Positions 1-64,000 of a stretch of DNA of 64,000 bases are shown one piece after another (positions within the stretch are counted from its first letter, which is position 1; every line of letters starts with the position of its first letter). Both the position numbers and the translations under genes were made by a program. The notes beneath the pieces are model-generated. The model searched no databases and was not told the DNA's origin. It worked only from the letters and a program-made list of their open reading frames with translations. Location of the stretch: sequence record OR532817.1; one strand, given 5' to 3'.

Positions 1-497
1 GACGAGAGAATGTTCTCTCATAGAAATGCGAAGAAGCCGAGTTTATCTGTCCCTGCGTGAGTGGGCTAACATTTGAATAGGACAATACGTAGATGAATGA
101 AAAAGGTTTAAAGGGAAGTATTTGATTCCCTGTAGTATAGTTAATGAGTTAGTACTGATTTAGATGTAATCATTGAGTAGTACTACTGTCGCAAAGGGAA
201 ACCTTTGGCTTCCATGGGGAGTGATGACAGAAGGGCATTATCCTCCATATAGAGTTACTGCTAATAACTCCGTAAGTTGGGTTGTGGCAAACCTCCTAAA
301 ATAAGTAATAACAGTACTACTGCTTGATGGATTTGTTACCCGTAGGTAGTACTGATTTTAATTTAAAGAATACCCTCCGCCAAGAAAGGTGCATGTAACT
401 TGAACATGTGAACTACGGGAACAGTACTGAACCATTCAGTACTGATTCCTCTCCAAATTTTGGATACAATAATGCTAGGCTTCAGTTAGTACTGAGT

Positions 498-612
498 GAG
501 AATGATAATGATTCTCATTTGAATTGGATGAGAACGATTCTCATTTACTATTGCAAATGATAATAGATTGCATTTACGAATGGTTCTCATTCGCAGATGA
601 TAATGATTCTTA
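498..612. promoter_or_regulatory. Cluster of five Fur-box-like 7-1-7 repeats
   Basis: TGATAATGATTCTCA 503-517, TGAGAACGATTCTCA 529-543, TGATAATGATTCTTA 598-612; weaker copies 558-572 and 575-589; compare Fur consensus TGATAAT-n-ATTATCA. Confidence 0.7.
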
Positions 613-747
613 TTCAAAATTGATTTTTCCGATTTTTTCCATTAGTCCCCCTTCAGCGTAGGGTTAATTTTTCCCCTGCCGAATCGGTTTTATATTTTCA
701 AAATCTGGATTAATCATATCAGTACTAACCCAGATAAACAATACCCC

Positions 748-762
748 TTTACAAATCTTTAC
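748..762. promoter_or_regulatory. CpxR-type tandem box
   Basis: TTTAC-AAATC-TTTAC, the reverse complement of GTAAA-N5-GTAAA. Confidence 0.55.
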
Positions 763-788
763 AAAAAGATTCTAAATGCGAATACAAA

Positions 789-803
789 TGATAATGATTC
801 TCA
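789..803. promoter_or_regulatory. Fur-box-like site
   Basis: TGATAATGATTCTCA. Confidence 0.7.
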
Positions 804-811
804 TTTACAGT

Positions 812-860
812 ACTGAATACTTTTCCCCACGCTCTGGCGTCTCCGGTTCCTCCCGTCTAT
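812..860 (-). ncRNA. Two-hairpin sRNA-like element, copy 1
   Basis: Minus-strand TTGACT (889-894)/TATAAT (867-872); core hairpin ACGC-CAGA-GCGT then GGGG; no ORF. Confidence 0.5.
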
Positions 861-962
861 ATAAACATTATACAGTACTGAAATATTAAGTCAATACTAT
901 TTTTTCAAAAAGATTAAAATAAAATACTTGCAATCCTGATATTATTATATTATAATGTTTAC

Positions 963-1010
963 AGTACTGAGAAAGTGCTTTTGCCCGCTAGGGTGCGGGG
1001 GAGTATGCGT
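963..1010 (+). ncRNA. Two-hairpin sRNA-like element, copy 2
   Basis: TTGCAA (928)-17-TATAAT (951); AGTACT-GAGAA-AGTGCT; GCCC-GCTA-GGGT-GCGG. Confidence 0.55.
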
Positions 1011-1014
1011 TAAA

Positions 1015-1029
1015 TGAGAATGATAATCA
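1015..1029. promoter_or_regulatory. Fur-box-like site between convergent sRNA copies 2 and 3
   Basis: TGAGAATGATAATCA. Confidence 0.7.
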
Positions 1030-1039
1030 TTTACAGTAC

Positions 1040-1080
1040 TGGACGGATTTTCCCACCCTCGGGGGTCTCTTTTTGTCTAT
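1040..1080 (-). ncRNA. Two-hairpin sRNA-like element, copy 3
   Basis: Minus-strand TTGATA (1109-1114)/TATAAT (1087-1092); ACCC-CCGA-GGGT-GGGA. Confidence 0.5.
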
Positions 1081-1119
1081 GTGGTAATTATACAGTACTG
1101 GAATACTATATCAAGTCTC

Positions 1120-1134
1120 TTTACAAATCTTTAC
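1120..1134. promoter_or_regulatory. CpxR-type tandem box
   Basis: TTTACAAATCTTTAC. Confidence 0.55.
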
Positions 1135-1228
1135 AATCCACCCGGGGAGATTTATCTTTACAATAAAAGTACTTGCATAATTCTTTCAGTACTGCTATTA
1201 TATATTCATACCAAACAGGAGAACTACC

Positions 1229-1399
1229 ATGAAATACGCGTACTCTTATTTTATTGTAAACGGTGAACGTTTGACCATCGGCCAGGCAGCGGTAAAGCAT
1301 GAAATCATTTGCGATGATCTGGCAAAGATGCTACCAGGTGAAACGCAAGAGTTTTACAAGGGCTTTCAGAAAGTCACTGTAACACGTTGTGAAGATTGA
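1229..1399 (+). CDS. Hypothetical protein (56 aa, not in ORF track)
   Basis: Promoter at 1173, RBS CAGGAG, MKYAYSYFIVNGE...RCED*. Confidence 0.75.
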   Translation: MKYAYSYFIVNGERLTIGQAAVKHEIICDDLAKMLPGETQEFYKGFQKVTVTRCED

Positions 1400-1464
1400 T
1401 CCAGTATTAGGGGTAGGAATACCCCTAAAACGTCCTGTAACGCATTATAAGAGGTTTTTATAAT

Positions 1465-1692
1465 ATGGCTATAGAAGTTAACGCTGGGGATATAAAGGCG
1501 GCTGTACTGCGTACCCTGAAAGCATACGGCAGAAAGCTGAATGATCGCAACGTTCCCTATTATTTCCTTGCTGCTACTCATAAAATGGCAATCGCTGAGG
1601 CTCGCGGGTGGCTGAATGATCGCAGTACTGTAAAGAGTACCAGAACAAGAAACGCAATTGAGCGATGGATAAAAGAATTAAATCATTTCTAA
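1465..1692 (+). CDS. Hypothetical protein
   Basis: 75-aa ORF with plausible composition; weak RBS. Confidence 0.6.
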   Translation: MAIEVNAGDIKAAVLRTLKAYGRKLNDRNVPYYFLAATHKMAIAEARGWLNDRSTVKSTRTRNAIERWIKELNHF

Positions 1693-1764
1693 TAGTTCAG
1701 TTATGGAATCAGTACTGATTCCCTGTTTAGTACTGAAATTATAAGGGGAGTTAATTAATTCCCC

Positions 1765-1779
1765 TTTACAAATCTTTAC
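1765..1779. promoter_or_regulatory. CpxR-type tandem box
   Basis: TTTACAAATCTTTAC, 10 bp upstream of the -35 of sRNA copy 4. Confidence 0.6.
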
Positions 1780-1823
1780 AAAAGAATGGTTGACATAGTA
1801 TCCCAGTACTGGTATTATGTATT

Positions 1824-1872
1824 CATAGACAGAACAAGTCTTTGGCCCACCGGGTGCGGAGGAGTATCTATT
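1824..1872 (+). ncRNA. Two-hairpin sRNA-like element, copy 4
   Basis: TTGACA (1790)-17-TATTAT; AGAC-AGAACAA-GTCT; GCCC-ACC-GGGT-GCGGAGGAGTATCTAT. Confidence 0.65.
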
Positions 1873-1880
1873 AGATTGAA

Positions 1881-1901
1881 TGATAATGATAATGATTCTC
1901 A
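1881..1901. promoter_or_regulatory. Overlapping Fur-box-like sites between convergent sRNA copies 4 and 5
   Basis: TGATAATGATAATGATTCTCA. Confidence 0.75.
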
Positions 1902-1914
1902 TTTACTGTACTGA

Positions 1915-1965
1915 ATATATTTCCGCACCCTTTTGGGCTTTTCGATTACTTTCTACTTGTTAATA
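1915..1965 (-). ncRNA. Two-hairpin sRNA-like element, copy 5
   Basis: Minus-strand TTGCAT...TATACT; GCCC-AAAA-GGGT-GCGGAA. Confidence 0.5.
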
Positions 1966-1998
1966 AGTATACCATAATCAGTACTGAATGCAATGGTC

Positions 1999-2013
1999 TT
2001 TACAAATCTTTAC
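1999..2013. promoter_or_regulatory. CpxR-type tandem box
   Basis: TTTACAAATCTTTAC. Confidence 0.55.
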
Positions 2014-2110
2014 AAAAGAAAATAATTATAAAAAGTACTGAAAAAGTACTTGACGCAATAATGTAGTACTGGCATAATACATCCATACCAAACAGAACGG
2101 AGTAACTAAA

Positions 2111-2398
2111 ATGTTTAATGAAAATGATCATATTGTTAAAGAGTTTTCTTTCAGTAAGCCTATCCATTTAGAAAACGGTGAAACGCTGGACAATAAATTT
2201 TATGGTAGTATTATTAAGCGTTATACATCGCGGAGTAGTACTGGAATTTTGTGGGAAGTGAATAAACAGTACAATGGTAATTCGCTGGTTGTCAATGAGT
2301 GGGAAAGTTATGCAGTAGCTGAAATGGATTTTTCTAACTTTATTACTGAATCTTTGAACGATGATATCTTTTACAAGTTCACAGCGGAAAGGGTTTAA
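2111..2398 (+). CDS. Hypothetical protein
   Basis: Own promoter at 2049, RBS GGAG. Confidence 0.8.
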   Translation: MFNENDHIVKEFSFSKPIHLENGETLDNKFYGSIIKRYTSRSSTGILWEVNKQYNGNSLVVNEWESYAVAEMDFSNFITESLNDDIFYKFTAERV

Positions 2399-2518
2399 AA
2401 AGTTTTAAAGAGTACTTGACAACATAAACCAGTACTGTATAATGTATTGCATAGAAAGGAGATTCCATTATTCTGGAATCTCCGATAAAACAAACTAATC
2501 GGTGAAGGAGTAATTGCC

Positions 2519-3127
2519 ATGAATGTTATCGATACCATCTATTCTAAATCTTTTATCGAACTGAATGAAGAGCAGAAAGAAAAAGCAATTGATATTATGC
2601 GGGAAATTGAAAATCAGGACACTACCCCTTATTGGTCAATTGATCTTGTTAACCAGATGAAAGAAAAATTAGTACAATATGGAATTGATGATTCTGAAAT
2701 TTTGTGGTCTGGATTTTGTTCACAGGGAGACGGTGCAAGTATCAGCACTGAATCAATTAATACTGAGATGTTTTTACGTAAGGTAAAAGCGTGGTCTAAA
2801 TTTAAAGGCTTGCGTAAATTCATCTCCGAAGAAACTATTTCTTTGAGTGTTCGCCGGGTGAGCCATCATTACTATCATGAATATTGTGTTAGTGGTAATG
2901 TTGAAATTGCTTATTGTGAAGATGTTACCGCCAAACAAGAACAATTAGTGGACGATTTGCAAACTTTGATCACAAATACTATTCGTGATTTGTCTCGTGA
3001 ATTGTATAAAGATTTAGGGAATGAAAACGATTATCATAACAGCGATGAAGCATTGATTGAATTGATTAATGCAAATGATTATCATTTCAAAGTTAACAGT
3101 ACTGGCGACGTGTTAGGACTTGCATAA
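2519..3127 (+). CDS. Hypothetical protein, WSGFxSQGDGA motif family
   Basis: Promoter 2416, leader hairpin 2458-2483, RBS AAGGAG; motif recalled from phage/plasmid hypotheticals. Confidence 0.8.
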   Translation: MNVIDTIYSKSFIELNEEQKEKAIDIMREIENQDTTPYWSIDLVNQMKEKLVQYGIDDSEILWSGFCSQGDGASISTESINTEMFLRKVKAWSKFKGLRKFISEETISLSVRRVSHHYYHEYCVSGNVEIAYCEDVTAKQEQLVDDLQTLITNTIRDLSRELYKDLGNENDYHNSDEALIELINANDYHFKVNSTGDVLGLA

Positions 3128-3215
3128 TGACTAAATTATATATTCGTTTCTGTTTTGCCTGGTACTTGTATAATCTGCAAAATGGTTATCCAGGGAAATA
3201 GTACTGATATACTGT

Positions 3216-3247
3216 AAAACGTCCTGTAAACGATTATGGGACGTTTT
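3216..3247. repeat. AAAACGTCC-N14-GGACGTTTT inverted repeat
   Basis: Near-identical copy at 11407-11438; partial copies 1427-1457 and 16062-16092. Confidence 0.85.
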
Positions 3248-3318
3248 AAGGAATATTAGTACAATGTTAGTACTGAATGATTTAAACGCCTTACAGTGGC
3301 TTACAGGAGATTATATCA

Positions 3319-3531
3319 ATGGCTAAATGTACTATTTGTAATAAAGAAATTATTCTTTCCCCTAGTGCAGAGGAACGAGCTAAAAAGTACGGCGGAAAAG
3401 CCAGCGACTACACAAAACTCTTTACTACTCATGCGACTTGTGCTGTTAATAAAAGTTCAAATGCCAACATTGAATTAATGCGTAAAATCAATAATGATTT
3501 TATTAATTCCTGTAAAAAAGTACTTGCATAA
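3319..3531 (+). CDS. Small putative Zn-binding protein
   Basis: CxxC (CTIC) and HxxC (HATC); RBS CAGGAG. Confidence 0.75.
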   Translation: MAKCTICNKEIILSPSAEERAKKYGGKASDYTKLFTTHATCAVNKSSNANIELMRKINNDFINSCKKVLA

Positions 3532-3610
3532 AGTTTTCAGTACTGGCATAATACATCTATACCAAACAAAAAGGGAATCAGTGCTGATTCCAAGATAAGG
3601 AGTAACTGAA

Positions 3611-3925
3611 ATGAGTACTAAAGAACTGAATGTAACTACCAACACTTATAAGATGTTAGGCGGTCGGATGTTGCGTGATTATTACGCAATTGAAATCGAA
3701 GAACGCGAATTACCCGAAGATAAACACTATTGGGAAAGTGGTGTGAGTCCTCTGTTACGGGTAACAACGTCTAAGCATGTTTTCTTTACTTCTCGCATTC
3801 ATGTTAATAAGCGTGTCGAATTGACTTTCTCGTTTAGTGGAAGCTATAAAGATTATGAGATATTAAATGATCATATCGTTATCAGCAAATTTATTCAAAT
3901 GTATGGTGCGGATTCTTTACTTTAA
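3611..3925 (+). CDS. Hypothetical protein
   Basis: Promoter 3524, leader hairpin, RBS AAGGAG. Confidence 0.8.
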   Translation: MSTKELNVTTNTYKMLGGRMLRDYYAIEIEERELPEDKHYWESGVSPLLRVTTSKHVFFTSRIHVNKRVELTFSFSGSYKDYEILNDHIVISKFIQMYGADSLL

Positions 3926-4011
3926 GTACTTGACAATTCGATCCAGTACTGTATAATGTATTACACCAAAGGGGATACATAGTGTATCCCTGATATAAAG
4001 GAGTAGCGACT

Positions 4012-4371
4012 ATGCGAGCTTTTAACGTTTATAAGAATGACAAGAAAATTGACGTTGTTTATTATTCCGAAGTAATGACGGCAAAAGAAGTAACCGATTT
4101 GCTGAATAGCCGTGGTGAATACAACGGCGAAGTAAAAGCATTTCGGTCATTGAATAGTGCGAATATTCGCACAGTACTGAAAAATGCTAAAACTGTTTTA
4201 TTCAATGATGACGAATATTTTAATAAAGATGTTACGGGTATTAAAAACCTGGAAGATCTGAAAAGCCTTATTGGTATTAAAGGCAACGTATACAAAGTGG
4301 GGGAAGTCGGATCTCGCCATGAATATAAATTAGCCAATAGTGATTATAAATTTTCAATCCTGGTAATGTAA
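4012..4371 (+). CDS. Hypothetical protein
   Basis: Promoter 3930, leader hairpin, RBS AAGGAG. Confidence 0.8.
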   Translation: MRAFNVYKNDKKIDVVYYSEVMTAKEVTDLLNSRGEYNGEVKAFRSLNSANIRTVLKNAKTVLFNDDEYFNKDVTGIKNLEDLKSLIGIKGNVYKVGEVGSRHEYKLANSDYKFSILVM

Positions 4372-4372
4372 T

Positions 4373-4576
4373 ATGAAAGTTTATATTTTGGAAGTGGAAG
4401 AATGTAATTCATATTCTTACAGTGGTACACTATCACGCGTGGAGGCTGTATTTGCCAGTGAGAAAGAAGCCCACGCCGCCGGGATTTAAAAAGTAAAAGA
4501 AGGCTATGAAGGTTATAGCGTCGATGCTTATGATATTCAGGGCGATCTTTCAGTACTGTTAAAGGAATTAAAATAA
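4373..4576 (+). pseudogene. Small ORF interrupted by an in-frame TAA
   Basis: MKVYILEV...HAAGI*(4487-4489)KVKEGYEG...LKELK*; frame continues to a stop overlapping the next ATG. Confidence 0.65.
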
Positions 4577-4791
4577 TGGAATATGAATTAATATATCATA
4601 CTCGATTATATGTTATTTTCTTTGAAATAACGTTATGGGGAGTAAAGGCAACGATTTATAATAAAGACGTTGCCGACGATCAAGAATGGATCGTTGTTGC
4701 AGAAGATAAAACGCCTCATGATTCGTTAAGTACTGATTTTAAATTATGCCGTGAATTATTAAAGAGTATAAGAAAAGATAATAATATATAA
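4576..4791 (+). CDS. Hypothetical protein
   Basis: TAATG coupling, RBS AAGGA. Confidence 0.7.
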   Translation: MEYELIYHTRLYVIFFEITLWGVKATIYNKDVADDQEWIVVAEDKTPHDSLSTDFKLCRELLKSIRKDNNI

Positions 4792-4794
4792 AAC

Positions 4795-4822
4795 AAAGGG
4801 GATCAATCGATCCCCTTTTTGT
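4795..4822. terminator. Bidirectional intrinsic terminator
   Basis: AAAGGGGATC-AATC-GATCCCCTTTTTT. Confidence 0.85.
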
Positions 4823-4842
4823 TTCAGTACTGAATTAATAAT

Positions 4843-4905
4843 AGATACACTACGGCACCCTATGGGTCAGTGCCTTGTGTCCGGCTTATGTGGTTATTAT
4901 GCCAG
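4843..4905 (-). ncRNA. Two-hairpin sRNA-like element, copy 6
   Basis: Minus-strand TTGACT-17-CATAAT; GCC-GGACACAA-GGC; ACCC-ATA-GGGT-GCCGTAGTGTATCTAT; points into the 4795 terminator. Confidence 0.65.
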
Positions 4906-4934
4906 TACTGCGAACATAAGTCAATAGATGATTT

Positions 4935-4949
4935 GTAAAGAAGTGTAAA
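4935..4949. promoter_or_regulatory. CpxR-type tandem box
   Basis: GTAAA-GAAGT-GTAAA, 11 bp upstream of the minus-strand -35 of copy 6. Confidence 0.6.
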
Positions 4950-5152
4950 TGCACAGGAAGCGTTTTAAGGCGTTAATCTGTTGCTGGTGGCTGATAGTAC
5001 AGAGAAGTGTTTTAGATTGATTGTAGGCCGTTGTAGGCGTTTATAGATAGTAAAGTACTGATAATGTTTAATGATCCTGGTATGTGCAAATTATTTTAAT
5101 TTTTTTCGTATTGGGTATTGACGGATTATGTCAGTACTGGCATAATGTATCA

Positions 5153-5220
5153 CATAGAGCGACGGGCAAGACAAGTAGTCAACCTGTAAGACATACGAAA
5201 ACCAGGTGACGTTGCACTGA
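5153..5220 (+). ncRNA. Candidate three-way-junction small RNA
   Basis: TTGACG (5118)-17-CATAAT; stems GCGACG/CGTTGC, GAC/GTC, ACCTG/CAGGT; no ORF. Confidence 0.45.
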
Positions 5221-5286
5221 TTCAGTACTGAATAATACATAACATCTAAATGTTGACAGTACTAAAAAATGTAGTATAATGATTAA

Positions 5287-5460
5287 CAGAAAGAAGCAAT
5301 CCAGTAAGCATGGATTAGTGATAAACGTAGGCCGGAATCACGAAAAACTTTCAAGGAAATACCCTTGTATAAAAAGGGAAGCGTTAAGCGTAGAACGTAA
5401 ACGCGAAAATCCTAGCCTTGAACTGAAAAAGTAAACAAGGCAATTACAGAAAAAAGATTT
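5287..5460 (+). ncRNA. Candidate multi-hairpin A-rich RNA or long leader
   Basis: TTGACA (5253)/TATAAT (5275); stems AATCCA/TGGATT, GTGAT/ATCAC, CAAGG/CCTTG, CCTTG/CAAGG; no + strand ORF. Confidence 0.35.
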
Positions 5461-5552
5461 AAAAAAGTAGTTGACAAGTACTAACGAGAATGAGATAATC
5501 TCTCTCGTTGAAACAAACAAACAATCTTAATCAAAACTTAAAGGTGAATAAA

Positions 5553-6053
5553 ATGGCTAAACTGAATTCTGTTGTTGTTGCTCTGATCGCTGGTGATATC
5601 GCTGCTCTGAATGCTTCTTTCGCGTCGGTATCGATGGAAGATATGAAAACTGTTCGTAACAACTTTAACGATTTTTACTCTAAATTCAAAGCTGCAAATG
5701 AAGCGGCGGAAGCGGCGGCAAAAGAGCGTAAAGCACAGATCGAAACCGAAACGAAAGAACTGGTAGACGCCCTGGTAACTGCTGGCCTGGATCTGGAAAT
5801 GGCCGCCGAAGTCGCCAGCCAGAAAATGGCGGTGAAATATCCCGAACTGGCTCCGAAGTCGGGAACTGGTAAAACCTGGTCGTTTGAAACCGTATTCGTT
5901 AACGTTGACGGTGAAAAACTGGAAATTGGCACCAAAGGCAACAAAGGCAGTATGAAAGCACTGGCGGCGGCACGCGAAGCAATTGCCGCTGGCAAATACA
6001 AAGATCGTGCTGAATGGATCGCCGCTCACGCCTGGACTGAAACCGAAGCGTAA
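5553..6053 (+). CDS. H-NS-like protein (putative)
   Basis: N-terminal coiled-coil pattern resembles H-NS (SMEDMKT...EAAEAAAKERKAQI...LVTAGLDLE vs TLETLEE...AAAAEVEERTRKL...LIADGIDPN); GKTWS vs H-NS TKTWT; strongly biased codons; promoter 5471; RBS AAGGTG. Confidence 0.5.
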   Translation: MAKLNSVVVALIAGDIAALNASFASVSMEDMKTVRNNFNDFYSKFKAANEAAEAAAKERKAQIETETKELVDALVTAGLDLEMAAEVASQKMAVKYPELAPKSGTGKTWSFETVFVNVDGEKLEIGTKGNKGSMKALAAAREAIAAGKYKDRAEWIAAHAWTETEA

Positions 6054-6075
6054 TAATTCAGTACTGTAATAATTA

Positions 6076-6105
6076 GCCTCCTGTAATTAGGAGGCTTTTT
6101 ATTTT
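6076..6105 (+). terminator. Intrinsic terminator
   Basis: GCCTCCT-GTAATT-AGGAGGC-TTTTTATTTT. Confidence 0.9.
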
Positions 6106-6189
6106 GTTCAAAAAAATATTTTAATTTATTTTTTGAACGGACTTAAAAAATCGGATATAATAATAAAGGGTGTTAATTACAGAGACCCC

Positions 6190-6300
6190 CATAGTGTTCG
6201 CTACGCTCACATAATGATCTTACTCGTTGCACTCGTAAGATCATTATCCAATCGGCCTTTGGCTATTTCTTTTTGATTTCCTACGGAAACCAAACGAAAC
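6190..6300. repeat. Serial hairpin array
   Basis: GTG-TTCGCTACGCT-CAC; ATAATGATCTTAC-TCGTTGCACTC-GTAAGATCATTAT; TTTGATTTC-CTACG-GAAACCAAA. Confidence 0.6.
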
Positions 6301-6669
6301 CACCAGCAAAGGCAGATCCCATTATTTGATTTAGTTAGTACTGCAATGAATTAGTTTAATCGCACTACAAAGCAATCAATCCCTTTTGTAATAGCTCATA
6401 GAACGCAATAAGACGCGTTTAAATGACTTCCCTATGTAATGCCATTCCTTTTTAATAAGTCCTCTTAAAACGCGTTACAGTTCGTTATACGGCGTTTAAT
6501 AATACTCATCATTTCTTTTTCAAAAAGTACTTGCATTAATGATCCAGTACTGCAATAATGTACTCACTGAAACGCAGTAAGCGAAGTAAGTAAATGCAAA
6601 TAAGTACTTGACAAAGTGTTGTAGTACTGGCATAATGAATACATCAAAACGATTAAGGAGAAACACCAA

Positions 6670-7143
6670 ATGTTAAAACTTCATAAAGTACTTGATAACG
6701 CAGTTGTAACCGACTTTTTCCTGTCTCTTAATAACGAACCGAAAACAGCGAAGGAAATTGTTTTGAGTGGTTACATTGCCAGCAAGTCAGAGATCGCACA
6801 TTTGGAAAGTGCTTTCAAGTGTGGGGATGTATTGTACAGAAAAATGCAAAATACCATCGAAGATTTGCAATATATCAATTTACGTGATATTGTAGACAAT
6901 AAATTAGATATTTCAGAAGAAGCACGCGAAAACCTGGTAAGTAAATTATGTTACCGCTGCCGAACTGCAAAATGGAATCGCATTCGTAGTATTATTACTT
7001 ACGATTTAAGTAAGATCGATTCTAAATCAATTCTTGAACGTATGTTATTAAATTTGCAAAGCAATGAATGGTTTTATACTGCTGCCCAATCTCATAGCGA
7101 AGAAATTGCATATATTCGTGATTATGTAATTTACAGCAAGTAA
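6670..7143 (+). CDS. Hypothetical protein
   Basis: Tandem promoters 6531 and 6608, RBS AAGGAG. Confidence 0.85.
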   Translation: MLKLHKVLDNAVVTDFFLSLNNEPKTAKEIVLSGYIASKSEIAHLESAFKCGDVLYRKMQNTIEDLQYINLRDIVDNKLDISEEARENLVSKLCYRCRTAKWNRIRSIITYDLSKIDSKSILERMLLNLQSNEWFYTAAQSHSEEIAYIRDYVIYSK

Positions 7144-7216
7144 TTAATAATTGATTAGCCATCAATAAAGCTGGTGGCTAATAGAATATTAATAACCTGT
7201 TAGGAGAATAATCTTT

Positions 7217-7486
7217 ATGAAAGGTATTAGTACTTTAATTGATAAAAACACTCATGTAAGACGTTCAATGATTGCCGTATCACTGGCTAAAGTTGTTGCA
7301 AGTGGTTATCTGGTTTTTGTTGTAGATGGTAAATTGCAAGAGCGTTCAATTGCATTTAGTACTAAAGAAAATTGCCGTTATATTGTATACAAGAAAGAAG
7401 CATACAAGATAGATTTACCAGCGAAACCGATCTCCGGTGGTTACAATGTTGAAAGCCTTTATGAAAGGCCACCGTATACTGCGTAG
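7217..7486 (+). CDS. Hypothetical protein
   Basis: RBS TAGGAG. Confidence 0.75.
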   Translation: MKGISTLIDKNTHVRRSMIAVSLAKVVASGYLVFVVDGKLQERSIAFSTKENCRYIVYKKEAYKIDLPAKPISGGYNVESLYERPPYTA

Positions 7487-7740
7487 AATCGATTTTGAGC
7501 GGCTTTAATGAAATATAGGGTATCAGTACTGATACCCGTTTAAAACAGTGTAGGAGTGATTCTGTGAAGCGTGAACAAGCTTTATTGACGCCTGAAGAGG
7601 CAAGACGCTATGAAATGTTTTCAAACCAGGAAACGATCAAAGCGGCACAATATAACCCGGTTGCTTGTACAGTACAAAGAAAGAATTTTGTACTAAATGA
7701 AGTAGAAAGTATTATCAAATCAAATAAGGAGTAAAACGCT

Positions 7741-8013
7741 ATGCAAAATAACCGCCCAATGATCCGCAACATGCTTTTCGTATTCCAGAAAAAAGTTAAT
7801 GTAACTTCGGTAAATGGTGAACGTAAATTAAATGCAGCATTCGCCAAATATACCCAAAGTAAAAACATCCATTACTTTTATCTTACTCTGAATGAGTTTA
7901 ATGATCTGGTAAAAGAAATGTTTGTCAGTACTGAAATTGTTGCACCTGTAAGCACTGATATCATTCTAAAAGAATGGGAAAGTTTTTACAAAAGTTCTGT
8001 TGTAATCGCTTGA
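7741..8013 (+). CDS. Hypothetical protein
   Basis: RBS AAGGAG. Confidence 0.8.
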   Translation: MQNNRPMIRNMLFVFQKKVNVTSVNGERKLNAAFAKYTQSKNIHYFYLTLNEFNDLVKEMFVSTEIVAPVSTDIILKEWESFYKSSVVIA

Positions 8014-8067
8014 CAACATAATCCAGTACTGGCATAATAACTACATAGACCACAAAGGAGAAACATA

Positions 8068-8247
8068 ATGGAAACTGTAATTGCTACTACCAAAATCAAT
8101 GGACTGGATAATGAAGTTTCATTGATCCATGACGGTAACGAATATGTTGTGTCATATGGTATCTATAAAACCTATCATGACGCTATCAATGAAGCTTTTG
8201 AGGATTATATGAAAGCAATTGAAATTGCTTATGATGATTATCGTTGA
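8068..8247 (+). CDS. Hypothetical acidic protein (59 aa, not in track)
   Basis: Promoter at about 8010, RBS AAGGAG, METVIATT...YDDYR*. Confidence 0.75.
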   Translation: METVIATTKINGLDNEVSLIHDGNEYVVSYGIYKTYHDAINEAFEDYMKAIEIAYDDYR

Positions 8248-8330
8248 AAGTACTTGCTTTAATCATTCAGTACTGTATAATGTATTACATCAAAGGGAAT
8301 GAATCATTCATTCCCACATAACCAGGAGTA

Positions 8331-8690
8331 ATGACTATGTTTGATAAAGTTTTATTTTCTGATAACACCTCTGAAACCGAGATCCCGGAAGCGGTAAAAG
8401 CTTTTGCTCAATTAGTTGCCCAGCGTCAAACTGATAATTACGACGGGCCTTATTCTTTCCTTACTGAGATTAGTAAAGGCAAAAAGTTTATTAAACTTAT
8501 TCGCCGCGAGAAGTGGAAAGATAACGGACAATTAACAGGCGGAACGGTATTTGCCTTTATTGATCCCGATGGTAACATTTACAAATCAGCGACGGCTAAA
8601 GCACCAGCTAAAGGTATTCGCGGAAATGTTAACATCAACGGCGGCAATGATGCAATCGGACGTGATGGTTATATTCGTTACTTTCGTTAA
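8331..8690 (+). CDS. Conserved phage hypothetical (FAFID..GNIYKSA..KAPAKG motif)
   Basis: Motif recalled from T4-like/cyanophage hypotheticals; promoter, leader hairpin, RBS. Confidence 0.8.
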   Translation: MTMFDKVLFSDNTSETEIPEAVKAFAQLVAQRQTDNYDGPYSFLTEISKGKKFIKLIRREKWKDNGQLTGGTVFAFIDPDGNIYKSATAKAPAKGIRGNVNINGGNDAIGRDGYIRYFR

Positions 8691-8705
8691 TTGACAAATC
8701 TTTAC
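8691..8705. promoter_or_regulatory. CpxR-type tandem box (1 mismatch)
   Basis: TTGAC-AAATC-TTTAC, 11 bp upstream of the -35 at 8717. Confidence 0.5.
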
Positions 8706-8711
8706 AAATCC

Positions 8712-8740
8712 AGGGGTTGACTTCGGTCGCCCCTTTTGTT
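8712..8740 (+). terminator. Terminator hairpin that also contains the -35 of the sRNA promoter
   Basis: AGGGGTTGAC-TTCG-GTCGCCCCT-TTTG; same design at about 10559, 14224, 16866, 19018. Confidence 0.7.
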
Positions 8741-8751
8741 ATTATATATTC

Positions 8752-8802
8752 ATACCACAGAGCAAGTGGTTTAGCCCACAGGGTGCCGAGATGTATCTAT
8801 AG
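8752..8802 (+). ncRNA. Two-hairpin sRNA-like element, copy 7
   Basis: TTGACT-17-TATTAT; CCAC-AGAGCAA-GTGG; GCCC-ACA-GGGT-GCCGAGATGTATCTATA. Confidence 0.7.
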
Positions 8803-8896
8803 TTTAATAATTTGAAGTACTGAAAAATAATTATAAAAAGTACTTGCTAGACGTGAATTCTTTTAAGAATTCACTTGTATTTGTGATTCAGTACTG
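8781..8896 (+). repeat. 116-bp near-identical direct repeat, copy A
   Basis: Matches 19085-19200; includes GTGAATTCTT-TT-AAGAATTCAC. Confidence 0.9.
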
Positions 8897-8932
8897 TATA
8901 ATGTACTTATACCAATTAAGGAGATTATCCAA

Positions 8933-9094
8933 ATGAATACACAATATGTACCGGTGATGAATATCACTATCGGAAATGGTAAAGGTATGCATCGATTCAG
9001 TACTACAAAGAGTTATACTCAGCGTACATTAGAATCATGTGCAATTACTAAATGGCAAATCAAACATTACTTCACTACGGACAAGAAAAATTGA
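8933..9094 (+). CDS. Hypothetical protein (53 aa, not in track)
   Basis: Promoter and RBS AAGGAG. Confidence 0.65.
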   Translation: MNTQYVPVMNITIGNGKGMHRFSTTKSYTQRTLESCAITKWQIKHYFTTDKKN

Positions 9095-9203
9095 TTAAAA
9101 AAGTATTGACTGCAATACTCAAGTACTGTATCATAACTGGTGTAGCGTTCGTGTTAGCAGTTGCTATAGTGTTTAGTACTGTAATTGTATTGGGGAACAT
9201 ATC

Positions 9204-9509
9204 ATGATTAAAAATATTGAAGCATTCGATAAAGCATATCTTTACACCAGTACTTTTCGGAATAGCGATGGCGATCCGGTTGAATTTAAAAATGTAGTAC
9301 TGATCCGCCCAGGGTTCGATATTATTCACATCTGGAATTCATGGAATCAGGCCGCCGGCAATCGCTATACTATTGATAAAGAAATTTCAATAGAAGAAGC
9401 GTTGAAACTCCCATCATTACCGGATCGTTTATCCCTGGCTAGTCGTGTGGAACTGGTAGGTGATACCGCACAATATATCACGCATGAGTATGAATTTAAG
9501 TACTTATAA
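9204..9509 (+). CDS. Hypothetical protein
   Basis: RBS GGGGA. Confidence 0.75.
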   Translation: MIKNIEAFDKAYLYTSTFRNSDGDPVEFKNVVLIRPGFDIIHIWNSWNQAAGNRYTIDKEISIEEALKLPSLPDRLSLASRVELVGDTAQYITHEYEFKYL

Positions 9510-9595
9510 GTGTTGACAACACGTTCCAGTACTGTATAATGTATTACATCAAAGGGGATACATAGTGTATCCCTGAATTAACAGGAGTAAACCAT

Positions 9596-9844
9596 ATGTC
9601 TAGTATCGTTATCAATGAAACCTTATTATCTGTTACCTATGACAATGACAGTGTTTTTCCGGGTAAAGATTATGGGGACGAAATTCCCGTAAAAGTTGAA
9701 CTCGATCAAAGTGTCGGTAATGCCGACGATATTAAACGCACTATGGTGGTTAAAATTGGCGATATCACTTTATTGCCCATTGATATTGATTATATCAAGT
9801 TTATGATTGATCGTGCAAATACCATTGCCGAAACCTTCAAATAA
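9596..9844 (+). CDS. Hypothetical protein
   Basis: Promoter 9513, leader hairpin, RBS CAGGAG. Confidence 0.8.
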   Translation: MSSIVINETLLSVTYDNDSVFPGKDYGDEIPVKVELDQSVGNADDIKRTMVVKIGDITLLPIDIDYIKFMIDRANTIAETFK

Positions 9845-9927
9845 GTACTTGACAACTGGTTTCAGTACTGTATAATGTTTATCAAAGGGGATACATAGTG
9901 TATCCCTGATTTAAAGGAGATTCTAAA

Positions 9928-10116
9928 ATGGCAGTAGTATACGGTTATATCAGCAACTATGATTTGACTTTCCGGGAAGTCGGTACTGAATTAGGTGCAA
10001 AGAATGCAGCAACGCGAAACGGCTCAACCCGTGTGGGATATCGCAGTAATATTAATAACATGTATATTGAAACGCATATCCGCAACGATAAAAAGGGTAA
10101 ATGGGAAAAAGTGTAA
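9928..10116 (+). CDS. Hypothetical protein
   Basis: Promoter 9849, leader hairpin, RBS AAGGAG. Confidence 0.8.
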   Translation: MAVVYGYISNYDLTFREVGTELGAKNAATRNGSTRVGYRSNINNMYIETHIRNDKKGKWEKV

Positions 10117-10126
10117 TCTAATTCCA

Positions 10127-10141
10127 TTTACAAATCTTTAC
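10127..10141. promoter_or_regulatory. CpxR-type tandem box
   Basis: TTTACAAATCTTTAC, 11 bp upstream of the -35 at 10153. Confidence 0.6.
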
Positions 10142-10187
10142 AAAACCAGTACTTGATTTAATTATTGAGTACTGGTATTATATATTC

Positions 10188-10232
10188 ATTGGCAGATAAG
10201 CCATAGCCCACAGGGTGGGGAAGTGTATCTAT
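10188..10232 (+). ncRNA. Two-hairpin sRNA-like element, copy 8
   Basis: TGGC-AGATAA-GCCA; GCCC-ACA-GGGT-GGGGAAGTGTATCTATA. Confidence 0.7.
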
Positions 10233-10354
10233 ATGATTTAAGTACTGATTTGTTTTTTATTTCAAAATAACGCTTGCATTACTTTTGGGTTAGTGTATAA
10301 TGTTTTATATCGAGAGGGGAATTGTTTTCCCCTCCACATTAAGGAAATGAAATT

Positions 10355-10537
10355 ATGTCTATCATCTTAACTGTTCGTCAATCAAACGCCCTGGCAGCAC
10401 TTAACAAATCTCTGCAAGAAGCGAGCGATTGCGGGATGTTTGATGTAGTTGATGCTACACCGTCGATCATTAACGCTTTCTGTGATGAAATGGCTTACTG
10501 TCAGGAGCAGGATGATAAGACAAAAGAAATAAAATAA
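10355..10537 (+). CDS. Hypothetical protein
   Basis: Promoter, leader hairpin, RBS AAGGA. Confidence 0.75.
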   Translation: MSIILTVRQSNALAALNKSLQEASDCGMFDVVDATPSIINAFCDEMAYCQEQDDKTKEIK

Positions 10538-10597
10538 GTACTGAAAAGTTTTCAAATAAGGGGTTGACTTCGGTCGACCCTTTTGCTATTATATATT

Positions 10598-10643
10598 CAT
10601 TGGCAGATAAGCCGCAGCCCACAGGGTGCCGAGATGTATCTAT
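10598..10643 (+). ncRNA. Two-hairpin sRNA-like element, copy 9
   Basis: TTGACT (10564)-17-TATTAT; GGC-AGATAA-GCC; GCCC-ACA-GGGT-GCCGAGATGTATCTATA. Confidence 0.7.
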
Positions 10644-10917
10644 AGTTTATTGAATTGTAGTACAGAAAAATATTTCTTGCATAATTCATTTCTTATGATA
10701 TAATAGTAATCACATAAATTAATTGGAGTGAACAAAAATGTTATTAGATTGGCTCAATACTTTATCCCCTGCTGCTGGCCGTCGCTGGGCTATCGGTTCG
10801 TCGGTTGCCATCGTTGTAGGCGTCATTGTACTTTTAGTGATGATTTTCTAAAAAGTACTTGCTTTAATGATCCAGTACTGTATAATGTACTTATACCAAA
10901 TAACAGGAGTAAAACTG

Positions 10918-11235
10918 ATGAAAGATGTAACTTTACCAGTAGTTCAAACTAACTTTGAAAACCAATTCCTGGCCGAAGTGTTCAAGATTGATAACGGCGT
11001 TGTATCAATCAATTACGGTTTCAATAGCGGCGGTTATGAAAAATTCATTTATTTCGTTACTGCCGACGGTGGATGCCTGGCAATTGATACGGTACTGAAT
11101 GAATTCAGTAAAGTAGATTTTAATGATGATAATGATCCTCAGTGGTATATCGTCGGTTATGACGTGAACTATGAAGATGAAGATCTTTATGATGATCATA
11201 CTAATCAAAAAATTGAATCCGCTTATGGGGAATAA
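10918..11235 (+). CDS. Conserved phage hypothetical (GGY...DGG..A...QW.IVG.DVNYED..L..DH...IESAYGE)
   Basis: Start moved to ATG 10918 after RBS CAGGAG; motif pattern recalled from phage hypotheticals. Confidence 0.8.
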   Translation: MKDVTLPVVQTNFENQFLAEVFKIDNGVVSINYGFNSGGYEKFIYFVTADGGCLAIDTVLNEFSKVDFNDDNDPQWYIVGYDVNYEDEDLYDDHTNQKIESAYGE

Positions 11236-11239
11236 AAAA

Positions 11240-11395
11240 ATGATCATCGTACTATCAGAGAAGGAAAAGAAATTAGTTCTTTCAGTACTGAAAGAATATC
11301 CCAGAAATATGCGGGAGCCGTTTGAAACAAATGGTGAATTCGAAGAGCATTTAAACGATATCGATTTATTGATATCCAAGATTGAATCACAATAG
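11240..11395 (+). CDS. Hypothetical protein
   Basis: Start moved to 11240 (RBS GGGGA). Confidence 0.65.
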   Translation: MIIVLSEKEKKLVLSVLKEYPRNMREPFETNGEFEEHLNDIDLLISKIESQ

Positions 11396-11554
11396 TGATG
11401 TACTGTAAAACGTCCTGTAAGCGATTATGGGACGTTTTAAGGAATAGCACTATGATTTATTCAGTACTGTGAAAAAACTCTTGTAAATTGATTCCAGTAC
11501 TGTATAATGCTTTACATGGGAAAATTATTCTCCACATTATTAGGAATAAAGAAT

Positions 11555-11782
11555 ATGTTTTATCTTGGAACTGTTAAAAAAAATTCAAATGTAATTGAAG
11601 CATCATTGATTTGTACTAACAATGAAGTGGCTGGCTATGCTTTTGCACAGGATCGATTCATGAAACATTATACCGGTGATAATTCAGTGTCATTTGATTT
11701 TGAACGTATCGGTGATGGTGTTACAATTATGAAATTTGAAGATCTCCCTGAAATCGATTTTGATTTTGTCGTTACACTGTAA
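11555..11782 (+). CDS. Hypothetical protein
   Basis: Start moved to 11555; promoter at about 11480. Confidence 0.75.
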   Translation: MFYLGTVKKNSNVIEASLICTNNEVAGYAFAQDRFMKHYTGDNSVSFDFERIGDGVTIMKFEDLPEIDFDFVVTL

Positions 11783-11881
11783 AAAAAGTACTTGCATAAT
11801 TCTTTCAGTACTGTATACTGTACTTATACCAAACAAAAGCAAATGGAATCAGTACTGATTCCCTGTAAAGGAGATAGACCA

Positions 11882-12133
11882 ATGTCAGATCGTATCACTC
11901 GCAAAATGGTAGCAGATAAAGTTGCTGGGCTGAATCTTGCTATTGACCGTCGTGGATTACCTGAAAAATATCAGGTAGTACTGGAAGATGGTAAATTCAA
12001 TATTGAATTACAGCCGTCTCATGTTTATACTAATCCAAAAGTGATACAAAAGAATTTGAGTACACGAGAAGCATATTTTTATCTGAAAGGTATGTTTCAA
12101 ATTCTTCTCGACAATGTACCACATAAAGATTAA
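11882..12133 (+). CDS. Hypothetical protein
   Basis: Start moved to 11882 (RBS AAGGAG); palindromic leader GGAATCAGTACTGATTCC. Confidence 0.8.
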   Translation: MSDRITRKMVADKVAGLNLAIDRRGLPEKYQVVLEDGKFNIELQPSHVYTNPKVIQKNLSTREAYFYLKGMFQILLDNVPHKD

Positions 12134-12135
12134 AG

Positions 12136-12166
12136 AAAAAGGGGAGACAACAAGTCTCCCTTTTTT
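12136..12166. terminator. Bidirectional intrinsic terminator
   Basis: AAAAAGGGGAGAC-AACAA-GTCTCCCTTTTTT. Confidence 0.85.
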
Positions 12167-12188
12167 GTATTCAGTACTATATATATTT

Positions 12189-12236
12189 TAGATACAATTT
12201 CGCACCCTGTGGGTTAGTAGCTTGTTCTGCTTTATG
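12189..12236 (-). ncRNA. Two-hairpin sRNA-like element, copy 10
   Basis: Minus-strand TTGACA-17-TATAAT; AGC-AGAACAA-GCT; ACCC-ACA-GGGT-GCGAAATTGTATCTA; points into the 12136 terminator. Confidence 0.7.
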
Positions 12237-12361
12237 TAGTAATTATATGATAAAGCTGGTGGCTTGTCAACACTTATTTTAAAATAAAAAGTACTGAATA
12301 GTACTTGCAAAAAGTATTCAGTACTGTATAATGTTTGTATTGAGATTAAGGAGTACTTACT

Positions 12362-12901
12362 ATGTTAATCAAAATGTATCACGGTTCTAATAATTTTGAT
12401 CATCGCCGTGGATATCTGGGCGGAAAACCTGGCAATTTTCATATGGGTTTTGGACTATATCTAACTAACTCTTATCGCTGGGCTGATAATTATGGGCGAC
12501 GTCATTATGAGTTAGATTTAGATATTTGTAGTACTGGTGCCGCACATAATGTATGGATTCCTACTAAACACTTTATGGAATTCATAAGAGTATATTGTAC
12601 TAAAAAGTTTTATACAATGTGCTGTAAAGAATTTAAAGACCGTGAATCTTTGAATGTAGAACGCGTTGAATTGCTTATTATCAATATGGAAAGGCACGTT
12701 ACGAAAATCGCTAAACCATTTGCTGAATTCGTCGCTGCCTGGGGTTGTACGCATAGCATTGAAATATCCGGTAACTATGGTGGTGTTTGTGTGCGGCTTT
12801 ATGATTTCAGTACTATAAAGAATTGTATCATAAGCCAGGAAACTCAGGATTTTTATTATCCAGATGAATTGACAAGATATCCTCAAAAAAACTTGTATTA
12901 A
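12362..12901 (+). CDS. ADP-ribosyltransferase-fold protein (putative)
   Basis: YHGS...GFGLYLT....A..YG signature of H-Y-type/PolyVal-like ARTs. Confidence 0.55.
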   Translation: MLIKMYHGSNNFDHRRGYLGGKPGNFHMGFGLYLTNSYRWADNYGRRHYELDLDICSTGAAHNVWIPTKHFMEFIRVYCTKKFYTMCCKEFKDRESLNVERVELLIINMERHVTKIAKPFAEFVAAWGCTHSIEISGNYGGVCVRLYDFSTIKNCIISQETQDFYYPDELTRYPQKNLY

Positions 12902-12953
12902 TGATTCAGTACTGATATAATGAATTAAATTAACCAGGAGGAAATATCTTAAA

Positions 12954-13082
12954 ATGAATAAACGTCAATTGATGATCGATGCATCTCGTTTCCGTTCAAA
13001 AGAAGAAAAGAGAAGTTGCATTAAATGGGTTTTGTCAACTTTCATTATTGGATTACTTATTGTTGCTTTTGTTTATAGTTAG
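12954..13082 (+). CDS. Small membrane protein (42 aa, not in track)
   Basis: RBS CAGGAGG; hydrophobic C-terminus WVLSTFIIGLLIVAFVYS. Confidence 0.7.
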   Translation: MNKRQLMIDASRFRSKEEKRSCIKWVLSTFIIGLLIVAFVYS

Positions 13083-13166
13083 TACTTGACAATATAATCC
13101 AGTACTGTATAATGTTTATCAAAGGGAATGAATTATTCATTCCCGATTAATCAAAGGAGTTTTGCC

Positions 13167-13391
13167 ATGATCTATATTATCAAAGTATCCCCGACTGTAG
13201 GCAAATCAGAAGTTGTAGCCGTTATCACTTCCCTGGAAGCGAAAAATCTTCATACCCCGTTTAATGTATGGGTGGAGGATAATTTCGGCCAATTCAGTAC
13301 TGCTGAATATATCGAACAATTCGCTGTCCCGGATACTGGCAAAATCAAAGTGGATCGTATCCTGGATTTTGATAACAGTAATTACTTTTAA
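13167..13391 (+). CDS. Hypothetical protein
   Basis: Start moved to 13167; promoter, hairpin, RBS AAGGAG. Confidence 0.8.
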   Translation: MIYIIKVSPTVGKSEVVAVITSLEAKNLHTPFNVWVEDNFGQFSTAEYIEQFAVPDTGKIKVDRILDFDNSNYF

Positions 13392-13477
13392 AAACGTTTG
13401 ACAACTGATTTAAGTACTGTATAATGTTTATCAAAGGGAATGAAATATTCATTCCCGATTAATCAAAGGGGTTTATC

Positions 13478-13624
13478 ATGAAAGAGTATATCTTTGAAGT
13501 AACTTTCACCTTTGGCCCGCACCAACTGATCCGGTCTTCTGGCTACAACCGCGAACAAGCATTCAGCAACCTTCGCCGTATGTACCCCAATGTCGTGACC
13601 TGGGTCAAGTGTGAAGAAGCATAA
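13478..13624 (+). CDS. Hypothetical protein (48 aa, not in track)
   Basis: Cassette duplicated from 13103-13160; RBS AAGGGG. Confidence 0.7.
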   Translation: MKEYIFEVTFTFGPHQLIRSSGYNREQAFSNLRRMYPNVVTWVKCEEA

Positions 13625-13704
13625 AATAATTAGTCAGTACTATTGACAACGGGTGATAGTACTGCTATAATTATTTTAACTTATACGGAATGGAGTTAAA
13701 ACAA

Positions 13705-13941
13705 ATGTTCAGTGTCAGCAAACAAGGCGACAAATTTCTGGTTCAATACCATCATTTTGATCTGGTATACACTCAGCCAGATTGTGTATTCAGTACTCAG
13801 GAAGGTGCCGAAAAGCACAAAAAAGCCTTGATCGAAAATAGCAACAGTGGTACATTAGATTTCATCCAACAGTACTGGAATGAATCTAAGCTGGTGGACG
13901 GTTATTCCAACACAGTTTATTATGTAGGTATCACTGATTAA
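13705..13941 (+). CDS. Hypothetical protein
   Basis: Promoter, RBS TGGAG. Confidence 0.75.
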   Translation: MFSVSKQGDKFLVQYHHFDLVYTQPDCVFSTQEGAEKHKKALIENSNSGTLDFIQQYWNESKLVDGYSNTVYYVGITD

Positions 13942-13956
13942 TCAGGAGTACTGTTA

Positions 13957-14040
13957 ATGTATATGCCAATTATCATACCGTTAGCAGTACTGTTAATCGC
14001 CGCCGTTATCTGCGAACAATATCATTTGTTAGGAATGTAA
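13957..14040 (+). CDS. Hydrophobic microprotein (27 aa)
   Basis: RBS CAGGAG; MYMPIIIPLAVLLIAAVIC. Confidence 0.5.
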   Translation: MYMPIIIPLAVLLIAAVICEQYHLLGM

Positions 14041-14043
14041 ACT

Positions 14044-14214
14044 ATGATTCAATGTGAATTGTCAGTACTGATCACACTGTTCTATATGTTGGGGCAAAAG
14101 AAACAAGATATTTCTGGTGATAATGCATTATTGTATCAATCATTAGACCAATGGCAACGATCTGAATTAAGCAATGCATGGGCGAAAGGCTACAACGACA
14201 GTACTGCAAAATAA
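14044..14214 (+). CDS. Hypothetical protein (56 aa)
   Basis: Follows the previous ORF; RBS AGGA. Confidence 0.55.
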   Translation: MIQCELSVLITLFYMLGQKKQDISGDNALLYQSLDQWQRSELSNAWAKGYNDSTAK

Positions 14215-14262
14215 TTTAAAAAAAGGGGTTGACTTATGTCAGCCCTTTTGTTATTATTAGTA

Positions 14263-14312
14263 CATAGCAAGAACAATGCTCAAGCCCACAGGGTGCGGAG
14301 GTGTATCTATAG
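14263..14312 (+). ncRNA. Two-hairpin sRNA-like element, copy 11
   Basis: TTGACT (14229); AGCA-AGAACAA-TGCT; GCCC-ACA-GGGT-GCGGAGGTGTATCTATA. Confidence 0.7.
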
Positions 14313-14400
14313 TTTATGTTGGTCTGAATCATTAATTTTCTTGACAATTGGTTTAGTACTGGATATAATAGCCGCCATTGAATACATGAGGATTTTAAAA

Positions 14401-14667
14401 ATGGCCTATCATACACCACATAGACACTTCATTGATAAACGCGGTATGGCTTTTAAAGCAATGAGTGACAATCGTAACACACAAATGTACTTTAAAGATA
14501 TGACGTTAGAAGAAGCAATTGAAGCCGTAAGGAATGATCGTAAGCTTTCCAAGAAAGTTGCATCAGTACTTAATGCTTTTTGGTTTGAACGTACTACCAA
14601 CAAAGAATACAAAGAAAAGATGATTGCACTTGGTAAAGTAGTACGAGAAGAAAAATTATATCTTTAA
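14401..14667 (+). CDS. Hypothetical protein
   Basis: Start moved to 14401 (RBS GAGGA, own promoter). Confidence 0.75.
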   Translation: MAYHTPHRHFIDKRGMAFKAMSDNRNTQMYFKDMTLEEAIEAVRNDRKLSKKVASVLNAFWFERTTNKEYKEKMIALGKVVREEKLYL

Positions 14668-14730
14668 GTACTTGACTATGTGATTCAGTACTGCTATTAT
14701 ATATTCATACCAATTAAGGAGATTGACCAA

Positions 14731-14838
14731 ATGAAACAAGCAAAATTTAATTCAGAAATTAAAGCAGCAAAAGCACACAAAGTACAGTTAGCAGTACTGG
14801 TTATTGTATCAATCTTTTTGCTGTGCAACATCGGCTAA
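14731..14838 (+). CDS. Small membrane protein (35 aa)
   Basis: Promoter 14672, RBS AAGGAG, hydrophobic C-terminus. Confidence 0.65.
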   Translation: MKQAKFNSEIKAAKAHKVQLAVLVIVSIFLLCNIG

Positions 14839-14918
14839 AATAATTATTACAGTACTATTGACAACACGTGATAGTACTGGTATAATTACTTTACCAAATC
14901 AAAAAGGAGTAACCAAAA

Positions 14919-15194
14919 ATGCGGATTAAACTTACCAGTGATGAGATTCATTCAGTACTTACTACCAATATGCAGGACTGGAAAAAGTACGCTGATATCG
15001 AAGAAGTCCAGGAACTCAATGATGATTTGAGTGTAGATGAAATTATCACTATTTGCTCATCTCAATTCTTTGATGATATCAATGATGAAGAGCAAGATGT
15101 ATTTGATATCATGGATAAACATTTTATTGCGTATGATGTTTTTCCGTACACTCGCCAGGCTTATATTCTTATTCACAACATTTATAACAAATAA
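14919..15194 (+). CDS. Acidic hypothetical protein
   Basis: Promoter, RBS AAGGAG; D/E-rich. Confidence 0.8.
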   Translation: MRIKLTSDEIHSVLTTNMQDWKKYADIEEVQELNDDLSVDEIITICSSQFFDDINDEEQDVFDIMDKHFIAYDVFPYTRQAYILIHNIYNK

Positions 15195-15206
15195 GGAATA
15201 ATAATC

Positions 15207-15572
15207 ATGGAAAAAGAATTTAAAATCAAATACAATATCAGTACTGATGGCGGTTTTGAAGTTCCAGAAGAAGATCAAGAACGCCTTAATGATGTTATTA
15301 TGATTGACATTTCAAATAAAATCATTCAAGGCTACCGCGAAGGTGAATTGTGTGAATCGTTGATGGATCAATTCGATGAAGTGGAAACGTTTTATCGTGG
15401 CTGGTGGAGTATCGAAGAAGTTCACAAAGTACACGAATACCGCGTATTCTGGATTAACGGCGTTAATGATATCGAAGATATCATTGTAAAAGAAAGTAGT
15501 GAATCCGCCGCCATTCAGTACTTTAAAGATCACTACCCAAACAAACGTTATCACCATTTAGAAAAAATTTAA
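15207..15572 (+). CDS. Hypothetical protein
   Basis: RBS AAGGA. Confidence 0.8.
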   Translation: MEKEFKIKYNISTDGGFEVPEEDQERLNDVIMIDISNKIIQGYREGELCESLMDQFDEVETFYRGWWSIEEVHKVHEYRVFWINGVNDIEDIIVKESSESAAIQYFKDHYPNKRYHHLEKI

Positions 15573-15659
15573 AAAGTACTTGACACCTAATATCAGTACT
15601 GATATATTAATACGCATAGGGGCAAACAACTTGCCCCACCAAACAAAAGGAACTACCAA

Positions 15660-16016
15660 ATGATTACTAAATTCTACGCTACTCGTGAACTGGCTCGGAT
15701 CGTCGCTCGTGAAGAAGGTGAAACCTTCAAAGATATGGGTAAAGATTCCCCTGCTGGTCAACGCTGGGCAGTACTGTTCCGCGAGGTCAAAGACCTGGTA
15801 GAAAACGCTAAAGCCGTTGAAATGAACGTTCCCACCAAAGAAGATAAAGATCTGACTGATGCCCTCGCCGCCGCATTCTCCGCGATGGATAAAGCCGCTG
15901 CGGTAGTACTGAAAGTGCCGGAATTCGTAACCCGCAAAGTGCATTCAGTACTACAAAATAAATTCAACGGTAAACAGGTTCAGGTGTTTACTAAACGTAA
16001 AATTCCGGTCATGTAA
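15660..16016 (+). CDS. Hypothetical protein (ATRxxAR...RWAV motif)
   Basis: Promoter 15580, leader hairpin, biased codons. Confidence 0.8.
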   Translation: MITKFYATRELARIVAREEGETFKDMGKDSPAGQRWAVLFREVKDLVENAKAVEMNVPTKEDKDLTDALAAAFSAMDKAAAVVLKVPEFVTRKVHSVLQNKFNGKQVQVFTKRKIPVM

Positions 16017-16094
16017 AATCTGACTATTACAGTACTAACAAAGGGGCTTCAATGCCCCTTTAAACGTCCTGTAAACCATTCTAAGAGGTTTTGC

Positions 16095-16343
16095 ATGAAA
16101 AAGGTACAACTACACAAAGGAGTAATGAAAGTTCATTATAATGCCCCGCAACGCATTATAGATAGAGCCATTGAACTAGCCAATCAATATCTAGCTGGTG
16201 GATTAACTCCCAGGAAGTTAAGCAACGGGAAGTTATATGTAATCAACGTTGATACTAATAATCGTATAGTAATCAAAGGTGAAAGCATATCACTGTATGA
16301 ACATCAACAGTATAACAAGAAAGTAAAAAATATTAGTAGATAA
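16095..16343 (+). CDS. ParE/RelE-like toxin-fold protein (putative)
   Basis: PRKL...VINV...RIVI...LYEHQQYN resembles the PRRL/RWRLL/LMSHE.YN pattern; probable start 16125 (RBS AAGGAG). Confidence 0.45.
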   Translation: MKKVQLHKGVMKVHYNAPQRIIDRAIELANQYLAGGLTPRKLSNGKLYVINVDTNNRIVIKGESISLYEHQQYNKKVKNISR

Positions 16344-16422
16344 GTGTTGACAACTGATTTCAGTACTACCATAATGTATACATACAAGGCAATACCACCT
16401 AATAACATAGGAGTAACTGAAA

Positions 16423-16845
16423 ATGAAAAAATCCACTAAAATTATCTTAGGTGTATTTGTTGTTCCGGCAGTAGCCTTTTTTACTTGTGCTATGATTTTT
16501 GGTGATGCTTCTCGGGTTGCCGCAAAAATCGAAAAAGAAAAACAAGTCCAGGTTGAAGTTAAGAAAGAAGAAAAGAAAAATTATAACACTGTATGGGAAG
16601 CAATTTGCCATACCAGTAATGGTAAAAGGATCTCCATCCTTACAGCGATGAATAATGGAAAATCAATCGTCGGAAATGAATATATGGAAGTTACTTCCAG
16701 TACTGGTAAAGAATTTGTAATGACGAACTATAATAACAATAATGTTGCAATTGTTACACAGGATTTTAAAGGCAATGCAGTACTGGAATATCATACGGAA
16801 TATGAAGTAATATTTGCAAAATGCACGTTTGAATGGGGTGCATAA
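16423..16845 (+). CDS. N-terminally membrane-anchored protein
   Basis: Basic start then IILGVFVVPAVAFFTCAMIF; promoter, RBS. Confidence 0.75.
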   Translation: MKKSTKIILGVFVVPAVAFFTCAMIFGDASRVAAKIEKEKQVQVEVKKEEKKNYNTVWEAICHTSNGKRISILTAMNNGKSIVGNEYMEVTSSTGKEFVMTNYNNNNVAIVTQDFKGNAVLEYHTEYEVIFAKCTFEWGA

Positions 16846-16902
16846 AAATAAACAAAAAATCAAAAAAGGGGTTGACATATGTCAGCCCCTTTGCTATTAT
16901 TA

Positions 16903-16950
16903 ATATCAAGAAAACAAGCTAACCCACAGGGTGCATAAATGTATCTATAG
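16903..16950 (+). ncRNA. Two-hairpin sRNA-like element, copy 12
   Basis: TTGACA (16872); AAAACAA; ACCC-ACA-GGGT-GCATAAATGTATCTATA; hairpin 1 weak. Confidence 0.6.
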
Positions 16951-17025
16951 TTTATTAAAGAATTTTAGTACTTGACAACGTAGTACATCAGTACTAAAAT
17001 ATCTACATACAAAGGAGATTACCAA

Positions 17026-17610
17026 ATGAACAAACATCTTAAAGTACTGAATAAATGTAAATCCAATACCGAAATGTTACTGTACTGTTACAAAAATTTA
17101 ATTAAACTCGGTAAAGGTTCATCCCGCACGGTATTTTTGTTAACAAAAAATAAAGTACTGAAAGTTGCTCATAACCATATTGGCAACCAACAGAATACGG
17201 CGGAAATCACTGCCTGGCTGTATGTTGATTATGATCGCTATTATAATAAACGTTTTTTCGCTAAAGTGTTCCCTGATATGTCGCATTTTAAAGATGTATA
17301 CATAGTACAGGAGTACTGCGACAATATCAGTACTAAAGAAGCGAAGCCATACATCGAACATTACTTGACACCTCGCACTATTGAAAATGAGCGTGCTAAA
17401 CGCTTCCACACGGCGTTAAGAGATGTAGACAATACCCTTAACTATAAAACGCTGGTGGACTTAAACATGGGCAATATAGGCCGTTCTGTAAGGGGTGCAA
17501 TCAAACTACGTGACTATGGATTATCTGAACATATTGCTGAACAGTACCGAGAAGCCCGCTTCCAATACCAGAAGCTCAAAAGTATTAGTAAAATAAGTAT
17601 TGATTTATAA
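17026..17610 (+). CDS. Ser/Thr protein kinase (phage type)
   Basis: LGKGSSRTV Gly-loop, VLK lysine, helix-C E, DLNMGN catalytic loop, DYG. Confidence 0.8.
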   Translation: MNKHLKVLNKCKSNTEMLLYCYKNLIKLGKGSSRTVFLLTKNKVLKVAHNHIGNQQNTAEITAWLYVDYDRYYNKRFFAKVFPDMSHFKDVYIVQEYCDNISTKEAKPYIEHYLTPRTIENERAKRFHTALRDVDNTLNYKTLVDLNMGNIGRSVRGAIKLRDYGLSEHIAEQYREARFQYQKLKSISKISIDL

Positions 17611-17677
17611 TTTCAGTACTGGTATAGTACTTTCACAGGGGAGATAATCTCCCCCAAATCACAAAGGAGATTTTACC

Positions 17678-18040
17678 ATGAGTACTAAACCATTCGTTAC
17701 TACCCGTTCAAATCTCACCGAAATCTATGTACACGGTGGGTATGAGGAAACGTATGTCACTGGTATTATGGTAGAATTCCATCAGGGTTATCGGTTTATG
17801 TTGGTAGATTCAGAAATCTATCATACCCAACAAGATAAACATGGTTATGTCAATAAGTACTCCACCGATGAAGTACTGAAACGCCTGGATAACAAAATTA
17901 AACAAATTCAAAAACATCTTGACAACGGCGGAAAACTTAATCATTTACTTTGGGATAGCTTAGATCCCTGCTACGGTTCGGATGCATATGGTAAAAGCCG
18001 TGACACTGCAATGAAAGTACTTAAAGATTATTTCTTTTAA
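17678..18040 (+). CDS. Hypothetical protein
   Basis: Promoter, hairpin, RBS AAGGAG. Confidence 0.8.
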   Translation: MSTKPFVTTRSNLTEIYVHGGYEETYVTGIMVEFHQGYRFMLVDSEIYHTQQDKHGYVNKYSTDEVLKRLDNKIKQIQKHLDNGGKLNHLLWDSLDPCYGSDAYGKSRDTAMKVLKDYFF

Positions 18041-18121
18041 GTATTGACAAGCAATTCCAGTACTGTATAATATATTTCACAAGGGGAACATACCGTTCCC
18101 CGATTCAAGGAGATTAACCAA

Positions 18122-18304
18122 ATGAATAAATTCACAGTATTCGAAACAATCGCAGCAAACGGTGCTCCGATGTACTATGCTGTCAAAGGTGATACAGTAC
18201 TGGTATCCGGCAACGGTTGTCAATCATTTAAACCTTCTAACGTTTCCCCGTATTATGTCAGAACTAATATGGCGTATAGTCATATGCAAAAAATTACTCA
18301 ATAA
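18122..18304 (+). CDS. Hypothetical protein
   Basis: Promoter, hairpin, RBS AAGGAG. Confidence 0.8.
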   Translation: MNKFTVFETIAANGAPMYYAVKGDTVLVSGNGCQSFKPSNVSPYYVRTNMAYSHMQKITQ

Positions 18305-18386
18305 CCTATTGACATAGGTTATCAGTACTGGCATAATGTATTTCAAGGAGGTAATAACACCTCCTACCTTCAAGGAGTAGTTGACT

Positions 18387-18623
18387 ATGAATACTAAAGA
18401 AATGCTTTGTGAGTTCGCCAGTAACAATCTTGGCAACGCCGCTTTCATTGATGGTTTTAATTACGTAGCAACTCGTGATCAAGAAGGTAAAGTATTCGTT
18501 AAAGATCGTATGGGCTTTTCTATCCAGGTTCAATCCGGTACTGCAAGCCATATCGACGGCATGAATGTATGGGCTGCTACTATCCCCGGTGATGGAACAT
18601 ATCATTTCCGTATCGTAAAATAA
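18387..18623 (+). CDS. Hypothetical protein
   Basis: Promoter, hairpin, RBS AAGGAG. Confidence 0.8.
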   Translation: MNTKEMLCEFASNNLGNAAFIDGFNYVATRDQEGKVFVKDRMGFSIQVQSGTASHIDGMNVWAATIPGDGTYHFRIVK

Positions 18624-18722
18624 TTTAAAAAGTACTGGACAATACAATCCAGTACTGTATAATGTTTTGCATACACAAGAGATTCCAGTACTGGAATCTC
18701 TAATCTAAAGGAGAATACCAAA

Positions 18723-19004
18723 ATGATTAACGGCACTCTGATTAACTATGCAAAACGCCGTGATGTAGAAATAGAAGTACTGAAAGCAGGCGAAGTTGAC
18801 GACGACGCCCAGGTATGGTTCTACACCGCAGACAATGATTGTGAACCAGTACTGATGTATCTGATTAATAATGATGGTTCTCTTACTTATCGTAGCAAAC
18901 TGATGAAGTCCCTGGAAGATATGCCAGCACATATCAATAATAAAGAAGTGCTGAAACGCGTAATCTGCTACATCTCAGACCAGCACAAAGCGGATATGAT
19001 GTAA
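18723..19004 (+). CDS. Hypothetical protein
   Basis: Promoter, 24-bp palindromic leader, RBS AAGGAG. Confidence 0.8.
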   Translation: MINGTLINYAKRRDVEIEVLKAGEVDDDAQVWFYTADNDCEPVLMYLINNDGSLTYRSKLMKSLEDMPAHINNKEVLKRVICYISDQHKADMM

Positions 19005-19054
19005 TCTTTACAAATATGGGGGTTGACTAATGTCAGCCCTATTGGTATTATATA

Positions 19055-19105
19055 TTCAATCCAGCGAACTGGTCTAACCCTCAAGGGTGCCGAGATGTAT
19101 CTATA
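19055..19105 (+). ncRNA. Two-hairpin sRNA-like element, copy 13
   Basis: TTGACT (19023); CCAG-CGAA-CTGG; ACCC-TCAA-GGGT-GCCGAGATGTATCTATA. Confidence 0.65.
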
Positions 19106-19200
19106 ATTTAATGATTTGAAGTACTGAAAAATAATTATAAAAAGTACTTGCTAGACGTGAATTCTTTTAAGAATTCACTTGTATTTGTGATTCAGTACTG
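19085..19200 (+). repeat. 116-bp near-identical direct repeat, copy B
   Basis: Matches 8781-8896. Confidence 0.9.
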
Positions 19201-19285
19201 CCATAATATATCCATACAAGGGAAACATAGTGTTTCCCGATAATCCACAGCAATAGTGCTGGTGGATGAACCAGGAGTAATAACC

Positions 19286-19582
19286 ATGCAAGACAAATCA
19301 ATTCACGTTCAAGTAGTTTCAAGCCGTGGCTATGACGATGTAGTACTGGATATCATGGTTAAAGATCTGCGGGACTATGCAATCATTGCACGTCATATCA
19401 TGGTTAACTCCATTTGTATCAGTACTGGTGCCGATATGGAAGAAAACCGCTTACATATAGAAGAACATCTATACAAAGCACGCATGAATGACAGCAGTGT
19501 ATTCATCATTGAAGGTGCCGAGGGTAAAGAGTATACTGTATACCTTCGCCAGTACCAGGAAGTAGAAAAAGAAGAAGATTAA
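19286..19582 (+). CDS. Hypothetical protein
   Basis: Start moved to 19286 (RBS CAGGAG). Confidence 0.8.
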   Translation: MQDKSIHVQVVSSRGYDDVVLDIMVKDLRDYAIIARHIMVNSICISTGADMEENRLHIEEHLYKARMNDSSVFIIEGAEGKEYTVYLRQYQEVEKEED

Positions 19583-19673
19583 TTTATAAAAAGTACTTGC
19601 TTTAATAGTTCAGTACTGTATACTGTTTATCAAGGGGAAGCAATAGTGCCTCCCCACTCATAGGAGATACACC

Positions 19674-20072
19674 ATGTTTACTATCACTTCTCGCCAGGAT
19701 GTTCTGTACGTTGCTAAAACTTTTGGTCTGGAAGCACTCGATCATATCATTCGCAACAGTACAATGAATGCGGATGCAAATGGGATTATCATTGATACTC
19801 GGGCATGGGCCGCCAATGAAGTCATTGCCATCGAGCATGTTAACGATGGTAACAATGTCTATGAAGTGGATGCATGTTTCAATGCTGTTAATGTAGCAGG
19901 TATGTATATCACTGGTATTGATGATATCACTATCATCCGCTCCGGTATGGGTAACTTCTCCATGCCTTTACGTTCAGCAATGGAAAGAAAAGAGATCAGT
20001 ACAGAACAATGTGCAAATATAATCAATGAGATTACCGCACGTAATGAAGCTGCTGCTATCCTTTACCCGTAG
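19674..20072 (+). CDS. Hypothetical protein
   Basis: Promoter, hairpin, RBS TAGGAG. Confidence 0.8.
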   Translation: MFTITSRQDVLYVAKTFGLEALDHIIRNSTMNADANGIIIDTRAWAANEVIAIEHVNDGNNVYEVDACFNAVNVAGMYITGIDDITIIRSGMGNFSMPLRSAMERKEISTEQCANIINEITARNEAAAILYP

Positions 20073-20091
20073 TAGTTCAGTACAGTACTGT

Positions 20092-20123
20092 AAGCCCATA
20101 GGATAAACCCTGTGGGCTTTTTC
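20092..20123 (+). terminator. Intrinsic terminator closing the early region
   Basis: AAGCCCATAGG-ATAAAC-CCTGTGGGCTT-TTTC. Confidence 0.85.
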
Positions 20124-20519
20124 TTTATGGGTAATATGATTGGGTAGGTTATGGTGTAAGTACTGTCAGAATTGATTACAGGAGGATAGCGTAAAAATTG
20201 ATTAATTGATTTCAGTACTGAACTGTTATTGAGAAAAAATATTAGTCAAAAAATAATTGACTTAGAAAATAATTAAACCAATACCTTATACTGTATGAAA
20301 TAGTTTCAGACTGTTATTATATATTTGACTAAGTAAAGTGGTATTAGGCTTAGCACTTTTATATAGTATTACAGTACTGAACAATTTATACTATTCTGTA
20401 CATCATTCTGTACTACACTAATTGAAATTCATGGATATAAAACCCTTGCCTCTTCAATAAAAGTGTGCTATGATGTAATTAATATGTGTGTTTCTATTAT
20501 GTGAAATTATGGGTACAAA

Positions 20520-20708
20520 ATGAAAACCAGACAGTATCACACTGAAATAAAAGAAGCTTTTTATAATGGTAATCCATTAAGAAGTATTGAATTAGTTTTG
20601 CTTCGTAATTTAGGTACATCATCACAAGAAGAGTGTGCTCAAGAATATATAAATCGTTTGATATATAATGTAAAGTACAAAGCAAAAGGCATTTTTATCA
20701 TTACTTAA
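20520..20708 (+). CDS. Family B microprotein (LGTxxQ)
   Basis: ELVLLRNLGTSSQEECAQEYINRL. Confidence 0.7.
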   Translation: MKTRQYHTEIKEAFYNGNPLRSIELVLLRNLGTSSQEECAQEYINRLIYNVKYKAKGIFIIT

Positions 20709-20780
20709 ATCGTAATACATAAAGAATTAGATGATATTTAATGCTGTACTAATATCCTTGACTCTTTTCTTTTTCTACAA

Positions 20781-21167
20781 TTGTATATAACAGGAATAGT
20801 AATGCAACCTAAATTAATAAATTTTAAAAAATTCGATTCAAGAGTTAGTAAATCATGTCAAGAGCATACAAAAAGATATTCAATTCAACCCAATACTGTT
20901 AGGGTAAAAGAAATCTATCTACTTCATGCACTGGATACTAATGTACAATACGGGTACTCATTGCAGTACATTGATGCATTAATGCAAGAAATAAAAAGAA
21001 AGTGTATATGCGTGTACATTACTGGTATGAATTATGAGAAGTTCAGATTTGCAGTAAAAGACTGGAACGATCCTCATGTGGTACTGAAAGAATGTGAAAC
21101 GATGAAAGAAGCCCTGGTGTTTATCAAGACCAACAATTATCTTTGTGTAGAAAATTTATCAATTTGA
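20781..21167 (+). CDS. Family B protein with C-terminal extension
   Basis: EIYLLHALDTNVQ...YIDAL; C-terminus resembles 24479 ORF. Confidence 0.7.
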   Translation: MYITGIVMQPKLINFKKFDSRVSKSCQEHTKRYSIQPNTVRVKEIYLLHALDTNVQYGYSLQYIDALMQEIKRKCICVYITGMNYEKFRFAVKDWNDPHVVLKECETMKEALVFIKTNNYLCVENLSI

Positions 21168-21266
21168 CTAACCTTTGTTTGCATTAAAAGTAGACAAAGG
21201 TTTTTCTTTTTGCTATGATATCAGTACTACATAATCGTATCAACTCATTGGTGAGGAATCAAAAAA

Positions 21267-21674
21267 ATGGCAAAGAAAAAGAAAAAGATTGACAGAACAT
21301 TACGGCATCCTAAGTACAGAGTTCAATATCATGATAGTGAACAGATAGAAGTAGATTTGGGAGGTGGAAGTAGGTTAAAATATGCTAACAATGCATATGT
21401 GAATAATAAATTTGTATTAACATTGTATAAAAATTTCGAGTATCATTCAAGTAATGATCTTCTTGATTATACATTTATTAGTACTGAAGAAGAATTATTT
21501 CAGCATTCTTTGCTGTGTACTGTTGATATTGATTTTTCTGTACTGGTACAGTTACAGAAAGCTTTAAAGCATCAAATGTATCAATATATTTTTCCAAATA
21601 AACTGGAAATGATTAATATGAAGAATAGATATGTTTTGGATATTACTGGTACTGGGATTGAATTAGAAGAATGA
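21267..21674 (+). CDS. Family A protein (FQ motif)
   Basis: STEEELFQHSLL. Confidence 0.75.
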   Translation: MAKKKKKIDRTLRHPKYRVQYHDSEQIEVDLGGGSRLKYANNAYVNNKFVLTLYKNFEYHSSNDLLDYTFISTEEELFQHSLLCTVDIDFSVLVQLQKALKHQMYQYIFPNKLEMINMKNRYVLDITGTGIELEE

Positions 21675-21859
21675 AAACAATATCGGAATCTGAGTACAAT
21701 CAAATAGTTTCTGAATGTATTAGAAAACGCAATGGAAATTGTAATTTTGGTAATGCAAGAGGTAGAGAAATTTTACTTATTGCATTTTTAGATACAAATT
21801 TACAAGAGAGCTATTATCAAGAATATATTAAACATTTAATTCATAGTTTACACAAATGA
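21671..21859 (+). CDS. Family B microprotein
   Basis: EILLIAFLDTNLQESYYQEYIKHL. Confidence 0.75.
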   Translation: MKTISESEYNQIVSECIRKRNGNCNFGNARGREILLIAFLDTNLQESYYQEYIKHLIHSLHK

Positions 21860-22173
21860 AAATAAAAGAACATAAAAAAGTACGTATAGAGAGAATGGGT
21901 AAATTATATACTTTTAATTACAATAATAATGTTATATTTTACAGTACTATAATGAAACATTTCTATTCTAAGCACGGAGTAGTTCCTACATTTATAGATT
22001 TACCCAGTGATGAGTTATTCCAGCAATTATGTTCTTACGATGAATCAGAATTGGGATTATCTATATCTGAATTTGAAGGATTACAGATATTGTTTAAATT
22101 CAATGAAATTCCTAATTTGTGTTATGTAAACATACAAGATGGATACAGTTATATCTATGAAGTTTTTAACTGA
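21856..22173 (+). CDS. Family A-like protein
   Basis: DLPSDELFQQL. Confidence 0.7.
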   Translation: MKIKEHKKVRIERMGKLYTFNYNNNVIFYSTIMKHFYSKHGVVPTFIDLPSDELFQQLCSYDESELGLSISEFEGLQILFKFNEIPNLCYVNIQDGYSYIYEVFN

Positions 22174-22187
22174 GGTCGCGTACAGCA

Positions 22188-22528
22188 ATGAAAACTACTA
22201 AATTTGAATACAGAATTCAAGTATTTGATGAGGATATTTTGTGGTCTTACGAATATTATAAAAATGAGTACAAGAGTGAAGCGATAGATAAGGTTCTGAG
22301 AAAAATGATACGATTAAAGTACTGAATAATCATCTAATATTAGAATTTTTATAGAGAAGATACATGCAGGTTATTGTGTATTATACATCCTTAGAGATGA
22401 CAGAGGAATATGTATTTCAATTAAGTACAGTACATGAATATATTTCTGCTATTATAATGATTATGGATTTAAAAAAAGAATTAATCGCAAGATGCGTGTT
22501 CATGTACCTGATTTCAGTACTGAATTGA
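22188..22528 (+). pseudogene. Possibly fragmented Family A member (45-aa and 54-aa ORFs)
   Basis: ORF 22364-22528 has EEYVFQLSTV; its upstream frame is closed by TAG 22352-22354; no clear RBS. Confidence 0.35.
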
Positions 22529-22621
22529 GCATTGAGATATAAAATGTCTTGACATTGGCTTTTCTTTTTGCTATTATAATTATAAACCCGTATTATCCTT
22601 TACAAAGAGTAATAAAATAAA

Positions 22622-23266
22622 ATGACTACAAGTGAATTATCTGAACTGTTTGGGATTTTATCAGTACTGATGCCTAAGATTGAAAGTAATCCACATCATT
22701 TATTGAGTCCAAAAGCACAATCTATTTTCAGTATTGAAAAGCGAATGGATCTGGAATACGAGGAACTTTGTGCTCGTTTGAAAGCTATTGCAAATGATGA
22801 GATAATTCCAAAAGAATATCTTGTTAGTATCAATGAATTGAGTTCTTACACTCGTTGTGAAATCACTCGTCCTGAATATTATGATAGTGGTACTTGTAGT
22901 TATAAACGAGTATTAACAATGAAAGAAAATTCACATGATTTTAATGTAATTAATCTTACTGATGATGGTAAAGTGAAAGAAGTTATGTATCATCCTACAT
23001 CAGAAGAAATTATGATCAACAAAGGTGGTGTTTGGGGAAGTCGACATAAAATTAAAATTCCTAATTACAAAGACTATGATGATGTTGATGCTTGTATGTT
23101 CCAGTTAAGTACTGTAAAAGATTTTAGTACTGAAGAAGAAAATATTATGAAGTTCTTTATGTTCTTACAGAAGTTTAAAAGTTCACGAAAGCGTTTGCCT
23201 AAATTTAGTACAAACATTGAACTGATTTCATTATCTAAACTGCTGGAGTTGTATGACCAAAATTGA
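22622..23266 (+). CDS. Family A protein
   Basis: DACMFQLSTV; promoter TTGACA at about 22548. Confidence 0.8.
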   Translation: MTTSELSELFGILSVLMPKIESNPHHLLSPKAQSIFSIEKRMDLEYEELCARLKAIANDEIIPKEYLVSINELSSYTRCEITRPEYYDSGTCSYKRVLTMKENSHDFNVINLTDDGKVKEVMYHPTSEEIMINKGGVWGSRHKIKIPNYKDYDDVDACMFQLSTVKDFSTEEENIMKFFMFLQKFKSSRKRLPKFSTNIELISLSKLLELYDQN

Positions 23267-23534
23267 ATACTATTCAGTGCTGAATATTCAGGAAGTATGT
23301 AATGAATTATACTTCACTCCTTATACAGAAGTATTGCGTTCTGTACTACAATCACTACAGAAGGAATTCAATGCAAAGTACAAAGGAACTCCAGTACGAA
23401 CAAAAAACAATGAATTTGTCTATGAGACTGTAATTGATCATTATATTATATCGTTCATTGATTGTGTGTTCAAAACTGATGATATTGGATGGAACAGATA
23501 TTTTGATGAAACCGTTATGATCATTGGGAAATAA
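23253..23534 (+). CDS. Family C protein (about 95 aa)
   Basis: LQKEFNAKYKG; near-duplicate of 25550. Confidence 0.8.
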   Translation: MTKIEYYSVLNIQEVCNELYFTPYTEVLRSVLQSLQKEFNAKYKGTPVRTKNNEFVYETVIDHYIISFIDCVFKTDDIGWNRYFDETVMIIGK

Positions 23535-23539
23535 AAAAA

Positions 23540-23821
23540 ATGACTAAAGATGAATATAAATCTGTTTCTATTATTAGAAAAATGTGTGATTCTTTTTACA
23601 GAAATACACAATACGGTACTGCTATGCGTTCAGTACTGAATACGTTATCAAAAGATTTTACTCATAAGTATCATGGCCGAAAGATAAAAATTAATACTAT
23701 TAATGCAGAATATTACACAAAAATTAAAAAGTACAAGATTACATTAGGTGAATGTGATTTTCGTACTAACACCGGAATCAATGGTTCATTTTTTGGTGAT
23801 TATGTGACGCTATGTGATTAA
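23540..23821 (+). CDS. Family C protein
   Basis: MTKDEY...LSKDFTHKYHG. Confidence 0.8.
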   Translation: MTKDEYKSVSIIRKMCDSFYRNTQYGTAMRSVLNTLSKDFTHKYHGRKIKINTINAEYYTKIKKYKITLGECDFRTNTGINGSFFGDYVTLCD

Positions 23822-23890
23822 AAATGTTTTTTACTTACCATGTTAGTACATCGATAAAACAACCATGATATTTAATATAAAGGAAACGTT

Positions 23891-24142
23891 ATGAAACAAA
23901 TTTTTAAAACCATCTGGAATTCACTGTTTAGTAAAAATACCAGTACTGTTGATAGTACTGTTAGTACGGTTACTACCAATACACAAAGTACATACATTCC
24001 AGTATATAGTGATGAAAATCCATTCTATACAGAAGAAGAGAAGAAACAATGGATTGAGGATGAGATTCGTTTACGCAAAGAAGAAGCAGAGCGTATGAAA
24101 CTTGAAAAAAGTAATAAGAAATGCAACCAATGCAACAAATAA
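23891..24142 (+). CDS. Hypothetical protein
   Basis: RBS AAGGA; S/T-rich then charged. Confidence 0.7.
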   Translation: MKQIFKTIWNSLFSKNTSTVDSTVSTVTTNTQSTYIPVYSDENPFYTEEEKKQWIEDEIRLRKEEAERMKLEKSNKKCNQCNK

Positions 24143-24303
24143 ATTCTGACTATTATTACAGTACTGTACAGTACAATATGTATTTAAGTTCTTTTATGAA
24201 TTTAAAAACGAGTTCAATAGACAAAGACGTATATGAAAGTATATTGGGTTGTTTGAATCATAGTATTCATAAATTATATAAATTAAAAGGTACGTTGGGA
24301 TGA
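24121..24303 (+). CDS. Family D microprotein
   Basis: C-terminal LYKLKGTLG. Confidence 0.6.
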   Translation: MQPMQQINSDYYYSTVQYNMYLSSFMNLKTSSIDKDVYESILGCLNHSIHKLYKLKGTLG

Positions 24304-24482
24304 TTGATAATTACCAGCAAATAAAAATACTATCTGAGTATTATAAAATTGATACTAATTATATAGTACGGATGCCTGTAGAGTTGGATGAATCTTTACA
24401 TAAGTGGAGATATTTTTCAGTATTAAATAATTTGAATTTTGTCATTAATAGTTTATATGAATTACAAGGTAAATTACCATGA
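24300..24482 (+). CDS. Family D microprotein
   Basis: C-terminal LYELQGKLP. Confidence 0.65.
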   Translation: MIDNYQQIKILSEYYKIDTNYIVRMPVELDESLHKWRYFSVLNNLNFVINSLYELQGKLP

Positions 24483-24826
24483 AATATAAACGATGTGATG
24501 ATGGATATCTGGCTGCCAGGTATTACAGTAAATTTGTATCTACAACTAATAAAGATGATCTGTTATTACTTATGTTAGTAGGTACAATTAAACAAGAAAT
24601 GGCGGCGGAAAGATATATCAACACGTTAATACATAAAATAGTACTTAAACACAGGCTGGTTAAAATTAGAACTATTGGTGGTTATGAACCTTATAAATTT
24701 GGTGTATTTTATCTTGACAATACTAAATTAGCTGCGGCTGATTCTATTATAATTTGTGAGTCCATTGAAAAAGCGGTTCAGTACTGTAAAAATAATAATT
24801 ATAAATTGATTGGTACAGAGGTATGA
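24479..24826 (+). CDS. Family B protein with C-terminal extension
   Basis: LLLLMLVGTIKQEMAAERYINTL. Confidence 0.75.
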   Translation: MKYKRCDDGYLAARYYSKFVSTTNKDDLLLLMLVGTIKQEMAAERYINTLIHKIVLKHRLVKIRTIGGYEPYKFGVFYLDNTKLAAADSIIICESIEKAVQYCKNNNYKLIGTEV

Positions 24827-24829
24827 ATT

Positions 24830-25072
24830 ATGATGAGTTTAAAATTTTATGACCATTTACCGAAAAGTATAAAATTCAGTAATATACAATATTATACATT
24901 AGAAGATTGGGAAATGCATTATCGAAAGATACTCGGTTTTTCTTTGGGATTTGAAGAAACTGAGTACCAGGAAATACATTATAATTATTATATTGAAATA
25001 TTAAAATGCATGATACATAAAGATTATGAAATTTTAATTTCCAGATATATAGTGACGAGTAAAAATGGATAA
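24830..25072 (+). CDS. Hypothetical protein
   Basis: RBS GAGG. Confidence 0.65.
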   Translation: MMSLKFYDHLPKSIKFSNIQYYTLEDWEMHYRKILGFSLGFEETEYQEIHYNYYIEILKCMIHKDYEILISRYIVTSKNG

Positions 25073-25232
25073 AGAAACAAAGAAGAAGTTAACAGAACTT
25101 ATTGAATCATCTATTAATGCTGAGGGTGCTTTCTTTGAACACTACGATAAGTACGATAGAAAAGGAAGAGTGTTGTGGGAGAAGCGTAATAGTACCAGGA
25201 AGGAGTTGGATGAATTTATTTCTAAATTGTGA
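25065..25232 (+). CDS. Hypothetical protein (55 aa, not in track)
   Basis: MDKETKKKL...FISKL*, overlaps neighbours. Confidence 0.6.
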   Translation: MDKETKKKLTELIESSINAEGAFFEHYDKYDRKGRVLWEKRNSTRKELDEFISKL

Positions 25233-25447
25233 GGAAATTGGTGAATAGTCCAAATGGTCGTGCATCTATATCCCAACTATATTTGTATAATCTTAAATTA
25301 TCTTATATTATAAAATCAATAAAAACTCAAAATAACTTCATTGGTTTGCCTAATTATGTAAGAGAAATGGAGATAGATTCATTTGTTAAGGATATGATAG
25401 AAATATATAAAATTCAAGGTAAGTTACCACCGTTTGATGCGTTGTAA
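25229..25447 (+). CDS. Family D microprotein
   Basis: C-terminal IYKIQGKLPP. Confidence 0.6.
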   Translation: MRKLVNSPNGRASISQLYLYNLKLSYIIKSIKTQNNFIGLPNYVREMEIDSFVKDMIEIYKIQGKLPPFDAL

Positions 25448-25549
25448 TACTATTCACTTCATCCCCACCGTGTGTCTTTTTTAAACACTTGACTTCCAGT
25501 CAAATCTGTGTTATTGTTATCATTGTAATAATAAAAATGGTACAATATA

Positions 25550-25834
25550 ATGACCAAAAGTGAATACTATTCTGTACTGAATATTCAGGAAGCGTGCAAA
25601 GGTTTATACTTTACTCCTTATACTGAAGTTATGCGTTCTGTGTTACACTCATTACAGATGGAATTTAATGCAAAGTACAAAGGGACACCCATTTCCATAA
25701 AATGTTATAATGAAGATTTTGGTGTTTTAATTAATAGTTATAGTATAACATTTATTGTTTGTTATTTTGAAACATCGGGTTCTATAGCAGTGACAAGAAA
25801 ATATTTTGATTCTGATACAAAGATTAGGAAATAA
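25550..25834 (+). CDS. Family C protein
   Basis: Near-duplicate of 23253. Confidence 0.8.
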   Translation: MTKSEYYSVLNIQEACKGLYFTPYTEVMRSVLHSLQMEFNAKYKGTPISIKCYNEDFGVLINSYSITFIVCYFETSGSIAVTRKYFDSDTKIRK

Positions 25835-25894
25835 AAATAGTGTAATCTTTTATACATCCAATAATCTTTAAAAATAACGGGTAATTACTTTATC

Positions 25895-26170
25895 ATGACT
25901 GAACAAGAATACAAATGCACAACGCATGTAATCGGAGTATTAGGTGATATTGAATCAAAGTATCGCAGTACAATGCTTACTATCTTATCAATGCTACAAA
26001 CTGATTTTAATAAAAAGTACGCACAAAGAAAGGTACAACTAACTGTAGGTTCAGGTGTTAAAACCAAAACAATCAAAGGGTATTGTATTGGATTTAGATA
26101 TGTGTATTTTACTATTACCAAAGGATATAAAAGAGATCATTTCAATGAATTCACTACTTTGTGTTCATAA
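25895..26170 (+). CDS. Family C protein
   Basis: LQTDFNKKYAQ. Confidence 0.8.
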   Translation: MTEQEYKCTTHVIGVLGDIESKYRSTMLTILSMLQTDFNKKYAQRKVQLTVGSGVKTKTIKGYCIGFRYVYFTITKGYKRDHFNEFTTLCS

Positions 26171-26179
26171 AGAGGGATT

Positions 26180-26446
26180 ATGAAAAGAGATAAACATTAT
26201 AAACAAATTGAATTCATTTATAAACTCGCACGAAATAGTGATGCTTACACTTATATTTCTTATGAATCATATCTCAAAGAAGTTGTTGTTTTGTATCTTA
26301 AAAAGTACAAATCAAAAAAGGTTGATTCTGGTACTTACATCATAGACGATGTTAAATTTTTATACGGCGAGCTTCGTGTATACCAGAGAAGAGTAAGCGA
26401 CGGTATGCTTTTGTGGGATTCTATATGGAATACAAAAATAGATTAA
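26180..26446 (+). CDS. Hypothetical protein (Family C-like)
   Basis: RBS GAGGG; YLKKYK. Confidence 0.7.
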   Translation: MKRDKHYKQIEFIYKLARNSDAYTYISYESYLKEVVVLYLKKYKSKKVDSGTYIIDDVKFLYGELRVYQRRVSDGMLLWDSIWNTKID

Positions 26447-26448
26447 TT

Positions 26449-26877
26449 ATGAAAACATTAGAAGAATTAATTAGAATAAGTAAAAATATCATTTATATTA
26501 ACAATGTATTCAGTACAGGAAAAGGTCATCTTATTGTTGATGATGTTAGATACTTTTATTCTGAGTCTGCTCATATATGGTACAGTTCATTTTATGTTCG
26601 TGATTTTGAACCCGAGTGGGATTGTATTTCTTATTCGAGGGGTTTAAGTACAGTCACAACTATTTCTTCTATGAAGGAACATACTCACACACTCGATTGT
26701 TCAGAATTTGATTTAAGTGAAGAGATGCTTTTTCAGTACAGTACAATGTATTCCAGTACCGAACTGGAAGCTATATTCGTTAAAGTGTACCTGGATAAAT
26801 TCACTGATATAGATGAATTTTGTATAAATCTCTCACAATACCCTTCGTATTGCGAAAAACTTGGATTAATACCATGA
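26449..26877 (+). CDS. Family A protein
   Basis: SEEMLFQYSTMY. Confidence 0.8.
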   Translation: MKTLEELIRISKNIIYINNVFSTGKGHLIVDDVRYFYSESAHIWYSSFYVRDFEPEWDCISYSRGLSTVTTISSMKEHTHTLDCSEFDLSEEMLFQYSTMYSSTELEAIFVKVYLDKFTDIDEFCINLSQYPSYCEKLGLIP

Positions 26878-27290
26878 GTTACAGAAGTTCATTATTTTTT
26901 GCACAAAAGGTATACTACACCGTTCAGTGCTTTTATAATTCTGAATTTGATAATACAGTACTAAAAAAGACAGGAAATGACAGTGCATTTGATTACTACG
27001 ATTATCAGAATTTATTTTTTGGTTATCCGGTCTTCAATACTACACAGATGGATTGTCATATTTCTCTTGATTTTTCTTTTATGACATTCAATTCATATAA
27101 CACAGACTATATGTCACTCGATTCTGTGGTTAGATTAAATTCTGATAACATAGTGTTAATTCATAGTAGTGAGGATTATGATTTCTTTAGTAATTCTTAT
27201 ACTGAAAATGAATTGTTTGTTTGTACTGTATTTTCGTACCTAATTCTTAACAAATGTAAACCATTCTATCTGGATTTGAGTATAATTTAA
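26874..27290 (+). CDS. Hypothetical protein, paralog of 27912
   Basis: SLFFAQKVY...FSYL..KCKPFYLDLSII. Confidence 0.75.
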   Translation: MSYRSSLFFAQKVYYTVQCFYNSEFDNTVLKKTGNDSAFDYYDYQNLFFGYPVFNTTQMDCHISLDFSFMTFNSYNTDYMSLDSVVRLNSDNIVLIHSSEDYDFFSNSYTENELFVCTVFSYLILNKCKPFYLDLSII

Positions 27291-27309
27291 AGAGGGGATT
27301 TTCATTATC

Positions 27310-27912
27310 ATGCTAGAGAATTTTTATTCAAATTTAATGAAAGCTTTCCCTACAAAAGAGGAAGTTGGATTAGGCCATGTATCAGATTTGGATTATGATA
27401 TTTACGTTGCTATGGTAATTGTTGGTCAAGCAAAAAATGTTCATGAAGTACATGAACGATTTACAAAACTAGAGAATGAAAGAAATTATACAAATGAATT
27501 GAAATCTGAACCTGAAATACAAGGTAGATTGTTTATTGTAAAAAATACAAGAACATTAGAATTAATTTTGATACCTACTAAAGAAACATTTAATGAGATA
27601 TCAAAAACCGAAGAATATCTTTTGAATAATCATGGAATTTCTTATAAATCAAAAGACTGGATTATTGATACAGTACTGTACGTTTCTCGTAAAGACAGAG
27701 GATTAACGAGAGTACATGATTTATATTCTTCTGTTCTTAAAATTGCTACACCAAATGAATTTGGAATATTCAATTCAGAACAATATGATATAATCATGAA
27801 CTGTATTAATGATAAAATATCAAGATGTTATAATCGTTGTGTATATCCAAATGGATATCATAGTAATAAAAATTTTCACTACAATTACAATGAAATATGG
27901 AATAAAGTATAA
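27310..27912 (+). CDS. Hypothetical protein
   Basis: 200-aa ORF, RBS GAGGGG. Confidence 0.8.
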   Translation: MLENFYSNLMKAFPTKEEVGLGHVSDLDYDIYVAMVIVGQAKNVHEVHERFTKLENERNYTNELKSEPEIQGRLFIVKNTRTLELILIPTKETFNEISKTEEYLLNNHGISYKSKDWIIDTVLYVSRKDRGLTRVHDLYSSVLKIATPNEFGIFNSEQYDIIMNCINDKISRCYNRCVYPNGYHSNKNFHYNYNEIWNKV

Positions 27913-28307
27913 TGAACAACAACGAATCACTTTTTCTTGCTAAAAAGATATATAACACTGCACAACTTTTTTATAATTCAAGTTTCAACTGTACTGGATT
28001 TAAGAGAAGTTTTGTGGGGCTTGATTATGAATACAAATTTTCCAATTTAATTGTTTTCAGTACTGAAAATACATATGGCTGTTTCTTTTCTTTTAAAAAA
28101 AATATTATAATTTTTGATAATGAATTCGCCGGTATAATTGAATGTGAATACGAAGATGGAACACGTAATTATCTTTCCCGTATAATGAATTTACATCAAC
28201 AGTGCCAACCTGTGAATACAAAGGATAATATGTCAGTACTGACAATTTTTTCGTACTTAGCCCAGATGAAGTGTCAACCATTCTATATGGATTTACGCAT
28301 AATTTAG
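27912..28307 (+). CDS. Hypothetical protein, paralog of 26874
   Basis: SLFLAKKIY...FSYL..KCQPFYMDLRII. Confidence 0.75.
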   Translation: MNNNESLFLAKKIYNTAQLFYNSSFNCTGFKRSFVGLDYEYKFSNLIVFSTENTYGCFFSFKKNIIIFDNEFAGIIECEYEDGTRNYLSRIMNLHQQCQPVNTKDNMSVLTIFSYLAQMKCQPFYMDLRII

Positions 28308-28319
28308 GGGGTATATTTT

Positions 28320-28616
28320 GTGTTAAAAATTCACTGTCACAACGGTATATTTTTTTGTAACACTGCAATACATAACGGAAAGTTGATTTATCATAAAAGT
28401 GAGGATTCTTTTTATTATACCCATGTGAATTCTGAAAAAATGCACAAAATTATTGATTATTCAGGATTACAAGAGGATGAACTTTTCCAGATGCATTTAG
28501 TATATGATAAAGTACTTAATTTGGATTTTTACACTTTAACATATATTCAGACCAAAATGCGAGAATTATCAAAAATTTATACTGCTGATTTTAAGATTAT
28601 AACACCTGAAATATAA
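28320..28616 (+). CDS. Family A protein
   Basis: QEDELFQMHLVY. Confidence 0.75.
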   Translation: MLKIHCHNGIFFCNTAIHNGKLIYHKSEDSFYYTHVNSEKMHKIIDYSGLQEDELFQMHLVYDKVLNLDFYTLTYIQTKMRELSKIYTADFKIITPEI

Positions 28617-28617
28617 G

Positions 28618-28953
28618 ATGAATAAAAATATAAGAACCAATAATATTATGTGGTGCACTGTATATAAACTGATTTATACTACTTATGCTCTTATACGATT
28701 AGTTAGCAAACATAATACAAAAATCGATGTTTATTTCTATAATGACGGTACCAAAGAACATTACTTAACAGAGGGTAATGATATATATGAAATTCATGAT
28801 TTATCCTCTTTGAGCACAGAAGAACATTTCCAATTACTCACAGTATGGGATTATAAAACTGATATTGATTTTGTTATTTCTGCACATAAACGCATAGAGG
28901 AACTTAAAAAGGATGAGTTTTTCAATCGTGTCGATACAGTGATTGAATATTAA
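28618..28953 (+). CDS. Family A protein
   Basis: STEEHFQLLTVW. Confidence 0.75.
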   Translation: MNKNIRTNNIMWCTVYKLIYTTYALIRLVSKHNTKIDVYFYNDGTKEHYLTEGNDIYEIHDLSSLSTEEHFQLLTVWDYKTDIDFVISAHKRIEELKKDEFFNRVDTVIEY

Positions 28954-29120
28954 AAGAGCGTACAAAAAATGATTTATGATAAAAATGTTGAGTATATAAC
29001 CCAGTTCATAGTACTATCATACACCAGATATGGCAGTTCTGGTTCCAGGTATATTGATAGTATACTTAAACAACATATTGAGTTTAATGTTATCAATAAC
29101 AAGAAAGGGTTAATATAGAA

Positions 29121-29585
29121 ATGGTTTTTGATACGAGAGAAGGTGCACTCTTTTATGCAAATCAAATATGCAATTTAGTTTTGTATTACAAAAGTAATGA
29201 AAATTTATTAGATGAATATAAATGTTTGTATTCTAAAGTCGATGATGTATTAAGAATTTCTTTAGAAATAGAACACAAAAACCCATTCCCTGAATCAATT
29301 ATTGATTTTCAAGAAAAATATATTAATTATATTCCAGGTAAAGAATGTGAATTAATTCTTTCCGATGTATTTGGTCATAGTATCAAAATCAATCCCAGTG
29401 ACCAAAATGAAGAATTCAATACCAGTACAGAAGAAGGTTATTTCCAGAAGAGTACTATATACAATTCTGATGAATTGTTCTGCATTATTCTTTTTGAAAA
29501 TATAGTACGTAAAATTCCCTTTCAATTCTATATTGATTTAGAAACAATTAATGACATAATAAAAGAGAAAAATTATGCGATATAA
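29121..29585 (+). CDS. Family A protein
   Basis: STEEGYFQKSTIY. Confidence 0.8.
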   Translation: MVFDTREGALFYANQICNLVLYYKSNENLLDEYKCLYSKVDDVLRISLEIEHKNPFPESIIDFQEKYINYIPGKECELILSDVFGHSIKINPSDQNEEFNTSTEEGYFQKSTIYNSDELFCIILFENIVRKIPFQFYIDLETINDIIKEKNYAI

Positions 29586-29913
29586 AATATATAAAACCAA
29601 CCACCTGGTTGTAGCTGAGTACCTTTGTGATAATATGTTAGATATGTTCGAAAATGAACATGATTTTGTTTTAAATTTAAGTACTAAAAAATTTAAGTTG
29701 AACTATTATGGTTCACATGAATTATCTGAACAATATTCAGTTGAATTGCAAGATTGTACTCAGATGCAGGATGATGAATTGTTTCAGTACTCTTTGATTT
29801 TTGATTTTAATTTATTAAGTTTCAAGAATATTGTATTACTTCAGAAAGAAATGCTTACCATACAAGATGATGATACTCATGATACTAAAGAAATTAATTT
29901 TATTGACTTTTGA
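29575..29913 (+). CDS. Family A protein
   Basis: MQDDELFQYSLIFD. Confidence 0.8.
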   Translation: MRYKIYKTNHLVVAEYLCDNMLDMFENEHDFVLNLSTKKFKLNYYGSHELSEQYSVELQDCTQMQDDELFQYSLIFDFNLLSFKNIVLLQKEMLTIQDDDTHDTKEINFIDF

Positions 29914-29973
29914 ATGTATATGTGATAGCATATGTTGTATGGGTGATACAAAACCATAAAAGGGGAATATATA

Positions 29974-30348
29974 GTGCAGACAAATCAAGAAATACAAATA
30001 AAATTAAAAATTAATAATTATTTTAATAAAGTTGTTAGTGCTTCGTATAATGAAGAAGTTTTGTACGAAATAAATTATTCCATGAATTGTTCATCCTTTT
30101 CATTTCGTGAGTATAATGGTATAACTTTAATTAGATCTTATGTAATTCCAGTGATTGATTATACTGAAATGCAAGATGATGAATTGTTCCAGTACTCTTT
30201 AATATACGATCTGGAACATGTTATCCCCTTTGACTCTATGGTTGAATTACAGGGTATTATGAAATCATGTACACAATTAGACCAATTGCAGGGTGGTATT
30301 GAATACACATTTAGTACAATGAATAAGAAGAATTATTATGTACAATGA
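29974..30348 (+). CDS. Family A protein
   Basis: MQDDELFQYSLIYD. Confidence 0.8.
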   Translation: MQTNQEIQIKLKINNYFNKVVSASYNEEVLYEINYSMNCSSFSFREYNGITLIRSYVIPVIDYTEMQDDELFQYSLIYDLEHVIPFDSMVELQGIMKSCTQLDQLQGGIEYTFSTMNKKNYYVQ

Positions 30349-30577
30349 ATGTATTAAATCTCACATAGAAAAAATAACTCTAATGTCTCCTGAGTATTTT
30401 ACTTTACGAAATGCAAAAATTTATCGTAAAATACAAAAAGATGTTGTTAATTATTATCTTTCATTGTACTGCAATGGAACTAAATCAAATTATATCATAA
30501 TAGATATAAGATCGATAATTGATGGTACCTTTAGTATCCAGTACAGGGTTTATCAAAGGAAATATAATGATGACTAG
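30338..30577 (+). CDS. Hypothetical protein
   Basis: Overlap-coupled ORF. Confidence 0.6.
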   Translation: MYNECIKSHIEKITLMSPEYFTLRNAKIYRKIQKDVVNYYLSLYCNGTKSNYIIIDIRSIIDGTFSIQYRVYQRKYNDD

Positions 30578-30851
30578 AGATGAATATTTTGTATTGCAAT
30601 GCATCAATTCATTTTACTACGATAATACGATTAATTACAAATACAGGGAAGTATTATTCGAGTATATTTGTGAAGCACAGGAGTACTACAGCAAAAAAAT
30701 AAAAGGTACACCATGCACAATAAAAAACATAAATGAAGATGCTATACTGGAGAATATACACTGTATTGGGTTTAAACATATATTATTCACTGTATATATG
30801 TTTAATCTAAAGAATTCAACAATAACTCGATACGAGAATATAGAATTTTGA
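30567..30851 (+). CDS. Family C protein
   Basis: MTRDEY...QEYYSKKIKG; RBS AAGGA. Confidence 0.75.
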   Translation: MMTRDEYFVLQCINSFYYDNTINYKYREVLFEYICEAQEYYSKKIKGTPCTIKNINEDAILENIHCIGFKHILFTVYMFNLKNSTITRYENIEF

Positions 30852-31075
30852 AAACAACAAAAAATATATCAAAACAGCAAAGTACTGACCTCATGTTTAA
30901 AGCTTATTTACAAGTGGAATTGGAAAGTAGTACTTCTCCAGAGTTGTCGAGTTATCGTTTATCTGAATTGTTCATGTTGTATCATTTGGGTACTACGAGT
31001 CAGAATGAAATGTCGGAGTTCTACATTTATGCACTTATTCATAAAATGAATTATACCCACAAGGTAAGTAAATGA
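30848..31075 (+). CDS. Family B microprotein
   Basis: ELFMLYHLGTTSQNEMSEFYIYAL. Confidence 0.7.
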   Translation: MKTTKNISKQQSTDLMFKAYLQVELESSTSPELSSYRLSELFMLYHLGTTSQNEMSEFYIYALIHKMNYTHKVSK

Positions 31076-31290
31076 AAACATTAACAATTCCTCAGTGGTC
31101 TAAATTATATGATTATTATCATGAAAAATACAAAACCAATTGCAAATCCAGTAAAGATGTGATAAGATGTATTGAAGTGACATTGATTGCTTCACTTGGC
31201 ACAGATAAGCAACAAAATTGTACAGATCAATATATTGCAATGTTGATTGATTATACGAAGGAATTACAACATGAGTACAAATTTATCTAG
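31072..31290 (+). CDS. Family B microprotein
   Basis: EVTLIASLGTDKQQNCTDQYIAML. Confidence 0.75.
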   Translation: MKTLTIPQWSKLYDYYHEKYKTNCKSSKDVIRCIEVTLIASLGTDKQQNCTDQYIAMLIDYTKELQHEYKFI

Positions 31291-31705
31291 TGCAGAATTA
31301 GATTTTTTGGTTCGCAAATGTGATCCTTATGTACAAAAATTACTAAAGAAATGTAAAACATATTCATACACAAATATTAAATTACAGTTCGAATTTACTA
31401 CAATAAAAATTTATTCCTGTGTGTTAATTGATTCTGATATTATACCAAAAAGAAGTTCATGTGAAATTCCTTTGGAAATCTTTTATAAGAAACATTATAA
31501 ATTATTAAAGAAGTTGAATTATATTCAGTACTACATTAATGCACATTTATATACTGAATTACAATGTATGTATAATCAGTACCTTGAAAGCATGGGGGTA
31601 TCTATTGGCGATTTTGATGGATATCCTTTAAGTACTGAACAGATTAATTTATACAAATTTGTTTTTAATTTTAATTGTTCATTTTTAAGGAATGAATTAA
31701 TATGA
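31271..31705 (+). CDS. Hypothetical protein
   Basis: Start moved to 31271 (RBS AAGGA). Confidence 0.7.
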   Translation: MSTNLSSAELDFLVRKCDPYVQKLLKKCKTYSYTNIKLQFEFTTIKIYSCVLIDSDIIPKRSSCEIPLEIFYKKHYKLLKKLNYIQYYINAHLYTELQCMYNQYLESMGVSIGDFDGYPLSTEQINLYKFVFNFNCSFLRNELI

Positions 31706-32040
31706 AAAACGAATTGCGTGGTTTATTGAGTACTCAATCGTTTCTTAAACGAATATCCACGGAAGAAATAGATTTTATCAGGAAAGAATTACTAAATCAA
31801 TTATTTGATAGTGCCATTAAAAATTTTGCAAATGATCTTACTGTAATACATAAAGATAAAATTGTATCAATTAAAATTCTAGTGTGTAATACAAATACAA
31901 ATACGTTTGAATACATTAAATCTGATTTTGTTATAAATGAATTCAGTTGTTCTTTATTCAATGCTACATGTCTTGTTGATAGTGTTGAGGGTTACAGCAG
32001 AATAACACGAGTGCATTGTAAATTTATAGTGTATGAGTAA
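31702..32040 (+). CDS. Hypothetical protein
   Basis: RBS AAGGA. Confidence 0.7.
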   Translation: MKNELRGLLSTQSFLKRISTEEIDFIRKELLNQLFDSAIKNFANDLTVIHKDKIVSIKILVCNTNTNTFEYIKSDFVINEFSCSLFNATCLVDSVEGYSRITRVHCKFIVYE

Positions 32041-32312
32041 TGCAAAAATATGAATTTGACTCAGTACATATCATCATAAGTACTTTATGGGATATGGATC
32101 CTTCTTATACAACAGTGTATTATAAAATATTCTCTTCAATACAAGATGATTTTAATAAAAAATACGCACAAAAAGAAGTACTCATAGAATCGAATAATAA
32201 AGTGATAAAAGAAAAAATATCGTACTACATTATTTCCTTTGGTGTATTGAAATTTATTTGTACAAATTCATTTAGTAGACAATACTTCGCCAACGGGTGT
32301 CAATTATTATGA
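32040..32312 (+). CDS. Family C protein
   Basis: IQDDFNKKYAQ, paralog of 25895. Confidence 0.8.
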   Translation: MQKYEFDSVHIIISTLWDMDPSYTTVYYKIFSSIQDDFNKKYAQKEVLIESNNKVIKEKISYYIISFGVLKFICTNSFSRQYFANGCQLL

Positions 32313-32608
32313 CTAAAGAAGAATATATGAAAGTTTTGTTCATTAAAGAAATTTTTGTCCAAATGGCATTGGGTACTGATTATTTGTACAAAAATGCATT
32401 CATTAACATTCTTGAAGTACTACAAGATGATTTTGATTCAAAGTATAATGGAATGAAAATAAATTACAAAACATATAATCAGGATTATATTAAAATTATC
32501 AAAAAATATACAATTAATTTAAGTTCTGTAAATTTTGAAACTGCACTTGGAATGAGGTTTAAACATTTTGATTATTATTTAATTCCAATTGGATTTAAAG
32601 ATGAATAA
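32309..32608 (+). CDS. Family C protein
   Basis: MTKEEY...LQDDFDSKYNG. Confidence 0.8.
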   Translation: MTKEEYMKVLFIKEIFVQMALGTDYLYKNAFINILEVLQDDFDSKYNGMKINYKTYNQDYIKIIKKYTINLSSVNFETALGMRFKHFDYYLIPIGFKDE

Positions 32609-32906
32609 ATTCGAATACCAATCAATACAATTAATTAAAGAGTATTCAAATTCTTTACATAGTTCTTTTATTTTAAAAAATAATAATTATTCCACTAAAA
32701 TTTGTGATATAATTAATAATTATTTTAAATGTATATCTAAAGAATTTTCTACAAAATATAAGAATAAAAATATAAAAACCGATGTAGATGTTTTTGTAAT
32801 AGTGGGTTTCATTATACAACAAGATTTATGTGTTGTAAAATCACTAGCGAATAGTACTAATTATTTCTTTAATTGCAAATCCCTTATAGAAGGTGAACTT
32901 TTGTGA
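32601..32906 (+). CDS. Family C protein
   Basis: ISKEFSTKYKN. Confidence 0.75.
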   Translation: MNKFEYQSIQLIKEYSNSLHSSFILKNNNYSTKICDIINNYFKCISKEFSTKYKNKNIKTDVDVFVIVGFIIQQDLCVVKSLANSTNYFFNCKSLIEGELL

Positions 32907-33241
32907 ATAAACCAAACATTTATCTGGAATTTGATAACAGCATAAAGCAAGTTAATATGTTGAGATCAATTTTAAGAGATTTTTATATAGAAGCATATTA
33001 CTACAAGAACTGGAATACTAAAATGTATTCTAATACATTATATTACTCATTCAATGAATATTTAGATTACATTTCCGAAGAATTCAATGAAAAATATAAT
33101 TCAATTGTACTTACCTATAATTCAAAAGAACATGTACTGAATAATATAGAAATGAGTTTGAAATTTATAACATTACATTTATCCAGTTCAGAATTACCAA
33201 CGACAATTATTATTCATCCTTCATATCTGGATAAAATATAA
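32903..33241 (+). CDS. Family C protein
   Basis: ISEEFNEKYNS. Confidence 0.75.
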   Translation: MNKPNIYLEFDNSIKQVNMLRSILRDFYIEAYYYKNWNTKMYSNTLYYSFNEYLDYISEEFNEKYNSIVLTYNSKEHVLNNIEMSLKFITLHLSSSELPTTIIIHPSYLDKI

Positions 33242-33444
33242 TGAATGATTTGGATTCACTGTTGTGGTATACTTTATCCGTTCTTTCATTTGAACGCGAT
33301 AAACACAAAGTGCAAGTATCTAAAAATCCAGATATATTACAGAAAAAGAAAGAATACGCATTGGTGTATTCTTTGGAAAAATCATTTATTTCTATGCATC
33401 TGGAATACAGAGAATACAGAACATCAAATGGTATAAAAAAATGA
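33241..33444 (+). CDS. Hypothetical protein
   Basis: Coupled ORF. Confidence 0.6.
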   Translation: MNDLDSLLWYTLSVLSFERDKHKVQVSKNPDILQKKKEYALVYSLEKSFISMHLEYREYRTSNGIKK

Positions 33445-33776
33445 AATATAAATCTATAGTACACAAAAGATTCAAGTCAATATATTATACGGAAATTTAT
33501 GTTCATAAAAAAGTAAAAGGTATTGATTTTTATATTGATAAAGTATATCTGGATTATGATGTAGTTACTAATACATTCGAATGTACAGACCTCTTTGATT
33601 CAATACCAGTACCTAACTTGGCTGAATTAAGTGAAGAAGAAGAATTTCAGTACTCACTAGTATATGAAGATATATGGGAATTGAAGTGGGATTATTATCG
33701 AATGCTGTCTTATCAAAAAGCACTTGTATCTTCGATAAAGAAACAAAATTACTTATTAATTAACCTGGAATATTAA
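33441..33776 (+). CDS. Family A protein
   Basis: SEEEEFQYSLVY. Confidence 0.8.
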   Translation: MKYKSIVHKRFKSIYYTEIYVHKKVKGIDFYIDKVYLDYDVVTNTFECTDLFDSIPVPNLAELSEEEEFQYSLVYEDIWELKWDYYRMLSYQKALVSSIKKQNYLLINLEY

Positions 33777-33777
33777 T

Positions 33778-34311
33778 ATGCAAAACAAGTACAATTATAA
33801 TGACCCAGAATTTGCTACACTCGCATATGATATAGCAAAAATGGTAAAAGATTTAAAGGAATGTGCTATTGGTACTAAGGATATCAGTACTGTAATGAAT
33901 ACCGATGTAAATTTTAAGAAAGAATTACAGGTAACTGATTCGACAAATCCTTTGGCTGCATTCAAGAATTGTGTGGTAAATTACTATGGTGTAGTACAAT
34001 GTAACATAGGATATAAATCCCACGAATGTAATATAGTAACTTTTGATGCATATGGAAATCTCCATGAACTTGATATTTATAAGGGTCAAAAATTAATCAT
34101 TAAATTCATGGATAGATACCTATTTACCAAATCATATCATTTCGAATTACCAAAAATTGATGGTGCATTCATTGATAATTATGATGCTTATATTTTTCAG
34201 TTAAGCACTACAAATGAATATTACAGTATCATTGATTTTGTACTTAGAATGAAAATGAAATTCCAGAGTAATTTGTACTTAAAAGGAAGTATCCTTGATC
34301 TGGTGTTATAA
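33778..34311 (+). CDS. Family A protein
   Basis: DAYIFQLSTT. Confidence 0.75.
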   Translation: MQNKYNYNDPEFATLAYDIAKMVKDLKECAIGTKDISTVMNTDVNFKKELQVTDSTNPLAAFKNCVVNYYGVVQCNIGYKSHECNIVTFDAYGNLHELDIYKGQKLIIKFMDRYLFTKSYHFELPKIDGAFIDNYDAYIFQLSTTNEYYSIIDFVLRMKMKFQSNLYLKGSILDLVL

Positions 34312-34316
34312 AATAT

Positions 34317-34496
34317 ATGAAAATTTTAACAAAAGAAGAAGTACAAAAACGATTAATTGTACAACAAGATTATACAACAATGCATAGATTTCTTGAGCTT
34401 CGTTTATTGAATTTTATTGGTACTAATTACCAGAAGAGTTGTGTAAATTTTTATATCAAAATGCTTCGATCTGAAATTAAACTAAAATTAAAATGA
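34317..34496 (+). CDS. Family B microprotein (59 aa, not in track)
   Basis: ELRLLNFIGTNYQKSCVNFYIKML. Confidence 0.75.
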   Translation: MKILTKEEVQKRLIVQQDYTTMHRFLELRLLNFIGTNYQKSCVNFYIKMLRSEIKLKLK

Positions 34497-34669
34497 AACA
34501 CATTAATAGTATTCAGTACCTTAAATTGTACAAAAAAGCACTTGATAATTCCAGTACAATGTTGGAGTTTAATGAAAACTTTTTCATATACGTATTGGGA
34601 ACTAACTATCAAGAAAAGTTAATTCTTCCATATTTGGAAACTCTCTGCTATTCAAAGAAGAAAAAATGA
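34493..34669 (+). CDS. Family B microprotein (58 aa, not in track)
   Basis: ENFFIYVLGTNYQEKLILPYLETL. Confidence 0.75.
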   Translation: MKHINSIQYLKLYKKALDNSSTMLEFNENFFIYVLGTNYQEKLILPYLETLCYSKKKK

Positions 34670-34857
34670 AAATGTTAACTCCAACCGAATATGACAATGT
34701 AATAAGTTTAGTATATGTTTCTTTACCACGAAAATGTAGTTCTATTAGAAAATTTGAATTGTATTTAAAAGCGGTTCTCGACACCAATTATCAGTTACAA
34801 ATTACAAATATATACATTTCCAGACTTATTCTACATATACAAGGAAAAAATATATGA
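34666..34857 (+). CDS. Family B microprotein
   Basis: ELYLKAVLDTNYQLQITNIYISRL. Confidence 0.75.
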   Translation: MKMLTPTEYDNVISLVYVSLPRKCSSIRKFELYLKAVLDTNYQLQITNIYISRLILHIQGKNI

Positions 34858-34962
34858 TTTATTTGAATCTGAACCCTCTTAATTGAGGGTTTTGTGATTG
34901 ACTTTCTCTATAATTTAATGTACAATAACAATAAATGTTAATAACATAAGGGGTATTATGTT

Positions 34963-35286
34963 TTGAAAATCACACTAGGTGAAGATAAGTATATCAAATT
35001 TTTAATCAATTTATATCAATCATTTAATTCAATACCAGGAGATACTGAATATGATAGGAATATAAAATTGATTTCTATAATTATGTTAGATACCATATGT
35101 GAACCACATATTGAGTATTTGAACAAAAAATACAAAAACAAAAGAGTAACAGACAGATTTAATCATCCATATTATATTGGATATTTCAAAAGCACCCCAC
35201 TGGCCTTCTTTGCTTATACATTTACTGTTAATTTTCATATGTTCAGTCTTAAAGATTTGTATTTAACTGAGGAGACTTTCGTGTGA
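34963..35286 (+). CDS. Family C protein
   Basis: HIEYLNKKYKN. Confidence 0.7.
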   Translation: MKITLGEDKYIKFLINLYQSFNSIPGDTEYDRNIKLISIIMLDTICEPHIEYLNKKYKNKRVTDRFNHPYYIGYFKSTPLAFFAYTFTVNFHMFSLKDLYLTEETFV

Positions 35287-35576
35287 GTATGTATGAACGA
35301 ATAGATAAAACAGTACTAAAAACTGTACAAATGATTTATCGATTGACTAATTCAAGACACAAATACACTGAAATATTCACTTATACATTTATTGAGTATC
35401 TTAATTCCAGATACGAATATTGTACTATAAATGATGATACATTCAGGGTGGTGGAATTTAAGATTGGGCTATTTGGTATTTTATGTGTGATTAATTGTGA
35501 AAGAACCGGTAGAAATGAATACATTTATACCCATGATTTAGGTGATGTAGATTTTGTTGTACAAAAAACATCATAG
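35283..35576 (+). CDS. Family C protein
   Basis: FIEYLNSRYEY. Confidence 0.7.
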   Translation: MSMYERIDKTVLKTVQMIYRLTNSRHKYTEIFTYTFIEYLNSRYEYCTINDDTFRVVEFKIGLFGILCVINCERTGRNEYIYTHDLGDVDFVVQKTS

Positions 35577-35586
35577 AGATAATATA

Positions 35587-35904
35587 ATGAAACTATCAGA
35601 AGACAAATATTATTGTACTTTAGATTTAATTACTGAATTATTTCTTGATAATAAAATACGAAAAACATATGCTTCTTATACATTGAGTAAATTGCGAGGC
35701 ATTCATTATGAAGAATATATTCAGTACTTATCTATGAAATACAAAAATTCAGTATGTGATGTTTATTCTCATGGAGAAAGTGTCATTCTTGAATTTTCAT
35801 ATGATCAATTTGGTATTTTAATTTATTGTACTAACAATTCATACGGGTTTTGTACTAGATTGGATTTTGTGGAAATATCTTCTTATGAAAAAACTGAAAA
35901 ATAG
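35587..35904 (+). CDS. Family C protein
   Basis: YIQYLSMKYKN. Confidence 0.7.
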   Translation: MKLSEDKYYCTLDLITELFLDNKIRKTYASYTLSKLRGIHYEEYIQYLSMKYKNSVCDVYSHGESVILEFSYDQFGILIYCTNNSYGFCTRLDFVEISSYEKTEK

Positions 35905-36211
35905 TATAGTACACAAAACAATAAAAATGATTAATACTTCTATCATTTATACAGATTTTGTATATTGCTCACAAACATATAAAAATTTATTTGATTTACT
36001 AATGGAACCGTATATTGAATATTTGAGAGAAAAATATATCAACAAACAAGGTTCAAGTTCTTACGGTGTTTCTATGAATTATTTTATAAACATAGTTGAA
36101 ATAAATTCAGATCACGACTGGTTAGTTATTATTAAAGGACAAAATAGCACTTTATGTTCTCAAAATTATGTATATTTCTCAATTGATGATTTTATTATAA
36201 AAGATGAATAA
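35885..36211 (+). CDS. Family C protein
   Basis: YIEYLREKYIN. Confidence 0.7.
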   Translation: MKKLKNSIVHKTIKMINTSIIYTDFVYCSQTYKNLFDLLMEPYIEYLREKYINKQGSSSYGVSMNYFINIVEINSDHDWLVIIKGQNSTLCSQNYVYFSIDDFIIKDE

Positions 36212-36500
36212 AGAAAAAACACAAAGAACGATAGATTATATAGAAGAATTACTTTTTGATGATTTGTATATGGGTAATATTATTCCACACAATGGTTCGT
36301 TTTTACATGATATAACATATGAAATATTAAAACCATTCATGGATTATCTTTATGTAAAATATACAGGAAAATTATGTTTAATTAATTCTCTTAATACCTG
36401 TTCTTATATTACTTCAGTTGAAATAAGAGTTGTTGTTGGTATTGTATTCCTAACCAATTCAGAAAATAGTTACAAAATGAAGGATATAACAATAATATGA
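36204..36500 (+). CDS. Family C protein
   Basis: FMDYLYVKYTG. Confidence 0.7.
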   Translation: MNKEKTQRTIDYIEELLFDDLYMGNIIPHNGSFLHDITYEILKPFMDYLYVKYTGKLCLINSLNTCSYITSVEIRVVVGIVFLTNSENSYKMKDITII

Positions 36501-36706
36501 AAAAGATATCAGATTTGGTATATTATGAAATTTTTTATAAGTACTTTGACAGATTAACTAATACTATTCTGGATAAACCGTACAGAAAATATGAAATTGA
36601 ATTATTGGCGTTTATAGGAACAGATCAACAACAACAATGCCAAGATGATTATATACTATCATTGATTCGATACATGAGATTTTACCAAAATGATGAAGAA
36701 TATTAA
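36497..36706 (+). CDS. Family B microprotein
   Basis: EIELLAFIGTDQQQQCQDDYILSL. Confidence 0.75.
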   Translation: MKKISDLVYYEIFYKYFDRLTNTILDKPYRKYEIELLAFIGTDQQQQCQDDYILSLIRYMRFYQNDEEY

Positions 36707-36884
36707 TATATTCGAAGCAGAAAAACTTCTAAACAAATATGAAAATGAATACAAATACAACCAATGTGATAAATTAAGAAAATCCGAAATTCATTTTTTT
36801 GCGTTACTTGGTACTAATTTTCAGGATAACGTTTATAATTTTTATTTCGGTAATTTACTTAACAAAGCGAGGAATATAAATTAA
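36690..36884 (+). CDS. Family B microprotein
   Basis: EIHFFALLGTNFQDNVYNFYFGNL. Confidence 0.75.
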   Translation: MMKNINIFEAEKLLNKYENEYKYNQCDKLRKSEIHFFALLGTNFQDNVYNFYFGNLLNKARNIN

Positions 36885-36885
36885 T

Positions 36886-37068
36886 ATGAAACAGATTACT
36901 TTAATGGATTTATCTACCAGAAGAATAGTTGCAAGAAGATCAATGACCGAATATAATGAAATTAGATATCATGAATTAAATTTGTTTGCATCACTTGGTA
37001 CTAATTTTCAGGAAAATCACAATCAGATTTATATTACTGCTTTAAAAGATTCATTAAAGGTAAAATAA
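36886..37068 (+). CDS. Family B microprotein
   Basis: ELNLFASLGTNFQENHNQIYITAL. Confidence 0.75.
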   Translation: MKQITLMDLSTRRIVARRSMTEYNEIRYHELNLFASLGTNFQENHNQIYITALKDSLKVK

Positions 37069-37194
37069 AAATAATTTTTAATTTAAACTTGACATTTGTT
37101 AATTTTGTGATATAGTATTAAAATGAAATTCAAGTACTGGATTTTGTACTGAAAATATTTTATCAAATTAAATCGACTCATTGGGGTTAATAAA

Positions 37195-37404
37195 ATGAAA
37201 TACACCGTTATTGGTATTTTGGGTTCAGATATTTGTAGTACTAACACAGCACTGGAAGCAGTACAAGTTGTATTGAAACAGATTCCTTTGAGTGAAAAAA
37301 ATGCGAAAAAGTTTGAAAATCGATTACAAAATGCAAAAGAAGGCTCCACGATTTATATTGAATATGGTGGAGCTTCATGTGCTGTTAAAGTTCACAAGAA
37401 TTAA
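37195..37404 (+). CDS. Hypothetical protein
   Basis: Promoter TTGACA at about 37089. Confidence 0.7.
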   Translation: MKYTVIGILGSDICSTNTALEAVQVVLKQIPLSEKNAKKFENRLQNAKEGSTIYIEYGGASCAVKVHKN

Positions 37405-37412
37405 GGGTTACT

Positions 37413-37685
37413 ATGAAATTAGTTAAAAATATTTTATTCTTTTTTATTTTTAGTATATGTATTACAAATAATGTATATGCCATACAAATGAATTGTGTCA
37501 ATGTACAGGACAATAAATTTTGCACAAGTACAGATGAAAATGGTAATACAGTACGTACCAACATTTATCGTTTTGGCAATATAGAAACCATCGAATCATC
37601 CGGTACTGATTCCAATGGAAACACTTTTGTTAACAAGTGTACTGTAATTAAAATGGATAATTATAGCACTATTAATTGTAATTAA
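37413..37685 (+). CDS. Exported Cys-containing small protein
   Basis: Signal-peptide-like MKLVKNILFFFIFSICITNNVYA; four Cys in the mature part. Confidence 0.7.
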   Translation: MKLVKNILFFFIFSICITNNVYAIQMNCVNVQDNKFCTSTDENGNTVRTNIYRFGNIETIESSGTDSNGNTFVNKCTVIKMDNYSTINCN

Positions 37686-37695
37686 GGTACACTAT

Positions 37696-38091
37696 ATGTC
37701 ATTTATGAAAGATAAAGAATATGCTGACATAATAATTAAAATTATAAAACATTTAAAACAACAAAATTCTGATCTAGGAACTTCAAATTTTAATGAATAT
37801 GCAAGCTTTGGATATTTGTGTTATAATTATAATGAACCAACATTGACTTATTTTTATGATAAAAAAGACAAAGATTTCGACAAGTTTTTAACTAAAATGG
37901 AAGCACTTTCATTTGATATCAGTACAGAAGAAGGTTATTTCCAGGCGTCTTTGATGTATCCAGATTCACAAATGCGAGTAATATTTTTATTTTCAGAATT
38001 GAAAAAGAATTTTAAAAATGATTCATTTGTTATTCCAATGAAGTTACTAAATGATAATTTAATATATAAAGGTTATGACTGTTATGTCTGA
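37696..38091 (+). CDS. Family A protein
   Basis: STEEGYFQASLMY. Confidence 0.8.
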   Translation: MSFMKDKEYADIIIKIIKHLKQQNSDLGTSNFNEYASFGYLCYNYNEPTLTYFYDKKDKDFDKFLTKMEALSFDISTEEGYFQASLMYPDSQMRVIFLFSELKKNFKNDSFVIPMKLLNDNLIYKGYDCYV

Positions 38092-38473
38092 ATTTGAAAA
38101 AATTATTAAACGTTGTGAAATGTATTTTTCTTTTATTACCAAAAATATAGAAAAAACAGAAAGAGAATATGTTTTAAAATGCGAATACAAAGATAATGGA
38201 TTTATCTGTTATACACCAGAAAATGATGAATGTTATTTTTATTTTCCAGATCCAGAATTTGGTTCTTCTGGTATAAAAACAGAAATACCAAATGATGTTC
38301 TAACCGAAGAAGGATATTTTCAGTACTCAACTATTTTTGATAATGAAAAATTATTCAGTATGGTGTTAATGAAATATTTTAAAGATAATTGTGATTTTAG
38401 ATTTTCGGTAGAGGCTACTGATTGTTTTTTTGATTTCCTACAACGAACAGTGTACAATGAAAATACTAACTGA
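38084..38473 (+). CDS. Family A protein
   Basis: LTEEGYFQYSTIF. Confidence 0.8.
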   Translation: MSEFEKIIKRCEMYFSFITKNIEKTEREYVLKCEYKDNGFICYTPENDECYFYFPDPEFGSSGIKTEIPNDVLTEEGYFQYSTIFDNEKLFSMVLMKYFKDNCDFRFSVEATDCFFDFLQRTVYNENTN

Positions 38474-38651
38474 TAGTGATTGCTACAGAATATGTTCTGA
38501 AGTATCTTTAAACTCAATCAATAAAAATAAAGCACAACGTGCAGAACTAATATTAGTAAGATTTATGGGTACAAACTTTGAAGGAATTGCTTTGTATAAT
38601 TATATGAATTGTTTAATGGAATATTGTAATGAGTTACATAAAAGAAAGTAG
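38457..38651 (+). CDS. Family B microprotein
   Basis: ELILVRFMGTNFEGIALYNYMNCL. Confidence 0.7.
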   Translation: MKILTDSDCYRICSEVSLNSINKNKAQRAELILVRFMGTNFEGIALYNYMNCLMEYCNELHKRK

Positions 38652-39051
38652 TTACGAAAGAGATATTTTTATGTGTTCAGAAATAATGAGAATTCATGAA
38701 CGATTTATTGGTCTTGATTCTTTGGTGTGGAGTTTCAGAGAGGATGCATATTTAATTTTCAGTCCAGGAACTAAAAATTATATACAATACCATCTTTCAT
38801 CACAAGAACAAAAAGAGTTATTTTTTAAAGGATCTGCTGTACCGAGTTCAATCGATCTGGGTTATCCTCTTAAAGAAGACATTGATTTGTGTACAGAAGA
38901 AGGCTATTTTCAGGGTTCATTAATTCTTGACAAAAAATATTTAACATTATATACTATCTTTCAGTACCTTGATAAAAATTGTAATTCTGCGTTCTCTATT
39001 GATATGGTACCTTTTTTGAAGGGGTTTAGACGAAAATATGAAAATAGTTGA
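38629..39051 (+). CDS. Family A protein
   Basis: CTEEGYFQGSLI. Confidence 0.8.
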   Translation: MSYIKESSYERDIFMCSEIMRIHERFIGLDSLVWSFREDAYLIFSPGTKNYIQYHLSSQEQKELFFKGSAVPSSIDLGYPLKEDIDLCTEEGYFQGSLILDKKYLTLYTIFQYLDKNCNSAFSIDMVPFLKGFRRKYENS

Positions 39052-39433
39052 TTATGATTACCAAAGGGATCTGGCTATATCTAATATCATTTTGGAACTC
39101 TGTGAAGATGATCCTTATTATACTGTAGTTCGAGGGTATAGTAATAATGAATACAAAAGTGATGGGTTTTTGGTTTATTCCAATGGAACACCCGTAAATG
39201 AAATTCTTGTATTTCCAATGTTCAATGAAATACTACAAAAGAACATGGTACCAAATAAACTTGTTAAATTAGTCCAAACAGATTTGTTGTCCGAAGAATC
39301 ATATTTTCAACACAGTACTTTATATGATGCATTTGAATTACATGTTATGTTTATTTTTCAGTACTTAATGAAATATAGTACACATTCAGTATCAATGCCA
39401 ATGAGATCAATCTGGAATGAATATGAAAAATAG
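39038..39433 (+). CDS. Family A protein
   Basis: LSEESYFQHSTLY. Confidence 0.8.
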   Translation: MKIVDYDYQRDLAISNIILELCEDDPYYTVVRGYSNNEYKSDGFLVYSNGTPVNEILVFPMFNEILQKNMVPNKLVKLVQTDLLSEESYFQHSTLYDAFELHVMFIFQYLMKYSTHSVSMPMRSIWNEYEK

Positions 39434-39965
39434 TTATATCTATGATGAAAAAGAAAACAAAGGTGAATTAATTCAACACATGACTATACAAGAATGTTTT
39501 GAATACGCTGATAAAGTAATTGATTTATATAATATCTTACATAATAAACCAAAAATCAAAATACTCAATTTAGCTGAACTAGAGTCAGATAAATCAAGAA
39601 AATACAAATCTTTTGAATATACAAGTAATGATAATTTAAATGATTTAGTTTATTCAGAAGATGACCATTATTTTATAGGTACTTCATTTATTGAGATTTA
39701 TTCAGGAATACGATATATTCCAGAGAGTGTTCATAAAATATTAGGTATAACATCAGGTGGTGGAACATCTAACCTCATTGATATCGGTGATGTTATCATT
39801 GAAAACACGGAAGAGGATATCTTTCAGTACAGCACAGTTTACAGTGATCACGAATTGAAGCATTTGATTATTTTAAGTGCAATTAAAAAGAATAATTGTA
39901 GAGAGTTCTTTATGGATTTGAATTATTTGGAATTTTTATTAGATTATCATTATAACTTAAATTAA
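39417..39965 (+). CDS. Family A protein
   Basis: TEEDIFQYSTVY. Confidence 0.8.
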   Translation: MNMKNSYIYDEKENKGELIQHMTIQECFEYADKVIDLYNILHNKPKIKILNLAELESDKSRKYKSFEYTSNDNLNDLVYSEDDHYFIGTSFIEIYSGIRYIPESVHKILGITSGGGTSNLIDIGDVIIENTEEDIFQYSTVYSDHELKHLIILSAIKKNNCREFFMDLNYLEFLLDYHYNLN

Positions 39966-39973
39966 AAAATATT

Positions 39974-40495
39974 ATGAAATCAATTTATACTGAAAGTATT
40001 AAAATCATTAATGACATTGATGATTTCTTTAAATATGTAAATTCAAATTCTTATTATGCACTTCATAATTTGAATATACTAATTTTTGATCATCCAGGTT
40101 CTGTTATTTCTGCATTTGAACCTAAAAATTTTTATCAAATCTGTTTAATTAGAGATAATGTCCAGGAATCAATTTTTAAGGTATCATTGAATACGAGATA
40201 TGAATACTGGAACGAATCAAAAATGTTCTATTTTGACGCGAGCAGAAATGAATTTTCAATATGTGAAAAAACAAAAATCCAAAATACTGTTGATATTTTG
40301 GAATATGATAACAATATAGAAGAGTTAGCATTCCAGTACAGTACTGAAGTACAACTGGAATTTGTTCCTGTTTGTGTATTGGCTTCGTACTTAAAGAAGA
40401 ATCACGACCCGAAATACCCATTATTTAAACTGATACTCAACGATGTTGATTTTTTATTAAAACGATTCAAGGAAATAGAAGACTATGATTGGTAA
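39974..40495 (+). CDS. Family A protein
   Basis: IEELAFQYSTEV. Confidence 0.8.
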   Translation: MKSIYTESIKIINDIDDFFKYVNSNSYYALHNLNILIFDHPGSVISAFEPKNFYQICLIRDNVQESIFKVSLNTRYEYWNESKMFYFDASRNEFSICEKTKIQNTVDILEYDNNIEELAFQYSTEVQLEFVPVCVLASYLKKNHDPKYPLFKLILNDVDFLLKRFKEIEDYDW

Positions 40496-40976
40496 TTTAA
40501 TTGATTTTAATTCGGTATTAAAATTCTCAGAGAATTTAATTAAAATTCACAAAGCATTTACTGATGGTTTCTTTTTGAAAGTACCGAATTTTTGTACTAA
40601 ACTGGAAGAAATACAAGGTGAGTATGAATATTCGGTTAATCAACCAATAAAATGTTCACAAATGTATACCAGTTTAACTGAAGAATATATTATTGATATT
40701 AATGATATATATTTTATATCTTTCAATCCTGATTCAGTACTTGAGATATACATTAATGCCGTTAGATCAAAAGTACTTAGTACAAAAGATGTAAATTCAT
40801 TTGATATATCAGAAGAGGGTTACTTCCAGGGAAGCACGATTTATGAACCAGCAATGTTAAATTCTATTTTCATTGCATCTGTTCTAAATCGAAGTGATTG
40901 TGATAAATTTTATTTTGATTTAGATTATTATGATCTTTGTGTTGAGTATATGGAAAAATATAATTATGTTCAATGA
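40485..40976 (+). CDS. Family A protein
   Basis: SEEGYFQGSTIY. Confidence 0.8.
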   Translation: MIGNLIDFNSVLKFSENLIKIHKAFTDGFFLKVPNFCTKLEEIQGEYEYSVNQPIKCSQMYTSLTEEYIIDINDIYFISFNPDSVLEIYINAVRSKVLSTKDVNSFDISEEGYFQGSTIYEPAMLNSIFIASVLNRSDCDKFYFDLDYYDLCVEYMEKYNYVQ

Positions 40977-41457
40977 ACGTATCAGAACTGCACAAGAAAT
41001 TATTCAAATTATAGTAGCAATCGAATCTACTGATAAAAAGTATGATGATTTCAAAAGTAATTTTACAGAAAAATATATTCAGGACTCGGATTTTATTCAG
41101 TACTATATTAAAGGTGAAGAAAATGTATTCTATGCAAATGAAACATATATTTGTGATTATGACAATTCTTCTAGATTTAATTACATCTGTTTTATTCCAA
41201 AATCAAATATTATAGTATTTCGCCTTTGTGATGAATTCGAAACAATATATGAATATGAACTGTTTAAAGATTTTTCAGAAGAACTGGCATTTCAGTACAG
41301 TACATTGTACAATTATGATATAATTGAAATGATGATTATGTTCTGGTATTTTAACCAGATCTACAATGGCTCTTTTTATATTAATATGAATTTATTTGAA
41401 AAAGCCAAAAAAATATATGAGAGATATCATGACTTCGAATACAAATCCATTAATTGA
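40966..41457 (+). CDS. Family A protein
   Basis: SEELAFQYSTLY. Confidence 0.8.
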   Translation: MFNERIRTAQEIIQIIVAIESTDKKYDDFKSNFTEKYIQDSDFIQYYIKGEENVFYANETYICDYDNSSRFNYICFIPKSNIIVFRLCDEFETIYEYELFKDFSEELAFQYSTLYNYDIIEMMIMFWYFNQIYNGSFYINMNLFEKAKKIYERYHDFEYKSIN

Positions 41458-42019
41458 ACAAGATAGTCAATTTTTTTACGAAAAAATAACTAATAGTATA
41501 GAATTATTAAAAAATATAGTCACTTATTTAAATCAAAATGATATGGAATATGTTGCTCATAAAACTGGCGATTTGTATTTTTATATTACAAATGAAAACC
41601 CTCGTATTATGTCATTCCACACTGGTGAATATTCTTTTATGGATTTTTATACCAGTACAGAAAAGAAAGATGGTAGAAATTCAGTAGACATATTCAATAA
41701 TAAAAAGAAAACGTGTATAGATTTTAATATACTACAAAATACTGATTCTTTTTTTCTCTCAGATTCCAGAAATGGTGCAGCGAATGTAATTGATGCGTCA
41801 AAAATAATCGAATTGCCTATAATTAAAGTTCAAACAGAAGAAGAAAGATTTCAGTACAGTACTGTGTATAATGATATTGAATTGCGTAGTATTGAATTGT
41901 ATTATAAATTTATGAAAGAACAATTGTATTTTTACGTTACATTAGATGGTGTTGAAGAAATTCAAACTGTACTTCAAACAATACATAATGATTTACCAAA
42001 ATATATAAGGAAAAAATAA
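41429..42019 (+). CDS. Family A protein
   Basis: TEEERFQYSTVY. Confidence 0.8.
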   Translation: MTSNTNPLIEQDSQFFYEKITNSIELLKNIVTYLNQNDMEYVAHKTGDLYFYITNENPRIMSFHTGEYSFMDFYTSTEKKDGRNSVDIFNNKKKTCIDFNILQNTDSFFLSDSRNGAANVIDASKIIELPIIKVQTEEERFQYSTVYNDIELRSIELYYKFMKEQLYFYVTLDGVEEIQTVLQTIHNDLPKYIRKK

Positions 42020-42516
42020 TGAATAGTGAATATAAAAAATCTAAACACATCACGGATTCGTTGGTAAAATTAATCAAATCAATACTGAATGGTGCAATCG
42101 ATGGACGACTAATCTATGATGACAGTGATGACACTATTAATGTTACATTAAAATCCAACAAAAAGAGTTATAGGAATTTATTTTCTACCGGGTGGTATTA
42201 TAGTGAGTATTTACTTGAAGACAACTCTTCATTGGGATATTCAGAAACTCATTATTTTGCTTTTGACCCAAATGATAGTTCTCTTGTTGTGACTATTCGA
42301 CAATGCAATGGTAAAAGAACAAGAGAGAAACTTAGTACAACTGGACTTAATATAGATACAGAAGAAGAGTGGTTCCAGTACAGTACTTTATATAATGATA
42401 CTGAACTATTTTCTATTATGTTATGGTGTGCATTTAAGAAAGAAAACTTCCCATCATGTTTAGTAGAATTTTCAGAATTTTTCAAATATTTGGAAGAAAC
42501 AAATGCTATTATCTGA
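42019..42516 (+). CDS. Family A protein
   Basis: TEEEWFQYSTLY. Confidence 0.8.
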   Translation: MNSEYKKSKHITDSLVKLIKSILNGAIDGRLIYDDSDDTINVTLKSNKKSYRNLFSTGWYYSEYLLEDNSSLGYSETHYFAFDPNDSSLVVTIRQCNGKRTREKLSTTGLNIDTEEEWFQYSTLYNDTELFSIMLWCAFKKENFPSCLVEFSEFFKYLEETNAII

Positions 42517-43084
42517 TATCAAATCTTTTAGTACTGAACTGGATGTAATTAAAAATATCATTATTAAGATGATTGAAATTCACAGAACTAAAAGACGATA
42601 TACGTCTTTTAGCGAAGAAGGTTTTGAACTTGAGCGTGGATTGTTTCATATTGATTTGATGATTAGTGATTATGAATGTATTTTTAGTTTAAGAAACGAT
42701 TCGTCTCAAATGAAAAATACTGGGATTGATTTATCCATTATTCCACATCATCAAATTATACTTGGTGGTTCTGGAAACGTATACATTTCACCATTCGAAT
42801 CTGGATTTAGTAGAAGTATAGCTTTACCAAAAAATGAAGGTAGTGAACCTTACATTTTAATTAACGATGATGCACTTGATGAATGGAAATTTCAGTTAAG
42901 CACATTATATGATCCAATAATAGTTGATATAATCAACCTAGAAGAAGAACTAAGAGAGAACTTAGCCTCTTTGGAGCACAACAATAATGTATATGCACCT
43001 TTGTTATTGGTTGTTGATTTAAAATGTTTAGAAAAGAAAAAACACGATTTGAATTCTATGCTAGAATTTTTAGAGAACATATAA
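42503..43084 (+). CDS. Family A protein
   Basis: LDEWKFQLSTLY. Confidence 0.8.
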   Translation: MLLSDIKSFSTELDVIKNIIIKMIEIHRTKRRYTSFSEEGFELERGLFHIDLMISDYECIFSLRNDSSQMKNTGIDLSIIPHHQIILGGSGNVYISPFESGFSRSIALPKNEGSEPYILINDDALDEWKFQLSTLYDPIIVDIINLEEELRENLASLEHNNNVYAPLLLVVDLKCLEKKKHDLNSMLEFLENI

Positions 43085-43087
43085 AAC

Positions 43088-43696
43088 ATGAAATTAGAAT
43101 ATTTCCCAAATTTAGAATACAAACATTGTATTGCTTATTCAATGTTTGTGGAAGATTTAATTAACGCATTACATGATCCAGAAATACGAAGAGAATGTAG
43201 AATTATAAGAATAGAAAATGATAGATTTTATATCAACACTGGAATTAGAAAAATAGATCTTGATATATTAAGTGTGGATACATCCGCTACACCAACCTTG
43301 ATTTCTTCCAGAGTTGGTAATTTCGAATTTTACTGGACTCACTGTTATGAATTCAATAAAGATTCTAAACATGATTTTATGATAGATGGTGATTTGTGCG
43401 AAAAAATTAAGTACTGTCATGACTACACAGAAGAAATGTTCTTTCAAAACAGCTTATTATACAAAAACTGTGATTTGTTTTATATCATATTATTCAATTA
43501 TTTAAAATGTAATTTAAATCATTCATTCTGTATGGCATCTGCACCCATCCCTGAAGATTTTTTTAAATTAATTCCAAATTTACTTTACATTGCTACAGAA
43601 AAGGGGTATTATGGTGATCTGTTAGAGTTGATGAAAAATATTCATCCAAATAACAACGATAAAAGTTCATATCTATCAGGATTTAGCAATCTATGA
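43088..43696 (+). CDS. Family A protein
   Basis: TEEMFFQNSLLY. Confidence 0.8.
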   Translation: MKLEYFPNLEYKHCIAYSMFVEDLINALHDPEIRRECRIIRIENDRFYINTGIRKIDLDILSVDTSATPTLISSRVGNFEFYWTHCYEFNKDSKHDFMIDGDLCEKIKYCHDYTEEMFFQNSLLYKNCDLFYIILFNYLKCNLNHSFCMASAPIPEDFFKLIPNLLYIATEKGYYGDLLELMKNIHPNNNDKSSYLSGFSNL

Positions 43697-44256
43697 CATA
43701 CGAAGAATACAAAAAGACAATACCAGTACTCGCTGAAATTGTTTCATTACTAAAAAATCATCTAAGTAAAAGAACCATATACAACGATAGATTCTTCACC
43801 TTACCCAAATCCAATTTTTATATAAAACAAATCAATGATGCTGATATTGACATAAGAATTTCAAAAAATAGTGATTCTATTATTCGCGTTGCAAAAGAAT
43901 CTCAGTGTTTTGATGGAGAGATTCCTATGTTACTTCGTCAGTTCGGTGATGTATATTGTTCATCCAGAAAACACCCAGGGTACATTAAAATATATTCAAG
44001 TGAAAGTGACATAGATTTACTGGATGTTGAATGCCCAGAAGAGCAATTATTTCAATATAGTACAATTCTTTCTAATATAGATCTTATCGTACTTGAACTT
44101 GAGTTAGAACTTCAAAAAGTACTTGACGAAAATGTTTACTGTGTAATTACATTATTCTATGATAATGATTACTATAGTGAATGTGCTTCATACAATGATT
44201 ATGTAAATCTACGAGATGATTTAAAAGATGAAAAAAGAACATGGGAACATTATTAA
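43693..44256 (+). CDS. Family A protein
   Basis: PEEQLFQYSTIL. Confidence 0.8.
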   Translation: MTYEEYKKTIPVLAEIVSLLKNHLSKRTIYNDRFFTLPKSNFYIKQINDADIDIRISKNSDSIIRVAKESQCFDGEIPMLLRQFGDVYCSSRKHPGYIKIYSSESDIDLLDVECPEEQLFQYSTILSNIDLIVLELELELQKVLDENVYCVITLFYDNDYYSECASYNDYVNLRDDLKDEKRTWEHY

Positions 44257-44812
44257 GAACTTAAAAGTTATTAAAGAATTAAGCACTGCTATGATTTTGT
44301 TGTACAAAAATACAGACAAAATTAATGCTGATAATTATATTCTAAGTACTACCAGATTAAATCCATACGAAAATGGAACATTGTACTTGAGAACAAAAGC
44401 ATCTCAAAATATCATTGGAATTATGAATGAATCAGTTTGCCTGGAAGAATATGCATACAAAGATGAAGAGGTACCTGGTAATTACAGGGTTATTATACGA
44501 GATTCGGCATTCTTCTTATGTAGTCCGATGAATCCATTTTTCAATAAAATATATGCTGATTTTAATTATACAAATGGTGTTGAAACTTTTCCTATTCCCA
44601 GTGAAGATACATGGGAAGAAGAGATGTTTCAACTATCATTAGTAGTACCAAATATGGTATGTTCCGAAGTACTGGAATTATATAAAGAAATACACAATAA
44701 TATTGAAAGTCATTTTTATATTTCATATGAATATGAAAATTATGATACCACATTATTAAAAGATGCATTAAATGACGTTAAAAAATTTATCAAGCACTAC
44801 ATCAACAAATGA
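44228..44812 (+). CDS. Family A protein
   Basis: WEEEMFQLSLVV. Confidence 0.8.
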   Translation: MKKEHGNIIKNLKVIKELSTAMILLYKNTDKINADNYILSTTRLNPYENGTLYLRTKASQNIIGIMNESVCLEEYAYKDEEVPGNYRVIIRDSAFFLCSPMNPFFNKIYADFNYTNGVETFPIPSEDTWEEEMFQLSLVVPNMVCSEVLELYKEIHNNIESHFYISYEYENYDTTLLKDALNDVKKFIKHYINK

Positions 44813-45350
44813 TACTGAAATGTACTTATTGTACAAAAATATTTTACTTGAATTAAAAAGATTATTGCATACTGATAATGTACGCGATAATTATCTACAT
44901 CAAGATATAAATGGTGAAATTTATTGTATAATTTCTGATGGTAAAATCGCATTATATGCTAATTCCGAAAATATAGCATTCACTTATGTTTTATTTGCTT
45001 ATTCGTTTAATTCACCAAATTACGTATCAGAAAAATATAGAGTAGAATATGATTCATATGTATACTTTGATCGTGATAATTCAACAAATGAATATATGAT
45101 TAATCACGAAACAAATAATATCATCCCATTGATTAAAGAAAATGAGTTGAGTTCAGATGAATTAGAAAGTTTATTATTCCAACATAATACACTGTATTCA
45201 GATGAAGATAAATTTTGTATTTGGATGGATTATTATATCAGAGACTACATCGAAGATGGATATTATTTCTGTGTAAACTACAACAGACTAAATGAATTCA
45301 GTACTGACATATATGAAAATATTCTATTGGAATTAAAGAAATATGATTGA
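44772..45350 (+). CDS. Family A protein
   Basis: LESLLFQHNTLY; true start may be downstream. Confidence 0.75.
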   Translation: MTLKNLSSTTSTNDTEMYLLYKNILLELKRLLHTDNVRDNYLHQDINGEIYCIISDGKIALYANSENIAFTYVLFAYSFNSPNYVSEKYRVEYDSYVYFDRDNSTNEYMINHETNNIIPLIKENELSSDELESLLFQHNTLYSDEDKFCIWMDYYIRDYIEDGYYFCVNYNRLNEFSTDIYENILLELKKYD

Positions 45351-45954
45351 ATTAAAATTTAAAATACAAGAACTAAAAGAACTGGTAATTAATTTAAAGA
45401 ATGTAAATGATAAATTCCATCTCTCAGAAAATTTCATGATTTATATTCCGGGTACCGAATCAACACTCATTCATGAAATGTCAACAAAAGGAATATATTC
45501 CAATATTACATTGAAATCAAAAGATTACAAAACTAATATCTGTTACAACACTATCTCTTTAATCAGGAGTTCAGATCCCTCTGAAGAACGTATCAGGAAA
45601 TCTAAAACAGTAGGTTCAATTTATAGTAGTTCATGTAATATATATTCTTTATCCGATAATACTAAAATGGAGATTGGTATATATGAAAACTATCATAGAA
45701 AGTGTGATACCAGTGAAAATGGAACTATTGAATTACCTGATTATGTAAAAGATTCTGATGAATTTGAAGCATTATTATTTCAATACAGTACTGAGAGTGA
45801 TATTAAGTACAACAGATTATTAAAAATGCGTATCATACAAGAAATATATGATGTACTTCAATATGAAGAAATATCAATCGATGATACTTTATTTGATTTG
45901 GATTCAAATGATTTGAAAACAATTATACAGGAATTGAAATTAAAATTATGCTAA
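45343..45954 (+). CDS. Family A protein
   Basis: FEALLFQYSTES. Confidence 0.8.
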   Translation: MIELKFKIQELKELVINLKNVNDKFHLSENFMIYIPGTESTLIHEMSTKGIYSNITLKSKDYKTNICYNTISLIRSSDPSEERIRKSKTVGSIYSSSCNIYSLSDNTKMEIGIYENYHRKCDTSENGTIELPDYVKDSDEFEALLFQYSTESDIKYNRLLKMRIIQEIYDVLQYEEISIDDTLFDLDSNDLKTIIQELKLKLC

Positions 45955-46511
45955 CATTGTCAGAAATTCTGGAATACGATAATAAAATTATCAATCTCTT
46001 GGGTGATATATCCTTTGAATTCAACAAAAAAGAAGATAAAAACAACAATAAAGCCACTATACTGAAAGTAAATGATAGTGAATTAGTTGTATTAGAAAAT
46101 AATCTTCATTTTTATTCTGTTGTACTTAAAGTGTATAATGGTATGTCAGAAACTCCGTGGTATATGGTGAAAAACACAGATGATTATGATACATTTCGTG
46201 GTATTAAACCATTCATCAACGAGTATGGTATTTTTTGTACTGCAAATGATTACGATGTATTATATGATGAATACGATCAATTCGGTACTGTTCATAACGT
46301 ATTCACAGAAGAACAATATTCCTGTATAGAAAGTACTGCTTTTCAGTTAAGTACAGAGTTTGATTTACAAGTAGTAAGAGCATTAGCAATGCAAACCAAT
46401 TTGTATTACAACAAAAGACACTATCAAATAATGTGTAATACAAAAATCCAGGATCATTTATATAATCCAAAATTAATTTTAAATCTAGAAAAATATCTGG
46501 AAACACTATGA
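45948..46511 (+). CDS. Family A protein
   Basis: IESTAFQLSTEF. Confidence 0.8.
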   Translation: MLTLSEILEYDNKIINLLGDISFEFNKKEDKNNNKATILKVNDSELVVLENNLHFYSVVLKVYNGMSETPWYMVKNTDDYDTFRGIKPFINEYGIFCTANDYDVLYDEYDQFGTVHNVFTEEQYSCIESTAFQLSTEFDLQVVRALAMQTNLYYNKRHYQIMCNTKIQDHLYNPKLILNLEKYLETL

Positions 46512-46999
46512 AAGAAATTATTGAATTAATAGAATTGATGCAGTCAAGTATAAGTTCATGTAAACTTGCAACCGGTGAACATAATTTGAATGCTGATTTT
46601 GATTTAGTAGTCAATAATCAAAAGAAATGTATTCACTTGATTAAAAAATCCAGTACTAAAGCAATCAAACATACAGCACTCATGATAGCTTCTTCACATC
46701 CTGCTAAAAAATATAATTCAAATATTGCTAATATAAGTTCACTGTACAAACCAGAAAGTACATCTTCATATATCAGTTCAATTAAAAGTGAATTAGATTT
46801 TCATAAATGCACTTTGGCTTCTTATGAAGAATTAGAATTTCAGTACAGTACGGTAATTACACGAAGTGATATTTTTATAATTCAATGCTTGTTATATTCA
46901 ATTGATTTTAAAGATATTGTGTACATGACAAATGATTTTATGAAATATAATTATATTGAAATACTCAGATCATTAAAGGACAAATTATGCCAAAATTAG
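46508..46999 (+). CDS. Family A protein
   Basis: YEELEFQYSTVI. Confidence 0.8.
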   Translation: MKEIIELIELMQSSISSCKLATGEHNLNADFDLVVNNQKKCIHLIKKSSTKAIKHTALMIASSHPAKKYNSNIANISSLYKPESTSSYISSIKSELDFHKCTLASYEELEFQYSTVITRSDIFIIQCLLYSIDFKDIVYMTNDFMKYNYIEILRSLKDKLCQN

Positions 47000-47577
47000 A
47001 TGCACAGTACTGTAATAAATTACTGAATGCATTGATTACTATACAAAAGAATATAAAAAAAGAAAAGAGTATTCAAATTTACTATAATGATAGTTATATT
47101 CTTGTACAATGCAACCCAGATGGTAATTATGTAGAGTTCAGTTTAAAGAAAGAAGATGTTCATGATTGTATTAGTATTGATTTGCATGAAGCAACACCAC
47201 ATCAAAGTTTAAAAAATATTATTAAAGCATATAAAAGAACTACTTATGCATTTGACACGTTAGTTCACAGATATAAAACATTTTATTGTATGTTTGATAC
47301 AGACGAATATGATTTCAATTTAGTAGGATTTGATGAAAACATCATTAGCATTCCTTATGATTTTGATGATGAATTATATTTTCAGTACAGTACTTTATAT
47401 AGTTTACCACCACAGAGTGATCTTGAGCTTCACAAAAGTATTCATAAAAAATGCAAAAATGAACTACCAAATAAAAGTGTAGTTAGAATTTCATATCTAT
47501 CCATCGAATTAGATCAACAAGAAATGGATGAAATTCTGGAATCTTTGTATTCATTGGTTCCTGTGTTTAAACATTAA
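46987..47577 (+). CDS. Family A protein
   Basis: DDELYFQYSTLY. Confidence 0.8.
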   Translation: MPKLDAQYCNKLLNALITIQKNIKKEKSIQIYYNDSYILVQCNPDGNYVEFSLKKEDVHDCISIDLHEATPHQSLKNIIKAYKRTTYAFDTLVHRYKTFYCMFDTDEYDFNLVGFDENIISIPYDFDDELYFQYSTLYSLPPQSDLELHKSIHKKCKNELPNKSVVRISYLSIELDQQEMDEILESLYSLVPVFKH

Positions 47578-47600
47578 AATCCCCCTTGACTGGGGTTTTT
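47576..47600 (+). terminator. Terminator overlapping a sigma70-like promoter
   Basis: AAAATCCCC-CTTGACT-GGGGTTTTTTT; TTGACT followed by TATAAT. Confidence 0.65.
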
Positions 47601-47633
47601 TTATTTGTTATAATAAAAAATAGAGAATATAAA

Positions 47634-48260
47634 ATGAAAAAAGAATCATATAACATACTTCGTGTATGTGAAAATTTAATATTGTTGTTACTGGCTTATA
47701 AGAAAAATATAAATTTAAGCAAGAAAATTCTTGATTATCATATTAATATTAATATTACTTGTAGTAATCATATTTCAATATATTTAAATATTAGTAATTT
47801 TGGTTCTATTACAACAACATCATCCAACATCATTTCATTTAATGCTGATAATATTCAACCAGTTGAATTAAATTTACCAATTGAAGATATTAAAGGTGAA
47901 ATGATTTATTTTGATGACCGATATTGTGAATATGATGTTAATAGTCCAAATTTAGTCGGAGCATATTTAAAAAAATATGATCCTGATATTGATGGATACA
48001 ATGAAACAAACTGCCATGAAGTAATGGAAAGGACGTATGATGAATGGGCTTTTCAGTACAGTACATTATATGATTTTGTTCCAGATAAAGAAGATTATTT
48101 TTACTTGAAAAATTTCATGCATAAATTGGGTAACGAATTCGATTATACATATTCAAATATTTTATTTGAATCAAAAGTGGATATTGTGAATCTAAAATCC
48201 GCAATTGATATATGTACCGAAACTGTTAAAAGGAAGATTGATGAAAACTCCGATATTTGA
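47634..48260 (+). CDS. Family A protein
   Basis: YDEWAFQYSTLY; start moved to 47634. Confidence 0.8.
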   Translation: MKKESYNILRVCENLILLLLAYKKNINLSKKILDYHININITCSNHISIYLNISNFGSITTTSSNIISFNADNIQPVELNLPIEDIKGEMIYFDDRYCEYDVNSPNLVGAYLKKYDPDIDGYNETNCHEVMERTYDEWAFQYSTLYDFVPDKEDYFYLKNFMHKLGNEFDYTYSNILFESKVDIVNLKSAIDICTETVKRKIDENSDI

Positions 48261-48756
48261 AAAATCAAAGGAATATGCACAACGCATATCTGATTGTATT
48301 GAACTTATTCAATCAATGAGAAAAACTTTCTACATAAATCACAAAGGTACTTTTAGATATCAGCATGAAACTAATGGAATTATTACCATGAGCAAAGGTA
48401 AGTCACCTTTTAGTGAGGTTATATTAACATATGTACCAGATAATATCCATATTTCATTCAATGATAGTTATCTAATAGAAATATCAAATTATATTCCAGT
48501 ACTAGATTATACAGAAGAAACCGAATTTCAATATAGTACTTTGTATAATAATGAAGAATTATTAATGCATTATATATATTCTATTCTATGGAATTTGAAC
48601 ATCAAAGGGAAAATTCATATAAACCCAAAAATAAATTTAAGAACATATACAATGGCATTGAAAAATATGTATAGTTATTTTCAGGACACAAATTATAATT
48701 TATATAAAGAACTGTGTCATAAAACATTCAAATCATCGGAAATAAACTACTTATGA
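48241..48756 (+). CDS. Family A protein
   Basis: TEETEFQYSTLY. Confidence 0.8.
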   Translation: MKTPIFEKSKEYAQRISDCIELIQSMRKTFYINHKGTFRYQHETNGIITMSKGKSPFSEVILTYVPDNIHISFNDSYLIEISNYIPVLDYTEETEFQYSTLYNNEELLMHYIYSILWNLNIKGKIHINPKINLRTYTMALKNMYSYFQDTNYNLYKELCHKTFKSSEINYL

Positions 48757-49337
48757 TTGAGAGATATGATCTTAGTACGAGAATATTAAATGAAGCACTC
48801 AAAAAAGTGCCATCAATTGTGGAAAAACATAGTAAATTATATTCTAAGTACAATAGTAATAGTACATTCAATGTTGGTATTAAAAATCAGAATTATGAAA
48901 CTAACATTGATGATAGTTCCATTGAATATGGTTCAGCAAATGGTTCTTCATGGACAATTGAATTTGACAATTCACTCCATGATTATTATAACTGGACACC
49001 AGAATATAATGAATTTAGCTTTAATACATCATCTGTTGCTTTTTTGGTTAGTAGTGAACATATGTTGTACGCTCTTTATGATTTTAATACTGAAATTTTT
49101 ATAATTGAAGACACCGATTTATCTTTTGAAGTAAATTGCATAGATTCGCTACGTGAAATGATTTTTACATTACAATTGGAGTACTCAGATATTATTGAGA
49201 CTGAATTACTATGGAGTATGCTATCACCGATGATTGAGTTTAAAAAGCTGTTGACACCTGACAAAGATGTTGCTATTATATTTGAACCATATAGACAAGA
49301 GTTTTTAGAATTAAACCCAGAGATACCAAACACATGA
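48753..49337 (+). CDS. Hypothetical protein (divergent Family A?)
   Basis: LREMIFTLQLEY. Confidence 0.75.
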   Translation: MIERYDLSTRILNEALKKVPSIVEKHSKLYSKYNSNSTFNVGIKNQNYETNIDDSSIEYGSANGSSWTIEFDNSLHDYYNWTPEYNEFSFNTSSVAFLVSSEHMLYALYDFNTEIFIIEDTDLSFEVNCIDSLREMIFTLQLEYSDIIETELLWSMLSPMIEFKKLLTPDKDVAIIFEPYRQEFLELNPEIPNT

Positions 49338-49744
49338 TTCTATATCACTGTAGTACTGTAAAAATTGACAGCTTTTATATCCCCTTTGGTGGCTTACATT
49401 TTGGTGGTATTAATAGTGCTTTAGAAGCTGCGTTACGTAAGCTGAGAAGCCCACGAAACACGTTGGATCACAAGGAGATACATATCCATAAATGTTTCGT
49501 GGAACTCGGTAAAACACAGCACAGTGAGGATTTGGGTGGTGAGGATTCGTGGAGAGCGGTGATCGATGAATGCTCACGATTAGGATTTAATTCAGTACAA
49601 TATAAGAATGTATACGAACCTGATTCAGTACCTAGCTATATGATTTGGGACGCCAGTAGAGTAAAAATCATAGAAGTGGATTGTATTCATATGGATGACG
49701 CCGAACAAATGCTGGAAGAATTTTATGATTCACATTGTTCTTAA
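49334..49744 (+). CDS. ART-PolyVal-like ADP-ribosyltransferase-fold protein (putative)
   Basis: LYH.S...GGLHFG...AA.R...D.G...F.SVQYKN.YE...SYMIWD...VKI pattern. Confidence 0.55.
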   Translation: MILYHCSTVKIDSFYIPFGGLHFGGINSALEAALRKLRSPRNTLDHKEIHIHKCFVELGKTQHSEDLGGEDSWRAVIDECSRLGFNSVQYKNVYEPDSVPSYMIWDASRVKIIEVDCIHMDDAEQMLEEFYDSHCS

Positions 49745-49764
49745 ACTAACACAGGTAACGATTC

Positions 49765-50319
49765 ATGTCAGAACCAATAGAATATTTTAAAGCATGTTCT
49801 CGTTTGGTTAATTCAATTTCAAAGGATTTTTTATCAAGAAAACCAAAAGAGTATATTGATAACGTACTTGGATATAATTTTATATTATATTATGGTTTTA
49901 GTTCATTAAGAATTTCAGTTGATGATGAAAATGAAACACCAGTACTTACAATTTTTAATGTTGATTACATCACATGCAACCCAGAAGTATTTCATGAACC
50001 ACATTGGTCTCTACATAATATAGTAGTTAACAGTGGTATTCAATGTGGTTTGGTGAAAAAAATTGACCACCGTTTTTATTCAGGTGATGAACTCATCGAT
50101 CATGAGATTGGTTTTAGTTCTAAGTTATTCTCTAATACTTTAACTGAAGAAGAATTTTTCCAGTACAGTACAGTACTGAAATTAAACACATTGGAATATT
50201 ATCTGGAATGGAATAAAACTATAATGCAAGACAATACAAATGAAAAAGTTGTTTGGCATTGGTATTATGGTGATTTCATTTCAAAAGAAGCTATTGATGA
50301 ATTATCGAAAAGAATATAA
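49765..50319 (+). CDS. Family A protein
   Basis: TEEEFFQYSTVL. Confidence 0.8.
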   Translation: MSEPIEYFKACSRLVNSISKDFLSRKPKEYIDNVLGYNFILYYGFSSLRISVDDENETPVLTIFNVDYITCNPEVFHEPHWSLHNIVVNSGIQCGLVKKIDHRFYSGDELIDHEIGFSSKLFSNTLTEEEFFQYSTVLKLNTLEYYLEWNKTIMQDNTNEKVVWHWYYGDFISKEAIDELSKRI

Positions 50320-50332
50320 TAAGGATTAAAAA

Positions 50333-50821
50333 ATGATGCTTGACATTATCGGAAATTTAGATATAGTTAATCAAATCATTCAATCAGCAATTGATGATAT
50401 TAAGAAGAAGGAGATTGAGGTACGATGGAATTTCTTATCGTCTGATATTGGATACCTTGTTGATATTAGTGAACCAACAAAGAAACAAATGGTTGTACAA
50501 ATCAATGCACTAAGTAACAGGCAATCTCTATGTAAATTTTATATTACAAAGAATGGGATAATTCTCAGATATAATAATAAATTGATGTTTGAATACAAAA
50601 ACAGTACTAAAACATTCATTACAAATCTATTTGATGAACCATTTTATATTGATGATTTAGAAAGTACTTTCTTTACTCAAAGATGTTTAAATTCGTTTGG
50701 TTCACTGGATAATATAGTATTTGATTATGATATCATGACTGAAACATTAAAGAAAACACAGGATTTATATTATGCCTACTTGGTGTTTACCCAAAAACGA
50801 GAAAATGCTAACACAGCCTGA
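50333..50821 (+). CDS. Hypothetical protein
   Basis: RBS AAGGA. Confidence 0.75.
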   Translation: MMLDIIGNLDIVNQIIQSAIDDIKKKEIEVRWNFLSSDIGYLVDISEPTKKQMVVQINALSNRQSLCKFYITKNGIILRYNNKLMFEYKNSTKTFITNLFDEPFYIDDLESTFFTQRCLNSFGSLDNIVFDYDIMTETLKKTQDLYYAYLVFTQKRENANTA

Positions 50822-51251
50822 CGATAGCGTATATAAGTGTATTGAGCATTTCGATTATTTTATTAATTCAAACAAAGAATTTATTGTGGTCGATTGTATA
50901 CCATTGTATTTCATTAAATCCGATTCAAATACAATCAAAGAATTTAATATGTACTATGGTAGTGAATTTATATCAATTAAATTAATCAATAAATATTTGA
51001 AAAATTCTTATTCAATTGAAAGTTATTACAATGGAATATTTTTACTCGGTATTAGTAATGAGTACATCAATTCAGTACTATTAAAATCAAACACAAATGA
51101 ACCAGTTTATGCTGATCGAGAAGCATTCAATGAAATCGATTTCTTCCAGTATACATGTGGTGATGCTTATATACCATTACACACCAATACGATGTGTTTA
51201 GTTAAAGATAAATTGTTGGAGATTGGAAATGATTTCAAAAAATACTATTAA
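50805..51251 (+). CDS. Family A-like protein
   Basis: NEIDFFQYTC. Confidence 0.7.
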   Translation: MLTQPDDSVYKCIEHFDYFINSNKEFIVVDCIPLYFIKSDSNTIKEFNMYYGSEFISIKLINKYLKNSYSIESYYNGIFLLGISNEYINSVLLKSNTNEPVYADREAFNEIDFFQYTCGDAYIPLHTNTMCLVKDKLLEIGNDFKKYY

Positions 51252-51720
51252 AACTGGAATGCAATGTTTGATTGATTATTTTGAAAATCCAAAATCATAC
51301 ACTGAGGTACTGAAAGGTGATCACACATTTCATTACTACGGTGATGATATTCAGATTATAGTTGGATTTCATACATTAAAACTTTGTATTATTGATAATA
51401 AAAATTCAAATTGTTTTATTTTCTCTCCAGTAAAAATGCGAGAAGATGATATTTGCACCGAATTCGGGACTATTGTTGCTGTAATTGATGATGATGGTAG
51501 AAAAACACATGTATACGATACACTATTCATTGAAAGTTCTACTTTGTTTCAATTGAGTTTAATTCATGATATTAATATTGATGGATTGGATATATTGATG
51601 TATAAGTATAGTGAATTACTTGAATTACTAGGGAAATCTAAAATTAATCACAATACTAAATACATTAAAGAAGCATGTGATAATTTATCAAAAGCTCACG
51701 TGCAATACTCTAACGAATAA
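51223..51720 (+). CDS. Family A protein
   Basis: ESSTLFQLSLIH. Confidence 0.75.
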   Translation: MEMISKNTIKTGMQCLIDYFENPKSYTEVLKGDHTFHYYGDDIQIIVGFHTLKLCIIDNKNSNCFIFSPVKMREDDICTEFGTIVAVIDDDGRKTHVYDTLFIESSTLFQLSLIHDINIDGLDILMYKYSELLELLGKSKINHNTKYIKEACDNLSKAHVQYSNE

Positions 51721-51762
51721 GACACTTCAGGAAGAAGTGCATTTTTTTGGAAAGGATGCCCC

Positions 51763-52239
51763 ATGGAAAAGACCAGCATCATCGAAAATGGTGATATTAA
51801 CGATATTTTATCTTTGAATGGATTTAAAATTCATGATATAATGTTTTCAGTGAGAGACATAATTCAGTGCTTATTTTTGTGTAGTAAAACAATGTACGAT
51901 TATTATCATAGTGATTTATGTAATATGTTTGTCATTACTATCAGTACTGAAAACTCTTTTGTATTATCTTTTCCAATGAATACCAATGAAGAATTCATTC
52001 AAGCAGTACTAAGAAATGATAATGTAACTAATGCACAAACTGAAGTTCATAGAAAGAAGAATACTTATACAATTAAAGATGATAAAATCATTATGTTTGT
52101 TAGTAAAGGTTTTATCATGGATAACTTCATTGTTAAAGAATCTTATCATGATTTTAAAATTGAACCTGATAGTTCTAAAGTTATGATTTATGCTAGTGAT
52201 ATTGAATCAATTACAGTATCTGATCCTGAACTGGAGTAA
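51763..52239 (+). CDS. Hypothetical protein
   Basis: RBS AAGGA. Confidence 0.75.
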   Translation: MEKTSIIENGDINDILSLNGFKIHDIMFSVRDIIQCLFLCSKTMYDYYHSDLCNMFVITISTENSFVLSFPMNTNEEFIQAVLRNDNVTNAQTEVHRKKNTYTIKDDKIIMFVSKGFIMDNFIVKESYHDFKIEPDSSKVMIYASDIESITVSDPELE

Positions 52240-52243
52240 TATT

Positions 52244-52384
52244 ATGTCAAAGAAAAATAAAGTAAACAACTACGTTGCAAAGTACTGTAATGAGTTCAAT
52301 AAAGCTCAAACTCACGTAGATCGTAAAAAAGAATTCAAAAAGGGTAAAATCAAACACAAAGGCGGGAGTGAATACTTCCGCTAA
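52244..52384 (+). CDS. Small basic conserved phage protein
   Basis: NYVAKY.NEFNKA..HVDRKK..K.G..KHK pattern recalled from T4-like phages; RBS TGGAG. Confidence 0.7.
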   Translation: MSKKNKVNNYVAKYCNEFNKAQTHVDRKKEFKKGKIKHKGGSEYFR

Positions 52385-52418
52385 TTTTTCGCCTAAATTT
52401 CGAGAAGAATAACATAAT

Positions 52419-53312
52419 ATGAAAGACTTTTTAAATTTCTCTGTACTATCTGTAAAAGAGCACTTTGATATAATTAAAGGAAGCTCTTTAAGCAATCCAC
52501 CATTTAATTCAATTCATAAAAAAACTTATAGAAATGCAATAATTTATGAACTAATGGACTATGATATTTGTTTTTATAAACACGACGGTGATAGTACTGA
52601 ATTTAGTATTCAGGATCATTCATTTAATCTACCGTGTTATTCATTAGTTGAATCAAGAAATTATAGTTCTTATTGTTCACATGATTATTCGTACAGAAAA
52701 GATTTATACACAAATGAATTGTCTTACAAACAATTCACATTAAATGGTATTGATTATGCAAAAAACACATTTAATGCAAGTGTAAGATATCACAGTATAT
52801 CTGATAAAATCAAATACAACCGAATTCTTACTGACTATAATTACTGCATTCGTTCATTATATAGTGATATCAATAATATAAGTGCAACTGCAATTGAATC
52901 AGAATTCTTCAACAGAAATTTTCAAATTTTAGAAAAATCTAAAATTAGTACTGGATTTGTATTCGAATCTAATTTTGATATTAGTATACCAAAAGAAAAT
53001 AATAATAAATTATTAACAAGTGTTCACGTTAATCTAAAGAAAGAAACAAAAGATAGTAACACATTATTTGAAATGAAATGGAATTATGATGATAGATTGG
53101 TATTTGAATTAGATACACCAGATGCAAGTATTATGCATTTATATAATACACTATACACATTTCAATCTGAATTGTTGTTTGGTAAAACCGATTATTATCA
53201 TTTTAAAAATTCATTAATTTATCTGGAAAAAATATTAGAGTATTATAAATCAGAATTACCCATAATCAGTATTGTGTTAGAAAATATTAAGAGGAACAAA
53301 GATGGAAACTAA
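52419..53312 (+). CDS. Hypothetical protein
   Basis: 297-aa ORF. Confidence 0.8.
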   Translation: MKDFLNFSVLSVKEHFDIIKGSSLSNPPFNSIHKKTYRNAIIYELMDYDICFYKHDGDSTEFSIQDHSFNLPCYSLVESRNYSSYCSHDYSYRKDLYTNELSYKQFTLNGIDYAKNTFNASVRYHSISDKIKYNRILTDYNYCIRSLYSDINNISATAIESEFFNRNFQILEKSKISTGFVFESNFDISIPKENNNKLLTSVHVNLKKETKDSNTLFEMKWNYDDRLVFELDTPDASIMHLYNTLYTFQSELLFGKTDYYHFKNSLIYLEKILEYYKSELPIISIVLENIKRNKDGN

Positions 53313-53610
53313 TTTTAAAATTGTATTCAAGGAATTTTTAATTCCATACCTTGGAAAGAGATTCATTCCTTATAATGCAAAGAAAGTACAACACCCAGAT
53401 GGTACTGAACTGTATTTGGTTGAAAGTACAGAACAAGATGCACTTGATTTATTCCTAATGCATATCAAGAATGCAAATTCAGACGTTTATAACAAATATT
53501 TTGAGTACTTGTATAATGAATATATTCTTGAATTCCAGGATGAAAATATGTTCAGATTAGCAATGAGTGATTATTCTGAATGGTCAAATATCGTAATTGG
53601 AACAAACTAA
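53302..53610 (+). CDS. Hypothetical protein
   Basis: RBS GAGGA. Confidence 0.75.
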   Translation: METNFKIVFKEFLIPYLGKRFIPYNAKKVQHPDGTELYLVESTEQDALDLFLMHIKNANSDVYNKYFEYLYNEYILEFQDENMFRLAMSDYSEWSNIVIGTN

Positions 53611-53631
53611 ACTACAAGAAGGATTAAAATT

Positions 53632-54018
53632 ATGCGTGATGAAAAGACAAGTAAAATTCTAAAAGCAATCGGTGGTGTTCTTATTATTGATGTAAAAGGA
53701 GAACCAAAACTTTGTGCTATGGAAGATCTAAAAAAATCAAAATTCTTTGATATTGGATCACTCTTCAATGCTATCCGAGTGCTGAATAATAAAGAAGTTG
53801 AAGATTATGGTCTTAAATGGCCTACATACCGTGATGCTTCAGGTGAAATCAGCAATTCATGGAAAACAATTCAGGAAGTACACAGTCGTTCTGATAATGA
53901 TTGGGACTTTATCGTTGCTGTCTGTGAACAACTAAATGAAGAAGTACCTGAAGTACTGGAGAAATATATTGTATTACAAAATCTGGATAGTTTTCGTAAT
54001 GGAACTTTGCAGTACTAA
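53632..54018 (+). CDS. Hypothetical protein
   Basis: RBS AAGGA. Confidence 0.8.
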   Translation: MRDEKTSKILKAIGGVLIIDVKGEPKLCAMEDLKKSKFFDIGSLFNAIRVLNNKEVEDYGLKWPTYRDASGEISNSWKTIQEVHSRSDNDWDFIVAVCEQLNEEVPEVLEKYIVLQNLDSFRNGTLQY

Positions 54019-54049
54019 TTAACAAAAAAAAACATAAAGGAATATAATA

Positions 54050-54337
54050 ATGAAAGAACAAGATATGGATATGGAATACGATTTTATTAAAATTGAAGAA
54101 GGTGAAGAGAGTGAACAAGTAAGTACACAACTTGTTGCTAATACAAAACGTTCAATGATTGCCCGCAAACCAACCAGAACGCAGGAGGAATATGAATCGT
54201 TTATTGAATCAAAATACACAGAAGTCCATTATATGCAAGATGGTACACCATATGACGTAACCGTTACAGTACTGAAACCTGAAGTTAATGATCTTGAAGG
54301 CTTAAAACAGTGCTACGCATACCAAACACGTAGTTAA
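54050..54337 (+). CDS. Acidic hypothetical protein
   Basis: RBS AAGGA; hairpin GGCAGAGA...TCTCTGCC downstream. Confidence 0.8.
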   Translation: MKEQDMDMEYDFIKIEEGEESEQVSTQLVANTKRSMIARKPTRTQEEYESFIESKYTEVHYMQDGTPYDVTVTVLKPEVNDLEGLKQCYAYQTRS

Positions 54338-54408
54338 TATATTCAAGGCAGAGATGTACTCTTCTCTGCCAATTTTTAATTTAAAACAAAATAAGGTTTA
54401 GTAGATAT

Positions 54409-55269
54409 ATGAAATTATATTTTTTATTTTCTTTTGCTGAAGATATGTATGGATTTGCAGAAGATGCAGAAAGTGATGGAATCTCATCACATACCAGGCA
54501 TCAAAAACATCCACATGAGTTTTATAATAATTTATTCATGTTTATGCAATATAAAATTTTCTCATCTGAATTTGATAATTTAGATCACCCATGGGAATTA
54601 CCTTTAATTGATATTCCAGACGAATACGTATTTCAGTTCATGTTAATGGGTCTGGAAGACTATGACTTGGTTGTTTATAACTACAGAACTAAACGCATTA
54701 TGCTTGGAACTCACGATAGTTCCATTGTATATGTTTCAAGTACTAATGAGGAGTTAGCGTCTGATGAAGGTAATTATAGAAAATCTTATGGTTATATAGA
54801 AAATGATAATGATTTTATTTTAGATTTTCGTGTATCAGAAGAAGAAAGAAGAAAAAGAGAAACTTATCAAGTGGAGTTAAAATCAGATAATGGTTATAAT
54901 GAAATTTTGGAAGTACTTAAACCATACTACCTTGATATTGTTTATAAGAAATATAAACGCCTGTTAAATCATCTTAGCGAAAAAGAACCAATTGGTTTTG
55001 AAACCAATTCATTACGTAATAGCATCATATTTCCACCTAGAGTAATGAAATATGGTGAAGTTTCTAAACACAAGATGAAACTATATCCAGATGATATTGA
55101 AGTTCTATATCATTCGTGGTTGAATAATGATGAACTATATGTAGAAAATAAAAAGTTAATGCGTATAAGTAATAATGATGATAGATTGCTACAAGCGTGG
55201 TATAATGATTCATATTCTGCATTTACTGACAGTAATTCTGAGTATTGGAAGAACACAGGACAAAACTAA
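54409..55269 (+). CDS. Hypothetical protein with internal Family A-like motif
   Basis: PDEYVFQFML. Confidence 0.75.
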   Translation: MKLYFLFSFAEDMYGFAEDAESDGISSHTRHQKHPHEFYNNLFMFMQYKIFSSEFDNLDHPWELPLIDIPDEYVFQFMLMGLEDYDLVVYNYRTKRIMLGTHDSSIVYVSSTNEELASDEGNYRKSYGYIENDNDFILDFRVSEEERRKRETYQVELKSDNGYNEILEVLKPYYLDIVYKKYKRLLNHLSEKEPIGFETNSLRNSIIFPPRVMKYGEVSKHKMKLYPDDIEVLYHSWLNNDELYVENKKLMRISNNDDRLLQAWYNDSYSAFTDSNSEYWKNTGQN

Positions 55270-55271
55270 AC

Positions 55272-55299
55272 CAAGGACGGCGTAAAACCCGTCCTTTTT
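55272..55299 (+). terminator. Intrinsic terminator
   Basis: AAGGACGG-CGTAAAAC-CCGTCCTT-TTTT. Confidence 0.85.
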
Positions 55300-55349
55300 T
55301 AATACATAAATATCTGAACGAAAAATAGATTTAAGATATAATGTTTATA

Positions 55350-55785
55350 ATTACAAGGATGTTGGATGCATAGGATGTGCATACACTAAAAACCTGATCC
55401 ACTCGAAACAAGTAGAGGGCAGATGAGTATACCAACAATACGCCGTGTAGAGGATACCCGTTTAGGCGAGTCGACACGTTAAAGGGCAAAGGTAGCACGA
55501 TTGCCTCAATCTCTCTGGAGATTGATAGGACGCGAATCCAGTTAAGTCTGGACATTAAGTGTAAAAGGGAGATTATTTTCTTTTAGATATTTTGGAAATA
55601 ATCACAGTATTGAATTGCTTGAATAGTTCGGTACTGAAGTGCAAGTATGTTTAAACTTGTGACCGTTGCATGTGACTGCGATAAGGGGAAACCGGGCAAC
55701 CCGCCTCTGCCTAATAAATTTAATTTATTAGAATTCGCAATTCAAGGAATTTCGACAGCTACGAGCTTCAAGGCTTAGCTTTTTT
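55350..55785 (+). ncRNA. Candidate large structured non-coding RNA
   Basis: TATAAT at 55337; GC-richer than flanks; no + strand ORF; many stems (see findings); U-tract near 55780. Confidence 0.55.
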
Positions 55786-55794
55786 ATTTCTCTT

Positions 55795-55960
55795 CCCCTC
55801 CCTGTGGGGGGATGAAAATATCTCGTGCAAACGCCTTCAAGTATTGAAATTCACGAAGTGAATTGAAATTACTTGTTCTGTAGTCGAACGACAGTGAGAC
55901 GTGAGAACAAGTAATTTCTGCATGTATCAACGAAGTGCAAACGGAGTTGATACATAGCAC
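55795..55960. repeat. Serial hairpin array
   Basis: AATTCAC-GAA-GTGAATT; AAATTACTTGTTCT...AGAACAAGTAATTT; TGTATCAAC-GAAGTGCAAACGGA-GTTGATACA. Confidence 0.65.
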
Positions 55961-56010
55961 TTTAAAACATTATTGAATTCAATAATTAATATTATTATGG
56001 TTTTAAAGAA

Positions 56011-56622
56011 ATGAATTTAGAAGAACAGAAAAAAATCGCTTCAAGAAAAAAAAAGAAAGGAATTGATATTAAGTACTTGGACAAGGAATTTCAAATAATT
56101 CATAATCCAAATAGTTCTTTTTGTGGTTACAGGATACGAACAGAACAAAATACTTTATCGAATATAAGTGAGTATGAAAATGGTACTGAAATAGGAATTA
56201 TTAACTTCAGACCAACTCAAACACCAACAATACTCGGAGCTAGATATAAACAATATTTTGAAGAGAGATATGCCAATGGAAACATTTATCTTCATTATAC
56301 ATTTTATAAAAGCGTACTAATTGGTGAATACAAGAAATATGATTCAGATGGGAATTTAACACTAAGAGAATTCTATGATGGAAATGGTGTTTGTACTGAA
56401 GAAATAAAAGAATTCATTGGTTTTAATGGAACAAATGAAGAATTTATTCATTACGAATTTAAAGAAGATGAAGAATTTAATATATTAATGCGATATGGTT
56501 CTCACTTCAAATTAATAAAAGAAATAAAGTTTAAAACAGAATATTTTAATTACGTATATGAAAATTGCCTCAAACGTGGCTATATACGCAATGATTTAAA
56601 TAAAAAGAAATACAAACACTGA
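56011..56622 (+). CDS. MORN-variant/YwqK-like repeat protein
   Basis: YANGNIYLHYTFYKSVLIGEYKKYDSDGNL..REFY.GNG. Confidence 0.6.
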   Translation: MNLEEQKKIASRKKKKGIDIKYLDKEFQIIHNPNSSFCGYRIRTEQNTLSNISEYENGTEIGIINFRPTQTPTILGARYKQYFEERYANGNIYLHYTFYKSVLIGEYKKYDSDGNLTLREFYDGNGVCTEEIKEFIGFNGTNEEFIHYEFKEDEEFNILMRYGSHFKLIKEIKFKTEYFNYVYENCLKRGYIRNDLNKKKYKH

Positions 56623-56645
56623 GTTCAAATAAGGAAAACGATTTC

Positions 56646-57164
56646 ATGGAAAAGAAGAAAAATAAACACGCGGTGCATTTCAGTACAAGAAAAAATGATC
56701 TATGGACAACACCAAAACCATTGTTTGATAAACTAAATGCTTTGTGGAATTTTACAGTAGATGTTGCTTGCAGTCATGAAACAGCTTTGTGTCTTAAACA
56801 CTACACACCAGAAGATGATGGTTTATCACAGGACTGGAGTAACGAAACATTTTGGTTAAATCCACCTTATAGTGATTTATCTCCTTGGTTATCAAAAAGC
56901 GTTGAAGACTATAACAGAGGTGCTACTGGTTTGATTTTGGTTCCAGCAAGAACTGATACCAGAGCTTTTCAGAATTTTGCTTCTCCTTTTTGTGATGCTA
57001 TGTGTTTTATAAAAGGAAGGCTTAAATTTGGTAATCCACTAAAACCGAATGATAAACTATCATCAGCACCATTCCCTTCTTGCATTATAGTACTGGATAA
57101 GAATCTAACACAAGCGAAAATAGATTGCCTAAAATCTTTAGGAAACACTATGGTTAACATATGA
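56646..57164 (+). CDS. dam: Phage DNA N6-adenine methyltransferase
   Basis: W.TP..LF, FTVDVA, WLNPPYS, LVPARTDT motifs of the phage Dam family. Confidence 0.9.
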   Translation: MEKKKNKHAVHFSTRKNDLWTTPKPLFDKLNALWNFTVDVACSHETALCLKHYTPEDDGLSQDWSNETFWLNPPYSDLSPWLSKSVEDYNRGATGLILVPARTDTRAFQNFASPFCDAMCFIKGRLKFGNPLKPNDKLSSAPFPSCIIVLDKNLTQAKIDCLKSLGNTMVNI

Positions 57165-57715
57165 ATAAATGTATAATTACTTTTGGTAGAATAAATCCAA
57201 TTCATTTAGGTCATGGGATTTTATTCAATAAAGTACAAGATATTAGTACTGAATTAAATGCAGATTTTCGAATTTATCTCAGTACTACACAAGATCCAAA
57301 GAAAAATCCACTTCCACCTAATCTAAAACAATATTACACTTCAAATTTTTATCCAAACATTAAAGATGTATTGAGTACTGAAAGTAATGTAACTAATATT
57401 ATGCAAGATTTGGATTCTCAGTACAGTGATATTATTTTTGTTTGTGGATCAGATCGAATAAATTCCTTTAAAAAAGCACTTGACAGTGCCAATGGAAAAT
57501 TATATAATTTCGATTCAATACAAGTAATTCAGGCTGGGATTGAAAGAGAATGTAGCAAATATAGTAGTACTGTAATGCGTTCGTATGCACTTGATGGTGA
57601 TTACAACTCATTTAGTACCTTTTTACCTGGAAAAGATGTTTATTTAAAAGAACAGCTATTTGAAGACGTACAGAGATACATGAGAGATGGGTATAATGGT
57701 AGCAAAAGGAAGTAA
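57161..57715 (+). CDS. HIGH-motif nucleotidyltransferase (cytidylyltransferase-like)
   Basis: TFGRINPIHLGH, KNPL, VCGSDR, SST.MR motifs. Confidence 0.8.
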   Translation: MNKCIITFGRINPIHLGHGILFNKVQDISTELNADFRIYLSTTQDPKKNPLPPNLKQYYTSNFYPNIKDVLSTESNVTNIMQDLDSQYSDIIFVCGSDRINSFKKALDSANGKLYNFDSIQVIQAGIERECSKYSSTVMRSYALDGDYNSFSTFLPGKDVYLKEQLFEDVQRYMRDGYNGSKRK

Positions 57716-58364
57716 AAAAGGAGATCTGGTGTATGGAATAGGTATTAATGACGTATATGGTGATTGTATAAGAACTAGTGAATTTATAATTGTTTATAGT
57801 GCATGGAAAGGTATGTTACAAAGATGCTATTCTCCTATATGGTTAGAAAAACATCCTAGTTATATTGGGACTAAAGTATGTGATGAATGGAAATATTATT
57901 CCAATTACAAGAGTTGGCATTTAAACAATTACATTGAAGGATATGAATTGGATAAAGATATTATTGATGGAAAATCTAAAATTTATTCACCATATACATG
58001 CTCGTTCGTACCTCCATTAATTAATACATGTATATTGGATGGTGGTAATACTAGCTATTCTTCTCCATATCCACTGGGTGTTTCTTATCATAAGAAAGCG
58101 AAACAAATGAAAAATGAACGTTCACGCCCATATGAAACTAATATAACTCTTTATGGTAAAAGAAAAAACTTAGGTTCATTTAAAACACCAGAAGAAGCAC
58201 ATAAAGCATGGCAATTTACAAAACGTGATTATTTATTGGAATTGATTAATAAGTACTGTAATGATGTAGTACCAGAAGTAATTCAAGGGCTTCAACGACG
58301 TGTTGATATTCTCAATTATGATATTAAAAATAGCAGAGAAACCAAATCGCTGAGTAAAGTATAA
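57696..58364 (+). CDS. HNH-type homing endonuclease with AP2-like C-terminus (putative)
   Basis: VYGIGIND, W..ML.RCY, VCDEW, LDKDII...KIYSP.TC.FVP..IN, GVSYHK, LGSFKTPEEAH.AW. Confidence 0.7.
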   Translation: MVAKGSKKGDLVYGIGINDVYGDCIRTSEFIIVYSAWKGMLQRCYSPIWLEKHPSYIGTKVCDEWKYYSNYKSWHLNNYIEGYELDKDIIDGKSKIYSPYTCSFVPPLINTCILDGGNTSYSSPYPLGVSYHKKAKQMKNERSRPYETNITLYGKRKNLGSFKTPEEAHKAWQFTKRDYLLELINKYCNDVVPEVIQGLQRRVDILNYDIKNSRETKSLSKV

Positions 58365-58417
58365 AAATATTAATACATGATTATTTAATGTATTAATATT
58401 TTTTTAGAGGGTATAAA

Positions 58418-58708
58418 ATGGTATTATTCAACATAGCAGCATTACATTGGGATAATAATGAAAAAACTGGATTTCGTCAAATCTCTGTTACTTATGAAGG
58501 TAAACAAATCATAAGTATTATCTCTAATAAAACCCTTGGGATATGGGGTTCTCGAATAGTACCTCTTGGATTCAGTTATAATAAAGATGAAGTACAAATG
58601 TTAAGTACTTTATATAAGAATATAGAGTGTATTATGAATTTTCTTGAACAAGATATAGTACTTAATCAGGATGTAGTACTTGACTTTTTGGAAAATATTA
58701 ATGTATGA
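58418..58708 (+). CDS. Hypothetical protein
   Basis: RBS GAGG. Confidence 0.75.
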   Translation: MVLFNIAALHWDNNEKTGFRQISVTYEGKQIISIISNKTLGIWGSRIVPLGFSYNKDEVQMLSTLYKNIECIMNFLEQDIVLNQDVVLDFLENINV

Positions 58709-58949
58709 TATAACTTTTGTCTTTCAAGAAGCATGGCTATCAGGCATTTATGATTTAGAAGTACTCGATGGTATTAAAATGTGGATTATAAAGAGTTCGA
58801 TCCCTTTTAGTACAGTAACAAAAAGCAAATTAAAATACGCAAGTGATGAATATTTAGATTGTACAATAAAAACAAAAAACATTAACTATAACGGAAAAAT
58901 AATTTTTCTTGGTAATGAACATTTGTTTTATATTTTTAAAGAGGAATAA
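58680..58949 (+). CDS. Hypothetical protein
   Basis: Coupled ORF; start uncertain. Confidence 0.6.
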   Translation: MTFWKILMYDITFVFQEAWLSGIYDLEVLDGIKMWIIKSSIPFSTVTKSKLKYASDEYLDCTIKTKNINYNGKIIFLGNEHLFYIFKEE

Positions 58950-58951
58950 AA

Positions 58952-59557
58952 ATGAATACTAATAGTAATACTTATTTTCGTTATCTACGTCTGGGTCTAT
59001 CTCTTCGTCCAGTACGTGGTTATTGTGATGATCTTGAAGATTTCGAATACGCGTGGGCAGTTCATTGTGAAAATGTACAATACGTACTTAATGATTTTGG
59101 TGAATTTGAAAAAGATAATGATTCAACTTCAATGATGAATGCGATTGACAATCTTGATTGTATTGCTAATTCAGATCGTCATGAAACAGTACTTGCAGTA
59201 CAGAAATATATTGAAAGTAATCTGAGCAAGCCAGTTTGGTGCATGGTAAGCACCGAAGAACAACTTGGAATTACTTTTGGTACTGAAGATGGTTATGTTG
59301 CACAATTGATTATGGATTTCAGTACTGAAGAAAAATTCATTTCTTATCGTGATAAAATTTATCAAGCACTATTACGCAGTGGTATCAGTGAAGATCAAGT
59401 ACCAGAAATTGCACCAATGAAAGATTTCTTCCTTATCCCAAGTGATGAAAAATATGATGCAATGTTTTATAAAATGAATGTACCAGGTGTTATTGTTGAA
59501 CATTTTGATGATGATAATACTGAGTGGTTGGACTTGGGTGATGACGAAGACGATTGA
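58952..59557 (+). CDS. Acidic hypothetical protein
   Basis: RBS GAGGA; D/E-rich. Confidence 0.85.
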   Translation: MNTNSNTYFRYLRLGLSLRPVRGYCDDLEDFEYAWAVHCENVQYVLNDFGEFEKDNDSTSMMNAIDNLDCIANSDRHETVLAVQKYIESNLSKPVWCMVSTEEQLGITFGTEDGYVAQLIMDFSTEEKFISYRDKIYQALLRSGISEDQVPEIAPMKDFFLIPSDEKYDAMFYKMNVPGVIVEHFDDDNTEWLDLGDDEDD

Positions 59558-59643
59558 TGATTTTTATTGCTTTATAGAAAATACAACTGCACTATTAGAG
59601 TATTTTGACAATACTCCTTATCATAAAATAATAGTGCAGGTTT

Positions 59644-59970
59644 ATGATGATCTTTTTTATGAATATGGTAACTATTTTGATTGGTTCGCACATCTTAGTA
59701 CATAACTTTTTATTACTTCTTAATAACAAAATACAAATTAACTATATTTTCAGAGATGATCCTTTATATAAAAATGAAATCTCTGATATATACAAGAATA
59801 TGACAACTGAAATCTATCATTATTACATGAATAAAAAATTCAAGTGCTATTATATCAAAGCAATTGTAAAACCAGCAAGGTTATATATATGCACTAAAAA
59901 TGATATGGTTAGTAAAGTTATAGATATCAAAGATTTAAAAGATGAGGTTCTTAGGGATGAATGGTACTGA
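59644..59970 (+). CDS. Hypothetical protein
   Basis: ORF in the coupled run; start uncertain. Confidence 0.5.
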   Translation: MMIFFMNMVTILIGSHILVHNFLLLLNNKIQINYIFRDDPLYKNEISDIYKNMTTEIYHYYMNKKFKCYYIKAIVKPARLYICTKNDMVSKVIDIKDLKDEVLRDEWY

Positions 59971-60256
59971 ATGTGTGAAAAAGAAAATAGAATTTATACA
60001 AATGACATGTAAGGCAATTTTCAATTTAGCACACAATACCAATATGCCAACCTTGTTCAAAGAAGAATTATTATTAAGTACTGAGATTATTTTTGAAGAA
60101 TATTTCAGTACTAAATTGTATTTAAAATATGGTAACTTTTACAAAATTCACGGCTTTACTATATGTAGTTCAAATGGAAGTGTCCATATTACAACTTCAT
60201 ACGGCTATTTCGAATTAACAGAAAGTACTGTGAAAAATATATATGAATATCCATAA
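59942..60256 (+). CDS. Family C-like protein
   Basis: EEYFSTKLYLKYG; start uncertain. Confidence 0.65.
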   Translation: MRFLGMNGTECVKKKIEFIQMTCKAIFNLAHNTNMPTLFKEELLLSTEIIFEEYFSTKLYLKYGNFYKIHGFTICSSNGSVHITTSYGYFELTESTVKNIYEYP

Positions 60257-60273
60257 AAAATGAGAGTAAATTA

Positions 60274-60474
60274 ATGAAAAAATGTTCGTGTTGTGGATCT
60301 ACTCAAATTGCACGTTTTCGATTAGATTCTGATTGGGCTGTTGGTTGTGGTGATTTCTACCCAGTTAATGATGATTCAGAATATACTGAAGAACAACTGA
60401 AAGATTTTGATAATAGTTGGAGACCAGATTTTGAGTTTCTATATTGTTTGAATTGTAATTCGGTACAGGAATGA
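60274..60474 (+). CDS. Zn-ribbon-like small protein
   Basis: CSCC and CLNC. Confidence 0.7.
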   Translation: MKKCSCCGSTQIARFRLDSDWAVGCGDFYPVNDDSEYTEEQLKDFDNSWRPDFEFLYCLNCNSVQE

Positions 60475-60740
60475 TTAAACCACATTATCATTGTATTCAC
60501 TACTTAGGAACGACTATTTGTAATGAATTTACGAAAAATAAACATCATCAATTCAGTACTGTAATACGTGATATATTGTTATACATTGAAAAAGAATTAA
60601 CATTATTTTATAAAAATACCGTATATACTTATTGTAATAAAAAGTACAAAATACTCAATTTATCATTTGATGATAGAGGATTTTTATATGTAATGAGTAC
60701 TGAATATTATACTCATTTGGTTCTGCATACGGATTTATAA
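60471..60740 (+). CDS. Family C protein
   Basis: IEKELTLFYKN. Confidence 0.7.
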   Translation: MIKPHYHCIHYLGTTICNEFTKNKHHQFSTVIRDILLYIEKELTLFYKNTVYTYCNKKYKILNLSFDDRGFLYVMSTEYYTHLVLHTDL

Positions 60741-61009
60741 TGAACAAACAATTATTATACTGTAAAGTGGTTTATTACTTGACTAATTCAGTACTGAATA
60801 TGAATAACACACATTTTAACTATTCACTATGTATTAGAAGTATTTTAGATAACATAGAAGATGAACTAAATGTGTTATATACTGGAAAAACATTCACAAA
60901 AAACAATATCCGACACAAATGTAATGGTATTGTTATAACATATGGGCGTATATTTGCTTTATACGGTATACGTTACACTTGCTATTTTCATAGGGCTAAA
61001 TTTAAATGA
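60740..61009 (+). CDS. Family C protein
   Basis: IEDELNVLYTG. Confidence 0.7.
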   Translation: MNKQLLYCKVVYYLTNSVLNMNNTHFNYSLCIRSILDNIEDELNVLYTGKTFTKNNIRHKCNGIVITYGRIFALYGIRYTCYFHRAKFK

Positions 61010-61623
61010 AAACAGATTATTCAAAACTAAGAACAAAACTTTATGGAATTATAGAGGGGCTATCTCTAATCGATCCAAAGTACTATGAATTGCGTCGTTT
61101 ACTTGCATTCGCCGAACAATATCATTGTAATACACGAAAAGATGGTTCTGAAGAATTCTCTCATCAATTACAAATGCTTGGATTGGCTCTTACGCTTCAT
61201 GAATCGATGTGTAAGCCGTTTGAAGTATACATGGCAATTGTATCTCATGATTTAATCGAAGACTATCCAGAAGCTTCTGAAACGCTTGAGATGTTATTCC
61301 CTGATGTAATCCAATATAGTCGCAAACTGGCTAAATTTAAAGATTCAAATACTGATGAAGATTCGTACTATGGATACTTTAATCAGCTTGCTAATTGTCA
61401 AGTATGTTCAATTGTAAAACTCGTAGATAGAGTGCACAATTTGAGTACCGCACCTGGTGTATTCAGTACTGAAAAAATTATAAGTTATTGTGATGAAACT
61501 GATAAGTATTTCTTTGATATGATAAAAAAATCCAAAGTTATGTTCAATCAACGTTCAGTATATGAAGTTCTAAAATTCATGTTGAATACCGAAGTCAGTA
61601 CTATCAGGAATTTATTAAAATGA
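61006..61623 (+). CDS. HD-domain (p)ppGpp hydrolase-like protein (SpoT/Mesh1-type)
   Basis: A..YH....RKDG..F.H, HDLIED, VKLVDRVHNL. Confidence 0.8.
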   Translation: MKTDYSKLRTKLYGIIEGLSLIDPKYYELRRLLAFAEQYHCNTRKDGSEEFSHQLQMLGLALTLHESMCKPFEVYMAIVSHDLIEDYPEASETLEMLFPDVIQYSRKLAKFKDSNTDEDSYYGYFNQLANCQVCSIVKLVDRVHNLSTAPGVFSTEKIISYCDETDKYFFDMIKKSKVMFNQRSVYEVLKFMLNTEVSTIRNLLK

Positions 61624-61826
61624 AAATAGTTTTAGAATTTGCATTTATTATTTTTGGTTTCATTTGGTTCACTGCTATTTCAATTTTTGCTGGATATCTC
61701 ATTATTAAACCGGATATGTTGATTTTCTACTGGATTTTGACTTTAATTGCATTCATCAGTGTTGTCTATTTGTCTTATAAACTGGTATATCTATATGCAG
61801 ATGAAATCAAAAAATATAACACTTAG
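61620..61826 (+). CDS. Two-TM membrane protein
   Basis: Two hydrophobic segments. Confidence 0.7.
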   Translation: MKIVLEFAFIIFGFIWFTAISIFAGYLIIKPDMLIFYWILTLIAFISVVYLSYKLVYLYADEIKKYNT

Positions 61827-61933
61827 TTGGTTTTATGTTGAAAAGATTTAAAATCGATATTGAATAAACATTTCTCCTTGTGATATAATACTATATGTAA
61901 AAGGATTTTACATAAGCACAAGGAGAGTCAAAG

Positions 61934-62662
61934 ATGATAGATAATTTAGCATTTGCATCCGAAATGGCTAATCAGTTGAACATGAGTAATTTTCAGAGTC
62001 TTACACCAGTGATGGCGGAATATGCTGTTGCTCATGCCACCTGTGGTGAACAAGTTGGATCAGCAAATTTATTAGCTGATGTATTCAGTACTGTACAAAG
62101 TACCCAATACAGTGTTAAAATGTATAGGGATAAGTTTGTACAGTTGTATATGCTTGATGTAATAAAAGAAGAACCAGAATGGACTGATTTTATTATTGAA
62201 CGTAGGATTAGTGGTGTTTCTAATCCAGATAAAGATGCAGTACAAGTATTTGATGAAATACTTCAAGATGTATATAGTAATGAACAAAAAAGTCTAAATC
62301 AATACAATGTACGTTCTACCAAGACAGTGCTCGTGGGATTTGATGAAGATGAAGAATATTACTATTTTCGTTGTACTGAAGTAGATTTTAAATACGAAAC
62401 TCCCAGTACAGTTAAAGTTAAAGAATTTACTGAAAAGAGTAAAAACTTCAAAAAACATTCTTCTAATATTAGTAATATAGTTGGTTATAATAAAGATGGT
62501 ATTGACATATATCAATGGGTACACCCAAATAACTCAACTTATACCAGATGTTTAAAGAAACGTTATAATTTAAAACAAGAAGAATCATTTTATTTTAAGA
62601 TAAAGAAGCATTCCTATCAACGACCTGATGAATCAGTGTTACTTGGTATGATTTACTTCTGA
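61934..62662 (+). CDS. Hypothetical protein
   Basis: TG-TATAAT promoter at about 61880, RBS AAGGAG. Confidence 0.85.
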   Translation: MIDNLAFASEMANQLNMSNFQSLTPVMAEYAVAHATCGEQVGSANLLADVFSTVQSTQYSVKMYRDKFVQLYMLDVIKEEPEWTDFIIERRISGVSNPDKDAVQVFDEILQDVYSNEQKSLNQYNVRSTKTVLVGFDEDEEYYYFRCTEVDFKYETPSTVKVKEFTEKSKNFKKHSSNISNIVGYNKDGIDIYQWVHPNNSTYTRCLKKRYNLKQEESFYFKIKKHSYQRPDESVLLGMIYF

Positions 62663-62715
62663 TTTTAGTCGTCCAGTACAATATAAGTACTGGACATTTT
62701 TTTAAGGTAAAAAAA

Positions 62716-62994
62716 ATGAATATATTACAAAAAGTTAATCTATTTGGAAAAGCGTATACAAATGCTTTTTATGGTATTGATAAACGTTATGAATATGCTA
62801 ATTTTTTAAATAGAGAAATTGAATTTAGTGGAATGAATAGGTTATTGTCTGGTAAACGTGTAACTATTGTTTTTAATGGTTATCAGGGATATATTAATCA
62901 AATTCGTCATCTAGATGAGAAAATTTTTGCATACGTTTATACTAATAATGGAAATTTATTGATTAATTTATCTTTTTTGGAATTGATTGAATGA
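62716..62994 (+). CDS. Hypothetical protein (Family C-like)
   Basis: RBS AAGG. Confidence 0.7.
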   Translation: MNILQKVNLFGKAYTNAFYGIDKRYEYANFLNREIEFSGMNRLLSGKRVTIVFNGYQGYINQIRHLDEKIFAYVYTNNGNLLINLSFLELIE

Positions 62995-63275
62995 AATTAA
63001 TAGACCAAGTTATTCTTTATAAGAAAGTATTTGATTATATGGAAGATTTTCTTGATGGTACACATTATGAATGTTGCATTTATGTTACATGGAAAAAGAA
63101 TGTAATGGAAATAGAAAAAGCTACCATTTCTAAAATAGTGCGTATAAAAAGCCTTGATACTATTGGTACTATTATTGAACTTAATATAGGAAGATATTTT
63201 GCATTTTTTGGTGTAAAAGTACCTGAAAACGATTTTGCTCTTATAATTTCATTAGATGATATTGAGTTTCTTTGA
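62991..63275 (+). CDS. Hypothetical protein
   Basis: ATGA coupling. Confidence 0.7.
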   Translation: MKLIDQVILYKKVFDYMEDFLDGTHYECCIYVTWKKNVMEIEKATISKIVRIKSLDTIGTIIELNIGRYFAFFGVKVPENDFALIISLDDIEFL

Positions 63276-63304
63276 GTTTTATCTATTTGGTAATATAAAA
63301 TATT

Positions 63305-63616
63305 ATGGATAAATTACACAAAGCAGTATTATTTTTAAAAGCATATAGCTATGAGTACTTACAAAGTCATGGAAAATGGAATGGTAGTTATAAGGATTTA
63401 TATTCATCTGTTTTTCTTAATGAAGTAAATCTTGTGATATCAGAAGTACAAAAATTATATGAAAGAAAACTTGTGCATACGAGATTTGGTATTGGAATTA
63501 TTATTAGTATATTTTGCTTCACATACGGTTCCTTTTTAGTCGCAATAGAAACAATAGTAGAAGGCAAACCACAAACAATAGTATTAAAATTAAGTGAGAT
63601 ATATCTGGATGAATGA
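63305..63616 (+). CDS. Hypothetical protein (Family C-like)
   Basis: EVQKLYERK. Confidence 0.7.
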   Translation: MDKLHKAVLFLKAYSYEYLQSHGKWNGSYKDLYSSVFLNEVNLVISEVQKLYERKLVHTRFGIGIIISIFCFTYGSFLVAIETIVEGKPQTIVLKLSEIYLDE

Positions 63617-63881
63617 ACATTTTAATAGAATACAATTAATCACCCAACTTCTACAAATGGTTGATGACACATTTGATGAATTAAAAAATAATCTTATGAA
63701 TAAGAAAATCAAATGTAAGGTATATATGAATGATGGTGATTATTTCGATATGCGTGAAGTTGAAGTAACTGGAATTGTTACTAATATTACTTTGTATGAA
63801 TATGATCTAACTATTACAGTGAAAATCGACGAAGGTCGTGAATATTACGTTTGTAATCAACATATTGAGGTGGTTGAATGA
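63594..63881 (+). CDS. Hypothetical protein
   Basis: Coupled ORF. Confidence 0.7.
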   Translation: MRYIWMNEHFNRIQLITQLLQMVDDTFDELKNNLMNKKIKCKVYMNDGDYFDMREVEVTGIVTNITLYEYDLTITVKIDEGREYYVCNQHIEVVE

Positions 63882-64000
63882 GTTTAGTAGAAATCTATAA
63901 TGATTTAATGAATTTAGTACAAAATAATGAAGCATTTGAATATAAAGATCAGCGTTCAATTGGCGGTGGTTTGTATAGAATCTTTTCTTATCGAATGGCC
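63878..64000 (+). CDS. rnlA: RNA ligase 1 (T4 Rnl1-like), N-terminal fragment truncated by window end
   Basis: IYNDLMNLV...F.YKD..S.GG..YRIFSY resembles the T4 Rnl1 start (LFNNLMELC...FFY.D..SASGRTYRIFSY); RBS GAGGT. Confidence 0.7.
   Translation, partial: MSLVEIYNDLMNLVQNNEAFEYKDQRSIGGGLYRIFSYRMA

Follow-up and report, generated by a model that had tools for sequence, protein, structure and literature searches.

In the RaK2-like Klebsiella jumbo phage of sequence record OR532817.1, of which a stretch of 64,000 nt (the window) was analysed, the region downstream of position 55,350 is, as judged from the comparison of its homologues, an uncatalogued RNA gene of about 450-600 nt, which is intricately folded and non-coding, rather than a leader, a coding stretch or a DNA site. 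Compensatory changes maintain about 20 helices and two pseudoknots, and about 90 nucleotides, mainly in junctions and loops, are invariant. Single-sequence folding had only a slight edge over shuffles (z = -2.0), so the proof was taken from the homologue comparison. The RNA was assigned to the + strand because G.U pairs are abundant.

Locus and coding potential

The RNA gene is located in a 741-nt gap without conserved ORF (55270-56010). The upstream 286-aa ORF ends at 55269 and is followed by its intrinsic terminator (+ strand, 55273-55302; 8-bp stem with 5 G-C pairs at 55273-55296, plus T-run), which forms the 5′ boundary of the locus. This terminator had been recognised in an earlier note on the DNA, as had the GC content, which is 0.385-0.425 over 55300-55900 vs 0.26-0.33 in the flanks. 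By nhmmer the homologous unit comprised 55332-55937. Only one copy was found inside the 64 kb, the second paralog of the same phage being located outside the window; a weak blastn match at 40292-40354 lay inside an ORF and was discarded as chance. ARAGORN revealed no tRNA or tmRNA in the 64-kb window.

Three small ORFs were found at the locus, of 74 aa (minus strand, 55331-55555), 43 aa (the only one on the + strand) and 38 aa, and small hypothetical proteins are annotated on it in K64-1 and Muenster. The locus might thus encode the minus-strand 74-aa or the + strand 43-aa protein, with the pairings being incidental. This reading is already refuted by the sequence comparison: in homologues each of the three frames is shifted or interrupted, the 74-aa and 43-aa frames are broken even in an 80%-identical paralog, the substitutions in helices are compensatory with many G.U pairs, and no Pfam match was found for the small ORFs. 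The 74-aa ORF, which the earlier note had considered as a possible conserved protein, is frameshifted or stopped in every homologue; the note had stated that the + strand has no ORF there. Database entries that show small hypothetical proteins where this RNA gene lies need correction.

Promoter and 5′ part

A sigma-70-type promoter was found on the + strand at 55314-55342, composed of a -35-like CTGAAC (55314-19), a 17-nt spacer and the -10 sequence TATAAT (55337-42), and from its position transcription would start at about 55349-55351. The TATAAT, noticed before from the window copy, is conserved in 40 members, with T, T and A invariant and the other positions nearly so. Most family members contain the extended form TGnTATAAT. 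The promoter of the window copy is weaker than the family consensus, and it was missed by a simple promoter scan because it has no TG and a poor -35.

The first conserved pairing is pseudoknot 1, of which the 5′ strand UGUUGG (+ strand, 55360-55365) pairs with the hairpin loop CCAACA (55432-55437). At the homologous positions other members contain CUGAUUGA/UCAAUCAG, CUGAAUGA/UCAUUCAG, CUGCUUGG/UCAAGCAG, CUGACUGG/CCAGUCAG, GUGUGG/CCACAC, ACAACGG/CCGUUGU and CUGUUGAAU/GUUCAACAG. The per-sequence shuffle test for this pseudoknot was weak, and its support comes from covariation at fixed positions. The next feature is a variable hairpin, AUGCA/UGCAU here (+ strand, 55366-55382); all members have a hairpin at this place, with different stem sequences.

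The 5′ domain (+ strand, 55388-55482) was defined by covariance model R2, built on alignment A5 of 53 sequences. It comprises a helix at 55394-55404/55415-55422, whose loop GAAA(n)GUA is conserved, the invariant GAUGAG, a hairpin at 55427-29/55439-41 whose loop is the pseudoknot 1 partner, and the helix CGUGU/ACACG at 55444-48/55474-78. In this domain 99.3% of cells were paired vs 30-42% in slid controls, 13 of the 18 pairs showed double-sided changes, and none of 500 shuffles reached the observed values.

Middle and core domains

The middle domain (+ strand, 55483-55570) was delineated through RNAalifold on alignment A1 and through paralog comparison. It contains the hairpins GGCAA/UUGCC (55485-89/55501-05) and UCCAG/CUGGA (55537-41/55548-52), where the paralog type of the same genome shows UCUGG/CCAGA and CAAGC/GCUUG, together with the invariant strings GAUAG and, at 55565-70, AAGGGA. 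A further hairpin, at 55506-13/55518-25, is specific to RaK2, and the equivalent hairpin of other members carries compensatory changes (RNAalifold, A1).

The core domain (+ strand, 55571-55744) was defined by covariance model R1, built on alignment A3 of 61 sequences. It starts with a helix at 55571-75/55599-603 and a 13-bp hairpin (55605-17/55624-36); the loop of the latter, at 55620-24, pairs with 55740-44 to give pseudoknot 2. A hairpin at 55641-44/55657-60 and the invariant GACCGUUGCA (55661-70) follow. The remaining part is composed of the helices UGCGA/UCGCA (55677-81/55735-39) and AGGGG/CCUCU (55684-88/55704-08), the invariant GGGCAACCCGC hairpin (55693-703) and an A/U hairpin (55711-31). 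Here 98.6% of cells were paired vs 42-52% in slid controls, changes on both sides were found in 19 of 21 pairs, and the covariation score was 0.657 vs at most 0.11; 0 of 500 shuffles matched the observed values. Pseudoknot 2 is supported by five successive column pairs, all of them 100% canonical and each showing 6-17 double changes. The window copy is the lowest-scoring member against both models.

With covariation far above slid controls in the core and the 5′ domain, the earlier proposal of a highly structured non-coding RNA is well supported. Nine of the eleven pairings that it listed show compensatory changes, namely CGTGT/ACACG, CAGTA/TACTG (in the 13-bp hairpin), CAAGT/ACTTG, GATTATTT/AAATAATC, GGCAA/TTGCC, TCAATCTC/GAGATTGA, TCCAG/CTGGA, ATGCA/TGCAT and TGTTGG/CCAACA. 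CGGG/CCCG is uninformative because it is invariant. The long-range GGCAGA (55418)/TCTGCC (55706) has to be abandoned, since each of its strands belongs to another covarying helix: GGCAG forms a local helix with CUG..CC (55394-55404), and the partner of CCUCU is AGGGG (55684-55688).

3′ part of the unit

The short form of the RNA would end at 55754-55785 (+ strand), with a local hairpin that ends in motif M1 (CUUCAAG, 55765-71) and a terminator-like hairpin AGCUA/UAGCU (55757-61/55776-80) with a U-run (55780-85) behind it. A putative terminator hairpin after the core was found in 30 of 40 representatives, followed by a U-run in most of them; the other ten lack it and continue directly into the next element. 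Reading the window copy directly, we found that the M1 hairpin and the terminator stem share 55757-59 and are therefore mutually exclusive there. In most members the two do not overlap.

A second conserved element (+ strand, 55790-55841) is composed of CUUC, a C/G hairpin (55797-802/55806-811), the conserved AUGAAAAU, CAAA and motif M2 (CUUCAAG, 55835-41), which is identical to M1. Among 40 members G478-G482, the next T, AAA and CxxCA are all invariant, and six consecutive G with an A-rich tract behind them are conserved at 55806-55819. C-to-U changes in the 5′ arm of the C/G hairpin give U.G pairs, which fits the + strand. A third covariance model, for this element, captured only a 5-bp C/G hairpin. 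RNAalifold also suggested that GACCGUUG pairs over a long distance with the region of M1; this pairing is doubtful, being invariant, broken in the window copy and in competition with a local hairpin.

The second element could be read as an RNA anti-CRISPR carried on a larger RNA and mimicking a solitary CRISPR repeat, which we regard as highly improbable. CUUCCCC-(loop)-GGGGGGAUGAAA is loosely like the E. coli type I-E repeat (MG1655), with local alignment scores of 12-20 vs about 9.7 for shuffles, but the similarity is mostly that of a C-run/G-run hairpin. No CRISPR-DR family of Rfam matched on the + strand, the sole match being DR37 on the minus strand with E = 0.86, and the 450-nt core would be left unexplained. 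The element is presumably conserved to the same degree in phages of hosts with other CRISPR types.

M1 and M2 change in parallel in four lineages, the forms CGUCA, CUUCA and CGACA occurring in different lineages, and no internal complement that changes along with them and no internal guide complementary to them was found. We weighed a new large ribozyme, in which the junction nucleotides would form the active site and M1 and M2 would be matching processing sites, or the substrate would be a cellular one. The invariant positions, mostly in joining regions, and the two pseudoknots are consistent with it, the invariant GACCGUUGCA and GGGCAACCCGC could pair together (GUUGC/GCAAC), and two identical motifs changing together are expected for one guide or active site. 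On the other side, no Rfam ribozyme model matched, flanking exons are absent, and the missing guide also speaks against it, so that we consider a ribozyme unlikely. Hammerhead-like strings (CUGA, GAUGAG and GAAA) are present but misfit the core, and a hammerhead was ruled out because the required A varies A/U in GAUGAG, GAAA is just about 12 nt away and there is no room for the stems; the other small self-cleaving ribozymes were without Rfam match as well.

The downstream hairpin array (+ strand, 55848-55956) is part of the RNA unit, as nhmmer homology extends to 55937. It includes AAUUCAC/GUGAAUU (55848-64), and a long hairpin (55865-78/55905-18) with the conserved GAACGAnAGUGA (55887-97) as its loop; a further hairpin lies at 55922-31/55947-56. 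According to RNAalifold, every pair of the hairpins 55882-89/55894-901 and 55924-28/55932-36 shows compensatory changes, and jumbo phages and bacterial islands share the conserved loop motif CGAACGnAGUGAG. The extent of 55337-55785 given in the earlier note is too short; the unit covers about 600 nt, from about 55350 to 55940, and includes the C/G hairpin as well as the array, which the note had taken as its downstream border.

Distribution and gene neighbourhood

Homologous units were found in jumbo phages of Alcyoneus-, Asterius-, Eneladus- and Mimasvirus with 2-4 dispersed copies per genome, two of them in this phage. Each phage copy has its own promoter, the neighbours are unrelated between copies, and no consistent protein neighbour was found among them. 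The unit also exists as a single copy in small integrative islands of Enterobacteriaceae, directly downstream of an integrase gene of the serine or tyrosine type and followed by a convergent cI-like repressor gene, leaving no downstream gene for cis regulation. A membrane protein encoded after the RNA in islands was considered as a partner and rejected, since it has no phage homologue and no family or solved-structure match. tRNA genes were near only 2 of 36 family loci.

If the RNA acted in cis, as a leader or a riboswitch-like sensor, ligand binding by the core would control the read-through of the terminator-like hairpin into downstream genes. The phage layout of structured core, hairpin with U-run and same-strand gene would suit this, and so would the mutually exclusive hairpins of the window copy. 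Downstream of the unit, on the same strand, an ADP-ribosylglycohydrolase gene starts at a distance between 23-27 nt and about 1 kb in 14 of 82 loci; in one orthologous paralog of several genera it begins 23-27 nt past the unit. The downstream genes, however, vary by copy, both flanking genes in phage 121Q are oriented opposite to the RNA, and the next gene of the islands is convergent, so a constant leader position was rejected. The hairpin is missing in a quarter of members, the region behind it is itself conserved and structured, and most members lack the overlap of M1 hairpin and terminator. We therefore hold a general leader role to be very unlikely; the paralog linked to ADP-ribosylglycohydrolase may act as a leader, because there the gene follows on the same strand.

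The dispersed copies might also suggest a replication-origin module, in which a persistent R-loop would prime the leading strand, the copies would serve as origins and the island copy would be replicated by a helper phage. Transcript-primed replication is known from T4 oriF/oriG, T4 having several such origins, and from ColE1 RNA II, and the jumbo phages presumably carry T4-like replication genes. A strong host-type promoter on each of the 2-4 copies would agree with this, the six-G run with its A-rich tract (55806-55819) could stabilise an RNA:DNA hybrid, and the islands bear the element near one end and contain no recognisable replication genes. Nevertheless, the fold is more elaborate and conserved than any known primer RNA requires, a terminator-like hairpin precedes the G-run in 30 of 40 members, and the position between integrase and repressor is atypical. 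No GC-skew inflection, no iterons and no obvious conserved A/T-rich unwinding element were found at the locus. An origin is in our view quite unlikely.

Proposed role

The preferred reading, to which we give a probability of roughly 0.55, is that of a self-contained, trans-acting, ornate non-coding RNA gene of mobile elements, possibly a decoy or scaffold; the decoy or scaffold part is suggested by exclusion and analogy. The host RNA polymerase would transcribe the RNA early from about 55350, using the sigma-70 promoter. Termination at the U-run near 55785 would give a short form of about 435 nt, and read-through to about 55940-55990 a longer one of about 600 nt. Once folded, the RNA would benefit the mobile element in trans; we favour a mechanism in which it binds a host factor and sequesters or re-purposes it, and the RNA might be multimeric. 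M1 and M2 could together provide two contact sites for a partner that is dimeric or has two sites.

More speculatively, and only as a doubtful possibility, the family might represent a new functional class of large RNA, a ribozyme or RNA machine, in which M1 and M2 would be programmable sites recognising a nucleic-acid target with two sites or a dimeric protein. Both the lytic jumbo phages and the enterobacterial islands with an integrase might use it to manipulate the cell or each other, for example by an island copying the RNA of its helper phage.

Significance

Large and intricately folded RNAs of bacteria and phages without assigned function are rare, the examples being OLE, GOLLD, ROOL, HEARO and raiA, and we know of none among these that comes from phages of easily handled enterobacteria. 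The statistical support for the present family equals that of any of them. The family exists in phages plating on laboratory E. coli, K-12 included (e.g. phage Sharanji), which makes genetics, pull-downs, structure probing and cryo-EM feasible. Besides Sharanji, the Asteriusvirus carriers include 121Q and PBECO4. The same RNA is multi-copy in lytic 350-kb phages and is located beside integrases in 10-kb chromosomal islands, which suggests that its function is portable and of use to mobile elements of very different kinds. Once discovered, this function would add a new RNA-based mechanism to the conflict between phage and host or between elements.

Comparison with known RNA classes

Through cmscan against Rfam 15, the check named in the earlier note, nothing was detected at gathering thresholds on the whole window, on the bacterial loci or on 11 other members. 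At E<10 only noise was found on 55200-56050 and on the 11 members, with no recurrent weak match and with neither GOLLD nor ROOL appearing. Because Rfam 15 gave no match, the RNA is not GOLLD, ROOL, tmRNA, RNase P or an intron, which agrees with the earlier view on tmRNA, RNase P and group I/II introns. For tmRNA, ARAGORN was negative, the sole Rfam match was mt-tmRNA at chance level (E = 6.5), and the candidate short frames after the C/G hairpin are broken by 1-nt indels, as is the frame of a short peptide after GGGGGGAUG. For RNase P RNA, look-alike strings, compared with the motifs of E. coli M1 RNA, were non-collinear, and 'GAGAG' is a strand of a covarying helix and not a conserved loop. 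For group I/II introns, there are no flanking exons, and the unit, with its own promoter, lies between complete genes that differ by copy. Guide RNAs of neighbouring enzymes (omega RNA/HEARO, retron or DRT ncRNAs, bridge RNA) were rejected, as the phage copies have no adjacent nuclease, reverse transcriptase or recombinase gene and the integrase upstream of the island copies varies between a serine and a tyrosine type. In the literature on jumbo-phage ncRNAs, on GOLLD/ROOL follow-ups and on the conserved strings, we found no description of this RNA.

ROOL and GOLLD are large ornate ncRNAs from phages and prophages of Firmicutes and from lake metagenomes, and their loci are often close to tRNA genes. 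The present family resembles them in the 500-800-nt size class, in its many covarying helices and pseudoknots, in being carried by phages or prophages, in having its own promoter and in lacking an obligatory protein partner gene. It differs in showing no sequence or structure homology to them (the Rfam models are silent), in its enterobacterial hosts with 2-4 paralogs per genome, and in being adjacent to integrases in the islands without a tRNA-gene neighbourhood. The likeness to GOLLD and ROOL that the earlier note suggested is therefore one of kind and not of family membership.

By analogy with these classes, the RNA might form an RNA-only higher-order assembly, a homo-oligomeric scaffold or cage whose function is its architecture. 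A cryo-EM preprint describes RNA-only multimers of GOLLD and ROOL (bioRxiv 10.1101/2024.12.08.627333). The similar size class and complexity, the carriage by mobile elements, the own promoter and the lack of a protein partner gene favour such an assembly; the absence of a match to ROOL or GOLLD and of a tRNA-gene association argues against it, and a conserved self-complementary loop, the mark of a kissing dimer, was not found. We consider such an assembly unlikely.

Compared with ColE1 RNA II and the T4 oriF/oriG transcripts, the RNA is likewise a promoter-driven, folded, non-coding unit, its G-run could anchor an RNA:DNA hybrid, and several copies per T4-like genome would be consistent with multiple origins. 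However, its fold is much larger and more conserved, the terminator-like hairpin lies before the G-run in most members, and neither an unwinding element nor iterons nor a skew signal was detected. With the RNA anti-CRISPRs, which are solitary CRISPR-repeat units, the family shares a short C/G hairpin, flanked by conserved bases, in a phage non-coding region, but the similarity is weak, no CRISPR-DR family matched, and the hairpin is embedded in a conserved structured RNA of 600 nt.

The Pseudomonas jumbo phage PA5oct, said to be distantly related to the RaK2/121Q group, produces ncRNA002, a 451-nt lncRNA that makes up about 5% of phage reads in early and middle samples (PMC7318152). Homology to it was rejected, the conserved blocks being absent by both covariance models and by inspection. 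The two are alike in comprising about 450 nt in an ORF-free gap of a jumbo phage, and the PA5oct RNA shows that long ncRNAs are indeed produced in abundance by phages of this kind.

Locus and coding potential

The 741-nt gap at 55270-56010 carries one member of an uncatalogued family of large ornate noncoding RNA genes of enterobacterial mobile elements, which belongs to no known RNA family. The structured RNA proposed at 55337-55785 in the earlier note is real and was read essentially right; it extends further and is more widely distributed than that reader could see, and the profile match in the window runs over 55332-55937.

The gap matches Klebsiella phage RCIP0023 at 100% identity; for RaK2, K64-1 and Muenster (genus Alcyoneusvirus, 346-358 kb) the figure is 98-99%. 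In these records the gap is either unannotated or filled with small hypothetical ORFs. A clean intrinsic terminator (55273-55296) follows the upstream 286-aa gene, which ends at 55269; a TATAAT is present at 55337-55342, and GC content is 0.385-0.425 across the gap versus 0.26-0.33 on either side. The terminator, the TATAAT and the higher GC content had been noticed earlier. On the larger scale, GC content is about 0.36 over 1-20 kb and drops around window position 20000 to about 0.27-0.29 over 20-64 kb, suggesting a border of genome modules differing in composition.

The only ORF of the gap on the + strand encodes 43 aa, and those on the minus strand 74 and 38 aa. The 74-aa ORF, which the earlier note had named as evidence against an RNA should it prove to be a conserved protein, is frameshifted and also has a stop in the 80% identical paralog, and has one to five stops in more distant members, in which the 43-aa and 38-aa ORFs were no better kept. 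Pfam search of the gap ORFs gave no match. Small hypothetical proteins are annotated over the RNA gene in public records (K64-1 gp575-578 and Muenster gp135; 55331-55555 on the minus strand, 55647-55778 on the + strand, and equivalents in NC_027399 and MT708547); these ORFs show no conservation and have probably been annotated in error.

Distribution in jumbo phages

Through distant blastn, we found related gaps in other RaK2-like jumbo phages, namely Asteriusvirus (121Q, PBECO4 and many coliphages), Eneladusvirus (Yersinia phage fHe-Yen9-04), Mimasvirus (Pectobacterium phage CBB and Xanthomonas phage XbC2), Klebsiella phage fENko-Kae01, and phages of Salmonella, Erwinia, Serratia and Cronobacter; the matched site in each was an unannotated gap of 690-840 nt. 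Flanking genes vary between phages, and in 121Q an endonuclease VII gene lies on one side and a hypothetical gene beside a baseplate hub gene on the other, both on the opposite strand. Profile search over all fetched sequences gave 81 hits. According to pattern scans of IMG/VR, RaK2 and 121Q have two copies each, one 360-kb UViG has three and one 366-kb UViG has four, with the copies widely separated within a genome.

RaK2-type phages contain the window-type copy and a paralog about 80% identical (fetched loci L003, L016 and L066), which sits outside the window; inside it the covariance model detects one copy. A stretch at 40292-40354, with weak blastn similarity (75% over 63 nt) to 55586-55644, was rejected as a chance match; it falls within an ORF (39974-40495) and was missed by both the family profile and the covariance model.

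In other jumbo phages, outside the window, an ADP-ribosylglycohydrolase gene is located 3' of one orthologous RNA paralog on the same strand (fetched loci L007:2109-3035, L020, L010, L032, L018, L021, L137, L011 and L014), with its start between 23-27 nt and about 1 kb beyond the RNA. These enzymes are only 55-85% identical across phages, and at L100 and L176, two bacterial or metagenomic loci, related ones occur at a distance of 4-5 kb from the RNA.

Distribution in bacterial islands

Pattern scans also revealed full-length units in chromosomes of Enterobacter, Citrobacter, Serratia, Silvania, Buttiauxella and other Enterobacteriaceae, including two of the 5426 complete E. coli genomes. They sit in small integrative islands, in which a large serine or a tyrosine integrase is followed by the RNA on the same strand and then by a convergent cI-like S24 repressor, a winged-helix regulator, a 286-aa membrane protein, an LprI-like protein and a resolvase. 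As rivals to the main reading given below, the RNA might be a leader for the downstream gene, a reading limited to one paralog lineage and set against this convergent gene order in islands; a transcript-primed replication origin, copied by islands, is another rival.

The E. coli island (LR-29-1 chromosome, L263:4997-15341) is about 9 kb and adjoins the SRP RNA gene ffs. Besides the RNA it contains a tyrosine integrase disrupted by IS3, DUF4326, DUF488 and dual-OB proteins, and a small recombinase. No phage structural genes were found in it, and it could be a satellite or defence island. A more distant metagenomic group retains the promoter, 13-bp hairpin, core and C/G hairpin, with a different 5' domain.

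Conserved anatomy

Every copy opens with a -10 hexamer, usually as extended TGnTATAAT, and 17 nt upstream of it stands a -35-like TGGGACA or TGAAC. Downstream come conserved blocks with variable hairpins between them: AAAACCUGAUCC ... CGAAAA(n)GUAG ... CAGAUGAG; ACGGCAAUGCGGCAC, reduced in RaK2-type copies; GAUAGACAUAUAAGG; UAAGGGAG; the invariant GACCGUUGCA and GGGCAACCCGC; AAAUUC; and CAGCGUCAA, which is motif M1. A hairpin stands after the M1 block in 30 of the 40 representatives, with a U-run behind it in most. Further 3', all members contain CUUC, a C/G hairpin, GGGGGGAUGAAA, CAAAnCnCGUCAA (motif M2) and UGAAUUGA, and then hairpins with a loop reading CGAACGnAGUGAG. Because these elements past M1 are conserved in all members, the hairpin array, previously taken as the downstream boundary, is part of the same RNA unit. 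Across 40 sequences with a mean column identity of 49%, about 90 positions do not vary.

M1 (55765-55771) and M2 (55835-55841) are identical 7-nt motifs, CUUCAAG in the window and CGUCAAG in most relatives, and they vary together across four lineages: most members have CGUCA, RaK2-type copies CUUCA, one Serratia island CGACA (its near relative retains CGUCA) and the distant metagenomic group CGAAG. A matching complementary change was sought within the RNA and not found, which suggests that the two motifs share an outside partner or pair alternatively.

Covariation and fold

Single-sequence folding gave only a modest excess over shuffles (z = -2.0 for the + strand and -2.5 for the minus strand), and therefore the sequence alone could not settle the question. 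RNAalifold on a 40-sequence alignment predicted about 22 helices, most with compensatory changes. For two domains, all members were then realigned to newly built covariance models, and pairs were counted in these alignments and in controls. The core domain (55598-55741, 61 sequences) showed standard pairs in 98.6% of cells, compared with 42-52% when partners were slid by 1-3 columns; both sides changed in 19 of 21 pairs, the covariation score was 0.657 (controls ≤0.11), and none of 500 shuffles attained any observed measure. The 5' domain (55388-55482, 53 sequences) was 99.3% paired versus 30-42% in controls, with both sides changed in 13 of 18 pairs and a score of 0.404 (controls ≤0.07). G.U and U.G pairs are frequent (UG at one pair in 52 of 61 sequences); read from the opposite strand they would be A.C mismatches, which identifies the + strand as the folded molecule.

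Two long-range pairings covary as well. In pseudoknot 1 the 5' leader (55360-55365) pairs with a loop (55432-55437), with at least nine distinct complementary sequence pairs at identical positions; in pseudoknot 2 the apical loop of the 13-bp hairpin (55620-55624) pairs with 55740-55744, as UCGAA/UUCGA, UUGUAUAG/CUAUACAA or UUCAUGU/ACAUGAA. RaK2-type paralogs show compensatory differences (AGGGG/CCUCU versus GGACG/CGUUC; UCCAG/CUGGA versus UCUGG/CCAGA) despite almost identical 3' halves. Nine pairings listed earlier are backed by covariation and CGGG/CCCG is invariant, whereas long-range GGCAGA/TCTGCC lacks support, since each strand is used in another covarying helix.

Possible role and comparison with known RNAs

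The conserved promoter, selected + strand folding, independence of neighbours, multiple paralogs and convergent next gene in islands together mark this as a self-contained gene whose product is a structured RNA acting in trans. Judging from sequence, host polymerase would transcribe it early in infection and stop at the U-run with partial read-through. We favour, by exclusion, a decoy or scaffold engaging a cellular factor, because no enzyme-like relative, cis target or partner gene is evident; a new ribozyme and an RNA-only assembly are the rivals here. The RNA is an attractive target, given its distribution, its copy number and hosts that lend themselves to experiments.

Rfam 15 gave no match at gathering thresholds over the whole window; at E<10 the locus had only chance-level hits, no weak hit recurred across 11 members, and nothing was found at the RNA element in nine bacterial loci. 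ARAGORN found neither tRNA nor tmRNA. Strings resembling RNase P and a hammerhead were examined and did not hold up. The conserved C/G hairpin with its flanks (55790-55819, CUUCCCC...GGGGGGAUGAAA) shows a loose likeness to type I-E CRISPR repeats; its alignment to the MG1655 repeat was only weakly above shuffles, and CRISPR-DR models did not match its + strand.

Literature searches revealed no description of this RNA. The related Pseudomonas jumbo phage PA5oct is reported to produce an abundant, highly expressed 451-nt lncRNA, ncRNA002 (PMC7318152); this molecule (L264:952-1402) is different from and unrelated to the family in the window, and seems to be one more unclassified long ncRNA of phage origin. 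In kind, as a large structured ncRNA of unknown function on mobile elements, the RNA in the window has precedents.
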